Source: Schmidtea polychroa (taxonomy: Eukaryota). Taken from it: a DNA stretch of 64,000 nt. The notes under the pieces are model-generated. The model made no database searches. It was not told the origin of the DNA and saw only the letters and a program-made list of their open reading frames with translations. Shown piece after piece: positions 1 to 64,000 of the stretch; position 1 is the stretch's first letter, and every line of letters begins with the position of its first letter. The position numbers were made by a program, and so were the translations under genes. Location: the NCBI GenBank assembly GCA_044892525.1, contig CM097885.1, forward strand, positions 267,840,001-267,904,000, given 5' to 3'.

Positions 1-265
1 AACGCACGCTATAATGAGATCGTTCAACTGAAATGTGTGGCTACTGGATATCCAAAGTTGAGTTTGTTTTGGCTATTCAACGGCAACGAATTCAATAACA
101 GCAAGTCTTTCGAAACCGAAACAAATTCCAGTTGCACGTCGACCATAACAATCCATGTAAACATTGCCACAGCTGGCGTTTATCAATGCCTAGCTGAATC
201 TCGAGATAGCGCGGAAAACCGGGTATTTAGTGAGGACAGAAAATCAGTGTTCGTCATTATTGCGG
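1..265 (+). CDS. Dscam: Dscam exon, Ig4 (5'-partial)
   Basis: Frame 1 reads LKCVATGYPK..W..GVYQCLAES, an I-set Ig with both cysteines. Donor GCG G|gtaact at 266. Confidence 0.85.
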
Positions 266-3200
266 GTAACTCGTGTTATTATNNNNNNNNNNNNNNNNNN
301 NNNNNNNNNNNNNNNNNNNNNNNNNNNNNNNNNNNNNNNNNNNNNNNNNNNNNNNNNNNNNNNNNNNNNNNNNNNNNNNNNNNNNNNNNNNNNNNNNNNN
401 NNNNNNNNNNNNNNNNNNNNNNNNNNNNNNNNNNNNNNNNNNNNNNNNNNNNNNNNNNNNNNNNNNNNNNNNNNNNNNNNNNNNNNNNNNNNNNNNNNNN
501 NNNNNNNNNNNNNNNNNNNNNNNNNNNNNNNNNNNNNNNNNNNNNNNNNNNNNNNNNNNNNNNNNNNNNNNNNNNNNNNNNNNNNNNNNNNNNNNNNNNN
601 NNNNNNNNNNNNNNNNNNNNNNNNNNNNNNNNNNNNNNNNNNNNNNNNNNNNNNNNNNNNNNNNNNNNNNNNNNNNNNNNNNNNNNNNNNNNNNNNNNNN
701 NNNNNNNNNNNNNNNNNNNNNNNNNNNNNNNNNNNNNNNNNNNNNNNNNNNNNNNNNNNNNNNNNNNNNNNNNNNNNNNNNNNNNNNNNNNNNNNNNNNN
801 NNNNNNNNNNNNNNNNNNNNNNNNNNNNNTAAAGTCGAGAATTATGGAGAAAGTTGTTGTAAAGCATTAGTAAAACCTTCAAATTTTGGAAGAGATTGAA
901 ATGAAGATATGGATTATAAGAGGAAAACAATCAGTTAGAAATTTGATAGGAATTCCGATTGAATAAAGGTAAAGCATGGATTCTAGATCAGTGAAAAACA
1001 GAATTTATTTTGTACATTGCAAGTGGCTGTTGAAGAAATGCTTGAATCAAGTGAAAATTCCCAAAAAAGAAAATCTATGTCGAAACGAAACACAGAAAAT
1101 TAATTAAACTTACATAAGTTTTTCAAAGATTTTGTCGGCCAATGAAAACATGGCGAAGGATAATGCAATATATCTATTGGTTATAATTGATGAGGTCAGT
1201 AAATATATTACCGTATGCGCAGTGGCCAATACAATTAGCTGTTTTCATTGAGAAATGGCTTTTGCAATTGACTGTCTGGGAATTATTCATTGGGATGGAT
1301 GGAAATGGTTTCAATTAACCTTCGGCAAGCTATTTGCGGAAAGGTATTAAACTGATATATCATTACTCAGTCAATGGAGACATTGGATGGCAATTCAGAA
1401 CTATTAGAGATGCAAGTCACATTTCTTTATAGTAAGGAAATGTAGAAAATTTAAAATAAAACATTTCCTGAACTAGGGTTGAGGATGAACGCTCCAATCC
1501 CAAAAATTATTGACAAGAGTCCAGCAAAAATTGTGTTTGCTAAAAGGATTACAGGAGAACGTGAGACACAAAATATTTATAGATGAATGTGTGCCAGAAA
1601 GATTAGAACTACGAAGCAGGATGAAAAGAAATGTGGAAAGTAAATTACTAAGAAGTAATAACGAAAGAACAAACCGAAAATTTCCATTTTCCAACAGGCT
1701 GCGAAATTACAAGTCTGAGGCTTCTATCCCATTTGTTCTATGAATAATAATTACAATCTATAATATCTTTTATATCCTTTATCNNNNNNNNNNNNNNNNN
1801 NNNNNNNNNNNNNNNNNNNNNNNNNNNNNNNNNNNNNNNNNNNNNNNNNNNNNNNNNNNNNNNNNNNNNNNNNNNNNNNNNNNNNNNNNNNNNNNNNNNN
1901 NNNNNNNNNNNNNNNNNNNTATGATTCATGGTAAAATATCAATAGAATCAGTGCAATTGGATCAATTAGGTGGCCACCTCGGGGAATCCGATCTCATATT
2001 AAATATAGAATATTATTATGGCTTTAACATATTGTTGAAAATCTTTTGCACAATTATTTAACAAGTGCTTTCACAACCTGTCCCACCATTCCAAATGGTT
2101 CCTCAACAACAAACCTCTACGATATGTCCACATGTAAACCTTGAAAATGACTATCAGATCGTTGCGGTTATTTCTTTACTTGTCCAATATAAACTTTCTG
2201 TTAGTTAACAGTTGTGAAAAGGTTCCACTAGATACATTATATTCAATTTCCCAATATATGAAGGACTGGCTTTTGTTTGGGTGCAATCAAGCGGCTCCTT
2301 TAGAGGTAAATACAGGATGACGGTGGCATGGTTAGCCTGACTCTAGAGTCTAGGATACCACATCAATATCACGATATAGGTAGAAATCTATGATATGACG
2401 AGCTTATGATTTTGTAAGGATTTATGGAGGATAAATCCATTGAATGTTTAAAAGAGAAGTTATTATATGCGAAAGTAGTGCAGATAAGATTGGGTTGCCT
2501 ATTTGTCATAGCAATGATTGTGACAAGTGATAGAACGAAAAGTTTAATTATTTTTCAATATCAATTTTATGATATTTTATTAATGTTGATGTTTTTGGTT
2601 TGTTTAAATGTTTATAGAGGTAACCGGAATAAGATTTCCATAAGTATTTGTCTATTTTATAGAAACAACAAATTTTACACCTTCGGATAAATGAGTAAAC
2701 AAAAGGTTTTATTTTTAGTGGGCCTTCTAGTTGCATTAATATTTGAAACGCTCTCTGCCGCCTCCCCTCCCTCCCTCCCCTCGTCACTCCATTCTGATTG
2801 ATATACATGTTCACTTGCCAGAATCCGATAAATAGAGATCGAACGGAACAGCAATGACATCCGACTGATATCCGTTACAATGTAAAGGAGATTAAATAAG
2901 AAGGAATGAAATATTGTATGGTGCTCATAATTGTAATCCAGTCGGCATTTATCTTTGTGTTAGCCTTGGCAGCCTTTGATATCATTCCCTATGCTGTAGT
3001 GGCGGCACCCAATGATAGAATGAATTCCGTTACACTCAATTTGTCATAAATGCACAAAAATGCGCAATACGCAAATGGACATTTTGATTGGCATTTTCTC
3101 ATTATCAATTCTCTAACATAATTTCTCATTCTCTCTTTATTTGCTCTCGTTGTTTCTAGAGAATTATCCTTTCGATTATCACTAGCAGAGCAAACCATTT

Positions 3201-5429
3201 CCAGTAAAACAACAATCTCTTTCTCTCTGTCTCTGTTGCCATTCTAATATTCATTTTTATCAGTTTGCCTTTTATTTGCTCATCTGTTTTCATTGATATC
3301 GCTCTCAGAATGAATATATGCTGCAGCCGTATTTACAACACACACACACACACACAATGATGCATGCACACACATAGACACACGCACGGTGGTGGAGCCA
3401 TTTATTTGTGCAAAATTCCCATAATTTCAATGCTTGATCCCAAATTTGATCGATTCAATAGTATAGTATATATATACATATATCAAATTCAATCCCAAAA
3501 TGTCTGTGACTCCAATGGAATATCCACATGCGCTCTCTCACAGTATCAAATTGATTAGCGCTCTCACGTGATTGCCTTATCCAGCCGACCAATCAGATTT
3601 GAAATATGAAAAGAAAGAAATTTTATGAATGATATTGTTGTAGAATGATTTATTTGCGAGACATTGAGGAATTCTGTTCCTAGAGAAAATACAATAAATC
3701 ACAAGCAGATATTGTGATAGACATGTCCATTGAATGCAGCTCACTTGCCCGTGATTGTGTGTGTGCGCTTGTGTGTCCATGTGTATATATGTTTGTGCAC
3801 GCGTGTGTGGATGGCTGTCAGCTGGTGTGTGTGTGTGTGCGCGCACGTATATGGCATTATTATGGAGATGTGTGCTATGCTGTTGTTCAGCTCTAGCAAT
3901 CATGTCTAGTGATTATTAATTTGATTTAGTGGAAATATTGATATTGAATTAATATTTATTCCAATCATTCAACATAGATCCTTACAATGATCTTATATTA
4001 TCCTTCTATATACCTTCCCGTATGTTATGGCATGAGTACAATTCAATTTATTATTCCTGACATTAGGGAGCCATAGGTTCTTATTGCTCCTCCCTCCACC
4101 CTCCCCACCCTCCCCACCCTCCCCACCCTCCCCACCCTCCCCACGTCACCCTGTATCTCTTTACTTGGACGTCTGAAATTTTGGATATCGAAAGGTCTTG
4201 TTATAAAAAGAGCAAAGATACCAGATGAGTTATGATTATTAAGAAAAAGATTCGGTATCATTCTACCATTAGAACTAAGTTTGCCACCTTGTAAAAGACG
4301 TTTAAATATATTGTTGATCTACTTTATCAAATAAGCGCTTTATGTTAAGTATAATGTTAGAGCAAATGAGAGTATCAGAATGTAAAGAGACCCAAGAGAC
4401 CAAAAAAGACAAATTATTGCAACCCGAAATAGGAAATAAATGCATTTACATCGATCACATGAGGAATTTGAGCCGATCCTTTTATTAATAAAAAATTATT
4501 CCTCCCATTAAATTTTTGTAATATTACTAAAAAACAATCAATTTAAATTTAAAAAAAATAGTTAAAATAAAAATAAATAAATCTTTTAAAAGTTGAAAAT
4601 GCCATTTTACTACATTAGACTATTCATGGACTGCAGAAACTCTATTATAAACGTAATCTAAAAACGTTAAGTCGATCGCGACTCGTTAAGAAATTAAAAA
4701 GTAGCTCCTAGTCTTATTTAAGTTGAGCACGCCTAGTCTAACGTTTACCTTGCGGTATCTGAATATCGTATGTTGCATGATTTATATATGGGATTCATAT
4801 TGGAGGTTTAGATGGAATTGATTAATTCACCAATATTACCTACAGCACATTTTGTATTTATTGAATCCATTCAATCATCTCAATTCTAATAAGCTTCATT
4901 CAAGTCAAATAATAATTAAACAAATTGATAATTTTTCATAAATAAATGGCAATAATATATAATTGTATATACCATATATACCACCGGATTAGTTGACCTC
5001 TTTCTCTGAGCATTGCCACTTGTACCGAACCCTTTCAAGGACATGGTTAATGTGATCGCAATATGGCTGGAAGCTTCATAAATCGACAAAGATCGATCAA
5101 GGAAAACCCAGTGAATAGAAAATGAAAACATTGAAAACGAAGTGAAAGACATATAGGAAAAGGCCTCGTGTTATTGAGCACTAATTATTACATCATGGCC
5201 ATAACTGGTGATTGATAAGGTATTCAGGTTCAGTAATCATGCTTAATCAGGATAAATGAAAGGTTCAGTGATAAATTCACTAACTTTACCTTATCTCGAA
5301 TATATATGTGATTATTTCATGGGGAAATGAGCTGATGTCATATCAGGTAAACAAATCTAAATGGTGGCTGGGTCGGGGTGAGGATTTATCAAATGATATA
5401 CCACCAAGATGTCATCTGAATTAGACATC

Positions 5430-5480
<51 letters not shown>

Positions 5481-5956
5481 AAGGTTATACTAAGTGATTG
5501 AAAGCATTTGACAATGATTGGTGATATTGAGAAATATGATATAGATGATATGTATATATATATATATATATAAATAATTGTTATAGAAATGGCGCCGATA
5601 TTGATATGGCAATCACCAATGGTGAAACCATCAGAATCATATGGGACGGGTGTCCTGACCACTGACAGCAGCAAGTTCCAGATCGAATGCAAATTCAACA
5701 GAGTACCAAATGGGACAGTTGCATGGTATCTTGATGATCAGAAAATCCCAATGGTTAATGTGTTGATCCCAAATACAACATATAGGTTGCCTTATACTGT
5801 CATTGCAACACTGCAAATAGATTTGCTCACAGTAAATTTCCTTATGCATTTATTATTGAAATTATTTTCTTTTTCCCTTTACTGTTGATGTTGTTGACAT
5901 CGTTGCCTTTCTTGCTATTGATGCATTCTCGGTAGCCGTGGCCGTGGCCATAGCCG

Positions 5957-5988
<32 letters not shown>

Positions 5989-8900
5989 ATTACTATTGCA
6001 GATTTGCTCTCACCGACAGAGAATACCGAATGAAAATATTTCTTACTGGGAAATTTCCTATCAATCGGCATTAGAATCTAGAAAACAATTTCGATTTCTC
6101 TCTCAGTTTATATTGTACGCGAGATAATGAAATTGGAAATATTTTCTGTAGTTATTTCTACTGTCAAGCTGCCGATTGTTGGCGCTGTGTCGCATTGATA
6201 TTCCCAGGCCTGATATATTATCATTTCTATCCATCCCAGCAATTCTCAATTCATTCCCCTCCCCTCCCCCTCCCCCCCCCCCCCCCCATATTCTCCATCT
6301 TTCACATTTTCCTTTCTACATACATTTTATCAACTTCCTGTTCGATAAATCTTTATATAGCTGCTTTTTCTCCATTAGCTCAACTCTCCTCACACCCTTA
6401 GCAGATATCTCGATGAGATTATATTGAAGGCCATGGGAACATTTCTCATTCATAGCTTTGTGAATTTGTTGCAATGATGTTGCAATGACCTTCAGCCAGG
6501 GTTACTGAAACCCTTTGTTCTGATTGGTCATTATATAAATTAATTGAGATCATTACAATTTCAGATGGCATCAATTGAAGATAAATGGAAATATGGGGGA
6601 GAGTATCGAGCTGAAGTCACTAATGAGTATGGAAAGGCTCACTGTACGACATTGGTATTCGTTACTCATGAGTATAGGATCCGAGATTATCCAGACATCA
6701 CATTGACTCATGGGTCAGAGTTGAGATTGAAATGTTACGTTATTTCGGGATCAAAACCCACTGTGAGTCATTTAGTTTTAATTGTTTTAATTGATGATTT
6801 TCTATTGGTTAGATTGAATGGTTTAGAGATGCAAAAGGCAAACTTGTCCGGCTGCCGGAAACCCATACACAGACAGTCAGTGAAGATGGCAGACTGTTTA
6901 TAATAGAAAAAGTTGATAAAGTCATTCATTCCGGGAAATACATGTGCAATTCGACACTAAATAACTATAAGATTTCAAAGACATTTTCAGTTACCATTGC
7001 AAGTAAGAATAAATTTTTCGTTTGCAATATCTTCTCCACGACCATAACTAATATTTAACCCTTCATTCTACGGTTAGACTTTGGTTTTCTATCTCAGGAT
7101 AGGTTTCTTATCCTCTTTCTGAAATATCTCTTACTGAATCTATTGCATGGTCTCGAGCACATATTTGTGTCCTTGGCACCGTTTGAGGTCTATTTTACTC
7201 TATTTTACTTTTTTATTCTATTTCATTCTATTTTAATCTAGCTAGGAAGTAGTGCAACTCATTAAAATTGGGTTTCCTTTTTGTTCATAAACAAGGGAAA
7301 ACCTTTGAAATTTCATTTGTTAAAATAAGATTTCAGAAGTCATTTTTAATAATAATCAATAATTATTTAATAAAATTTAATAATTAATAATTATTTAATA
7401 ATATTTAATAATTAATAATTATTTAATAATATTTAATAATTAATAATTATTTAATAATATTTAATAATATTCAATAATTATTTAATAATTTAATCTTTAA
7501 AGAGCAAGTGCAAATGGTAAAGTTGTAATATTGCTGGTAAGGATATTAAGATAATAAATAATATAAATGAATAATAATTATGAAATGTTGACCAAAGTTT
7601 CCTACTAGAATTGATCAATATATGATAATCAATGTATTGAAACGCAAATCATTAAATATCTCATTACAAAATATGGGCTTGTGCCATTTGCAATAGCAAC
7701 GGCCGAAATAAGAATTTATCGATTGCAAAAGAATAAAAGTTACCTTATAAAAATGGATAAAAATTTGAGTTATTTATTCATTATTTAAATATTGGAAACG
7801 CCCCCCCCCCGCCCAGTTAATTTTATTGATAATGTCAGTATGTGGGAGGAATTCACAAGTGAAATAATAGACATTTGTAAATATATGCAAATGATTTAGG
7901 ACTGAATTTCAATTTCCTTGCTGGTGGTGGTGTCGGTCCCGGTCACGGTGGCAGTTCATGCGGATCTTGGTTGTGTAACCGACTGGGCGAGTAGTGAATG
8001 AACAGCGCAACGACCACGGAACAGATCTATTTGACTGCTGTTGATATCTTTTGGGGTGTTGAATCCGGGTTTGGTGGTTACCGTGTCAATCTGATAATAT
8101 TCTGTTGATTGGCACCGCAGTTTCTATCGGCTAAGGGGAAATATAGCTTCATGTATTTTACATAATAATTTCATTGCTTGAATTAAAATTGCTCTACTCT
8201 TATTCTCCCCATTAGTACCTTCTATGCAAAGCCATTTTAGGATTCTAATATCGACATGAACTTATTGGATTTGCCAACATATATTATCTTTATCCCACTA
8301 CCTTACTGCCTTTCTCAATTATTGGACATTGAATTTATTTAATTAACTGACTATCCTTGTCCTTAAGAAATTCACGTGAAAACATTCAGTTAAACAGTTC
8401 AAAAACCTTACGGAAGAGTAAACTGCCAATCAGTTCACAACTATTTTTCATTTCCCCTCTTTTTTGCTTTTATAATATAAATTTTCATCCAATTATTGGC
8501 ATGGTGCCGGAGAGTGACACGGAGCTTTATGTACTGAATGCCATCTAATTATATGATAATAGGACTGTGATCAAGAGCATAGGTGAAGGGGAATATATTA
8601 TCAAATCACAAATTATATATTCAAATATAATATTTATATTACATCATGTCGACTACAAGGCTTATTCAGGAGAATTGTTTGGACGATACTCTAAGCCTTA
8701 GAGCCTAAGGCATCTATGGATGTGGTGAGACAGGAACTGTGGGACATTTTATAATTAGGATTAGCAAATCATCATTGCCTTCAATGAATCAACAATCGAA
8801 ATGATCCCAAGTTGCGATAAATTATAAATTTATNNNNNNNNNNNNNNNNNNNNNNNNNNNNNNNNNNNNNNNNNNNNNNNNNNNNNNNNNNNNNNNNNNN

Positions 8901-9439
8901 NNNNNNNNNNNNNNNNNNNNNNNNNNNNNNNNNNNNNNNNNNNNNNNNNNNNNNNNNNNNNNNNNNNNNNNNNNNNNNNNNNNNNNNNNNNNNNNNNNNN
9001 NNNNNNNNNNNNNNNNNNNNNNNNNNNNNNNNNNNNNNNNNNNNNNNNNNNNNNNNNNNNNNNTTTATTATTGAATTTAACATTATTGGAGTCTAATATA
9101 ATCATTATATTCAGGTCTTCCTTCAATACTTTCAATTAACTTGTTTATATTTCCTAAAATAATTTCATAACATGTAAACTGTTATAGATCCCCCAATAAT
9201 GCTATCCGAACTTCCTGCCTCTATATCTCTAAATAAAAATTCCGACACGACATCATTAACCTGCCTACCAAGACATCAACCAGACCTACCTTGGTATGCC
9301 TGGTGGGAATTCAAAGAAGCCAAGTCCAACCTCTCCGTGCCATTATTACCGAACTCTCGTCTCAATGAAAATGATCTCAAGATAGAAATTAAAGTAAGAA
9401 ATAAATTCTTTTGCTGAAATAAACCAGCTAGTTATTATA

Positions 9440-9472
<33 letters not shown>

Positions 9473-12232
9473 ATTATTATTATTATTATTATTATTATAA
9501 TTATTATTAGATGACAGTAGTTGGCCATGCACCAGAAGAGGCTATAAATGGAAACCGGAAGACACATATAAATCATTTGATGTTGCATATCTATATTTGC
9601 ACGATCTAAATCATGATTTCGATACAAATTCCAATGGCTATTCAGTCACAGAAGTCATAAACAAAATAATATGAATAAAGCGTATTTACGAAGAGAAAAT
9701 CTTGAGATCATAATGGAAGAGTTAGGGTTGAAATATTTTTAACATGTGAAAACAGATGGGTAAACTGGTGACGGGGTAACCTTAAATGGGGTTGGGAAAT
9801 AACATTTAAAGGCCGATTGAGGATGATAACAATTGAATATGCGTTAGCTTAGATACCTTCATCTAGACAGGTGCAATATACAAATATAACTTAGATCTTT
9901 AGAAACCTTTATAGTTTATATTAGATGTCATATATTAGGGTCATATATTAGGGTCATATATTAGGGTCATATATTAGGGTCATATATTAGGGTCATATAT
10001 TAGGGTCATATATTAGGGTCATATATTAGGGTCATATATTAGATGTCATATATTAGGGTCATATATTAGATGTCATATATTAGGGTCATATATTAGGGTC
10101 ATATATTAGGGTCATATATTAGGGTCATATATTAGGGTCATATATTAGGGTCATATATTAGGGTCATATATTAGGGTCATATATTAGATGTCATATATTA
10201 GGGTCATATATTAGGGTCATATATTAGGGTCATATATTAGGGTCATATATTAGGGTCATATATTAGGGTCATATATTAGGGTCATATATTAGGGTCATAT
10301 ATTAGGGTCATATATTAGATGTCATATTTTAGGGTCATATATTAGGGTCATATATTAGGGTCATATATTAGGGTCATATATTAGGGTCATATATTAGATG
10401 TCATATATTAGGGTCATATATTAGGGTCATATATTAGGGTCATATATTAGGGTCATATATTAGGGTCATATATTAGGGTCATATATTAGGGTCATATATT
10501 AGGGTCATATATTAGGGTCATATATTAGGGTCATATATTAGGGTCATATATTAGGGTCATATATTAGGGTCATATATTAGATGTCATATATTAGGGTCAT
10601 ATATTAGGGTCATATATTAGGGTCATATATTAGGGTCATATATTAGGGTCATATATTAGATGTCATATATTAGGGTCATATATTAGGGTCATATATTAGG
10701 GCCATATATTAGGATAAATTATTAGGATCATTATTTATTCATCTATATTGTTTACAGTATCAGAAAATTACATCCTCCGAGAAATACTCCGATAATGGGG
10801 CAGCTTTACCTGAAGGTGTTCCAAATTTTGTGAGATATCAACACAATAAGATCGCCCAAATATGGATAAAATATAATGAGAAACTCCATTTATCCCAAAT
10901 CAGCTGTGTCGTGCAAAACCACGCCGGAATCATTCGGAAAACCATACAAATATCTATAGATAGTAAGTTCAAATACTTGATACTTTGATATTCTTTTTCT
11001 TTCAAAGTTCTCTTATATTATTTAATTGATATTTCATTGCTACATTCTTTCTCACGACTTGTTTTCTTTTTATATTGAATGTCTGCTTGACATGGTCACC
11101 AGTGTTATTCCATGCATTAATATGACCTCCTCCAGTCTTGTCATCATTAATATGAAATTGTTTATGCTTTACATCTTTACTCTTTTCCTTTTCCTTTAGA
11201 CCTCGTTTTCAAGGAATCTCCTCCTCTAGATTATTCAATTGTGCTCGGTGAAAGTTTCGCATTGAATTGTACTGCCAAAACAAACAACATTCAATTGAAA
11301 ACAAATTGGTTTAATGTAGGTAAGTGACGCTATGAACCGAATGAGGCAAATAATAAATGAGGTTTAGATTCACAGAATAATGTTGCAGTCAATTCAACAG
11401 TCGAATCAAGGATCCATCAACTGCCAAACGGAACATTGGTTGTGAGGAACATTGAATTGACGGATCCACACAATTTCATGTGTATTATCAAGTCAACGAT
11501 CAGCAAAGATGAAATCAGTAAAGTAGTGAAGATTGCAATTAAAGGTTATAAGGATTTATTTAATTATTATTTATTAATTATTATTGGTCTTGATGGAGGC
11601 TGCATGGTAATATTATATCAGCCTTTGATACTATCATACTTTATATATTGATGAANNNNNNNNNNNNNNNNNNNNNNNNNNNNNNNNNNNNNNNNNNNNN
11701 NNNNNNNNNNNNNNNNNNNNNNNNNNNNNNNNNNNNNNNNNNNNNNNNNNNNNNNNNNNNNNNNNNNNNNNNNNNNNNNNNNNNNNNNNNNNNNNNNNNN
11801 NNNNNNNNNNNACGATTAATTTAGACAGTTTTCCTGTCATCATCAGGTGGGATATAATACTCATTAAATAAAGGATTTTAAACAAATTTAATTATATATA
11901 AAAAATTTTTTTATTTTATAAAAAATATTATTTTTTAAAACTTTAACATTTAAAATTTAATTTAATAATTTAAAAATTTAAAAAATTTTTTTATTAATTA
12001 TTTAATTTAACACAACAATCAATACATACAATACACAAAAGCTTATTTAAAAACACTTATTAAATGTTAAAGTTTTAAAAAATAATATTTTTTATAAAAT
12101 AAAAAAATTTTTTATATATAATTAAATTTGTTTAAAATCCTTTATTTAGTGAGTATTATATCCCACCTGTTGATGACAGGAAAACTGTCGAAATTAATCG
12201 TGAAAAAAATGTTTGATTGGCGTTATCTTATA

Positions 12233-12301
<69 letters not shown>

Positions 12302-15300
12302 AAATTATCCAAGTGTGAATAAAATGATTCAGTGATTGATCTAAATCAATGACTACATGATAATAATCCAATGATCCGGAAATCAAGCATGTGACATGAT
12401 CTGATAGAAAGTTCATGTGTAATCATAAATTATATAAATCAATAAACTGTAATTGTAACGCTCTATGTCAGATACGGTTCACTGATTAATTTCGGATATC
12501 AGTGCAAACGGACATTGTCATGTTAAACAATAATTTCCAGTTTTTGAAGGATATAATAACAATTTTTATTATATAATAATAATCATATAATAATTATATA
12601 CCATGTTGGGTTATTATTTTGCAAGTTGGTTTTCTCTGACTCCTCGTGTTCTTATTTAAACAAATAAATCGAAATCTAACTCATAATAACTTTATCTAAA
12701 AATCAAAATTACCATTCGTCACTAGATCTTCATCTTTCTCTTCATCTCTTTCTGGTACGAGAGTTAAAATTGCTTTCTATTACTAGATTTTGTCTTCTGA
12801 TCACTGACTCGTTTTCTCTGTCGTTTCTTCGACCAGCTGGAGACTTGTCTGTTTTTGAGCTCTCTTTTTATAATTTTCCTAGGTAAATATTTTGGGGGTT
12901 GTTAAATCATTTTAATTTCTTGCCAAGGATTAGCGCTCGGCTGAGTTCGCTTTCCAATGGGCTCGGGCTTCTCATTAGCTTGGACTTCCCATTACGGATA
13001 AATTAACTTTAATTAATTTGTTTTTTCATTATAATTTTCCCTGCGAACCCCTTTTTAAATTTGTATTATAATTTCTGAATTTGTCTTTTAATTTGGCGTT
13101 CAATCATATCCGTTCCCTCTGTTCAGTATTGATTTTCGATTTTCAGTAAATTTTAATTAATTTTGCACTTTTGTTGTTTGGAGATTTTTATTGATTTAAA
13201 CAATATTTTTATAGTTTCCTTTTATACATATATATATTTTGGTTTGAGTACTAGCCACATCAACCATATAATATCATATAATAATAGTAANNNNNNNNNN
13301 NNNNNNNNNNNNNNNNNNNNNNNNNNNNNNNNNNNNNNNNNNNNNNNNNNNNNNNNNNNNNNNNNNNNNNNNNNNNNNNNNNNNNNNNNNNNNNNNNNNN
13401 NNNNNNNNNNNNNNNNNNNNNNNNNNNNNNNNNNNNNNNNNNNNNNNNNNNNNNNNNNNNNNNNNNNNNNNNNNNNNNNNNNNNNNNNNNNNNNNNNNNN
13501 NNNNNNNNNNNNNNNNNNNNNNNNNNNNNNNNNNNNNNNNNNNNNNNNNNNNNNNNNNNNNNNNNNNNNNNNNNNNNNNNNNNNNNNNNNNNNNNNNNNN
13601 NNNNNNNNNNNNNNNNNNNNNNNNNNNNNNNNNNNNNNNNNNNNNNNNNNNNNNNNNNNNNNNNNNNNNNNNNNNNNNNNNNNNNNNNNNNNNNNNNNNN
13701 NNNNNNNNNNNNNNNNNNNNNNNNNNNNNNNNNNNNNNNNNNNNNNNNNNNNNNNNNNNNNNNNNNNNNNNNNNNNNNNNNNNNNNNNNNNNNNNNNNNN
13801 NNNTGTCAACATGCCTGACAGTATAGACATGAAGCTTAATTATAATAACTCATTGAATTGCACTGTGTATGGTGATGATGAATTGAATGTGAAATGGTTC
13901 CGCCGCAAGAAAGATGGCAGGTGGGAAGTCATCCATGTAAAGACATCATTTATTAAATCTAACATTAATAATTAAACTAATTTAGATAAACAAAAGAGAG
14001 AAAGTGGATAAAGCATTTCAATTTATTGTGACATTTGATAGTGTTACTGAATCGCAATCTGGTGAGTACAAGTGCGTTGCGTCGAATGAGCATAGGGAGA
14101 ATGGAATTGAGCGCATCATTAAATTAAATGTAGTTGGTAAGACATAGTATTTAAGTCCATGAAGTTATGCGATGAACAATTTCATCAGATGTTCCTGGCA
14201 AAGTAATGATCAAAACGGACAGTATTAGATCCTCTAGTCGATCTATAGACATTTCATGGAACCCTCCTAATAGCGATGGGAAAAAGCCAATAACCGGATA
14301 TCTCGTATCCTGGAAATTGGTGCAAGAGAACAAGCTTATTAATAAAACGGTTAAAGAGACTTCTATTACAATAAAGGATTTGAGACCCTTCAAGGAATAC
14401 GATATAGTTATCGCTGCTCAGAACGCAGTTGGATACGGTGAGGAACTACCAATAATCATCAAGACTCTAGCTGATGGTCTGTTGAATATTATTTCTCAGC
14501 TATTACTCTGACCTTTAATAATAGCTCCGGATGGACCAGTTTTACATTTAATTGCTACACCTGTGTCTTTCGATAAGGTGAAATTGAAATGGGAAGCTCC
14601 AAATGACCTGCTAATTAATGGAATAAAGATGCATTATCAAGTCTGCTCAATGGAGTTCGACGACTCTCAAAATCTGAGTTTAGAAAAATTGACCTGGCCT
14701 TCTCTGAATGATTCAACAACAAGGATAATTGATCAACATAAGTAAGCCCCATCCATTTATCATTTAGTAGACATTTAGTATAGCGATAAATTATATTATA
14801 TCACCATCAATTAATGTGCTCATGCACTTATTGGCTCTTACAACCATTGGAACCTTCATCCTTAAATGCATCCATATCAAGCCCATAAGGACATAAACCT
14901 ATAGTCATTTGTCGGGTGCTCACTTTCTGTTATTACAAGCTTTATATTATGAATATTAATACTTGGAAACTCAATTCACATTTTTGATTNNNNNNNNNNN
15001 NNNNNNNNNNNNNNNNNNNNNNNNNNNNNNNNNNNNNNNNNNNNNNNNNNNNNNNNNNNNNNNNNNNNNNNNNNNNNNNNNNNNNNNNNNNNNNNNNNNN
15101 NNNNNNNNNNNNNNNNNNNNNNNNNNNNNNNNNNNNNNNNNNNNNNNNNNNNNNNNNNNNNNNNNNNNNNNNNNNNNNNNNNNNNNNNNNNNNNNNNNNN
15201 NNNNNNNNNNNNNNNNNNNNNNNNNNNNNNNNNNNNNNNNNNNNNNNNNNNNNNNNNNNNNNNNNNNNNNNNNNNNNNNNNNNNNNNNNNNNNNNNNNNN

Positions 15301-18300
15301 NNNNNNNNNNNNNNNNNNNNNNNNNNNNNNNNNNNNNNNNNNNNNNNNNNNNNNNNNNNNNNNNNNNNNNNNNNNNNNNNNNNNNNNNNNNNNNNNNNNN
15401 NNNNNNNNNNNNNNNNNNNNNNNNNNNNNNNNNNNNNNNNNNNNNNNNNNNNNNNNNNNNNNNNNNNNNNNNNNNNNNNNNNNNNNNNNNNNNNNNNNNN
15501 NNNNNNNNNNNNNNNNNNNNNNNNNNNNNNNNNNNNNNNNNNNNNNNNNNNNNNNNNNNNNNNNNNNNNNNNNNNNNNNNNNNNNNNNNNNNNNNNNNNN
15601 NNNNNNNNNNNNNNNNNNNNNNNNNNNNNNNNNNNNNNNNNNNNNNNNNNNNNNNNNNNNNNNNNNNNNNNNNNCACATCTCCAAGACTTCTGACATTGT
15701 CGGCCACTGGCTTTATAATTAGTAATAAAGGGATGCAGGACATTGTTGCGGTGGTACTGTTGAAGTAGGTGTATACAAGTTGTAAGTTTTTATCTTCTCT
15801 GCATCGGTTAGCGTATATGGGATAGAATAGGTAGCGCTTAACCATTTGAATCAATAGTCTTCTCACTGTTTCTTTATCACTATCAATGCCTCAGAAATTT
15901 GTCTTCTTCTGACCCGTGGATCTTCATTAAAAAAGCTTGTAGTTCCTTCTCCATATCGTATGATGGCCGTACACTGAGTGGCTTATCTTCAGCGGCTTAT
16001 CTACCCAGTCGGAGCATATTATGAGGCAAACTTTTTTGAATTTTGTCAGTCCTTTCTTGCAGTTGTAATAAATGATTTTTCTAATATCCTCTCGAGAAAA
16101 CACGCTAAACATTAATGATTATACAAATTATTCATTCAAATTAAATATTTTATAATTAACTATATTTATAAGGTTTGAAGAAGTCTAATGTTTGTTGATT
16201 TTCCTTTTATATTCATTTTCTGTCTTTTCATTGGTTCGATTAAACATTAATTTTGAAATCTAATTTAAATCAAATATAAAATGTAAGAAAATTACCTCTT
16301 TTTAGCAAAAAATTTTAAAAAGTAATGACTTTAACTATTATTTAATCTTTATTTTAATTTTTATTCCTAGAATTTCCTAAATTTTTTAATTACTTAAATA
16401 AAATAAAATTATAATTATTTATTTTTTAAAACTTCCTCAACCGGACCTTAGCCATAATTGGACCATAACCGTACCTTAACCGGACCATAACCGGCCCTTT
16501 ACCGAACCTAACTGGACCATAATCGAACCATAACCTGACCATAATTGGACCATAACCTGACAATAACCGGACCATAACCTGACCATAACCGGACCATAAC
16601 CTGACCATAACCGGACCATAACCGTACCTTAACCGGACCATAACCGGCCCTTTACCGAACCTAACTGGACCATAATCGAACCATAACCTGACCATAATTG
16701 GACCATAACCTGACAATAACCGGACCATAACCTGACCATAACCGGACCATAACCTGACCATAACCGGACCATAACCCCACCTTAACCGGACCATAACCGG
16801 AATTACAATAAGGAAATGCATATTTTGTTGAAAGTTCTGAAGAATAACAATAATAATATTTTCGAACTCTTGATAAGTGGGTTGGAGACAAGTTTGAACT
16901 CGATTTCCAAATCAAGAAAGTTATAAGTGTATAACTATTGCCCTTATCACTAGATCTATTTGACTTACTGCTAGAGATTGCTTCAACATATCTCCAGAGA
17001 TGCGTGTGACAATCTCAATTCTACGGTTGATTGGTTTTGAAATGATAAGAGTTTTAATTTAATTATTCATATGTAACTATTCTTATTCCAGTCATCGGGT
17101 AAAGAAAAGTTGCATAAACGTTCCAGAATCAACCCTGGAAATCACCGCAACCGAGTTATTAACGTTCACAAAATACGCATTTCGAGTCATTCTAGTCAAT
17201 AACGTCGGGTTCAGTCCTGCCCAGTATGTTGCGATCCGGACTTTGGAAGACAGTAATTAATATGATTTGGCAATTCCGTTTATTGGGATTCAATTATAGA
17301 GCCAGAGGGGTCACCAACTGATGTTTCATGTACACCGACAGCTAATTATTTACAGTTGGGATGGAATGTGCCAAATCATACTGTAACGAATGGGGTCGTA
17401 TCTGGGTATGAAGTTACCTATTTCAGTGATGACAATCACGAGGAGCCTGATAAAATGATGAAAATTGCGAATGAAGCTAAACTGAAACTATATAATCTAT
17501 CAGCAAATTCCAAATACATCATTCAGATTCGAATAAAAAATAATATAGGATTAGGGCCTCCCTCTGAGCCGATAAATTGCACTACAATGGAAGCTGCGCC
17601 CGATGCACCGAGTAAACCATTACAAAACTTTCATTATACGCTAATACTCATATTTCTAGATGAAATAAAGGCATATCATAATGGCGAAAGTATTAAAGTT
17701 TCATGGACTCCTCCCATAAAGGCAAATGGAAATATTCAACATTATTGGATAGCATTTAGCTTTGCACCTAAGGATAGACACGAGGTACATGTACAAGGAA
17801 ATAATAAGCCTTATTATTGGAAGGAAATAACTAGTAAGATTTATTTTTGTTCACTGTCTGAATACAAAATAAAGTAATTTTCATATTTTTGATTAATATC
17901 AGTATTATATGTGGCGAGGGATAAATGTACTGACAGGGCAGTCTAGAATTCTACCTTAAATTTACCTATTTGATCATTGGTTTACTGGTTATATTGGTTT
18001 CAATAAGTTTTCACCGCAATGTATTATACTACACGTCTATAAATAGTAACATGCAATTGAGGTGCAATAGCCATACAAACTTTGATTGGATGTGTACATG
18101 ATGATGTATTACAGATTCAATATGAGCGATCGATTCGATTGAATGCTGACATGCATAGTTAATACACTTACACAATCTATTATTAGTTACATGCAATAGA
18201 CACGCAAGAATAACGTACAAGAATACAATAATCTTTTAGAAACTTTTACACTGAATACTGATGAACTAAAAATATGTTGAGAAATATAAAAGAATTCAAT

Positions 18301-21300
18301 ATAAAAATTTCGAAATACTATATATGATCTTATATTAGGGTCATATATTAGGGTCATATATTAGGGTCATATATTAGGGTCATATATTAGGGTCATATAT
18401 TAGGGTCATATATTAGATGTCATATATTAGAGTCATATTATATTAGAGTCATATATTAGATCATATGTTAGGGTCATATATTAGGGTCATATTTTAGGAT
18501 CATATATCAGGGTCATAAATTAGGGTCATATATTAGGGTCATATATTAGGATCATATGTTAGGGTCATATGTTAGGGTCATATGTTAGGGTCATATATTA
18601 GGGTCATATATTAGGGTCATATATCAGGGTCATATATTAGGGTCATATATTAGGGTCATATATCAGGGTCATATATTAGGGTCATATATCAGGGTCATAT
18701 ATTAGGGTCATATATTAGGGTCATATATTAGGGTCATATATTAGGGTCATATATTAGGGTCATATATTAGGGTCATATATCAGGGTCATATATTAGATCA
18801 TATGTTAGGGTCATATATTAGGGTCATATATTAGGGTCATATATTAGGGTCATATATCATGGTCATATATTAGATGTCATATATTAGGGTCATATATTAG
18901 GATCATATATTAGGGTCATATTTTAGGGTCATATATTAGGGTCATATATTAGGATCATATATCATGGTCATATATTAGATGTCATATATTAGAGTCATAT
19001 ATTAGATCATATGTTAGGGTCATATATTAGGGTCATATATTAGGGTCATATATTAGGGTCATATATCAGGGTCATATATTAGGGTCATATATTAGGATCA
19101 TATATCATGGTCATATATTAGATGTCATATATTAGAGTCATATATTAGATCATATGTTAGGGTCATATATTAGGGTCATATATTAGGGTCATATATTAGG
19201 GTCATATATCAGGGTCATATATTAGGGTCATATATTAGGGTCATATATTAGGATCATATATCATGGTCATATATTAGATGTCATATATTAGAGTCATATA
19301 TTAGATCATATGTTAGGGTCATATATTAGGGTCATATATTAGGGTCATATATTAGGGTCATATATTAGGGTCATATATTAGGGTCATATATTAGGGTCAT
19401 ATATTAGGGTCATATATCAGGGTCATATATTAGGGTCATATATTAGGGTCATATATTAGGGTCATGTATTAGGGTCATATATTAGGGTCATATATTAGGG
19501 TCATATATTAGGGTCATATATTAGGGTCATATATTAGGGTCATGTATTAGGGTCATATATTAGGGTCATATTTTAGGGTCATATATTAGGGTCATATATT
19601 AGGATCATATATCATGGTCATATATTAGATGTCATATATTAGAGTCATATATTAGATCATATGTTAGGGTCATATATTAGGGTCATATATCAGGGTCATA
19701 TATTAGGGTCATATATCAGGGTCATATAATAGGGTCATATATTAGGATCATGTATCAGGGTCATATATTAGGGTCATATATCAGGGTCATATATTAGGGT
19801 CATATATCAGGGTCATATAATAGGGTCATATATTAGGGTCATATATCAGGGTCATATATTAGGGTCATATATCAGGGTCATATAATAGGGTCATATATTA
19901 GGATCATGTATTATTGATGAATGTAAAAGTAAAAAAATGTTGAAATAATCACACTATGAATAAGTAATTTATATTGATGACTGAATTAGCTAAATTGATT
20001 TTCGGATTTGTCTCATATATTTGTCTGATAATAATATGATTCTATGAAATATAAGAGAAGAAGAGATTTATTTATACAGGAATCCCAATATTGGACGAAG
20101 CCAACAAATAAGGTTAGAGCAGGGATGCACAGACTTGTGAAAACTAAAGGCCACATACAATTGTGGGGGGGAATCAAGTAAGGGCTGCGGTCTGTGCATA
20201 CCTGGTTAGAAGTTATATTAAATGGAAAATTATGTTAACTAATATTTTATATCGGTAGATATTTTTTATTAATACTTATTTTTATGTTTATTTCTAGACA
20301 AACCATTTTGTACAAATTGCAATGTATCTGTCTCAGCAGTGACAACTATGGAAGGCCCAAGCAAAACTGTAAATGTACTGGCAAATAAAATGGGTAGGGT
20401 TCCTCGTTGAATTTTTGTGATTTATGGTGCTTTTCAGGTATTTTGAGCTTTTCACAGAGTATAGTTGTGCAAAATTCAAGCCAACTCATGCTCGATTGTG
20501 AAGTAGCATATCCATATCCCAATATGGACTACCAGTGGACATATAATGATCATAGTATTTATAATATGATCCAATTAAATGGATCTTTATTTATTAATTC
20601 AATGACCATATCCGATCAAGGAATCTATAAATGTAAAGTTGATTCTGAAGAAATAACTTACAATATCTCTTTGAAGTCGATCTNNNNNNNNNNNNNNNNN
20701 NNNNNNNNNNNNNNNNNNNNNNNNNNNNNNNNNNNNNNNNNNNNNNNNNNNNNNNNNNNNNNNNNNNNNNNNNNNNNNNNNNNNNNNNNNNNNNNNNNNN
20801 NNNNNNNNNNNNNNNNNNNNNNNNNNNNNNNNNNNNNNNNNNNNNNNNGACACCGAAAGATATGTGCTTTAGAAAAAACATCGTCTATTGCATCACGTGC
20901 AATGTATGCAATGAAATCTACATTGGAAGTACCCTCAGGACCTTGCACCAAAGAGTTAAAGAACATCTAGATCCTGGTGGAACATCATCGTTTGGCAGAC
21001 ATCTCCGGCAGTGTCAGCCAACAGAGGAAAGAAAAAATATTTCAATAGAAATTATAGCTAATGGAAACATCCAAAAGAAAAATGTCAGATTCAAAGAAGC
21101 AATTCTCATCATAAACAGACAGCCAAAGATCAACACTAAAGAAGAAATCAATGAAATCATGAATTTGATCTGTTGTCATTGACCTTGAGAATAACTGACA
21201 ATATATAAAGAAATTAAAAGAAAATAGAATAAATTAAAAAGTAATAATTAGAATAATATAGAAAAAAAATTTTAAAAATAGGGTTTGAAAATCAAAATTG

Positions 21301-24300
21301 ACACATTTATTGAAATATTTAAATAGCATATATAAGTGGTTATTGGAGGCTTTATTTAGAATATTTTCAAATATTTTATTAGGCTTCCTAGTGTTTCCTA
21401 TTAGGGTTTCCTAGTGACTCGAGCTTTCTACTAGCTGATTAATTAATTTATTTTTACGCTATAACTTCCGCTCACTAAGTTATTATTATTATTATTATTA
21501 CTGATCTTCTCCAATTAATATTATTTTTCAAATTTTATAAATTTCTAATTAATTTTTGCACTTTTGTCATTTTGATATCTTTATTGATTTTATTTGTGTT
21601 TCAATTTTTACTTTGTGCATTTCTACATTACCCCAACCATTTTCATGAATTTGCAAACCTTTCTCAATAAACAATTATGGTTGGGCCTCTATTCGTGTCA
21701 ATTGTTTAATACCTGTTGATAGTTTTATTCTCCTAACTCTTTTCTTGTTCAAATATCATACCATCCTTTATTGGTCAATTCTTTATCATTTAGTTCCGCG
21801 AAAACCTTACATTGAAATCACCAAAGTCTCAACAGATCACATTGCTCTGTTGTGGCGATCGAATGGATCGCAGAAAACCGATGATCCAATCAATCAGTTC
21901 CTCGTCATCATACAAAAGGCATATGATAGGTCATCGAGGGAATTGAAAGTTGCAAGTAACATTCGTTCCATCATCATTGCAAATCTTGAATGCGGTACCC
22001 TCTACAATGTATATTTGTATGCTAAAAATATTGCTGGGAGAAGTGATCCGGCTATAATTCAGGCACAAACCCGCGGCTCAAGTAAGTATTGTGCCTCTAG
22101 ATATTGATACAAGTATTATATCTTTAGTACCCGAAATTCCTGACACGTCTAATATCGTAGCTGAAATCGGTCCCCATTCAATGTGTTTTAATTTGAGAGC
22201 TTTCCGACCAGGCCGGGGCTGCCCAGCCAATAAATATCTATTGAAACTGCAGCCGTCAAGTGAAGGTAGTCATCAAGAAAGTGCAGTCTTAGTTACAAAA
22301 GTTGTAAATGATAGTGATCTCAATCCAAATTCTGTATTCACCATTTATTATTATTGGTATTATTTGATCCTGTTATTCTAGTGTTTCAACGTTACTGACC
22401 TCCACCCGAATACCGATTACATATACACAATAGAAGCATCAAATATGGTTGGTTCACAAAACGCCAAAGACCACAATAAAACTCTACAAATAATTTCAAG
22501 TATATTAAGGTCTCAATCATATTTATGATTTCCTTTCCTTTTAGCAGTTCCACCTAATATCAACTACAGCTCACCTTCACTAGGAGGCGAGTTTAAATAT
22601 ATCTTCGTTGTAGTAGGGATTTCTGTAATAATGTTGGTTGTCATAGTTGTCGTTCTCGCACTTTACTGTACAAGGAAGTCGTATCAAACCTGTCTTGGAA
22701 ATAGGAGTATCAGTAATAAACTTGTCAGACCTCCTCCAACGATACAGTCCCCAATATCAGTCTCCAATAATAGGAACCGAAAGTAGTACTGAATTTAAAA
22801 TTTTTTTGTATTAATTGTCATTTAGGTTACCAACACCTCCAGATAATAATTTCTACGATAAAGGCACTAATGAAATAGTCTCCAAACCCCAGGATAATGA
22901 AGAAGACGGTAAATGCTTTATTTTTTTATTATACACTCAAACGGCGAAAAGTGTTCAACATATGAAGGTTTTTTTATTTTATTAAAACAACTTCACTACT
23001 TTTTACATTATTAATTTGATTATAACAGTCACTAAATGATAGCATCGAGTTAAGTATAAATAGAAACGCCAAATCCAATATATATGTATACACACAAACT
23101 CACTGTCATCGTCAGGTAGAATTGAAATTCAAACTAAATCAATCTAAATTGATCTTTATTAAACCATCTAATTCATTAAGTCTTTTTTTAAATATAATTT
23201 TGCTAAAAAATCATAAAATTCTGTTTTTTCAATTCATACTTTCAAAATTCACAAAAGTTGAAATCAAACAGCATTAAAATAAATTTTTCACAAAATTGTG
23301 TTTACTAATATTAATCAATTGCTTGATGCGACAGTTATCCAGAACATGAGAACGGAGATGAGGGCCAATCATTCCAATGTATGTAGCATTGCACACATGA
23401 CATTCATAACCAAGATCTGAATACAATCTAAGCAAAAACCGAAATAGACAAACTTCACAATTTATATCACACAGCCAATCCGATCATTGATTGTTTTTAT
23501 TTCATTGATTGTCTACATCTCTTCACCAATTCTAAAGGGCTTCCATTGAGTATTGGAGGAAACCAAATATAACTTGCAAATTGCTTACAACACTCACTAA
23601 ATGATGGCATCGATATAAATATAAGCAAAAACGCCAAATCGAGGCGGCTGTGGAAATATTTTGGATTTGGCTTATATTTTTACTTATATTATTAATTTGA
23701 TTAAACATTTTAATATAAAAAATAGGCAGATGTCATTTGAAAAGCCGCTTGAATCTGATTGGTTATAAAATAATGATTATTGAAATTAAATGTAAAAATC
23801 ATCAAATCAACAGAGCAATCTCAAATTATTAAAAGTTAAAACTTCATAATGCGATAAAATACTTTTGTCTTCTTCTTTCTTCATTAACTGATTCTTTCCC
23901 ATTAGCCATCAATATCTAATGTTTATACTTCCTGAATTATATCCTTCATGGATGCCACCTTGATTATATCCTCTTCTTTCCTTTCATTGAACCTTACAAT
24001 GACATGATTTGAAATATTGGTTGTTGTTGTTGTTGATGATGATGTCTATAATTTCATTATATTTTATCATATGTCTTGTTTCAATTCTAGAAATGTTAAC
24101 GCCCTATGCTACCTATGAATCTATTCCTAAACCAGATCCTATGACTAATAGGATTAATAGGATTACAAACTATAATACTGGAAGCCAGGCTCACTCGTAT
24201 CAGTATCCAGAGATACTGCCACCAGAGCCTTCTATACCGAAAATCATGAACTATCAGAATGATTTAAAGCCTCTCTTAAGTCATTCGACAAAACCGCTGA

Positions 24301-25029
24301 ATAGACAATACGACAAAGGCTATTCAAAAGGCAGTGAATCTTTAGCCACCTTGAGGCCTCAGACTGTAAGATCAGAAGCTTTGGCGACTAGCAGCAAACA
24401 GAGAAATCTCCCAGTTATATCCTTAGAATCTGAGGCTTACAGGCCTGGTTCTAGTGTATGTTCCAGTAACACTGGAAGTTCGAATATGGACGAGCTTAGT
24501 CAATTTTTTCGAAATCCTTCTGGAAATCGATTTGCCAGTAGATTACAAGAGCAAGATGAAGATGGTGCGTCAACAGCTAGAGGAGGCAACCGAAGCACCC
24601 TTATTAACAGGTCACACCATCACAACAATAATACCTTATCCGATGATTCCACACAGCCAGAATCGTATTGTGAATCTGGGTCGAGTGGGGATGATTGTGG
24701 AATCAGAATGTTCACTCAAGATCCACCTGGGCAGCAAGGTAGGTTTCTAATTCAATGTGTATGATATATGGGATTGTTCATTCCTTTCAGTGATAGCACC
24801 GCAAACGATCCGCAACATGAATATGAGATGCAATTCATTACCATATGACACAGCTAACAGGCAGCCATTTATCCAGCAATCTAATAATTTTACCCTTCAA
24901 CAGCCAAGGTGACTCCTAGATTATAATATCATTTATCTCATTTTCATCCTTTCATTTAGAAATCCTTTGCACGAAGAAGATGAAGGTGAAGAAGCAAACA
25001 ATTATACTAATAACTTCGTGGTGGTGTAA
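1..25029 (+). CDS. Dscam: Dscam-family Ig/FN3 cell-adhesion receptor, 5'-partial, multi-exon
   Basis: Manual splicing gives phase-consistent GT-AG exons: <1-265, 5587-5831, 6565-6762, 6813-7002, 9188-9393, 10758-10962, 11200-11319, 11368-11544, <13804-13936, 13986-14136, 14189-14476, 14525-14741, 17092-17252, 17300-17611, 17660-17833, 20298-20393, 20438->20683, 21794-22081, 22128-22333, 22382-22499, 22545-22782, 22826-22908, 24091-24738, 24791-24908, 24960-25029. Domain order 6 Ig + 4 FN3 + Ig + 2 FN3 + TM matches DSCAM Ig4 onward. DSCAM-like motifs recognised from memory: WYLDD, RIHQLPNGTLVV, LECGTLY, GCP, PYAT. Continuity across two N gaps (before 13804 and after 20683) cannot be checked, and one frameshift is needed at 17359-17361. 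Confidence 0.9.
830..1743 (+). mobile_element. Degenerate Gypsy integrase remnant in Dscam intron
   Basis: Frameshifted reading DFCRPMKT..YLLVIIDEVSKYI aligns by eye with the integrase at 48673-48912 (GFCGPMKT..YILVIIDQLRKYI). Confidence 0.6.
2050..2250 (-). mobile_element. Possible Penelope-like GIY-YIG remnant
   Basis: Minus strand reads KVYIGQVKK*PQRSDSH, resembling the YIG..R..EH endonuclease motif. Short and heavily decayed. Confidence 0.3.
4088..4143. repeat. 9-bp C-rich tandem repeat (CCCTCCCCA)n
   Basis: About 6 units read directly from the sequence. Confidence 0.9.
5587..7002 (+). CDS. Dscam: Dscam exons, Ig5 and Ig6
   Basis: Exons 5587-5831, 6565-6762, 6813-7002 give IECKF..VAWYLDD..GGEYRAEVTNEYG and LRLKCYV..IEWFR..EDGRLFIIEKV..SGKYMC. 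50-nt intron at 6763-6812. Confidence 0.85.
7325..7495. repeat. A/T-only ~28-bp minisatellite
   Basis: Unit aataattaataattatttaataatattt repeated several times. Confidence 0.8.
9188..10962 (+). CDS. Dscam: Dscam exons, Ig7 (split by a satellite-containing intron)
   Basis: Exons 9188-9393 (NPPIM..LTC..WWEF) and 10758-10962 (..ISCVVQNHAG..IQISID), with matching phases. Confidence 0.75.
9917..10712 (+). repeat. 13-bp TTAGGG-containing satellite, array 1
   Basis: Unit TATATTAGGGTCA, about 60 copies, with occasional TTAGATG variants. Confidence 0.97.
11200..11544 (+). CDS. Dscam: Dscam exons, Ig8
   Basis: LGESFALNCTA..W / RIHQLPNGTLVVRNI..FMC. 48-nt intron at 11320-11367. Confidence 0.85.
11812..12203. 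repeat. ~140-bp inverted repeat of a Penelope-type terminal sequence with degenerate hammerhead cores
   Basis: 11812-11952 is the near-perfect reverse complement of 12061-12201, with a 108-nt spacer. The left arm abuts an N gap. Confidence 0.85.
13804..14741 (+). CDS. Dscam: Dscam exons, Ig9, FN3-1 and first half of FN3-2
   Basis: LNCTVYGDDELNVKW..SGEYKCVASN; ISWNPP..GYLVSW..LRPFKEYDIVIAAQNAVG; KLKWEAP. Three introns of 48-52 nt. Confidence 0.9.
15680..16110 (-). mobile_element. Penelope-like GIY-YIG C-terminal remnant
   Basis: Frameshifted GHHTIWRRNYKL / NEDPRVRRRQISEALIVIKN resembles the H..IDW...KIL..E....R.I.EAI.I tail of PLE endonucleases. Confidence 0.5.
16438..16800. repeat. 11-bp repeat (ACCATAACCGG/ACCATAACCTG) with 153-bp higher-order duplication
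   Basis: Block gtaccttaaccggaccataaccggccctttaccgaacc occurs at 16471 and again at 16624. Confidence 0.9.
17092..17833 (+). CDS. Dscam: Dscam exons, end of FN3-2, FN3-3, start of FN3-4
   Basis: LLTFTKYAFRV..NNVG; PEGSPTDV..WNVP..GVVSGYEVTY..LSANSKYIIQI; VSWTPP. Requires removal of one G at 17359-17361. Confidence 0.8.
18328..19910 (+). repeat. 13-bp TTAGGG-containing satellite, array 2
   Basis: Same unit as array 1, about 120 copies, with more variants (TCAGGG, TCATGG, TTAGAG, TTAGAT). Confidence 0.97.
20298..20683 (+). CDS. Dscam: Dscam exons, end of FN3-4 and Ig10
   Basis: VSAVTTMEGPS; ILSFSQSIVV..LDCEV..YQW..NGSLFI..DQGIYKC. The exon runs into an N gap. Confidence 0.85.
20850..21182 (+). 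mobile_element. Penelope-like element, GIY-YIG endonuclease 3' fragment
   Basis: NIVYCITCNVCNEIYIGSTLRTLHQRVKEH..RFKEAILI..QPKIN, the PLE GIY-YIG domain with its CxxC/H motif. The 5' side is lost in a gap. Confidence 0.85.
21794..22908 (+). CDS. Dscam: Dscam exons, FN3-5, FN3-6, transmembrane helix, juxtamembrane tail
   Basis: LECGTLYNVYLYAKNIAG; GRGCPANKY..LHPNTDYIYTIEASN; TM YIFVVVGISVIMLVVIVVVLALYC followed by TRKS. Four introns of 43-48 nt. NAGNAG acceptor (tagcag) at 22542-22547. Confidence 0.9.
23100..23600 (-). mobile_element. Penelope-like remnant (GIY-YIG start plus partial hammerhead)
   Basis: Minus strand reads DLGYECHVCNATYIGM. Downstream on the same strand is CTGACGA-T-GACAG (plus 23101-23118), the 5' half of the motif at 62011. 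Confidence 0.5.
24091..25029 (+). CDS. Dscam: Dscam exons, cytoplasmic tail
   Basis: Exons 24091-24738 (EMLTPYATYESIP..), 24791-24908 and 24960-25029, ending RNPLHEEDEGEEANNYTNNFVVV* (TAA 25027-25029). Confidence 0.8.
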
Positions 25030-25229
25030 ATTACAACCGGACTAGTCATATTTAATATTTTTTTAATAGAATACATTTTTGTTTCTATTTTACTTGACTT
25101 TTCTATTTTCCTCCTCGACTTTGTTATTGTTTTATATTTGCTGGCATTGAATTTGATCAGCATTTCATTTGGCCGGCCGCCTTCATAAAGGCGTTTGATA
25201 AAGGCGCTGCCGAAAGGTTGTATTGGAAT

Positions 25230-25385
25230 ATTGATGAAATATTGATAAGATATTGATGGTATTGATGGTATTGATGATATTGATGAAATATTAATGATAT
25301 TGATGGTATTGATGGTATTGATGAAATATTGATGATATTGATGATGGTGATAAAATATTGATAAGATATTGATAAAGTTAGATAT
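25230..25385. repeat. Low-complexity (GATATTGAT/GGTATTGAT)n tract
   Basis: Read directly, just downstream of the Dscam stop codon. Confidence 0.8.
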
Positions 25386-25455
25386 CTGAATTTGGTTAAA
25401 TAAGTGAGTTGGCACGTTTTTGTGGAAAATTTAAAACTTGTATAATAATAAATTT

Positions 25456-28400
25456 ATGTCATTTTTGAAGATTCTTAGAACCGAGTTGGATTTAACTGGC
25501 GACCACGCCGAAAATCAGAACATCAATGCAATTTCGAAATCTACAAAATCACTAATGGAATACCTAACGAAATTATGCCTAGACATGCTCACACATAACA
25601 TCAGACGATATGATGGACGAGGTTTAAAAGAAGCCAAAGAATGGATCAGGGATATGGAAGTATGGCTGCTGTCACTTTCGATGTGTTATTAGTGACAGAA
25701 GCAAAGACATTGTGGGGAAACGTCAGAGAAACAGAAACAACAGATATGAAAGCCAATGCGTGGTTCTTGCAATCGTTCACAATTACAAAATCAATAACTG
25801 ACAAAATCACAGAATTGGCAGCTATGGAACAGGAAGATGATGAAAGGTTTGCAGTTTTTGAGATACGACTAAGGAAAGTTGTAAATTCAGGACGAACAGA
25901 AGAAGATATTGTTCAAGACCTCATCGCAAATAAAGCACGCGATGCGAGACTGAAGGAGATACTACTGACGAAACCAGAGCCAAAAATCGAAGAAACGAGA
26001 TCATTGGCGAAAACTTTTGAAAGTAACAAAAATGGAAACAATAATACGGAATTTATTAAAGCAATCGGTCAAGGAAGATACATTAGCGTGACTGAGGGAG
26101 GGCAGATGAGAAATCAAAAGAATACCCAAGATACCATACCTACATCACCACAAAGAAGACTATCAGAAGAGTGATTTAGTCACCAAAGATCAAGAAGAGA
26201 CAAACATCCTATACACGGACCAATACAATACGAAGGAAATAACCATTGTCGTCAATAACAATCTCCAAGAGAACAATTTTTTAGAAATGCGAGAATCCTG
26301 AATAGCTCAGAAAGGAAGCTGCCAACAATATCCATGAAGAATATAGCAAGGAGGCTGTACAATGAAAGTAGAGGACTACCACAAGCATTGATCCCAAAAA
26401 TAACTGTAGTTGATTGTTTTTGCTGTGGCGAAAGGGGACACAGAAGGTATTAGTGTCCACTGGGAAATGTCTGATAGGTGGCAAGGGAATACACATGGGT
26501 TTCGAGATTATTTTTCGTTACGGAAAGAGGTTCCACACCGATATCAAAGAATAGCGTGCATATAAGAAGAAGATTCAAAATCTGAAAGAAGAGACTGCTC
26601 ACAGCGACATGGAAGATAAATGTCCCTGAGAAATATACCGTATTGAGAGAAGACGAATAAAACATCATCGACTCGATGAGTTTCATTTTGTCGGCGGAGT
26701 CAACAGTAAATTGTGAAAGAAGAAATTAACGGCAAAAAGATGAGGCAGACGAAGAGATGTACCAGACGGAAGATGGAAGAAATTGGAGTAAAATAATGTT
26801 GAATAATGCCGAAGCAGAGATGTTATGGGACTCTGGAGCATCAGTAACAGGCATGAGCAAGATTTTGTGGGAGAAAATAGGCAAACCAGAACTTCAAGGT
26901 AGTATGATATTATTATGCGGAGTCTTTTCAACTGGAGGTGAAGAAGCAATGGGATACATGACTATACCGGCTACATGGAATCAGAAGACCAAACTAATCA
27001 CAGCAGTACTGGTAAAAGAGATCAAACCCGAATTCATAGGGGGCATTGATACAATGAAAGAGTTTGGAATAAAGTTAGTGAAAATCAATAATATAGAAAC
27101 GTCATTGATAAACAAAATCTACACTGATGAAGAAAGAATAAATAAAGCACTGGTGGAGATGGCAGGTGAGAATAGTAAAGATATTGAAGGAATGATCAGG
27201 GAATATGGCGGAATTTTTATGGCATCGAAATTTGATCTGGGATTTTCAAACTTAGTTCGAAATGAAATGCGGATAACAGGAGGCCCAATGATACAACATC
27301 CTCAACGTCAACCAATGCACATGGAGAAAAGGATTGATGAGCTGATAAAAGAGTTAATGAAAGCAAATGTTATTCGGTGTTGCAAGAGTCCTTGGAATGC
27401 CCCGTTAGTGATTGTAGGGAAGAAAAATGGATCCATCAGAAAGTGTGTAGATTATTGAATTCCATAACAGTAAAGGAGTCTGTCTCGGGAATGCAAAAAT
27501 ATTTTCGTCAATCAATTTAGGTCAGGCGTATTATCAAGTGGAGTTGGCTCCAGAAATTCAAAAAATGACTGCATTCAGTACAAGAGAAGGACAATTTTGC
27601 TTCAATAGACTACCGTTTGGCTTAGCAACAGCCCCTGCGACATTCCAGAGACTGATGCACACAGTGCTAGAAGGAATGCTATTCAAGGGAGTAGTAGTTT
27701 ATCTAGATGATATCTTGATATATGGTAAAAGTCAAAAAGACCACGATGAAGAATTCAAATGGCAGGACTGAAGATAAACCCAGAAATATGCAAATTCAAT
27801 AAAACAGAATTGTTTCCTTGGTTACATAGTTAATGAGAAGGGTATCCAGACAAACAGGAAAAAAGTGGAAGAGATCGAGAAAGCAGAAGGACCAAAATGT
27901 TCAAAACAATTGAGATTTTTTCTCGTATTAACGAACTGCTATACAAGATTCATCAAAGACAATGCCAAAATCGCCGAACCATTATACCCTGCAATATCTG
28001 GATGCGATAAAGATATAAATTGGACCAAAGAATGCAACGAGAGCTTCCAAACTCTGAAGAGACGGTTGTGCGAAGCACCTATCCTTGATTTTCCAAGAGA
28101 AGATAGGACTTTTATCCTAGACACAGACGCTAGTTTCGGAGCCATTGGTGCAGTTTTGAGTCAAATTACAGAAGATGGAGAAGAATCGGTCATAGCTTAT
28201 GGCTCAAGACATATGTTATCACCTGAAAAGGGATACTGTCTAACCAGGAAGGAGCTGCTCGCCGTACATGAATACGTCATGCATTTTAGAGAATATCTGT
28301 ACGGAAAAAAAATTCATAATTCGCACCGAACACAAAGTATTAGTTTTCATGAACACTTCAAAAACGCCAATCAGTCCGCAGTTCCAAACGTGGTTAGCTA

Positions 28401-28540
28401 ACCTGTCGGAATATGATTTTGAACTAAAATATCGGAAAGGTGAAGAACACACGAATGCAGATGGACTATCAAGATTAAAAAGTATGATTTGCACCCAGTG
28501 TCAAACAAGACATGAAGAAGCTAAGGAAGAAAAATCAAAG
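25456..28540 (+). mobile_element. Ty3/Gypsy LTR retrotransposon, defective gag-PR-RT-RNase H, no integrase
   Basis: Gag with CFCCGERGH knuckle; protease MLWDSGAS; RT SPWNAP, LPFGLATAPATFQ, YLDDILI; RNase H LDTDAS..ELLAV..ADGLSR. Many stops and frameshifts. Ends at a (TA)n tract. Confidence 0.92.

Positions 28541-28542
<2 letters not shown>

Positions 28543-28612
<70 letters not shown>
28543..28612. repeat. (TA)n microsatellite
   Basis: About 35 TA units. Confidence 0.98.
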
Positions 28613-28615
<3 letters not shown>

Positions 28616-30097
28616 GTGTAATGTACAGTTATACTTTTATTTATTTTTAAACAAGGTTTTGCGACGCCTTGTTATTTTATTGAGGGTAGGCCGCAATGGC
28701 AAATGAATAAAAAATACTATATAGCGATAATTTACTATGGTAAATTATCGCTATACAAATATCGACAAAAAGAAAAAAATCAATAACACCATGAAAAAAT
28801 ACAACTGAAATAAACCAAAAAAATAACGATAGAAACAGCTTTAAAATAAAATCGACAAGACTAAAAAAGAATAAAAGACGAAGATCCTAATAAATAGCAG
28901 AAATAAAAGAAAGCAAAAGATATCCGAAAACAAAATATTCTTCGAATTTGCCTATATCCGAAACTAAAGAAAATCAAAATATCCTTCGGACCAATCTATA
29001 TTCAGAATCCCTTCGGATTAATTTATATCCGAAACCAAAATATCCTTCGGACCAATCTATATTCAAATCTAAAATAAACTAAAATACCCTGAGAACTAAA
29101 TTATACGCGAGACTAAAAGAAACCTAAATATCCTGAGAATAGAATTATATTCGAAACGAAGTCCACATAAGTGCGTATTATTTTATTTATTTTACTAATA
29201 AAAGTTGTTATTGTTTGGTATCCGTTATTGTTAATTTATTATTGTATTTTTATACATTCCTACATACATTCACCCCAGCTGTCCCGAGACAGTTTATTTA
29301 CTGGAGACTCGGCTGGGTACTACCATATTTCTTACAGCATTCTCGAACATAAGTACAAGCATAAAACATATAATATAAGACAAATATAATTCTGATAGAG
29401 TAAACAATTATTTTGATATCTACAATAAGCCATTTTTGGATGGATAGAGTTACAAATTTTGAGACATGAAATAATCCATTTTGATATATAGTATAAAATA
29501 ATTATTAGCACAAAACACCCAATTTGATAAATAACCCAAATTATCCATTTTTATAGACGGCCTAACACATTCAGTTACAATTGTCTGGACATACAGAAAC
29601 GTTATAAACTTACCACACGAATCAGCAAAAACACAAAAAATTAATGCGTTTAATTAAATATCAGCTTCCGACGCTGATATTGTAAAATATGTAAAAAGCA
29701 ATAAGTTAAGTTAAATAATAATGTAAAACCAAGTAAAACAAATTAAACATAATAAAAAATAGAGTAAATAAGAACAAAACTAATTAAAATCGAGAAACCA
29801 CAAGCAGTTACATAGGCTAGACATCATGGAAAAAACGAAATAATGATCGCGAAAAAAGACATAAAAATGCAGAAAATACCCAAAGAGGAGGGTATACAAA
29901 GCGATGAGTAAAAGTAATTAGGATCGAAAAAGAATAAATTAATTTAAATTGAAAGAGAATAAATAAAAAAGAAAAACAGAATTAAACCAATCAAAATGAT
30001 TGCAAGTGAAATCTAAAATAAGACTGAAAAACTAATAATTTAGCACACTTACTCGATCCTGATTGGTTAAAAATTTACCCAAAACACTCCCTGTCAG

Positions 30098-32939
30098 CAG
30101 GGCCGTGCCTGACCGGCGTTCATTACGTGCGCCGCACGCATGCGGCCAAATTAAAAGGCGGCCTGACGACCAGAAAAACAAAAAAAAATTAAAAAGCAAA
30201 ATAACAATGTTAATATATAGTCATAGTCATATATAATCGAAGTAAATTGTCAAATAGTTGAGTGTTGTTGTCAATTCGTCAATTGTTATCATTATCATTG
30301 CGCTCTATGGCGTACTAAATTTTTTTTAGCTGCGCCTATCACAGAATATTATTCTGTGCGCTTATTGGCGAGCGCATGCTGGCGCAGTGGCCGCATAGAA
30401 CTCCGTGATGTAAGAATAAAGAGAGATGAACACTCTTTTTAACCCACGATGAACAGAGTACATCTCTCTTTATTCTAACTGATTTTAACCTTACTGAGTT
30501 CTACGGGTTCTACACGCCAGCATGAGCTCACATGCGCTCGGCATAGACCATATCAGAATCAAGTGAAAAGTGCAAATTCATCTTTCACGTGCGTTCAGTT
30601 GCTCTACCTGGCTCTAGGTAAGTTGGGAGCGTGTGTGTGTGTGTTATAATATGTGATTTACCTGTCTGTCTATAACACGGCAAGCGTCTCAGCTGCGTGG
30701 CAATAAAACCTTATTCAAACTCGGAAAGCGCTTGGGCAGATTCCCTCACCGCCTCACCCAGCGCTTTGTTACAAAAGGTTGAAAAAGGTAATGAATTTAA
30801 TTCTATATTAAATTAATTTCAATATAAATCCTTACTGATATTTTTAAACATTTTAGTAAAAGGCCTAAGAATGACTGGAAAAAAAACGAAAAGATTGTCT
30901 GGAGCACAGTATAAAAGAAAGCGAGAAGAAAAACAACATGTTGCTAAAAAAATCTTTGGTTCACTAACCAAATATTTGGAAAAACCTCCAGAAATGCAAA
31001 ATGCTTGCAGTAGCCAAGCAAATCCAAGCAGTGAATTTTTTTCCAATGAAAATGAATTATCTGCCGAAAATACAAATGATAATGACAATATTAGTAGTAA
31101 TGATGAAATAGGAGATATTGCAGTTACAAATATCGACGATATCACTGAAATTGATGAAGAATATTTTGCTATGTGTATAGAACTAAACGATCCAGCTTGC
31201 TGGCCTTTAACACTTACCAATAAAATGCTGGATATTTTAATTGAAAAATGCCCTTTTCAAAATATACAATCTACATATTCACTAAATGAATTTGGAAGAT
31301 CATTTTCAAAGGTTTATTTCTATAGAAAACTGCCAAATGGTGAAAAATTTAATCATGAGTGGTTAATCTATTCTCCAAAAAATGATGGCACATTTTGCTT
31401 CTGTTGTAAATTATTTGGCAAACAAGAAATAAAATTGGTTAATGAAGGCTTCAACGATTGGCAACACATATCTGACAACTTATCTCGTCACGAAAAAACA
31501 TCACTGCACATCGAAAATTGCATCTGTTGGAAAAAATTAGAATTAAATTTAAAAAGAAAAACTACAATTGATAAGAATATGCAACGGTATTATGACGCCG
31601 AGAAAAAACGATGGTGTCAAATTGTCAGGCGCATGATATCTGTGATACAATTTCTAGCAGGACAGTGTTTAGCTTTTAGAGGTTCTTCCAGCAAATTGTA
31701 CGAAAAAAATAATGGAAATTTTCTGAAAGTATTTGAAATGATAGGAAAATTTGATGATATAATGGCAGACCACATAAAACGCGTACAAGAACCAATCGCT
31801 TTAAAGAACCACATGCCACATTACCTGGGAAATCGCTTTCAAAATGAAATAATCACTATCCTTGCAACCCAAATTCAAAACATCAATAAAAGAGGCAAAA
31901 TATTTTTCAGTCATTTTTGACTGTACGCCGGACACTGGACATGTCGAGTAAATTACAATGATTATTAGGTATGTACATATTAAAATTATGAAGTTGAAGT
32001 AAGAGAAAATTTCATGGGCTTTTATCAAGCTGAAAAATGTACTGGAGAATTTTTTTACGACTTCTTTGAACTTTGTAAAGCACTTGAATCAGAACCGGAT
32101 TTTCCTGCTGAAATTAGTGTACGTCGCCGACATCACCGAAAACAATTTAGCTATGAAGGAGATGAAGATATTCAATTTACTCTAAAAGAACATTTTCAAA
32201 TTAATTTTTTCTATGTAATACTAGATACAGCTATTTCATCTTTTACCACCCGTTTTGAAACTTTGTCAAATTTCGAACAATGTTTTGGATTTCTATACAT
32301 ATTTATTGATTTGGGACATGAGGAAATAAAAAAAAGTTGTTTCGATCTCCATAATAAATTTAAAGATGGTGAATCTTGTGATATCAGTGACGTAGAATTA
32401 TATCAAGAAATAATTTCTCTAAAAATTATCATAAAAGACAGAAAGCAGCCCGAAGAACTCATAAAGTTTTTATACAAATACAACTTGGAGACTTCTTTTT
32501 CAAATGTCGCCACAAGTTTAAAACTTTTACTGACAGTTCCAGTATCTGTTGCATCTGGAGAGCGAAGTTTTTCAAAATTAATAATAATCAAAAACTACCT
32601 GAGAACTTCAATGACTCAAGAACGTCTCAGTAATATATAAATTATTGAAATTGAAAGTGAAATTGCTGATTACTTAAATATTGAAGGGGCGATTGAAGAA
32701 TTTGCCTCTAAAAATCGCGTAGAGTAAATTTTTTTTTTAAATATCATAGATTTATAGATGTGCCAAAACATAATAATGTTTTATATTCAATGGTAATATG
32801 TACATGTACATTAGATATATAAGTATAATAATAAACATTAAGAATGAAAATTTGATTTTTTTCTTTGATTTTGATGTTATCTCAAAGGGCGGCGATGCAT
32901 ACTAGCACGCAGGCGGCCATATACCCAAGCACGGCTCTG
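30098..32939 (+). mobile_element. hAT DNA transposon (ZMYM1/TTF-zinc-finger type), internally deleted
   Basis: TIRs CAGGGCCGTGC / GCACGGCTCTG and perfect 8-bp TSD CCTGTCAG (30090-30097, 32940-32947). Transposase 30871-~32730 with FCFCCKLF, DCTPD and SGERSFSKL motifs, a frameshift, a stop, and a missing central segment. Confidence 0.95.
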
Positions 32940-33164
32940 CCTGTCAGTGAACACTTCACTGCTATTTTTGAAAATAATTTATGTGTATTATTATTAATTC
33001 AAATCGGACTGCTATTCTTCAAAATCATTTAGATCCATTGCAATTACTGACCGTTATTGATTCAAGAAATCACTCAACCATTAAGATCATTCTTTGGGAC
33101 GATTTTTAAGTTATTTACAGCATCAAGAAGCAATAGTAATTTGGTTCTAGGTCTATTAGTTGCA

Positions 33165-33655
33165 GAAAAGTTCGGCACGGACATCTCGACGCAGGACAAT
33201 TCGGGGAAAAATATGGGAGCAGGACAATTAAAATATATTAATTGTATTTAGAATGTTGAATACTTAATTAAGCCACCATACACATTACTTAATAATACAA
33301 ATAAAATATAATGTTATTATATGAAAAAAGTTAATTTAACAGAAATAAATACAATATTTATTTATTAATTCATTAAATTAATGCTGTGGCTGCATCACCG
33401 CAAGTAATCGATTGATGTGCGATTCTCATGATCCAGTACAACAGTGCGCAATCGACGATACAGATCTCGATATTTCCTTTTCCTCAGAGGAGGAACTTCA
33501 CCTGCAAGCATACACTCAACGTTCATTTGGTTGATGTTCTGTTCTTTCTGAAGCTTTACTACTAACCTCGGCAGAGTTGGATGTAAAATTTGAAATGTCC
33601 GTCCAAATGCATTGTGCCATTCTTCAACTGCGTTGTTAGTACGAGGAAAATTAAA
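33165..33655 (-). mobile_element. MULE/Mutator transposase C-terminal remnant
   Basis: Minus strand (33370-33650) reads FPRTNNAVEEWHNAF..LHPTL..LQKEQ, the RTNNxxEGWH motif of animal MULEs. GGACA..TCG repeated terminal-type motifs at 33175-33230. Confidence 0.65.
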
Positions 33656-34021
33656 ATAAAAAACATTAAATTAAAAAGAAATTAATATTTTCATAGAATT
33701 ACAGAAAGTGACAAAATTCGACTTAAATTTAAAAAACTATTTTATTCATGATTTACTATTTGTATTAAAAAAATAAATGTCTTCGGTGATTACTTTATTT
33801 ATTTATTGTTAAAAATATATCTAACTTACATTTTATCGAAATAATTCTAAATAAATTCATAAAATGTCATAAAATTCCTAAAAAAACACCTGAAATTAAA
33901 TTATCAATATTTTATATTATAAATGCTGGCTAAAAGTAATATTTAAGAACTTCAACCTTATAAATCTTATAACTGATTAAATAGAACCCTAATATGTTTT
34001 AATTTATATCATCCTAATTTA

Positions 34022-36815
34022 CAGAGCCGGATTAAACTTTTGTAGGCCTGTTGAACTGTAGTGTAGGGCCCTTAGATGCTTGCAGAAACATATAATTGTA
34101 TATGGGTATAATTGTTAATCGCCTTTTACATTGTTGTTTTTAATTAAAATTTTAAATGCGTAATAAGTTTACATATATAAAGTACTAATATGTTTACGAA
34201 ATATAATTGCATTTTTAATGCCAAAGAATATTAACCTAATTCAATTTTAATTAACATTCAATTGGGGCGCATACTAGGCTACACTTACCCGTCCTATGTT
34301 GTGCATAATGTTAAAAATCTCGACGACGCGACTTAATTGCTGAGAAAGAGTCAATGATATCCTGAAAGTCAAGGCTTTGGACGATTTCGTATTCAATATC
34401 CATCAGTGTTAAGCTACTTAATCTCTCTTGAGCCAGGGTTGATCTCACAGCATTTTAATGCGTTTGAGTTGAATGAAGGAGCGTTCGCCGCTGCAGTTAG
34501 AAACCGGCAAAGTTAGATAAATGCGCAAAGCGACATACACATTTACAAATCCTGTCTGAAGATTCAATTCATTCAAAAGTTTCAACATTTCAAGTGGTGT
34601 TTTCTTTGTCGGTAATGATCGCATTTCTTTTAGAAAAGTTCTCCACTGAATCCACTCATCACAGAGTTCATCAGTGACATCATCAGAGTAGAATTCCACA
34701 AACAATTTCAAAGATTCCCTTGTTGCAGTGCTGTTTTCATCATCCGCATATAAAAAATAACAACGATCGTCGATTGCTTTATATGCTGCAATTCTACGGT
34801 TAAGATCGGTAACAAGTGAATCAATTATAACATAATAGGTATCAACTTTGAACTTCTCTTCACCTGTTAAAACAACAGCTGACTCTTTGCTATCGTCCGC
34901 TCTGCGTTTTGGTTGACGTGCGCGTCTTGTTTTGAATTTCTTTTCAGAGCACAATTCTGCCGCGCTATCTCGATAAAATGCAAACTTATTCCTCTGAGAT
35001 ACTAGAAATTCCAATAATGACTTCAGTAATCCTACTGCAGTGCACAGATCCATTTTTTCTGATTGCAACAGCTGGCTTATATCATTTATGCGTTCCAGAA
35101 TGGTATTCCAAAAACACACCAAGAACACTGTTTCCAACTTATCTATGACATTCATTAAATTTGTTGCTTCTGATCTCGTTTATTTCTTTTGCAAACTGTT
35201 GCTGCCAATTTCTTGCAAAACAGATTGGTAGGTTTTATAGTGCTGATACATACTTCGTAGTGCAATAGCATGAGCATACCACCGCGTGTCACTCAAACGT
35301 TTTGGAAGTAATGCAGACTTTGACTTATCCGTTCCGATTACCTTTCCCTGACAGCATTTTTGACAAGATTCCATCTATATGTCGAATCAGACAAGAAAAC
35401 ATAAATTTTCTGAACAAATCCGAAAAATGCAACTGCCTCAGTGCAAGCGTCAACAGCTGCAACCCCAGACTGATTCAGTGAGTGTGCCATACAAGGAATA
35501 TAGGACACCGTTTTTATGATTTCAATTATACGCGCGTGTACACCAGAATATTGTCCAGACATATTGCTGGCATTGTCGTATGTCTGACCTCTGCAGTCAT
35601 TTAAATCAATATCAAGATCGCGAAAAGTTTCAAAAATTGTATCGAAGAGACGAAGACCGGTGTGTGACGAAATTTGAACAAATTTTAGAAAACGTTCAAC
35701 AGGTTGCCCATTACTTTTCACATAGCAAACCGTGAAAGTTAATTGATCTGTGTGTGACATATCAGGCGTAGAATCAACACTGAAGGAAAAGTACTTTGTC
35801 CTTTTTAATTCATCAATAATAGCTTTGGTGACTTTTCTGGTCATTAGACCCACAAATTCTTCATAATTGGTGAATGATAGGTATGATGTGATGCCACGTC
35901 CAGCATTTCCATATGTGTCAATATGTCCCGCAATAAATGAATCATATTCAGCTAAGTACTCCAAACAACCCAAAACGTTTCCATTATCTGCACTTCCAAA
36001 GGTTTCGGAAGATCCTCTGAGTGATAATCCACGAAATGTGAGGAATTTTATTATTGAAACCACTCTCTTTAAAACTTCTCTCCAATAATTTTTTTGCTTA
36101 TCAGCGTGCTCCCAAATTGATTTGTCCAAAGTCTGAACATTGGATATATACGTTGCATAAGTGGTTAGAGCGTATCTGTGATCAGCTGATTTTTCGTGTT
36201 GTTCAAGTTGATTTATGGTACTCCAGCTGTCAAATCCTGTAGTCGCAAGAGCAGACGAACTGTTTATCGAAAACAGTTTACATACAAAACAAAAAACGCA
36301 TCCAGATGATGGCGAATACCTTTGAATTTTTTCTCCATTGTCAGATTGTGAATAAAATGCTGAATCGTTCAGTTTTCTGTTACAATTGGCATATTTACTT
36401 AACGAATTTGCATAAACTCCATCACGGTTTGCACACACATTGGGCCCAACGTGGAGCCAATAATTCACAAGATTACTATCCAGTAGATCCCACGAGGCTG
36501 GATCAGTTACAGAAATAATATCATGTTTAGCAGTGTCAAACAAAGTTGGCCTATTTACGATTGATTCGGGCTGAATGATATTTAGTTGTTCTGATGAAGA
36601 AGTTATTTCATTAAAATCGTTTTCTTGCGGCGAAACATCTGTTGTAGATGAAATTTGTAGTAATTTCTCAGTATCAGCTAATTTTATTTCAACTGATTCA
36701 CTATAAGTTTCAGATCTTTTAACAAACTTATCGATTCCGCCACGTTGCAGTTCTGCCGCCTTTTCAAAAAGACGTTTCTTTTGGCGTTTTTTGCGCCAGA
36801 TTCAAATTTTTTCAT
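34022..36815 (-). mobile_element. hAT DNA transposon with frameshifted full-length transposase
   Basis: CDS ~36815 (MKKFESGA) to 34311 (..SRRRDF*) with CFVCKLF, DSTPD, YDNASNMSG, CMAHSLN, SDTRW and SGERSF motifs. Terminal CAGAGCCGGATTAA at 34022; the other TIR was not found. Confidence 0.9.
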
Positions 36816-37558
36816 GGTTTAATAGTAAATGTTGATTATTGTTAATATTAGTGTTAATAATAATATTATTGATATTAATGTTTTTAAAAATAATTATAAT
36901 ATACTATTATGTAATTTTGTGTAACGGTCATATTTAACTTATATTCGAATTTTAGTCTTATAGACCCTCCAACGGCCACACAAAATATGTAAAAAAATCT
37001 CTAATCTAGCACAGCATGAATGAATGCGGTGTAAAGAAAGTAACATTCTACTACACCGGTGACCGGTTAGATAATCTCAAGAGAGCGAGGCTAGAAGAAT
37101 GTTATAATGCAATAATTTAGTAGCACACGTAGGATAAATATTGGATTCCTTGTATAAATACAATATGTCAAGTTATTTATCTCCTATAACCATATATACA
37201 GATATAAATTGTAGTAGTATTCAGTTGACTGAAGAAAGTTTCAAGTTTCCAGATATAATTATATGCTGCGCCAACGATGGCTCAAAATTCAAGCTTTAAA
37301 ATTTTCTTAAAATTAAACATCTTACCAGAAAGCCATTTCTAAAATGGCTAAAATAAATTTCCAAAATACATTCATGATGAGCAATTCAGTAAATGATAAA
37401 TTGATAAAGATGATTAATTTGTAAAAATGGCTAAAATAATGATGAGCAATTCATACGTAAATAAAATTGGTGAATGAGAATTTGCTTTGTCAAGAACGGC
37501 CTGCAAAGAGTGCGTGGAACCCGTATCCATTCCTCCCACTCCGGATAGTCAGCACAGC

Positions 37559-37985
37559 CAGTGCCGTAAAAAGGGTGGTGCGAGTGGTGCAGTCGCACAG
37601 GGCGCACATCTGAAAGGGGCGCAAAATTGTAATGTAAAATATTTTTAAAGTTACCAAAAAATAACAAAATATAAATAAAAGAAATTATCAAATGCCCTTC
37701 GAAACGATGCCCTAACTAGCCTATCTTTAACATTGCTGATTGGACTGGTCCATTAGCGTGCCTTCGTAGGTGTGTCTTTTGTAAAATGTTAGTCCACAAA
37801 ATGGGCTCTTGTCATTTTCTCAATTAGCAACAGAATTTTAAGAGCATTACTACCTATTATAATAGCTGGAGATGAATACACAGTTAACAATCTCAACATG
37901 AATATTATAATTGTTATAGTAGGCTGATCTGAATTCGGGTTTTAGGGGCGCCAGATATATGAACCGCACAGGGCGCAATAATAAC
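37559..37985. mobile_element. Non-autonomous hAT (MITE-like) fragment
   Basis: CAGTGCCGTA terminal-like sequence at 37559 and GCACAGGGCGC/GGGGCGC subterminal motifs at both ends. Right TIR absent. Confidence 0.45.
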
Positions 37986-38518
37986 ACCGCAGAAACCAAA
38001 GAGGAAACAAATGACGCGCGATGAAAGAACTAAGCGTAGGAAGACTAAGCAGGCAGAAGCTTAAGCATAAGTGACGGCGAGTAACGCGAAAGCCGAAAGT
38101 CCTTCAATCGGCAGTCAAGAACATGGATAGAAGCTCTATAGGAGAGTAGTTCTAAGGTAGGAGCTCACCTGTCATATAGGTTTCACCCTGTCGTGAAGTA
38201 AATAGTCATTTGGGGGTTTTTCGGAATCTTGGCAAGTTTGACCAGGCATCCTTCGGATAGGTATGATAGCCTTCTTATAAAAATTTCAAAAAATAATTGA
38301 AATTGAGTTGACCTACATAAAAATTTTAAACAAAATTATTTTTTGGCTTAATATTTTTTTCCTCAGTGGAGTGGAGTTAGAGATCTGTCCTGGAGGGGAC
38401 GCATTCTACTACTATTGACATATGGGTAGATAAAACATTATGATTTAACTCTTAAACAAATATATGAAACCAATATGTTCAATATAAAATTAATCTTAAC
38501 TTTTATTTCTTCTTTAGT

Positions 38519-38764
38519 TAAGGTGACCAGACGTCCCGCTTTTAGCGGGACAGTCCCGATTTTTCACGATTTATCCCGCTTCAAAATGAATAAAAAATAT
38601 GTCAAGGAATAAAATATCATACAATTTTTTATATTTATAAATTGTACTTATGTTAAAAATCAAAAAAGTATTACCATATAATTTTATTCTATATGAAAAT
38701 ATTTGTTGATATCCCCTCCTTCAAAGTTGTCCCGCTTTGCCCATCTAAAAATCTGGTCACCTTA
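38519..38764. mobile_element. hAT-Blackjack-type MITE
   Basis: Perfect 13-bp TIRs TAAGGTGACCAGA / TCTGGTCACCTTA and perfect TSD TCTTTAGT (38511-38518, 38765-38772). Confidence 0.95.
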
Positions 38765-39556
38765 TCTTTAGTGCAACACTCTTCACCATCTGTTGAGCAT
38801 GATGACATCAAGATAATAATAATTCAATTCTTTTAAAAATCCAAAGCAATTAAAATAAAATTATATTTCATATTCACCAAAAATGACTTCATCTACTGAA
38901 ATCGATTTAGAAGATGTTAGCATAACATCTGACAGGCACAAATAAGAATTGTAGACATAATGTGCTTCTAGGGTTGCCAGGTGAAACCTTAAAGAATACT
39001 GGACAAAATTTTAAAATAAACCTTAGACTATGTTATTTTTATATAAAATTAAATTTTAAAATAAAAGTATGATATATTTATTATTTTTTATATTTTTCAT
39101 TCTGCTTTTAGCAGTTTTTTATTTTTAAAAAATATTTCTTTTACATTTTGGCATACAAAGTTCGCTTTTTACTAAATTCAACGACATCCGATTACGTTCG
39201 TTAGTCCATAGATTGCCCATCACACTAAAAATTCTTTCAACATTCGAAACTGGAATCGAAAAGACGAACTGAGCTATTTTCAATAAATTTGGTGCCGACT
39301 CTTTTTGAAAGGAATAGTTCCACTTTTCAAGAGAAGATGTTCTTTCAAGTGTCTAATTACCGTATTCAATGCACACATTTGGGCGTGTAAACCGTTTGGT
39401 GGAACTTCATACTTCAATGGCGACATCATCCAAATTTTCAAAATTTCATCCAGACTTAAAGATTTTTTACCGTCTGCAAGGCTCATAGCTTGAAAGTGCA
39501 TATAAGGAGAATAAGGGAAATCAACCAATTTTTCCAAATACTTCAATGCTCTAACA

Positions 39557-40526
39557 CAGGAATGTCCAACCTTTTAATTTAATGGGCCGCATTGCAAACT
39601 TAAATATTTAACTGGGCAGCAAAACTACCAGAATATCTTAAGCCTAGGCCCTAGGGAATGGTCTCAATTTTTTTTGAGATTTTTGGGGGTAGACAAGGTT
39701 CTTATTTTAATGTTGCCGTCTTTTTTTCATGGACGTGAAGCTCATAGTGCGCTTGCCGGAGTGTGAATTCTTTAAAAATGTCGATTTATTTTTGTTACTA
39801 TCTTCTTAAATTTAATGGAAAAATTACAATATAAAACAAAATCATGAGGCTACAGTTTATTTACATTATTACAACAATCCAAATATTGTAAGCTTTATAT
39901 ACATAAAAAAATTTAATTTAATTAACCAATATTTATTCAATGAAACTTTTGACTTTGTCTTCCAGCCATAATGTTTTCAATATTCTCATCGAATGTGCAT
40001 TCTTAATTCTAAGAATTTTCGCTAAATGTCTGTCAGTCAATCTATTTCTTTCTGCAGTTTTAATGTTTTTCATGCTTGAAAAAAACTGCTCGCAAACGTA
40101 TGAACTTCCTCACATGCATAAAAATTTTCTGAATAAATTTAGAATTTGATTGAATTCATTTTTGAGAGAATGCAATTTCATATATAGTAAAGGAAGCGTG
40201 TTCTCTCTATGGAAAGTTTTAAAACTTCCTGGCTTTGCAGTTCAATTAGTTCAAGTTGGTACTCCACTGGTGCTTTATCATCATATTCAAATGGAAATAG
40301 ATCATTAAACAATTTTAACTCATTTTCAATCTTTCTAAAGCCAGAAAATCTAATTTAAATTATTTATTTGAATTATTATATTTATTAAATATAAAGTATT
40401 TGGATTAAATTACATGAAGATTTTTGCGCTTCCTACTTGATAAATTTGCTAAAAAATAAAAAAATTTTAATGAGTCGATAGTGGGCTGCATCCGAATATT
40501 GAGTGGGCCGCATTTGGACATCCCTG
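39557..40526 (-). mobile_element. hAT-Charlie/Buster non-autonomous element nested in the Blackjack element
   Basis: TIRs CAGGAATGTCCAA / TTGGACATCCCTG and TSD CTCTAACA / CTCTAGCA (7/8). Carries GSSYVCEQFFSSMKNIK..RNRLTDRHL, the Buster-type C-terminus. Confidence 0.9.
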
Positions 40527-40825
40527 CTCTAGCACATACATTTAAAGCTTCTTTTCTCAATTTATTCAGCCTGCATGGATCTAAATAGTTTTTCATCATG
40601 GCAAATTTTACTTTCATGCCAAAAAATTCGGTGTCCATGTTATTTTTCAACGATTCTCGAAATTTAACCAATATTAAATAAAGATCACATGCCAGATTTG
40701 TACGAGTTTCTAGAATTAGTAAAATTTTTTTGAAAAGAAGACATAAATGAGTGAACGCAATAGATATAAATTTCGGAAATTGTAGGTTCATCTACTGGCG
40801 GCATTTCATTTTCTTGATCAGATAC

Positions 40826-41295
40826 AGCGCCGTCTCTTCCATTGTGCTAACTGTGCTAAGCACAGGGGCGCCGTGAGTGAAGGGGCGCCGTAAATTTTAT
40901 AAAAGCCATAAATTTAATAAAATTGAAAAAAAAATTGAAAAATTATAAACAAAACAAAATTAAAGGAAATCGAAAAAAAAATTAGTTTAATATATAAATA
41001 TTAATATAATTTAATATTATTTTTTTATTGTTTTTTTTGTTATCCTAGTACCATTTAATATCAAATTTCTATTTTTTTTATGTTAAACTTTATATTTTTG
41101 CCATTAATTATTTAAATAAAATAATTTTATATTATAAAGTGCATTATTATTTTATAAATTACCACATCGACAACCCCAATTGAATACATATATACATGCC
41201 CACATATACATGGGGAAATTTTTATTGGAAGGGTTCCGACGACTGCGAAAGTTTTTGGAAGGGTTCCGACGACTGCGAAAGGTTGAAGAGCACTG
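40826..41295. mobile_element. Further hAT terminal fragments nested in the Blackjack element
   Basis: CAGCGCCGT plus GGGGCGCC motifs at 40826-40890, and a Charlie-like right end AGGTTGAAGAGCACTG at ~41280-41295 preceded by a ~28-bp tandem duplication. Partner ends not found. Confidence 0.45.
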
Positions 41296-43689
41296 TCCTA
41301 GTCAATGAAATAAAATGATGTAATATATAATATTAATATATGTATATGCAATAATGTGTAATATTATTAATAAACATAATATATTTTGTTACTACACCGG
41401 AAAGGCGCAAATTGATAAAAGTTGTTATATATTTTATTTGTCCCTTGTAAGAGGGTTAGCTGTTGAACAAAAGGAAGATTTATTCCGAACCAATATACAA
41501 TACGACCTTTTAGAAAGTCTGTAAGAAAACCAAAATAATAATTATTGTCTTATATGATGATAAATGTAATATATATAACGATTGAATAAACCTTTTTTGA
41601 ATATGTGCTATTTAATAACTCACGCGCTTCATTCTGTGTTTGCCCCGGTTGCAGTTTGTCTTCGCACGGCCCTGACTGCGTCGTTTTGGGAATTATCGTT
41701 CGGTGAAAAGAAAGATTTTAATCGTTGGGAAGAAGCTGCAGCAATTTCAGCTTCAATATGTTTTTTGAGTTTGCGTGTTGAGTTAGAGCTTTAATGCTAT
41801 CAAACATAATAGTAAACGTTATATTACACAGTTTGCATTTTGCTTTCCAACATAGCCTTCGCTGATAAAATCTGCATTGTAGTTGCACTTTCTTTCCTTT
41901 GTTGTGGAACCACCTTCTACCTCACTCATTTCTTAGCTAGAATTACTTTAAATTAATTTAAAATTATTTTGGCTAATAAAGTTATACAGACCTAATTGAT
42001 TGATATAAAAAAACAAATTTAATATTAGCATTTCCTATTAAATTACAATTTCTATAAAATAAAATTTTCCATAGCCTACTGCAGTTTAAAAAATTTGAAT
42101 TTCAAAATTTTCAAAGCGTTAGGAGAAATGCAGGAAAATCTACGTCCGGTCCTTCTAATTTTTCCCACAAGACAAGTAGTTGAATTAACGGACTGTTCGG
42201 TTCCAAACCGGAAAGCTGGCAACCATATATTTAAGAATTAATTTGGATTTTTCTTCTAACATAGATGGTTCACTCTTACCTGCGGTAGGCTCTCGAAGGT
42301 TTCTCTTACCGATTATGTTATAAAAAATCACCTTTGGTTTTCGTTAAATATATTTAAATCCTGTTTGATAAGCGTGTATAGCACTGTTGATTGGATTGGT
42401 TGAAAATAAAAAATTACTTTTCCTCTCATTGATATCATCACATGATTTAAAACCGAATTTCATATGGGAGATTCAATTCAAAATTCCCTACAATGCCCCC
42501 ATAATATAAAAATATAATCAAGAATTTAATAATAAAAAATTGAACATTTATTAGAGACAACACAAAATTTATTAGAAATTAATTTTCAATTATATCGGCA
42601 TTGATTTAATGAGAATGTTGAAATCGATTTCCAGATGAAATTTGATTGGGGAAAATATTGATTGACTGCTGGAAAATCAATCGCGTTATCAAGTCGATTC
42701 GACCAATCAAAATCAATTATATATAATTAATATTTTTACCAGACAAATCAAATAAAATCGATTAATTTTAAATTTCAAGTGCTGATAAAATGTGAAATTT
42801 CGGTTAGTTTTCCCATTGTTCAGTTGCCAATAGGAAATTCGGGTTTGAATTTGATGCACTGTATAAATCTGGCGAGCTACATATTTTGTCATTGTCATTT
42901 GAATAAAAGAAAGAAAAGGGGGGGGGGGTGTTTTCAATTGATTTCTTTAATTCTTAGATGGACCTGGTAAATCAATATTTTCTCTAATCAACTACTTAAA
43001 AATTCTGCACAAGTACTTGGTAAATTTTCTCAAATATAACTGGGCTACTCAAAATTCCAAACCCAAAGGAATTAACCGGAGTAAATGACTTTCTCTTATT
43101 TTCAGAGAGAATAAAGTAGAACATAAATTGGATATTATTATTTCTACACCACAAATGCGCTTGTTTGCCTACAGGCAGGCAATCAAAATTATCTCCTTAT
43201 GCCTGAGGTGTTTTTTTCTTTTTATAAACTTCAATTCAATAGATGTTTAATTTCTGTCCACCAATTGTACCTTGAATGCGTATTTATAGTTGTTTCATTT
43301 CACCTAACCCAATTTTGACAAACTCAAGTTTGTATGCGTATTTGTGCACACACATTCACAATTGTACATCCCTTTCGATTTTGTTACAACAGATACAACA
43401 GTGACAACATTGACACACCCCCACGTTTGCATGCATGCACAAACCGGATTGCGTGTGTAGACATTGGACAACTGAATGTTTTAATGACACAGTGAGGAGA
43501 AACTAACTGTTGTCAGCTTGTACAAATGCAACTCAATTTAGGTTTCGATTGTTTACACACAACGAATTGGTATGAGATAACAAACTCTTTAATTTGATTG
43601 GCTAGAAAATAAATTGAGTATCTCAATGAATGCTGCTTGTTTTACTTTAATTTTTTTTCCTTTTTCTAAATTGATCAATGCACTTTCAG

Positions 43690-44640
43690 GATAATAACAA
43701 TAACGTTTCACAATGGATCGAATGGTGTCAAGTTCTTCGATGTTTCAAGTCAACAAGTTGCAATTGTTCATTCCAAATCCCGGCCCACTCGATACTGAAG
43801 GCAGAGTCGTTTCGTTGCCTTCACTTGTAATTCATGAATTTAAAGAAAATCGATGTAAAAATGAGAGCGCCAAAACATCAGAGACAGTTAAAAAACATAG
43901 CTCTTGGGATGATGTTAACATTGATACGTCTGAAGATTATCCGGTTTCTTGTATGCAAGCAGACAGTAGCACTTCGTGCATTTATATCGATTCATCTGTC
44001 TCATCTTCTTCAAACTCCTTATCTCTCTCAGACACTCTCCATCTTGTGAGGAAATTGACAAGCATCTATGATAATCAGGATTCATTGAGTTTATTAGATA
44101 ATGACTTGCTGAATGCGTCAAATTTTGACACTAGTGATATTACAAACACTTATCAATGTAGTGCACAAGAAGGAGAAATATCGCTTCGGGTACCCAGCAT
44201 TTCTACTGGGAATTCCATTATTTCTGACGTGTCCTCGACCAAGGAAAATATCAGTGGAGATAAAGATGAAGAAGAAAACTCTATGTCGACTTCATCGTCG
44301 ATTTCACCTTCACATGGAAAGCTTGGAGTGCCCTCTAAAGCTGCTGCGATTCTCGGTGCGAGAGAAATATTCACTTCTCCTAGTCATGCTGCTTATCGGC
44401 GATTAGTGGATTTTACTCACAGGCCAACTGGTGATGTTCCTCTCCTGAAAACCGAACCGTCGACAGTTCCTTCGTTGGTCCATGTAAATATTTTTGTTCA
44501 CAAGTTTTATTTTTATATCCGTTGAAAATCTAGCCAAGTTTGACTGCAAGAAGTCAACGTCGAAGCAAGCCCGATACGAAGATCGTCACAGAGATTTCTC
44601 CGGAAAAAAAAGGGGTCGGGAAATATAAAATCATTAACAT
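43690..44640 (+). CDS. Unknown Ser-rich protein, large exon plus small exon; full structure unresolved
   Basis: A stop-free ~800-nt stretch in AT-rich DNA, bounded by ttcag|g (43689/43690) and CAT|gtaaat (44483/44484). Then a 50-nt intron and exon 44534-44640 ending at gtaagt. No domain recognised. Confidence 0.65.
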
Positions 44641-45651
44641 GTAAGTGAGATCCCATTTAAACAAACTGGGAGTACATAAACTAAGGTTTCCTTTTATATT
44701 TTATGTTTAGAAGGTTTACAATAATCAATAGAGGAAAGGTGCAACTTGCGTGTTAGAGAAGTTTTTATTAACCTCTACAGAAGCAAAGCTTATAATATAT
44801 TTTGAGCGAAAACCCTTTTTCAATATGGCCAACACCTTTCAGTGAAAAGGTGAGACCCGAGGCAATTAACATTTTAAAGCCTTTTAGAATTAAAAATAAA
44901 CGTGGACAAGAAAAACAGAAAAATCTTATATTTATTCATTTATCAAAATTATTTTTTACTCCTGGAAAATTATCTGTCGTATTTTGTTTCTAATTCTTTT
45001 CAGAACACTGAATGGCCTTTCATCTTTGGCGGCACTCACAGGCATAGTTAAACAAATTCTAAGCATAATTACAGAATTTGGTAATCCGTTTAGGAATCCC
45101 ATCTCAACAATTTCGTTAAATAAGTGTTTAGTTTAACATTGAATTTGTATTAATATTTTTAATTTTTTTAGCACAGAATTATAAATCGAGTCCCCTAAAA
45201 TTGTGTGAAACGATGCCACCGCCTTCCTTGTTTCTCTTTGATTGACCCTGACTATGACTATCTTTAATTTCTCATTTTTTTTCTTTTGACAGTATCTTTG
45301 TCTACTACTATTTGAGAAAATAAATAATGATTGAAAGGCAGTGCCGAAAATTCGTGTAAAATAAATAAAAAAATATTGATCCTAAGTGGAACAATGCACA
45401 TTAATAATGATACTAATAGATCAATGGTGAAATAAATAAAGGATTTTATTGATTTTTTATTATAGTTAAATTATTAAAAAATAGTTGGGTATAAATATAA
45501 ACTTTTTTTATAAAAGGAATTTTTTATATAATATTTGAAAAAATAACATTTATTAAAACAATTAAATATAATATTTATCTTTTTATTAATTCAATAATTT
45601 TCATATTAATATTTGTAATAATATAGATCAAGATAATATTTACGGTACACT

Positions 45652-48178
45652 CAGTGGCGGATTAAGTTAATTGTGGGCCTTGGGCGGTAAAATTAAAATG
45701 GGCCCTATATTATTATAAACCAATTTAAGTTGATAAATTTTCCAAAATACCTACGTAGAGATTTTTCATTTTAAGTGTATCTTTTGTAACTAATTATTAA
45801 GGGATCTATATAATGAAAAATAATAATAATTTTTTATTTACATTTATATCACAATTACTCTTTCTAACAAAAGACATGACTTGTAAAACATTTAAAAATT
45901 AATTAAATTTAAGAAAGTAATTTTTTATTAATTGCTAACAATCAAAAATAGTGAAATTATTAAAAAATATTTCTACGTATAGAGATTATCAAGGCAATAG
46001 ATGTATGAATGGACGCCATAAGTGGAGGGAGATGTTTTTAACGCAAAAAATGAAGAAAAATCTTTTTTTCTTTGAAAGTTATTTTCATATATATTTTCAT
46101 CGAGATTTTTCTTTTGAAAATTTATCAATTATGTAATCGCAGCTGATTTTATTTAACAATTCATATTCAATATACAAAAGTGTCACCAAATTTAACCGGT
46201 CTTCTTGCAGCATTTTGTTCCTTACATAATTTTTTATTCTTTTTAGACTGGAAAAGATCGTTCTGCCGAAGCATTTGATATGGGTAATGTTAGAAATATT
46301 CATAAAATTAATTCCACATCGGGAAATGTTTCAATCAAATCTAACGCCACTTCATATGCATCATTAGCTGAATATTCTTCTTTTCCTTCTTTTATAAAAA
46401 ACAGAAATTGTTCCACTTCACTTTCGAATTGACATATATTAATATCCTTCTCATACATTTCTATAAGGTTATTAATACATTCTTTTTTTTCATTGTCTGG
46501 CACAGAAAGATTGAAGAATATTTTAAAATTTTGCAAAATGTCTTCATATGCTTTTTTTCCTGCGACTAAATTCGGTTATCAACTGACCACAAATGGTATA
46601 AGACGTATTACATATGAAATCTTCTTTTTCAGAAAATACGTGATCGTTATCGCTTCTTTCATCAAAACACATTTTTCGTTTCTTCGTTCTTCTTTCTTCA
46701 TATTTACTATTTGTATAGTTTTCGGCCTCTTTCTCAGCAGTTTCAAATTCATTTCTAAATTGTCTTATAAAACCTTCAAGTGAATTCAATAAAGATACAC
46801 CTTGAAGGACGGTGCACTCTGCTGATTGCAAAGATTTACTGGTAGCGTTTATTCTTTGCATGATCTTGTTCCAAATAATCGTGATCATAACAGTTTCAAA
46901 TTTATTCATATTTTTAATTAAAGACTGCGCTTCAATTACAGTGAGCTTTTTTTTGTTGAATCACTTATATCAATCAATGCTTCCTTAATTTTATCGTATC
47001 CACATTATAAAGCTAGAATAGTATCTGCTCTTGCAGACCATCTTGTATCAGACCATTTTTTACTGTCAATTTTGTAGGCCAATCTTGAAGCTTTTTCAAT
47101 AAAACATTGCATTGATGAGTCGAAGCATTGAAGAGCGTAAATAAAATTTGAACGAATAAAAATATCGAGTTGTAATACCACGGCTTTCAGTTGCAAGGTT
47201 ACCAACAAGGGTTAACGAATGTGCAGAACAAGGAATATAGGTGGCTGTAGAGCTATGTTTTCTTATGCGACCTTGCAATTCTGTGTACTTCCCAGACATA
47301 TTTTCAGTATTATCCTACGACTGTCCTCTACAAAGTTTAATATCAATCTGCATATTTATTAACTCTGAAAGTAGCTGTTCTTTTAAATATGCAGCATCGT
47401 ACTTTTCAATAGGCAAAAAACCTATGAATCTTTCCTTTATATCTCCAGCTGGCAGCAAATATCTAACAATAAAAGTCAATTGATCCACATGGGAAATATC
47501 TGGCGTCGAGTAATGCTGCAAACATTTGCAGCTTTTACTTCTTCAATTATTTGAAACAAAACAGAGTCGCTAATTAGTTGTATAAACTCATCGCATTTTT
47601 GATTTCGCATCAAATGCCTTTAAAATTTCACTCTTTCCTTCAGATTCAATTTTTAACTCTCCTGTGGTTGTTGATGTAGTCTCCAAGTTTTGTTTCGACA
47701 TAGTATCTGTTTCAAACTCTTGATGTTCAAAAATAGAACATTTTCATTAATTATAGATGTACTAGATTGTGACGTGCCTTGATTTGGAGTTAGAGAGATA
47801 AATTTCAACAAAGAATCTCTTTGTTGATTATTGATTTCTTCTCCACGTTTTATTTCTTTTCTTTTCCCAGCTCCCAATTTATTCGAACTCATATTTCTAC
47901 AATAAAACATAATTTGATTTTTAACGTGTAAATAAAATGAGATGCTTTAATGATTTATTGTATATAAAGATAAAATTTGATTATTATATTGGTAAAATAC
48001 GTCTTTTGTTAAATGTAAAAAAAATCAAAAACAAAAATCACATAATGTAAACTGTGTATTTGTGATATATTTGTCTTATTTTATTTTTGTATATTATTTT
48101 TTGAAGGAAATATTTTCATATGGGCCTCGGTGTACCCCGGGCGGCCGCCCAGTCCGCCCACCGCTTAATCCACCACTG
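45652..48178 (-). mobile_element. hAT DNA transposon, defective
   Basis: TIRs CAGTGGCGGATTAAG / CTTAATCCACCACTG (14/15) and degenerate TSD GGTACACT / TGCACACT. Fragmented transposase ~47892-46097 with STPDISHVDQL, CSAHSL, SDTRWSAR and RTIFSSLKRIK motifs. Confidence 0.9.
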
Positions 48179-48229
48179 TGCACACTTGATAGAGGCTGTC
48201 GGAATATCGTGTACCTTATATATTGTTCT

Positions 48230-51200
48230 AATCTAGTCGTGTACCGAAATATAAATAATCTTTCTAATTCCCAGTATTCGATTCTGTAACTCTAATCTTT
48301 CTGATTTATGATTTTCTATTAATAATTGTAGTTTATATGGTTCATCATTTTCATACCGTTCTTTGGCAATCTTTTTCACAAAAACAATTTGTGCAGGACT
48401 CAACTGAGTAGTTCTCTGAATTGTCGCATTCAACATAAATTCAACTTCAGGAAGTATTTCGACCCAGTCTTTGCTCGTTCTTTCTTTTAAGTAAATTTGG
48501 ATGGCATCTCTAATAGTCTAAATTGGCTTTTAATTTGTCCACTAGATGAATGATACGGACTTGAATATACTAAATTAATCCCATGTTTCTCTGCAAATAC
48601 TATTAATAAGGCTGACTCAAATGCTTTTCCTCTATCACAATGAATACTCCTTGAAGAACTAAATTTCAAAATTTAATTTTCATAAATAATTGTTGCAATT
48701 GTCTTTTCATCTTGCTCAGAAACTACACTTAAAGAAATATATTTTCTTAATTGGTCTATAATTACCAAAATATACTTTTTCCTACTCCTAGCAGTTTTCA
48801 TTGGGCCACAAAAGCCAATAAAAATTGATTCAAATAAATAAACTTCTTTTGGTCTAATTAGTTTTCTGCTGTTCGTGTAGTCATAGCCTTTCTTCTTTGG
48901 CAATTTTTGCACGACCCGACTATAAATTCATGTCTGTTTCCCATGTCAAATTTCCTAGAAATATATTCAGGGACTTTATTAACCCCAGCGTGACACATAA
49001 TTTTAAGCGTATACTAAAACAAATTTTTCTTTTCTTTCACCTGGAATCCATATTTTACTTTTACTTGAATGAATTTATTACTTTCATCACTTTCTATAAT
49101 TTTTTTTCTTTCCCGATAAGTATATCTCTTGATATTTTCTATTTCTTTAGAATCTCGTTGCCACAGTTTTTCATCTTCTTGACACATGAGTGCTAGAATC
49201 TTTGTTTTTAGTTTTCCTGTTTTTGGTTCCTCGTGAATCGCTTGATATTGTATGCACGTATCGCATTCAGTTCTCGATAGCGCATTTGCATTAGAATGCG
49301 TTTCATCTTTACGGTATTCCATTTCAATGTTTAGACCACTTAGTTGGTTGATCCATGTTTGAAATTGCGGTATGATTGGCTTCTTGGTCTTCAACATAAA
49401 CGTTATTGCCTTGTGCTGTCCTTAGTTTAAACCTTTTACCATATAAATAATGATAGAAATGTTCGGTAAAATAAATTATGGCTAATAATTCTTTCCGAGT
49501 GATACAATAGCCTACTTCGTGTTTGTTCATAGCGTGCGAACCATATGCAATTACTTTTTCTGTGCTATTTTCATGTACTTGTGATAAAACAGCTCCAATT
49601 CTGTTAAAACTAGCATCTGTGTCCAAAATAATTTCCTTTGTAAAGTCAGAGAATACAAGAATTGGAGCTTTTACTAATGCTTTCTTTAATTCTTGAAAGC
49701 CTCTTCGCATTTATTTGTCCACATAATATTTTGTCTGATTTACACCGCAGTGGTTTTGAATACATACTATAATTTTTTATAAATCGACGATAATAATTTG
49801 TTGATCCATGAAAACTTCGTAATTTTTTAGCACATTTTTGGGGTTTCGAAATTTTTAATAGCGATAATTTTGTTGTCATCAGTGTATATTCCTTCCTTTT
49901 TTAATAAAATAACATTTTTCTGGACTAATCTTTAAGCCAGAATCACTTATTCTTTGAAATACTTTTCTTATTCTCTTATAGTGTTCTTGCAAGAAGACGA
50001 AAATATTAATATGTCGTCAAGATAAACAACAGCTTCTTTGACATTCAGTGGTCCTAAAACTTTATTCATGAGCTTTTGAAATTTTGCAGGCGCAGCGGCA
50101 ATGCCAAAAGGCATATGATTAAAACAATATTGAGTATTATTTTTGGAAAATGCTGTTTTTAATCTAGATTCATCTTGTAGCTCAACTTGATAATAAGCAT
50201 TCCCTAAATCAAGGGTGGTAAAATATTTGGCGTCATACAAAATATCTAACATTTCTTGAGTATTCGGAATGGGAAATATTGGTCTTTTTGTCACCCCATA
50301 TAATGCTCTATAATCTAAACATATCCTAATATCATCTTTATCTTTCTTTTTAAAACAGACTAAAGATGAGTTTTACGGAGACTCATATTGACTTATTATA
50401 CCGTTTTCCTCCATATCCTTAATATTTTTTTTTCAATTTTCTCAATTAGATTAAATAGTTGGCATCTTGGGTTAATAATAATAGGTTCACTTTTTATTAA
50501 TATATCATCTTTTACTAAATTGGTTTTGCCCATATCCCATCTTTTCATATTCTTTAATTATTTTATTCAATGTTACATCTCAACTAATTTGATCATTATT
50601 TTTAAAATTACTTGGTTTCCCATCATCCAACATTAAAATATTTTCTTTTCGTGAGTTCAATACAAGTTTAATATTAAATTGATCTAACATATTAATACCT
50701 CTTTTACACTTGGCGAAATTTCATTTGCGAATAAGAAATCGACCTTATTTTCTTGATTAAAATTTTTATTTTAACGAAACCTTTCCTAATATTTCTAACG
50801 AGCTCTAATTTGCAAATTTACCAATAAATTAGTGTTTTCAACTTTGACATTTTCGAGAGCCTTTAGTACATTTTTACTAATGACACTTATTTTGCATACC
50901 GTATCCAAAAGACAATTAAAATTCTTAATATTAATCAAGATATTAATACTGGACCTATCCCCCCCCCTTTATCGTATTTTATTACCCTATCATAATCATT
51001 ATTTAAAGTGCATACTTTATTGTCAATACTTTTATCTATTTTATCTACAGTATTCATACATGTAGTATCAAGCATACCACAATCATTATACCAAATGTTG
51101 TCAAAAAATTCAATTTCATGCAAACAATTACAAACATTCTCATACATACAATCACTGCTCAAGATCTTACTTACATTTAGTTTATCGCTTCAATCACTTC

Positions 51201-51630
51201 CTCCTGTGTTGGAGCTTTGGCAATTGGGTATTCGCTGTCGGACATCAGATTCTCGTCGCTTCCTTAGTCTGTAATCGCTGCCATATTTTGTTGAGATTTG
51301 TAGCTTTGTGATTCTCTTAAATCGAAGCATTGGAATTTAAAATGGCCTGCCTTCTTGCAATGTTTATTTTATGTTCGGACATTGAGCCCTTATATGTCCT
51401 AATTTCTTCTAAGAAAATTTTCAGACTCCCCAATGGTAAAGATTTTCGGCGTTGGAGTAAAAGCATTTAATGGGTTTTTTGTCACGAGTCCAGGCGTGGT
51501 CTTCACGTTAGAAGATCTTTATCCAAAATTTTGTCATATCTCTCGGCAATTTTCGATTAATGGAATTATGGTGATATACAATTTCATCTTCTTAAAATAT
51601 TGATTGAAATCATCTCAGCCATGGAAGAAT
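48230..51630 (-). mobile_element. Ty3/Gypsy LTR retrotransposon, defective gag-PR-RT-RH-IN
   Basis: Zinc knuckles (GHIRAQCP, HCKKAGHFKFQC), protease-like CLLDTVCKISVIS, RT LDLGNAYYQV..YLDDILI, RNase H LDTDAS..ELLAI, integrase YILVIIDQ..IHCDRGKAF. The 5' end lies in a gap. Confidence 0.92.
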
Positions 51631-52249
51631 TCACAGCAATTCCCGGGTTNNNNNNNNNNNNNNNNNNNNNNNNNNNNNNNNNNNNNNNNNNNNNNNNNNN
51701 NNNNNNNNNNNNNNNNNNNNNNNNNNNNNNNNNNNNNNNNNNNNNNNNNNNNNNNNNNNNNNNNNNNNNNNNNNNNNNNNNNNNNNNNNNNNNNNNNNNN
51801 NNNNNNNNNNNNNNNNNNNNNNNNNNNNNNNNNNNNNTATTCGTAACAGGTAGGCCATATATATACCAAATCCGTTCAAAAAGCTACGTTTCGTATAGTT
51901 AAATGGTGGGTAGGTTCCATGTCATTCGAAAACCGTGTACGATGAGACAAAAAACATTATTTATTGCAAAAAAATGTGTAAAAACTTGATACAAATGTAA
52001 AAGTTCTGATAAGGATTATGCATACCTATGCAAGTACAGAATAATATGTATTGTCATTGAGAAAAATATTCTAAATACATAATTCATAGATAAAGTTTGT
52101 AGCGCCAACTAAAATAACAAAAATATATAATTAATTGTCACAACTTGATAATAAGTTAAATTGTTTATGACGAACTGGACCATAATTGGTATCATTACCC
52201 GAGAGATTTGTATCATCAAGTTCTTCAATGGCCACTTTCATCGTGTAAT

Positions 52250-52880
52250 ATTTTGAATACTTTCCGCACTACTTTCCGCGAGTTCCTGTGTCGTGAACTT
52301 ATTTATTAAAAAGTCTATTATCAGAGATTGTACTTTTGGTTTTTTAGGTTCATTTAACAACTTTTGATACCCAGCTAAACAATTCTTCATATTTCGTTCC
52401 AATTTTAGGGCACGTTCACATTTGGAATAGTTTCAAAGAAAGCATTCATCATGCATTCACCATATGTTAGAGCCTCATCAATTAAACTAACAATTAGTTT
52501 ATATATTTCGGCATTTTCGTCGTTATCGCCATCACGGCTCTCAGTATTTCTGTCATCTATTATTATTTCAATCAGATCATCGACATCTCGTGGTTTATCT
52601 ATCATGAATTCAGGTCCGCCAGTCTTCAAATCTTTCTCTGTCAATTACGTGGAAGACTCCTGATGCATTCTGAGTTAGGGCGGTTTTTTGGATCAAGTAA
52701 CGTCAGATTCTTGTAAAAAAAAGAACGTTTAACAAAACAGTGGGGTGTATATATATATATATTAATAGTGGTGTATTGATAAAATAAGAAGTACCGGAAC
52801 GGTGGTGAGATCAAAATAATAGTCTGCGACTTTCCACAAGCAGCTTCCTGAAGGTTTTTCGGAAATAATTTTATTTTAAG
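52250..52880 (-). mobile_element. pogo/Tigger-like transposase C-terminal remnant
   Basis: GGPEF..DVDDLIE..AFFETIPN / KLERNMKNCLAGYQKLLNEPKKPKVQSLIIDF resembles Tigger C-termini (DP..ER..KF.R..CY...KK..Q..I.DFF), recognised from memory. Confidence 0.5.
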
Positions 52881-55800
52881 CAAACTATTGTTTTGCTTGT
52901 AAGTTTTTATCTTTTTTTATTCTTACTATATTAACAAACACAAAAATAAGAAATTCGAAAAAAGATAAAAATAAGAATCTTAAAGATATTATTATTTTTA
53001 TACAATACACTTATAGTGTACTACAAAAACTCCCATATAGGATCGTACACAATTTCATCATTTGCCCCTGCTCTTTTAGTTTGCTTGTCATTCGCACTAT
53101 TGTTCAATTTTATAAGTTTAGCAGTATGGTAGGTAGAATAGCCAATGCAGAACACATAATGTTCATTTGATTTAAAAGGGGAAAAGAAACAAGACTCAAA
53201 AAGCAAGATAAATTCTCAATTAATTAACATATTTCTTGAAATGTTTTTGCAAATTCCACAATTAAAAATATATTTTTCATTTGAAATTAAAAAAAATACT
53301 ACTAAAAAAAGTACCGGGACGCGTTCTGTTTCCGAAAAAATATGCCTGAACGTCGTTACGCCAGGTCCTCCTCCCAATACAGCACTGTATACTAGATATG
53401 TGATCACATCACATGTACCATCTTGTATCATTGGAATAAATAATAGTATAATATGAGCACTCAGTCATGCAGCATTAGTCAAGTAATGTAGTATAAAGGT
53501 GCAATCAAATATCCCATTACAATTACAGTCCATATCCATCTGGTAATTCAGGAATTGCTTTATAGTTTGTCTAATATAGAATGTGTTAAGCATCCTCGAT
53601 ATTTTTTTTCCAGTTAAATCCTTTTTCCATATCATTATTAATTTCTATGATTTCATTTCCTCTATGATGTACTGAGTTTATGGCTCCTTATCTCTCAGCC
53701 GAACTGTCTCAGTTACTAGTTGGTCTGGTATACGACATAATTTCCAACTTCATCACTTAATTATATCACACCTAGAATAAAAAGATTAAATGTTACTTAA
53801 CAATCTATAAAATGTCCCAAAATTATTGTTCTCGTAATACCAAATGTTTGTGAAATTACCCTTAAAGATTTCCTTTGAAAAAAAATCGTAAAATTTTCAC
53901 AACAAAGTCATTTGATAACTCGAAATTTCATAATTACCATTGGGACGAGTTGCCCATTTTGTAAACCATTGATAAGCACAACTCACATTTCCCTCTCTGA
54001 TTTCAACTGTTTCAATCAAACCATTTTAATCACGGCTACATAAAATGTTCACATCAAACATAACCTACTGAACATTTTTAATTACTGCTTGAAATTACGA
54101 CCTATCTCAACTATTTTGGCAATATTGCAAACGAGTTGGCCAAATTCATTTGCTCAATTTCATATTTATTTAAATTATTTGCCAGTTATTAGAAAATAGA
54201 AACAAAAATAACTCAGAAAATAACGCATCGAACATCCATTCTAATGCGTTAGTAAACACTAAGGATTTCTCTTCCATGAGTTAGGTCTCCTTTGAACTAT
54301 TTTTGATTCTTTCGGAAAGTACTGGATTCATTAAAACAAAACACAAAATACAAATTAAATCTACATTTTTATTTACTCTTAAAATTAATATAATTAAAAT
54401 TGCACATAAAATTATTTCTTTTTCAGTCAGGATTGCCTGCTGACCTTGATGCACTCAGATACACAAACATGTTTCTATTGGATAAACTTATAAAAAGCAT
54501 TACGGTACAGCCGATTGTACATTGCTATGAGATTTATATTGGATCATATATTGTTTACACGCGATTCGCTGATCCAATATGTACAAAATGAGGTTAAAAA
54601 TAAATAAAAACACCAAATCCACAATAATAATCTAAAGTACAAAATATTAATTAAAAAATCAAAAAATATTAAAATAGAATATGTTCCGTGGGAAAATGGT
54701 ATGAGCGGACATACCGCTTTTTAATTTTTGTCTAAAATTTTAATCATTTATCTCAAACCTTAAAGTAATTTTGTAATAAGGGAAATTTTATCTTATAAGT
54801 CGACAAAATAGAAATTTACTTAAAATGCCTAATTAAAATAAAATTTTAATGTTGCCCCCCGCGGCTTAGAAAAAATTACGTGGACGTCTGAGTGACATCG
54901 TTTGGATCTTTACCATGAAGTGTTGACAAAATTGTTTGTGATTAAACAAAAGTTATTTTGTTGATATTCGAGTATTGCTGTTTTAAGTAAAGAAGAGGAA
55001 CCAGATCAGAAGGAAATTCTTATTAATACCCCAACAACATATTACATGTGGTTAAGAATTGGTTTAAGAATGTAAAATTTGAAAAAAAATTATTCAGGGG
55101 CCAATGATTTTAGAGTAATTGCGCAATCCAAAAATTTATCGCTAAAGACTTGATATTTTTGGGAATTTACATTTACTCCAATTGATAATCTCTCAAAATT
55201 AGTGTATCGAAAGGACTGTAACTTCCATCATGGTCTTATTTGTCACAAGAGGTATCAGACAAGAATATATTGGACTACTCTATCTGGCACATGGAGTATT
55301 GTTGGGATTATACACAAATATATATAATTCAAAATGATTGCAACTTAATTAAAAACTAATTAAATATTCAAAAAAGTAAAAATCAATATTTTTCGGAAGG
55401 GGAGTGGTAACAAGCAGTAAATGAAAATCTAAAACATAAAATAAATTGATGAGGGATTCCTAGTGGGATCTAAAATCGATAAACAAACAAATCAATTTTT
55501 TATTTAACCTCATTATTAATAAAGGGGGAACTCATAAATACTGAAAATTCTCGAGAAATGTCATCCAAAGTAGATTGTAAGAGGGAGATTTGACCAAATT
55601 GTTGCATGCTTATCTCTAGAATAGAGATGGCAAGCCAATTCAAGAAAATAATGATTAAGGAGAAAATAGTCACAGTACTACATGGGCATTTCGCATAACG
55701 AGATGCAAACTCCCAAAAAAGGTAAATGATGAATGGGGACAAATCACTATAAAAGCAACTGGTAAAAATCAGAATCAAATTAAAAATATTTTACTGAGCG

Positions 55801-56198
55801 GGTAAACTGAGATGGATTTATACGAATTAAGTTAACCGAATCAGATTGGATATTTGATTAGAATATGATATTCTTTGAGTATCTACCTCACAAGTTGCGC
55901 CTGTGTGCGCAATAGTTATTTGGCTTGTCTGCTGGGTTCACACACAAATGCAAGTAGTTGGATGTCTGATTAATGTTTTATTTATTATTTTAATATTTTC
56001 TGGAATTTATCGAACGTGTTTTGGAAATAACTTTTGATTTTTTGTTTTAAAGTCAATTTGAAAGTATTTTTGATTAATAAACATTTTCAAGTTTTTGTCC
56101 TTAATTTATGAATATGTTTATGATTATACTTGGTATGAGTCCAACAGATAGTTAGAGATTCTGGCGATGATATAACGCCCGATGCATCTCATAATATT

Positions 56199-56345
56199 GA
56201 TAATATTAAAGAAAAAGTGTGTTCCATTGCTCTTGAATTTGAACAAGAAATGCAAACTACTGCGTTTTCATCGTTACTTGAAAAGAGTTATGAATTACCA
56301 GATGATCAAGTTATTACCATTGGAAATGAAAGATTCAGATGTCCA
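56199..56345 (+). pseudogene. Isolated actin gene fragment (approx. residues 211-258)
   Basis: [49 protein letters not shown] versus conserved actin [49 protein letters not shown]. The flanks lose similarity abruptly. Confidence 0.9.
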
Positions 56346-57469
56346 TTATCGATGACAATTAACCACCATCTTAAAGATTTCAATTCTTTGTGAGCGTTAC
56401 TTGCACAGACAAATGTAGCAACGTTGAGCCTACAAATTATTGATAGTAGCGTTGCCTCACTTGAATTCGTTAAAGCTTTCGGGTACTCATGTATCCTATA
56501 TGATTTCAGAATATGTATTACATCTATTAATGGTTTATAATATGGTTTATAATGACCTTTCAAGCCTATTTCACTAGCACTGAAAGAGAATAAAGTGTTG
56601 AAATACTGATTTTGTGATTTCTATTTATAGTTATTTCTTAGCCATCGAGCAAATTTAATGATCTTTATTTTTGGAACTATTTTTGGTAATTACATTTCTA
56701 TTTTAAATAATTATTTATGTTATAATATAATAGCACATCTTCTCGAACCTTCGGCTACCGGGTCCGATTTGCAAAATGAAAACCTATGCGAACCACCCGA
56801 CTAGTGAAGTGGGGGAATAATGACAGATAAAAATATCAACTTATCTTCTTCTATATTAAATTTATATTAGTTGTATATTACAGATATTGAATATGGAATT
56901 ATAAACTATCTGAACAAAAAAGATTCTAGTTCACATGCCAATATCCAAAATCCCGATTGATCTTGGTGCATATTTAAAAAATTTTTAGAAACCAACAATT
57001 TCAGAACCTCTGATCTATAGAATTTTTTAGAAATGATGATGGGGGGGGGCAACATAGGGTTCAGAAGAAGGAGCTCCTAGACCTCATTTCATTTGTGTTT
57101 GTTTTTTCGTTTTCAACAGATCCACAACATTGTCAATCTTTAACTCAGATTATTAATATATTTCCATGGTTCTTCAAACCCTTCTGAACATGCGTGGATT
57201 CAGAAATTCCCATTAGCGTATCGACAACATGAATTATATAAACATGCGACTGAATAGACATATTAATAATAATGGAGTATTACATGTGATACTAGAGGTT
57301 ACAGCTATGAATGGTTCACCATCAATATTCTGAACCAATGAGTATTGAAATAGACAATATGTTGATAAGGAGAAACCTCAACTCATAATTAAACAATTTC
57401 TATGTTTGAAAGGAATTTTATTTGTCTAATGTTTTGAAAATTCTGAAATTAATTTCATGATGATTTCAG

Positions 57470-57666
57470 TGGAATCGATGAAATGAAAGAAAAATTCAAC
57501 TTCCTTCGTAAGCCTGGCGACCCTGCAGTTCCAATCTTGTCAGATAATACATCAAACAAATCTATTCGACTCAAAGAAATAGAAAAACTGGTCAGGGTGG
57601 GCAAGTTATTAAATGAGCAAATAAAACGATGGAATGAATCATTTGAGCAGCTCTTGAATGACAAAT
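57470..57666 (+). CDS. Exon of an RGS (regulator of G-protein signalling) domain protein
   Basis: Acceptor tttcag|t, donor AAA T|gtgagt. Reads GIDEMKEKFNFLRK..EQIKRWNESFEQLLNDK, matching RGS helix 1-2 (W.ESFE.LL). Downstream RGS exons were not found in the called sequence. Confidence 0.7.
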
Positions 57667-60418
57667 GTGAGTCTTTTTGTTGGAAATATCCTCATTTATA
57701 TACAAACATTTGCTATGCTCAATATAACCTGTTATCACGCATGAATTCACGATCATTAGGACCCGGACCATTAGGAATTTATCGTCCCGTATAAAAGTTA
57801 ACTTTGTTTTATAAAAAAATTTATTTTCTGTAAATACATCTATCGTATAATTTATTAACAAGTTAAATAGTTTATAAATACAAACAAATTTTAAATTGAA
57901 TTAAAAAGAGAGATTGAAGACTATAAATCAGTAATATATCGATGTTTGTTGATACTCACGAATTTTCGGCACTGCCTTTTTCAATTGANNNNNNNNNNNN
58001 NNNNNNNNNNNNNNNNNNNNNNNNNNNNNNNNNNNNNNNNNNNNNNNNNNNNNNNNNNNNNNNNNNNNNNNNNNNNNNNNNNNNNNNNNNNNNNNNNNNN
58101 NNNNNNNNNNNNNNNNNNNNNNNNNNNNNNNNNNNNNNNNNNNNNNNNNNNNNNNNNNNNNNNNNNNNNNNNNNNNNNNNNNNNNNNNNNNNNNNNNNNN
58201 NNNNNNNNNNNNNNNNNNNNNNNNNNNNNNNNNNNNNNNNNNNNNNNNNNNNNNNNNNNNNNNNNNNNNNNNNNGAGTAAATATAAATACGTAAATACTA
58301 GATTTACGGGAAAAATTTTCATACCAATGTTTAATGAACGCTGTCAGATTGACAAATAAAATTACTTAATCAAAAATAAATTAATATATTTCATAATTTA
58401 TTTAATTTTGAAAAATTTAAAATCATCAAATCAGGATTAATGACCTTTACATGCGTCTACACTTAATATAAATATTTAATAAATATTATTGACTGCTGAA
58501 AACCTTTGCAAACTTGCAACGGAGTTTTCTGATTTGTCAAAAACGAATAAGGTGAAAAATATGAAAGACCAATGACAATAAGAGTCAAGAGCGATTGAAA
58601 CCCACCAGAAACTATTCGACCTTAACTGATCCAATCATGTTAATTGCAACGATATCTGGAAGAAACTATTCAAATGTATTTGCTTCATAAATTCTAAAGT
58701 ACTTGCATTATAATAAAGTGACGTATTGGAGTCTGCGTAAATTGATAAATTTTATTACACCAATAGATTATAATGCCAGTTCCAATTAATCTGATTTTAC
58801 AATGATAATGGTAAACTGCACTCATATTTTCATGGAGGTGTTACACGTGACCAATCCCCCATTTGACGCACGGCCGGATAAATGCAGCCATCCCATTGGT
58901 CATTTAGATGGCGCAACAAATCCATCAAATATTGCATGTAAACTCCATTAACCCATTAACAATTTAAACATGCATTCACCAATCATAGTTCCTCTGCACA
59001 ACCTTGCACGCAAATATCAATAGCAACAAAATTTAAATTCAAGTAAGAATGGAATTAGAATTTTGAATATTCTCTATGAATAAATCTGGCAAATTTGAGC
59101 TCAGTGACAAATTACAGATTGCCAGGCAGAGTGAGCTTTGGGCACATAATGACATATCTAGAGATTTTGTTTTATCATAATCCATTTCACTCAGTTAAAG
59201 GAAAAATAATTTCATTATAAAATTTGTGCAATATTTATTATCAAAATAGCCCTCCCTCCCTTTCCAATCAATTAATAGAACATAAATTGATTGATGTAGA
59301 ATAATAATCAAAGTGAAAACAATTGGAAATCAATATTTGCACTCAATGTGAATAGAATTGTCCAATAGTTGACAAACAAGAATTGATTGACAAGAAAGAA
59401 AATCGAGTGGCGAATTCAGCAAATCCAGTTTGGAAATGCCGAGAAACTCGGCCGAGTTCAATTGAGAGAATCCAATTTAGAGCGATTAATGAATGCTTCT
59501 GCCTCTGCTGCTGCCTCTGTCGCTGCCTTCGCTGCTGCCTCCACTGCTGTAGAAGTTTTGGGAATCAGAGAAATTAATTATTTCGTGTCACTCGAGATAT
59601 TTTTTGGAAAGGATTTCACAAATTTTTAATATAAAAGTAAATTAATTTTTCTTTTCACATTTTTCTTTTGGGGAAATTCTATTGATTTTTTGATAGAGAA
59701 TTTGTTGACAAAGAGTTTAACAATTGCCATTGTGATGGATATTCTCCAGTTGCCAATTGTGAGGCATAAGTCAAATTATTTTTCCATACTCGTTTCTACT
59801 ATTAGGCAGCATTATCATTGTGCAGCGGGGGGGGGGTTAGCCACTGACGACATTCGGTGCGCTAATCTATTATTTTCTCCTACATTCCTAATCTTTATCC
59901 TTATGATTTCTTCCAGCCGTCTTATTTATTATATTTTTCTCTCTCGCCCTATACATCGTTCTTCGGGTAAATCTAGTTATCAATTATACTGGTGCTGATA
60001 TACGATTAATTCACTTATTATTCTATTATCAATTCATTATATTAGGTTTATTGTAAAGGATTAAATTTGACCATAGTGTTACTCTCAGGTTTTGAGTTCA
60101 ATGGTAAATAATGGAATGCCTTATTCTTTACAGCAGCACGGTATATTTGACAATTTTGATAAATCATCTTTAATCATGCCTTTTATATATTTAAATAGAC
60201 AATTTTCATTTTAAAATTATCATATAAAAACAAATAAAAATGACCGAATACAAATTCAAACATCTTATAGCGACTTTCTGAATTTACGACTATATTAAGA
60301 TGGTGAACCCCACCCCCCCCCCATTAATGGACACAAACATACATATTAAGAGCAAATTTTATTCGTTAAAAATATATAATAGCATTAATATAAAAATAAT
60401 AATATTAATAATAATAAT

Positions 60419-60468
<50 letters not shown>

Positions 60469-60493
60469 TAATTAGAATAATAATTATAAAGAT

Positions 60494-61675
60494 TGTAAGG
60501 CGTTTAGATCTGAGAGTTAAATATTTCAATGATTTATTAAAATAATTTTTAAATTGAAAAGCGATTTTATTAAAGATAAATTTTAAATAAAGAAGTTTAT
60601 TAGTAAATAATTGTTAAATAAATATATTTTAAATATCGAAATTTTGAGAAATGGTTTTAAAAATATTTTATTCAAGGCTGAAAATTTGTTTGAAAATTAT
60701 ACAATATTTCATAAAATAAATACTTGGAATTATGACGTTATCATTTGAACCTGATTTAAAAAATAATTTAGAAGATGGTTTAGGCAGTTACATGTTTTAC
60801 ATTTGGAAGACAAGGACATGTAGTCGAATGTTATGCGTGTGGTACCCCGGGACACGTGAGAAGAGATTGTCAAAAAAATATGATGTACGAGATGTAGCTT
60901 GGGATGTCATAAAGAGGCAGATTGTTGCACAAATTTGGAGAGAATGAGATATCGGAGAATCAATGACATTTTTGGTAGACAACAAGAGCGATACGACGCA
61001 GGGAATGGTTATCAAGGAACAAGAAAGGATACAAGACAAGCAGACAAGAGATACGTAGCATGCATAGACGAATCAAGTGATGAAAGAATAGAAGATAAAC
61101 ATAGAGAATACCCAAATATCAACGCGCCGATAGAAGAGGAGATAGTCGGGGTAGTGCATTAAACAGCGATGTTGACTACCAAATTATTAATTATTATAAT
61201 AAAAGTAAAATATCATGTATTATAGAAAACGATGTGAAAGATGCAGAGTTAACGGAAGAGAAAAATAATGTAATAAGGAAAGTAAACAGACTCATAAAAA
61301 AGGATTTTGCAGAAAGAGAAAGAGAAAAAATACAAATACTCACATTAGTTATTATAATTTCTTAAAGAAGGGGGTTGTGAGGTGTTTTCAACTGAGAATT
61401 AAATATTTCAATGATTTATTAAGATAATTTTAAATGATAAATAATGGACTATTAAAATAATTTTTAAATAAAGAAGTTTTATTAGTAAATAATTGTTAAA
61501 TAAATATATTTTAAATAACGAAATTTTAATAAATGGTTTTGAAAATATTTTATTCAAGGCTGACAATTTGTTTGAAAATTATACAAATATTTCATTAAAT
61601 AAATACTTGGAATTATGACGCTAACATTTGAACCTAATTTAAAAAATAATTTAGAAAATGCTTTAGCAGCTTCTA
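60494..61675 (+). mobile_element. Miniature LTR retroelement (two ~300-bp LTRs, gag knuckle remnant, PPT)
   Basis: Direct repeats 60494-60792 (TGTAAGG..GTTACA) and 61376-61675 (TGTGAGG..). PPT AAAGAAGGGGG at 61364-61374 and CYACGTPGHVRRDC at 60829-60870. Confidence 0.85.
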
Positions 61676-62010
61676 ATAATGATGATAACTAATAAATAAT
61701 AAATAATATATAAATAATAAAATATTCATATTAATAATAATAGAAAATCGCCAATTAAGTATATTAAAATATAACATTGCTATATATTTCGATCGGTTAA
61801 CAGTCTCCTTCAGGCTAAAAATCGAATAAATAACAACTAAATGAAAATAATAATATTCAAACAAATTAAAAAATAATAATCGTAATCAAACTGTATCAAA
61901 AAGGTATTTTAATAAAATTTTAAAAAACATTTGAATTAATTATAAATTATATAAAATAAATAAAATTAATAAATTTGTTTAATATCCTCAATTTACATAG
62001 TTATTATATC

Positions 62011-62051
62011 TCACCTGATGATGACAGAAAAACTGTCGAAATATATCGTGA
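62011..62051 (+). ncRNA. Minimal type I hammerhead ribozyme motif (Penelope-associated)
   Basis: UCAC-CUGAUGA-U-GACAG-AAAAA-CUGUC-GAAA-UAUA-UC-GUGA. Core intact with a 1-nt insertion, predicted cleavage after 62047. Confidence 0.7.
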
Positions 62052-62166
62052 AAAGAATATTTGTTTTAATCATATAAAAATTATTTTAATTTTAAAAAAA
62101 CACAAAATTGTTAACAGTCTTAAAGAAAATTTTTTTAAAATTAATATAAATGGATGTTGAATACTC

Positions 62167-62553
62167 ATGATCCTTGCGCAGGTTTATCTAAAAGTAATGA
62201 TCCTATTTTTGATATTGAAGTTAATATGCTTTCAAGTTCAGAAGATGAAAAAATTCAGATCTAAGCACACTGATCACAAATATTTGTTGGGATTTCCTTA
62301 TTCTGAAGGTTTCAGAGAATTCAAGCATAAAATCCTTAAACATGTAGATAAGACTAAATTTAGGATTGTTTCAACGTCTTACAAGGTTAGTAGCATGTTT
62401 ACTAATAAGTTTCCAACTTCAGTTGGTCTGTCTTCAGAACTCGTGTATCAATTCACATATAATGGGTGTAATGCCACATACAGTGAAGAAACTGCCCGTC
62501 AGTTTTGCACTATCTTAAAGTCGAAAATATATTATTCGCACCAAAAGTCTTAA
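62167..62553 (+). mobile_element. Penelope-like element fragment (linker and start of GIY-YIG)
   Basis: LSSELVYQFTYNGCNATYSEETARQF, a degenerate LVY.F.C..CNA.YIGET.R motif. Confidence 0.7.
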
Positions 62554-62603
62554 ATTATCATTTAATAGCTTAAAATACTATTAATAATAATAATAATAAT
62601 AAT

Positions 62604-62642
<39 letters not shown>

Positions 62643-62993
62643 TATAATAATAATATTAGATCCTCAGCATTATTAAATCAAAAAATAAAAACTCCAGGAA
62701 ATAAGAACAGTTCTCATAACAAATAGATCATTATCTATGACCCTAAGGTCCTCTAAGTGTCACGACCGAGTGACATGGAATGCAATATGATTATCGTGTC
62801 ACTAAATGATTTATTGCTGCCGTTATGCATATTTAAATATCTCAATATTTCTCAAGATACTTCCTCAATCTACTAGTCCCGTTACTAATTGCATTGGCCG
62901 GCGTCTGGCAAAAGGACATATCGTTACGATACTCTAATCGCAAGAACAAAACCAAAATTTTCCAACAGAATGCAAATAATAGGAAAATAATTT

Positions 62994-63066
<73 letters not shown>
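62994..63066. repeat. (TA)n microsatellite
   Basis: Read directly, with one interruption. Confidence 0.95.
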
Positions 63067-63071
<5 letters not shown>

Positions 63072-63108
63072 ACATTACAAGTTTTCTGATACCCAGTGCA
63101 AATCCCAG

Positions 63109-63148
63109 TAGTAGACTTGTTTCGAGCATTTGGCTCTCATCAGTACTA
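63109..63148 (-). ncRNA. Canonical type I hammerhead ribozyme motif
   Basis: UAGUA-CUGAUGA-GAGC-CAAAU-GCUC-GAAA-CAAG-UC-UACUA. All core nucleotides present, 5-bp stem I, 4-bp stem II, GUC cleavage triplet. Confidence 0.82.
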
Positions 63149-63358
63149 TGTAGGAGACGCGAAGATTCGACTCTACTGCATCCTTTACCTGCTACACTGG
63201 AAATCACATCACTTGCAAATTAGCTAAATCACAGAAAACAAATATCTGCAAACTTGTAAACATGGCGTGTGAAAAATCATATTCGCCTCTGGAGACACCG
63301 TCATACACAGTAACTGTTTACAAGTGCATCCGTAAACATTTAGCATTTTTAACTTGTA

Positions 63359-63445
63359 ATGGAGTAAAATATTTTTTTACGGATGTCTAACATTAAAATA
63401 GTATTATTTTAATGTTAGACATCCGTAAAAAATATTTTATTCCAT
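63359..63445. repeat. ~87-bp near-perfect palindrome
   Basis: Arms of ~41-42 nt around loop GTAT, with one bulged T and one mismatch. Confidence 0.9.
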
Positions 63446-64000
63446 ATATATATATATATATTAATTTTTTCAATATTAATTTTGATAACTGGTTTTAAAT
63501 TATTTATTTTAATAAATATATGAGTTGCGTTTAAAATTACTTAATTTATCAAATCATTTAATTTTCATCATACATATTCTGTCCATATATCTTGACAAAA
63601 CCAGGGCGGTATAACGTTTCCTAATGGGCTCTTGAAAGAAATTCCATACAAGAAACAATAATTTAATCACTTTCACATAAAAATTTGTCATAAGTAGAAT
63701 CAAAAATCGTTGTTTGAGTTTTACTATATAGATATATTGATATTACACTAGAAAATCTTGTGTTAATATAATTAATTATTATTATAAAGTTATTTATGGA
63801 AATTTTTTCAAAAACAAAAGATAAAAATAATTTATTAAAAAAAATATTTTGACTGGAATGACTCAACGCCTTGTGTGGTTGCACCGTTTGCACCGGGCTA
63901 CGTCCGGCCCTTGACCAATACATCCATTTATGATGGACCGTAATACTTATTTACCACTGTTTATATAAAACTGACACTACTTTTCCAGGTTATGCAGAAT

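Follow-up and report, generated by a model that had tools for sequence, protein, structure and literature searches.

A canonical type-I hammerhead motif within a candidate solo retroelement unit of the planarian Schmidtea polychroa

The locus at 63093-63161 on the minus strand carries a well-formed type-I hammerhead of canonical animal build. It lies within a stretch (63071-63443, minus strand) that is, on balance, probably a solo hammerhead-bearing non-autonomous retroelement, that is, a non-LTR retrozyme or, in other terms, a Penelope-like element (PLE) derivative of pseudo-LTR-like type. The likeliest origin of the locus is a single stray copy of an already known type of ribozyme-carrying retroelement, not one of a new kind. 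In the literature searched, we found no description of a canonical hammerhead or of a retrozyme in planarians. Throughout the text, the window denotes the whole 64-kb stretch of DNA that was analysed. The parts of the motif, and the evidence by which each of them was assigned, are as follows.

63093-63161, minus strand: type-I hammerhead motif, whole extent (sequence, pattern match, descriptor scans, Rfam HH9 alignment)
63143-63137, minus strand: core strand CUGAUGA, positions 3-9 (sequence and pattern match)
63136-63133 and 63127-63124, minus strand: helix II, GAGC/GCUC, 4 bp (sequence, HH9 alignment, descriptor)
63132-63128, minus strand: loop 2, CAAAU, 5 nt (sequence)
63123-63120, minus strand: GAAA of the hammerhead (sequence)
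63120-63115, minus strand: helix III, AC/GU (A-U and C-G), with loop AA (sequence)
63114, minus strand: C17, with the predicted cut 3' of C63114, between 63114 and 63113 (sequence)
63148-63144 and 63113-63109, minus strand: helix I, UAGUA/UACUA, 5 bp (sequence)

Every conserved position of the hammerhead core is intact, with zero deviations (CUGAUGA, GAAA and a non-G cleavage nucleotide after U). Three helices surround this core and the ends exit via helix I, the arrangement by which a type-I hammerhead is recognised. Outside helix I, an asymmetric internal loop with UAC on the 5' strand is followed by a further closing helix, which pairs in either of two registers, UCCU/GGGA or, in the Rfam alignment, GUCUC/GGGAU. 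The initial annotation had described a minus-strand hammerhead with an intact core, a cut between 63114 and 63113, a CAAAU loop and an extendable stem I, and all of these were found where it had placed them. Its description of stem III as only 2 bp with a non-palindromic AA loop was likewise borne out, the helix comprising 1-2 bp and the loop not being self-complementary. Because a 2-nt hairpin loop cannot form, helix III of the motif is in effect 1 bp with a tetraloop. A helix III of 1-2 bp is inside the range published for metazoan motifs: in the canonical metazoan hammerhead, helix I comprises about 6 bp and helix II 4 bp, with loops that interact, helix III has 1-2 bp closed by a loop of 2-4 nt that is usually palindromic, and the motif cleaves as a dimer (PMC4209133, PMC6155905). 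An alternative hammerhead register using ACUUGU of the 3' tail as a long helix III was rejected, as helix I would not pair.

A descriptor scan of the 64-kb window detected only two hammerhead loci, the target and one at 62015-62047 on the plus strand. The chance level was determined on 3000 first-order Markov windows with a composition matched to that of the window, using a strict descriptor (helix I of at least 5 bp, helix II of at least 4 bp and helix III of at least 2 bp). A motif equal to the target occurred in 1 of the 3000 simulated windows, and its relaxed form in 7 of 3000. The chance rate of a motif of target quality is thus about 3e-4 per window, so that a large genome of several hundred Mb would contain a handful. 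A chance origin of the motif is unlikely, though a few are expected genome-wide.

At gathering thresholds, Rfam yielded zero hits over the whole window, and no model of the hammerhead clan (CL00010) reached its threshold. With permissive E-values, the best match was HH9 (RF02275), with 18.2 bits against a gathering threshold of 52 and E = 0.7 (4 kb searched against all families). This match spans the entire model, positions 1-77; the UAC in the internal loop of helix I lies in the register of the model, and it and the A-rich loop 2 fall into the corresponding columns. Hammerhead_1 was not the top clan match at the target. For calibration of the scores, and for this only, we used seven metagenome contigs that a DNA pattern scan had returned as having equal core spacing; their motifs occur singly or in tandem and belong to unrelated families. 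When run through Rfam, these environmental look-alikes scored 22-39 bits, and the three convincing ones reached 22.1-31.4 bits on HH9. The sole motif to pass Hammerhead_1, L007, did so with 39.2 against a threshold of 34. The target is the lowest-scoring of the comparable motifs in this set. As the look-alikes are mostly sub-threshold too, a missed threshold is usual for the build with a short helix III. For annotation, the consequence is that animal hammerheads which look genuine but have a very short helix III score far below the Rfam thresholds and escape scans based on thresholds alone. The same pattern scan gave 0 matches in prokaryotic genomes and viral contigs. No homologous copies were found in the metagenomes, all pattern-matched contigs being unrelated.

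These data bear on the possibility that the target is one of the few descriptor matches that an AT-rich genome of several hundred Mb yields and that were never ribozymes. We consider this quite unlikely. The rate under the strict descriptor (few per large genome), the low HH9 score with its E-value, the single occurrence of the motif in the window and the ordinary minimum free energy (MFE) of the 73-nt segment (see below) would all agree with it. However, features outside the descriptor fit as well, namely the closing helix, the UAC register and the A-rich loop 2, and the motif is embedded in a 152-nt structured domain (z = -3.1). Moreover, it shows a layout of 3' end plus microsatellite, a PLE-type hammerhead lies 1.1 kb away, and both hammerhead families are known from the host phylum (PMC4209133).

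The HH9 match also raises the possibility of a domesticated cis-acting hammerhead that, like amniote intronic HH9 and HH10, resides in a host transcript and trims or regulates RNA. Amniote intronic HH9 (RF02275) and the target have in common a helix-I internal loop with UAC, a 4-bp helix II and an A-rich loop 2. In contrast to HH9, the target has a helix III that is shorter by 5 positions, a loop 2 that is shorter by one base and, at helix I's outer end, a pair that is mismatched, and its host and context are unrelated. HH9 being the top Rfam match over the full model and the motif being single-copy in the window would fit a domesticated ribozyme, but we regard this as very improbable: the score is 18.2 bits against a gathering threshold of 52, the weak helix III without a partner argues against efficient cis-cleavage, and neither conservation nor transcript evidence speaks for it. 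In addition, the ORF list and Pfam revealed no recognisable host exon within several kb of the hammerhead. The cytoplasmic tail of DSCAM from Dugesia japonica is matched at 67% identity by an ORF at 24009-24764, which is preceded by fn3 exons upstream; the hammerhead is located about 38 kb downstream of this tail exon. Together with a GC content of about 30%, this match indicates a triclad planarian other than D. japonica, and the base composition is compatible with Schmidtea.

The surroundings of the motif comprise the following features.

63071-63443, minus strand: candidate inserted unit, 373 bp, with (TA)n at both edges and putative boundaries
62994-63070, no strand: (TA)n microsatellite adjoining the 3' end of the unit (sequence)
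63444-63461, no strand: (TA)n tract adjoining the 5' end of the unit (sequence)
63072-63223, minus strand: structured domain, 152 nt (MFE -46.0 versus a shuffle mean of -34.6, z = -3.1)
63362-63443, minus strand: near-perfect palindrome at the unit's 5' end, its stem about 38 bp and its loop 4 nt long (MFE -40.0, z = -14.6)

The candidate unit has a GC content of 34.9% and contains no ORF of note, in line with the low-GC, non-coding nature of retrozymes. On the minus strand, the hammerhead is positioned near the 3' end of the unit. The (TA)n tract that the initial annotation had reported downstream begins 43 nt 3' of the cut, leaving this distance between the cut and the edge of the unit. The tracts at 62994-63070 and 63444-63461 read as a single microsatellite split by an insertion. 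Only four loci with (TA) repeated at least 8 times are present in the window, and the probability that two of them lie 373 bp apart by chance is about 0.05. Because such tracts are common in AT-rich DNA (p ~0.05), the flanking (TA)n is only suggestive.

The fold predicted for the whole unit has a free energy of -125.4 kcal/mol versus a shuffle mean of -78.4 (z = -10.9). Within the domain at 63072-63223, imperfect inverted repeats around the hammerhead turn helix I into an extended stem; the hammerhead segment of 73 nt has an unremarkable MFE (z = -1.1). In Rfam, the palindrome at 63362-63443 gave only weak, sub-threshold miRNA-family matches.

A repeat search, BLASTN with a word size of 9 and nhmmer with filters off all failed to detect any further copy of either the unit or the motif within the 64 kb. 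Together with the descriptor scan, these searches agree with the earlier statement that no tandem partner is present in the window, and they leave a single unit with one motif where retrozymes have tandem arrangements of at least two units. The window edge lies 557 bp past the 5' end of the unit, which is closed off there by (TA)n. We also looked for other copies via a translated ORF crossing the ribozyme in 5.8 billion proteins and obtained no candidate. No reverse transcriptase (RT) or endonuclease ORF was found on the minus strand in or beside the unit.

The initial annotation had described a Schistosoma-type hammerhead in a candidate SINE/retrozyme-like element and had compared it with Sm-alpha; our results do not support an Sm-alpha-like SINE. 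In such a Pol III SINE, a tRNA-derived head with A and B boxes would transcribe a dispersed ribozyme-carrying element. The one promoter-like element concerned is the following.

63172-63164, minus strand: B-box-like AGTCGAATC (sequence; chance-level match)

This 9-nt string about 20 nt upstream is present as reported and would speak for a SINE, but it is a match at chance level: the B-box consensus at three mismatches gave 210 matches in the window versus 224 expected, a comparison that is indicative only. ARAGORN found no tRNA-like sequence, and by reading of the sequence we saw no A-box-like match at a tRNA-like distance. A tRNA-derived SINE head was rejected based on the negative ARAGORN result and the chance-level B-box match. 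A further point in favour is size, since the SINE-like elements Sm-alpha and Sj-alpha of schistosomes, which are flatworms as well, carry a type-I hammerhead in about 335 bp, similar to the 373 bp of the unit. However, the host is a triclad planarian and not a schistosome, and the unit is flanked by (TA)n instead of an A-rich tail. Also, the top clan match at the target is not Hammerhead_1 and the whole clan is sub-threshold, yet Hammerhead_1 does catch L007. We therefore consider an Sm-alpha-like SINE distinctly improbable.

Sm-alpha and Sj-alpha, as cited in the literature (Ferbeyre et al. 1998; Laha et al. 2000), resemble the target in their flatworm host, type-I hammerhead and length of about 330-370 bp. 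They differ from it in host order, and the target has neither a Hammerhead_1 match at threshold nor convincing Pol III boxes; more than 10,000 copies of Sm-alpha are cited for S. mansoni, and a single copy of the target lies in the 64 kb. The target was compared with Sm-alpha by means of the Rfam model and the published descriptions. Taken together, the context points to the known link between PLEs and retrozymes rather than to a Pol III SINE.

The second hammerhead locus of the window and its surroundings comprise the following features.

62015-62047, plus strand: Penelope-type minimal hammerhead, about 1.1 kb from the target (pattern match, descriptor scan)
62167-62553, plus strand: ORF beyond the Penelope-type hammerhead, resembling by eye a PLE RT-endonuclease junction

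In the hammerhead at 62015-62047, a 5-bp helix II is preceded by a bulged base, and a palindromic tetraloop caps a helix III of 1 bp. Pfam gave no domain match on the ORF at 62167-62553. Two further copies of the unit of this Penelope-type neighbour (61906-62091) form an inverted pair at 11812-12201, each with one substitution in the ribozyme core. PLE-type minimal hammerheads thus co-occur with the target both at 62015-62047 and at about 11.8-12.2 kb, as is expected for retrozymes. At the latter site, the Penelope-type motif at 12166-12200 stops about 27 nt short of a (TTA)n tract, and the layout of ribozyme, short tail and microsatellite is common to this motif and the target. The initial annotation was correct in reporting a different Penelope-type motif 1.1 kb away (62015-62047, plus strand) and in viewing the target as a second hammerhead family, as the stem architecture differs and the flanks are without similarity. 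Homology of the target unit with the Penelope-type unit was rejected, since BLASTN, nhmmer and the repeat search showed nothing shared beyond the core.

The proximity of this neighbour allows for the possibility that the target is itself part of the PLE insertion, in which case it would be the pseudo-LTR terminus of an inverted, truncated copy belonging to a second family of PLEs. The Penelope-type hammerhead and the endonuclease-junction-like ORF (61906-62553, plus strand) are arranged tail to tail with the unit, and complex arrays, either tandem or inverted, are a frequent form of PLE integration. Inverted truncated PLE copies and opposite-strand hammerhead pairs 100-700 bp apart have been published (PMC4209133, PMC8557442), and an inverted pair of the minimal type exists in the window itself (11812-12201). 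Canonical hammerheads also occur in some PLEs, for example in Selaginella and in the Hydra clade (PMC4209133, PMC8557442). Nevertheless, the architecture of the two motifs is different and their flanks are dissimilar, they are separated by 340 bp of sequence that is unrelated as well as by two distinct microsatellites, and no minus-strand RT or endonuclease remnant is present within or upstream of the unit. Altogether, we regard membership in the neighbouring insertion as unlikely.

Metazoan non-LTR retrozymes consist of non-coding units of 150-450 bp repeated in tandem (Cervera and de la Pena 2020, PMC7229834), with a GC content below 45-50% and strongly self-paired RNA. PLEs have been proposed as their mobilisers (PMC7761336), and retrozyme families have been described as akin to PLE pseudo-LTRs, with solo monomers dispersed on chromosomes (Li, Clavereau and Pollet 2026 preprint, 10.64898/2026.07.22.740005). 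PLEs in turn have a hammerhead near the 3' end and inverted 5'-side structures, and their preferred targets are microsatellites including (TA)n (Craig et al. 2021, PMC8557442). The hammerheads of metazoan PLE pseudo-LTRs are usually minimal ones (Cervera and de la Pena 2014, PMC4209133; PMC7761336). PLEs of the Perere-10 clade are reported from Schmidtea (PMC3846280).

With metazoan non-LTR retrozymes, the target shares a canonical type-I hammerhead, a non-coding unit of a few hundred bp, a low GC content, a self-paired predicted RNA and co-occurrence with PLEs, and solo monomers exist among them. They differ from the target in being arrayed in tandem, every unit having its own hammerhead, in contrast to one unit in the window, and the helix III loop of the target is not self-complementary. 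With PLE pseudo-LTRs, the target shares a type-I motif near the 3' end, a microsatellite at the insertion site and an inverted or palindromic 5' side, and a PLE fragment adjoins it. Metazoan PLE pseudo-LTR hammerheads, however, usually have no helix III, a long bulged helix II and no loop-loop contacts, whereas the target combines a helix II of the canonical 4 bp with an A-rich loop 2 and a helix-I internal loop and is without an RT or endonuclease ORF.

Several lines of evidence count for the interpretation as a retrozyme or PLE derivative. These are the quality of the motif (complete core and helices I and II, with a chance of about 3e-4 per window), the full-length HH9 alignment with its canonical metazoan build, and the existence of environmental relatives with single and tandem motifs. 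The (TA)n on both sides together with the ribozyme near the 3' end, the similar layout at 12166-12200, the PLE-type neighbour 1.1 kb away, and the low GC content and strongly self-paired fold matching the published retrozyme traits add to these. Other observations count against it. No second copy was found in 64 kb, and repetitiveness is a defining property of a mobile element; the copy search in protein space was empty, and the Rfam score is sub-gathering and the lowest of the set. Furthermore, metazoan PLE pseudo-LTRs usually have minimal and not canonical hammerheads, no sequence is shared with the PLE-type neighbour beyond the core, a competing fold is favoured and the helix III homodimer is unstable.

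If the unit is a solo retrozyme or pseudo-LTR-like derivative, the RT and GIY-YIG endonuclease of an autonomous planarian PLE would have inserted it into the (TA)n microsatellite. In families of the retrozyme type, transcripts are tandem multimers that the ribozyme cuts into units, and a host RNA ligase can then close the monomers into circles. Where helix III is this short, hammerheads work as a double hammerhead formed by two paired copies. We infer the mode of insertion of the unit, as we do the family membership and the weak activity of the unit.

With respect to activity, the catalytic fold of the target is predicted at -8.2 kcal/mol versus -15.7 kcal/mol for a competing structure in which part of the core is sequestered. 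The predicted helix III duplex between two target copies is at about 0 kcal/mol, and the self-complementary helix III of the environmental motifs L003 and L002 is at -6.2 and -9.7 kcal/mol, respectively. The hammerheads of newt and axolotl satellites resemble the target in their 1-2-bp helix III and in being poor as monomers (PMC6155905). However, their loops are palindromic and give a stable dimeric helix III, in contrast to the homodimer helix of about 0 kcal/mol in the target (PMC6155905). As the helix III loop of the target is not self-complementary, poor cleavage is predicted both for the motif alone and for its homodimer. From these models, we would expect little or no cleavage at the locus and at most one inefficient cut of a read-through transcript. 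No circle is expected, since there is a single copy whose helix III loop is not self-complementary. The best view of the locus is that of an offspring copy that has reached a dead end.

A different interpretation of the same helix III loop is that the unit is the first representative of a family of small hammerhead RNAs specific to planarians, in which a non-self-complementary loop is normal and not decayed, and in which cleavage would proceed via pairing of two unit variants or via the long helix-I stem. The near-perfect state of the 5' palindrome, which suggests a young insertion, would fit this interpretation. We consider such a family unlikely; if true, it would represent a different mode of controlling a type-I hammerhead in a retrozyme. 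For the stray retroelement unit that we favour, no new mechanism is involved, as the ribozyme class, the dimer requirement and the retroelement context have all been described previously. If a genome census confirms the locus as such a unit, triclad planarians would join the animals that have canonical type-I hammerheads beside PLEs, and the locus would provide a clean example of a ribozyme unit within a split (TA)n microsatellite.

Besides the elements described above, the window contains ORFs of hAT-type transposases and a pol fragment of an LTR retrotransposon. The best database match of the hAT transposase is at 77%, so that no near-identical copies of it are on record. The GC content of the window is about 30%.

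Three metagenome contigs (L003, L004 and L007) each carry two type-I hammerheads whose core spacing equals that of the minus-strand hammerhead under study. The distance from hammerhead to hammerhead is approximately 550 bp in L003 and L004 and 375 bp in L007. These hammerhead pairs are retrozyme-like tandem units of eukaryotic origin.

The 5' end of the candidate 373-bp unit that contains the minus-strand hammerhead is formed by the following feature:

63362-63443: AT-rich near-perfect palindrome (stem of approximately 38 bp, loop of 4 nt, z = -14.6)

A portion of the palindrome arm, CATCCGTAAA, occurs again at 63327-63336, and weak, sub-threshold matches of the palindrome to two miRNA families were obtained in Rfam. 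The palindrome may be a foldback that arose during insertion.

Features related to Penelope-like elements (PLEs), and the host gene, were located as follows:

61906-62091, plus strand: Penelope-type unit with a minimal hammerhead at 62011-62051
62167-62553, plus strand: 128-aa ORF, similarity to the PLE reverse transcriptase (RT)/endonuclease junction judged by eye
11812-11953 and 12060-12201: two further copies of this Penelope-type unit, arranged as an inverted pair
1-24764, plus strand: DSCAM homologue, the host gene, comprising exons of the Ig and fn3 types, one transmembrane segment and the cytoplasmic tail

The plus-strand hammerhead at 62011-62051 has an intact core, a helix I of 4 bp, a U bulge preceding a 5-bp helix II, and a helix III of 1 bp that is capped by a palindromic tetraloop, all of which agrees with how PLE motifs of flatworms are described in the literature. 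By eye, the second half of the predicted ORF product resembles the part of PLE proteins where the RT joins the GIY-YIG endonuclease, together with the first motif of that endonuclease. As the ORF had no Pfam match, it probably represents a decayed remnant that has been truncated; at its end lies a (TAA)n tract (62582-62641). Immediately upstream of the Penelope-type unit, two direct copies of approximately 295 bp (60493-60783 and 61375-61666) are about 89% identical at a spacing of 882 bp, and the short ORFs between them had no Pfam match.

The two copies of the inverted pair are 98% complementary, are separated by 106 bp and carry ribozymes at their outer ends; in each ribozyme, a single position of the conserved core is substituted. 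The left copy adjoins a masked N run, and (TTA)n (12228-12300) begins approximately 27 nt past the right copy.

The cytoplasmic tail of the DSCAM homologue is 67% identical to that of Dugesia japonica DSCAM, a match that places the host among the triclad planarians. A minus-strand tandem array with a period of 11 bp (16419-16812), readable as a 131-aa repetitive ORF with GYGPVMVRL-type repeats, is probably a minisatellite rather than a gene. Other transposons were located as follows:

25641-28401 (plus), 30871-32640 (plus) and 34445-36543 (minus): fragments of an LTR-retrotransposon pol, with protease-like and RNase H domains, as well as two transposase loci of the hAT/DUF4371 type

The two transposase loci are oppositely oriented; for the second, the closest relative in the databases is a coelacanth protein (61%), and a Logan contig protein also matched (77%).
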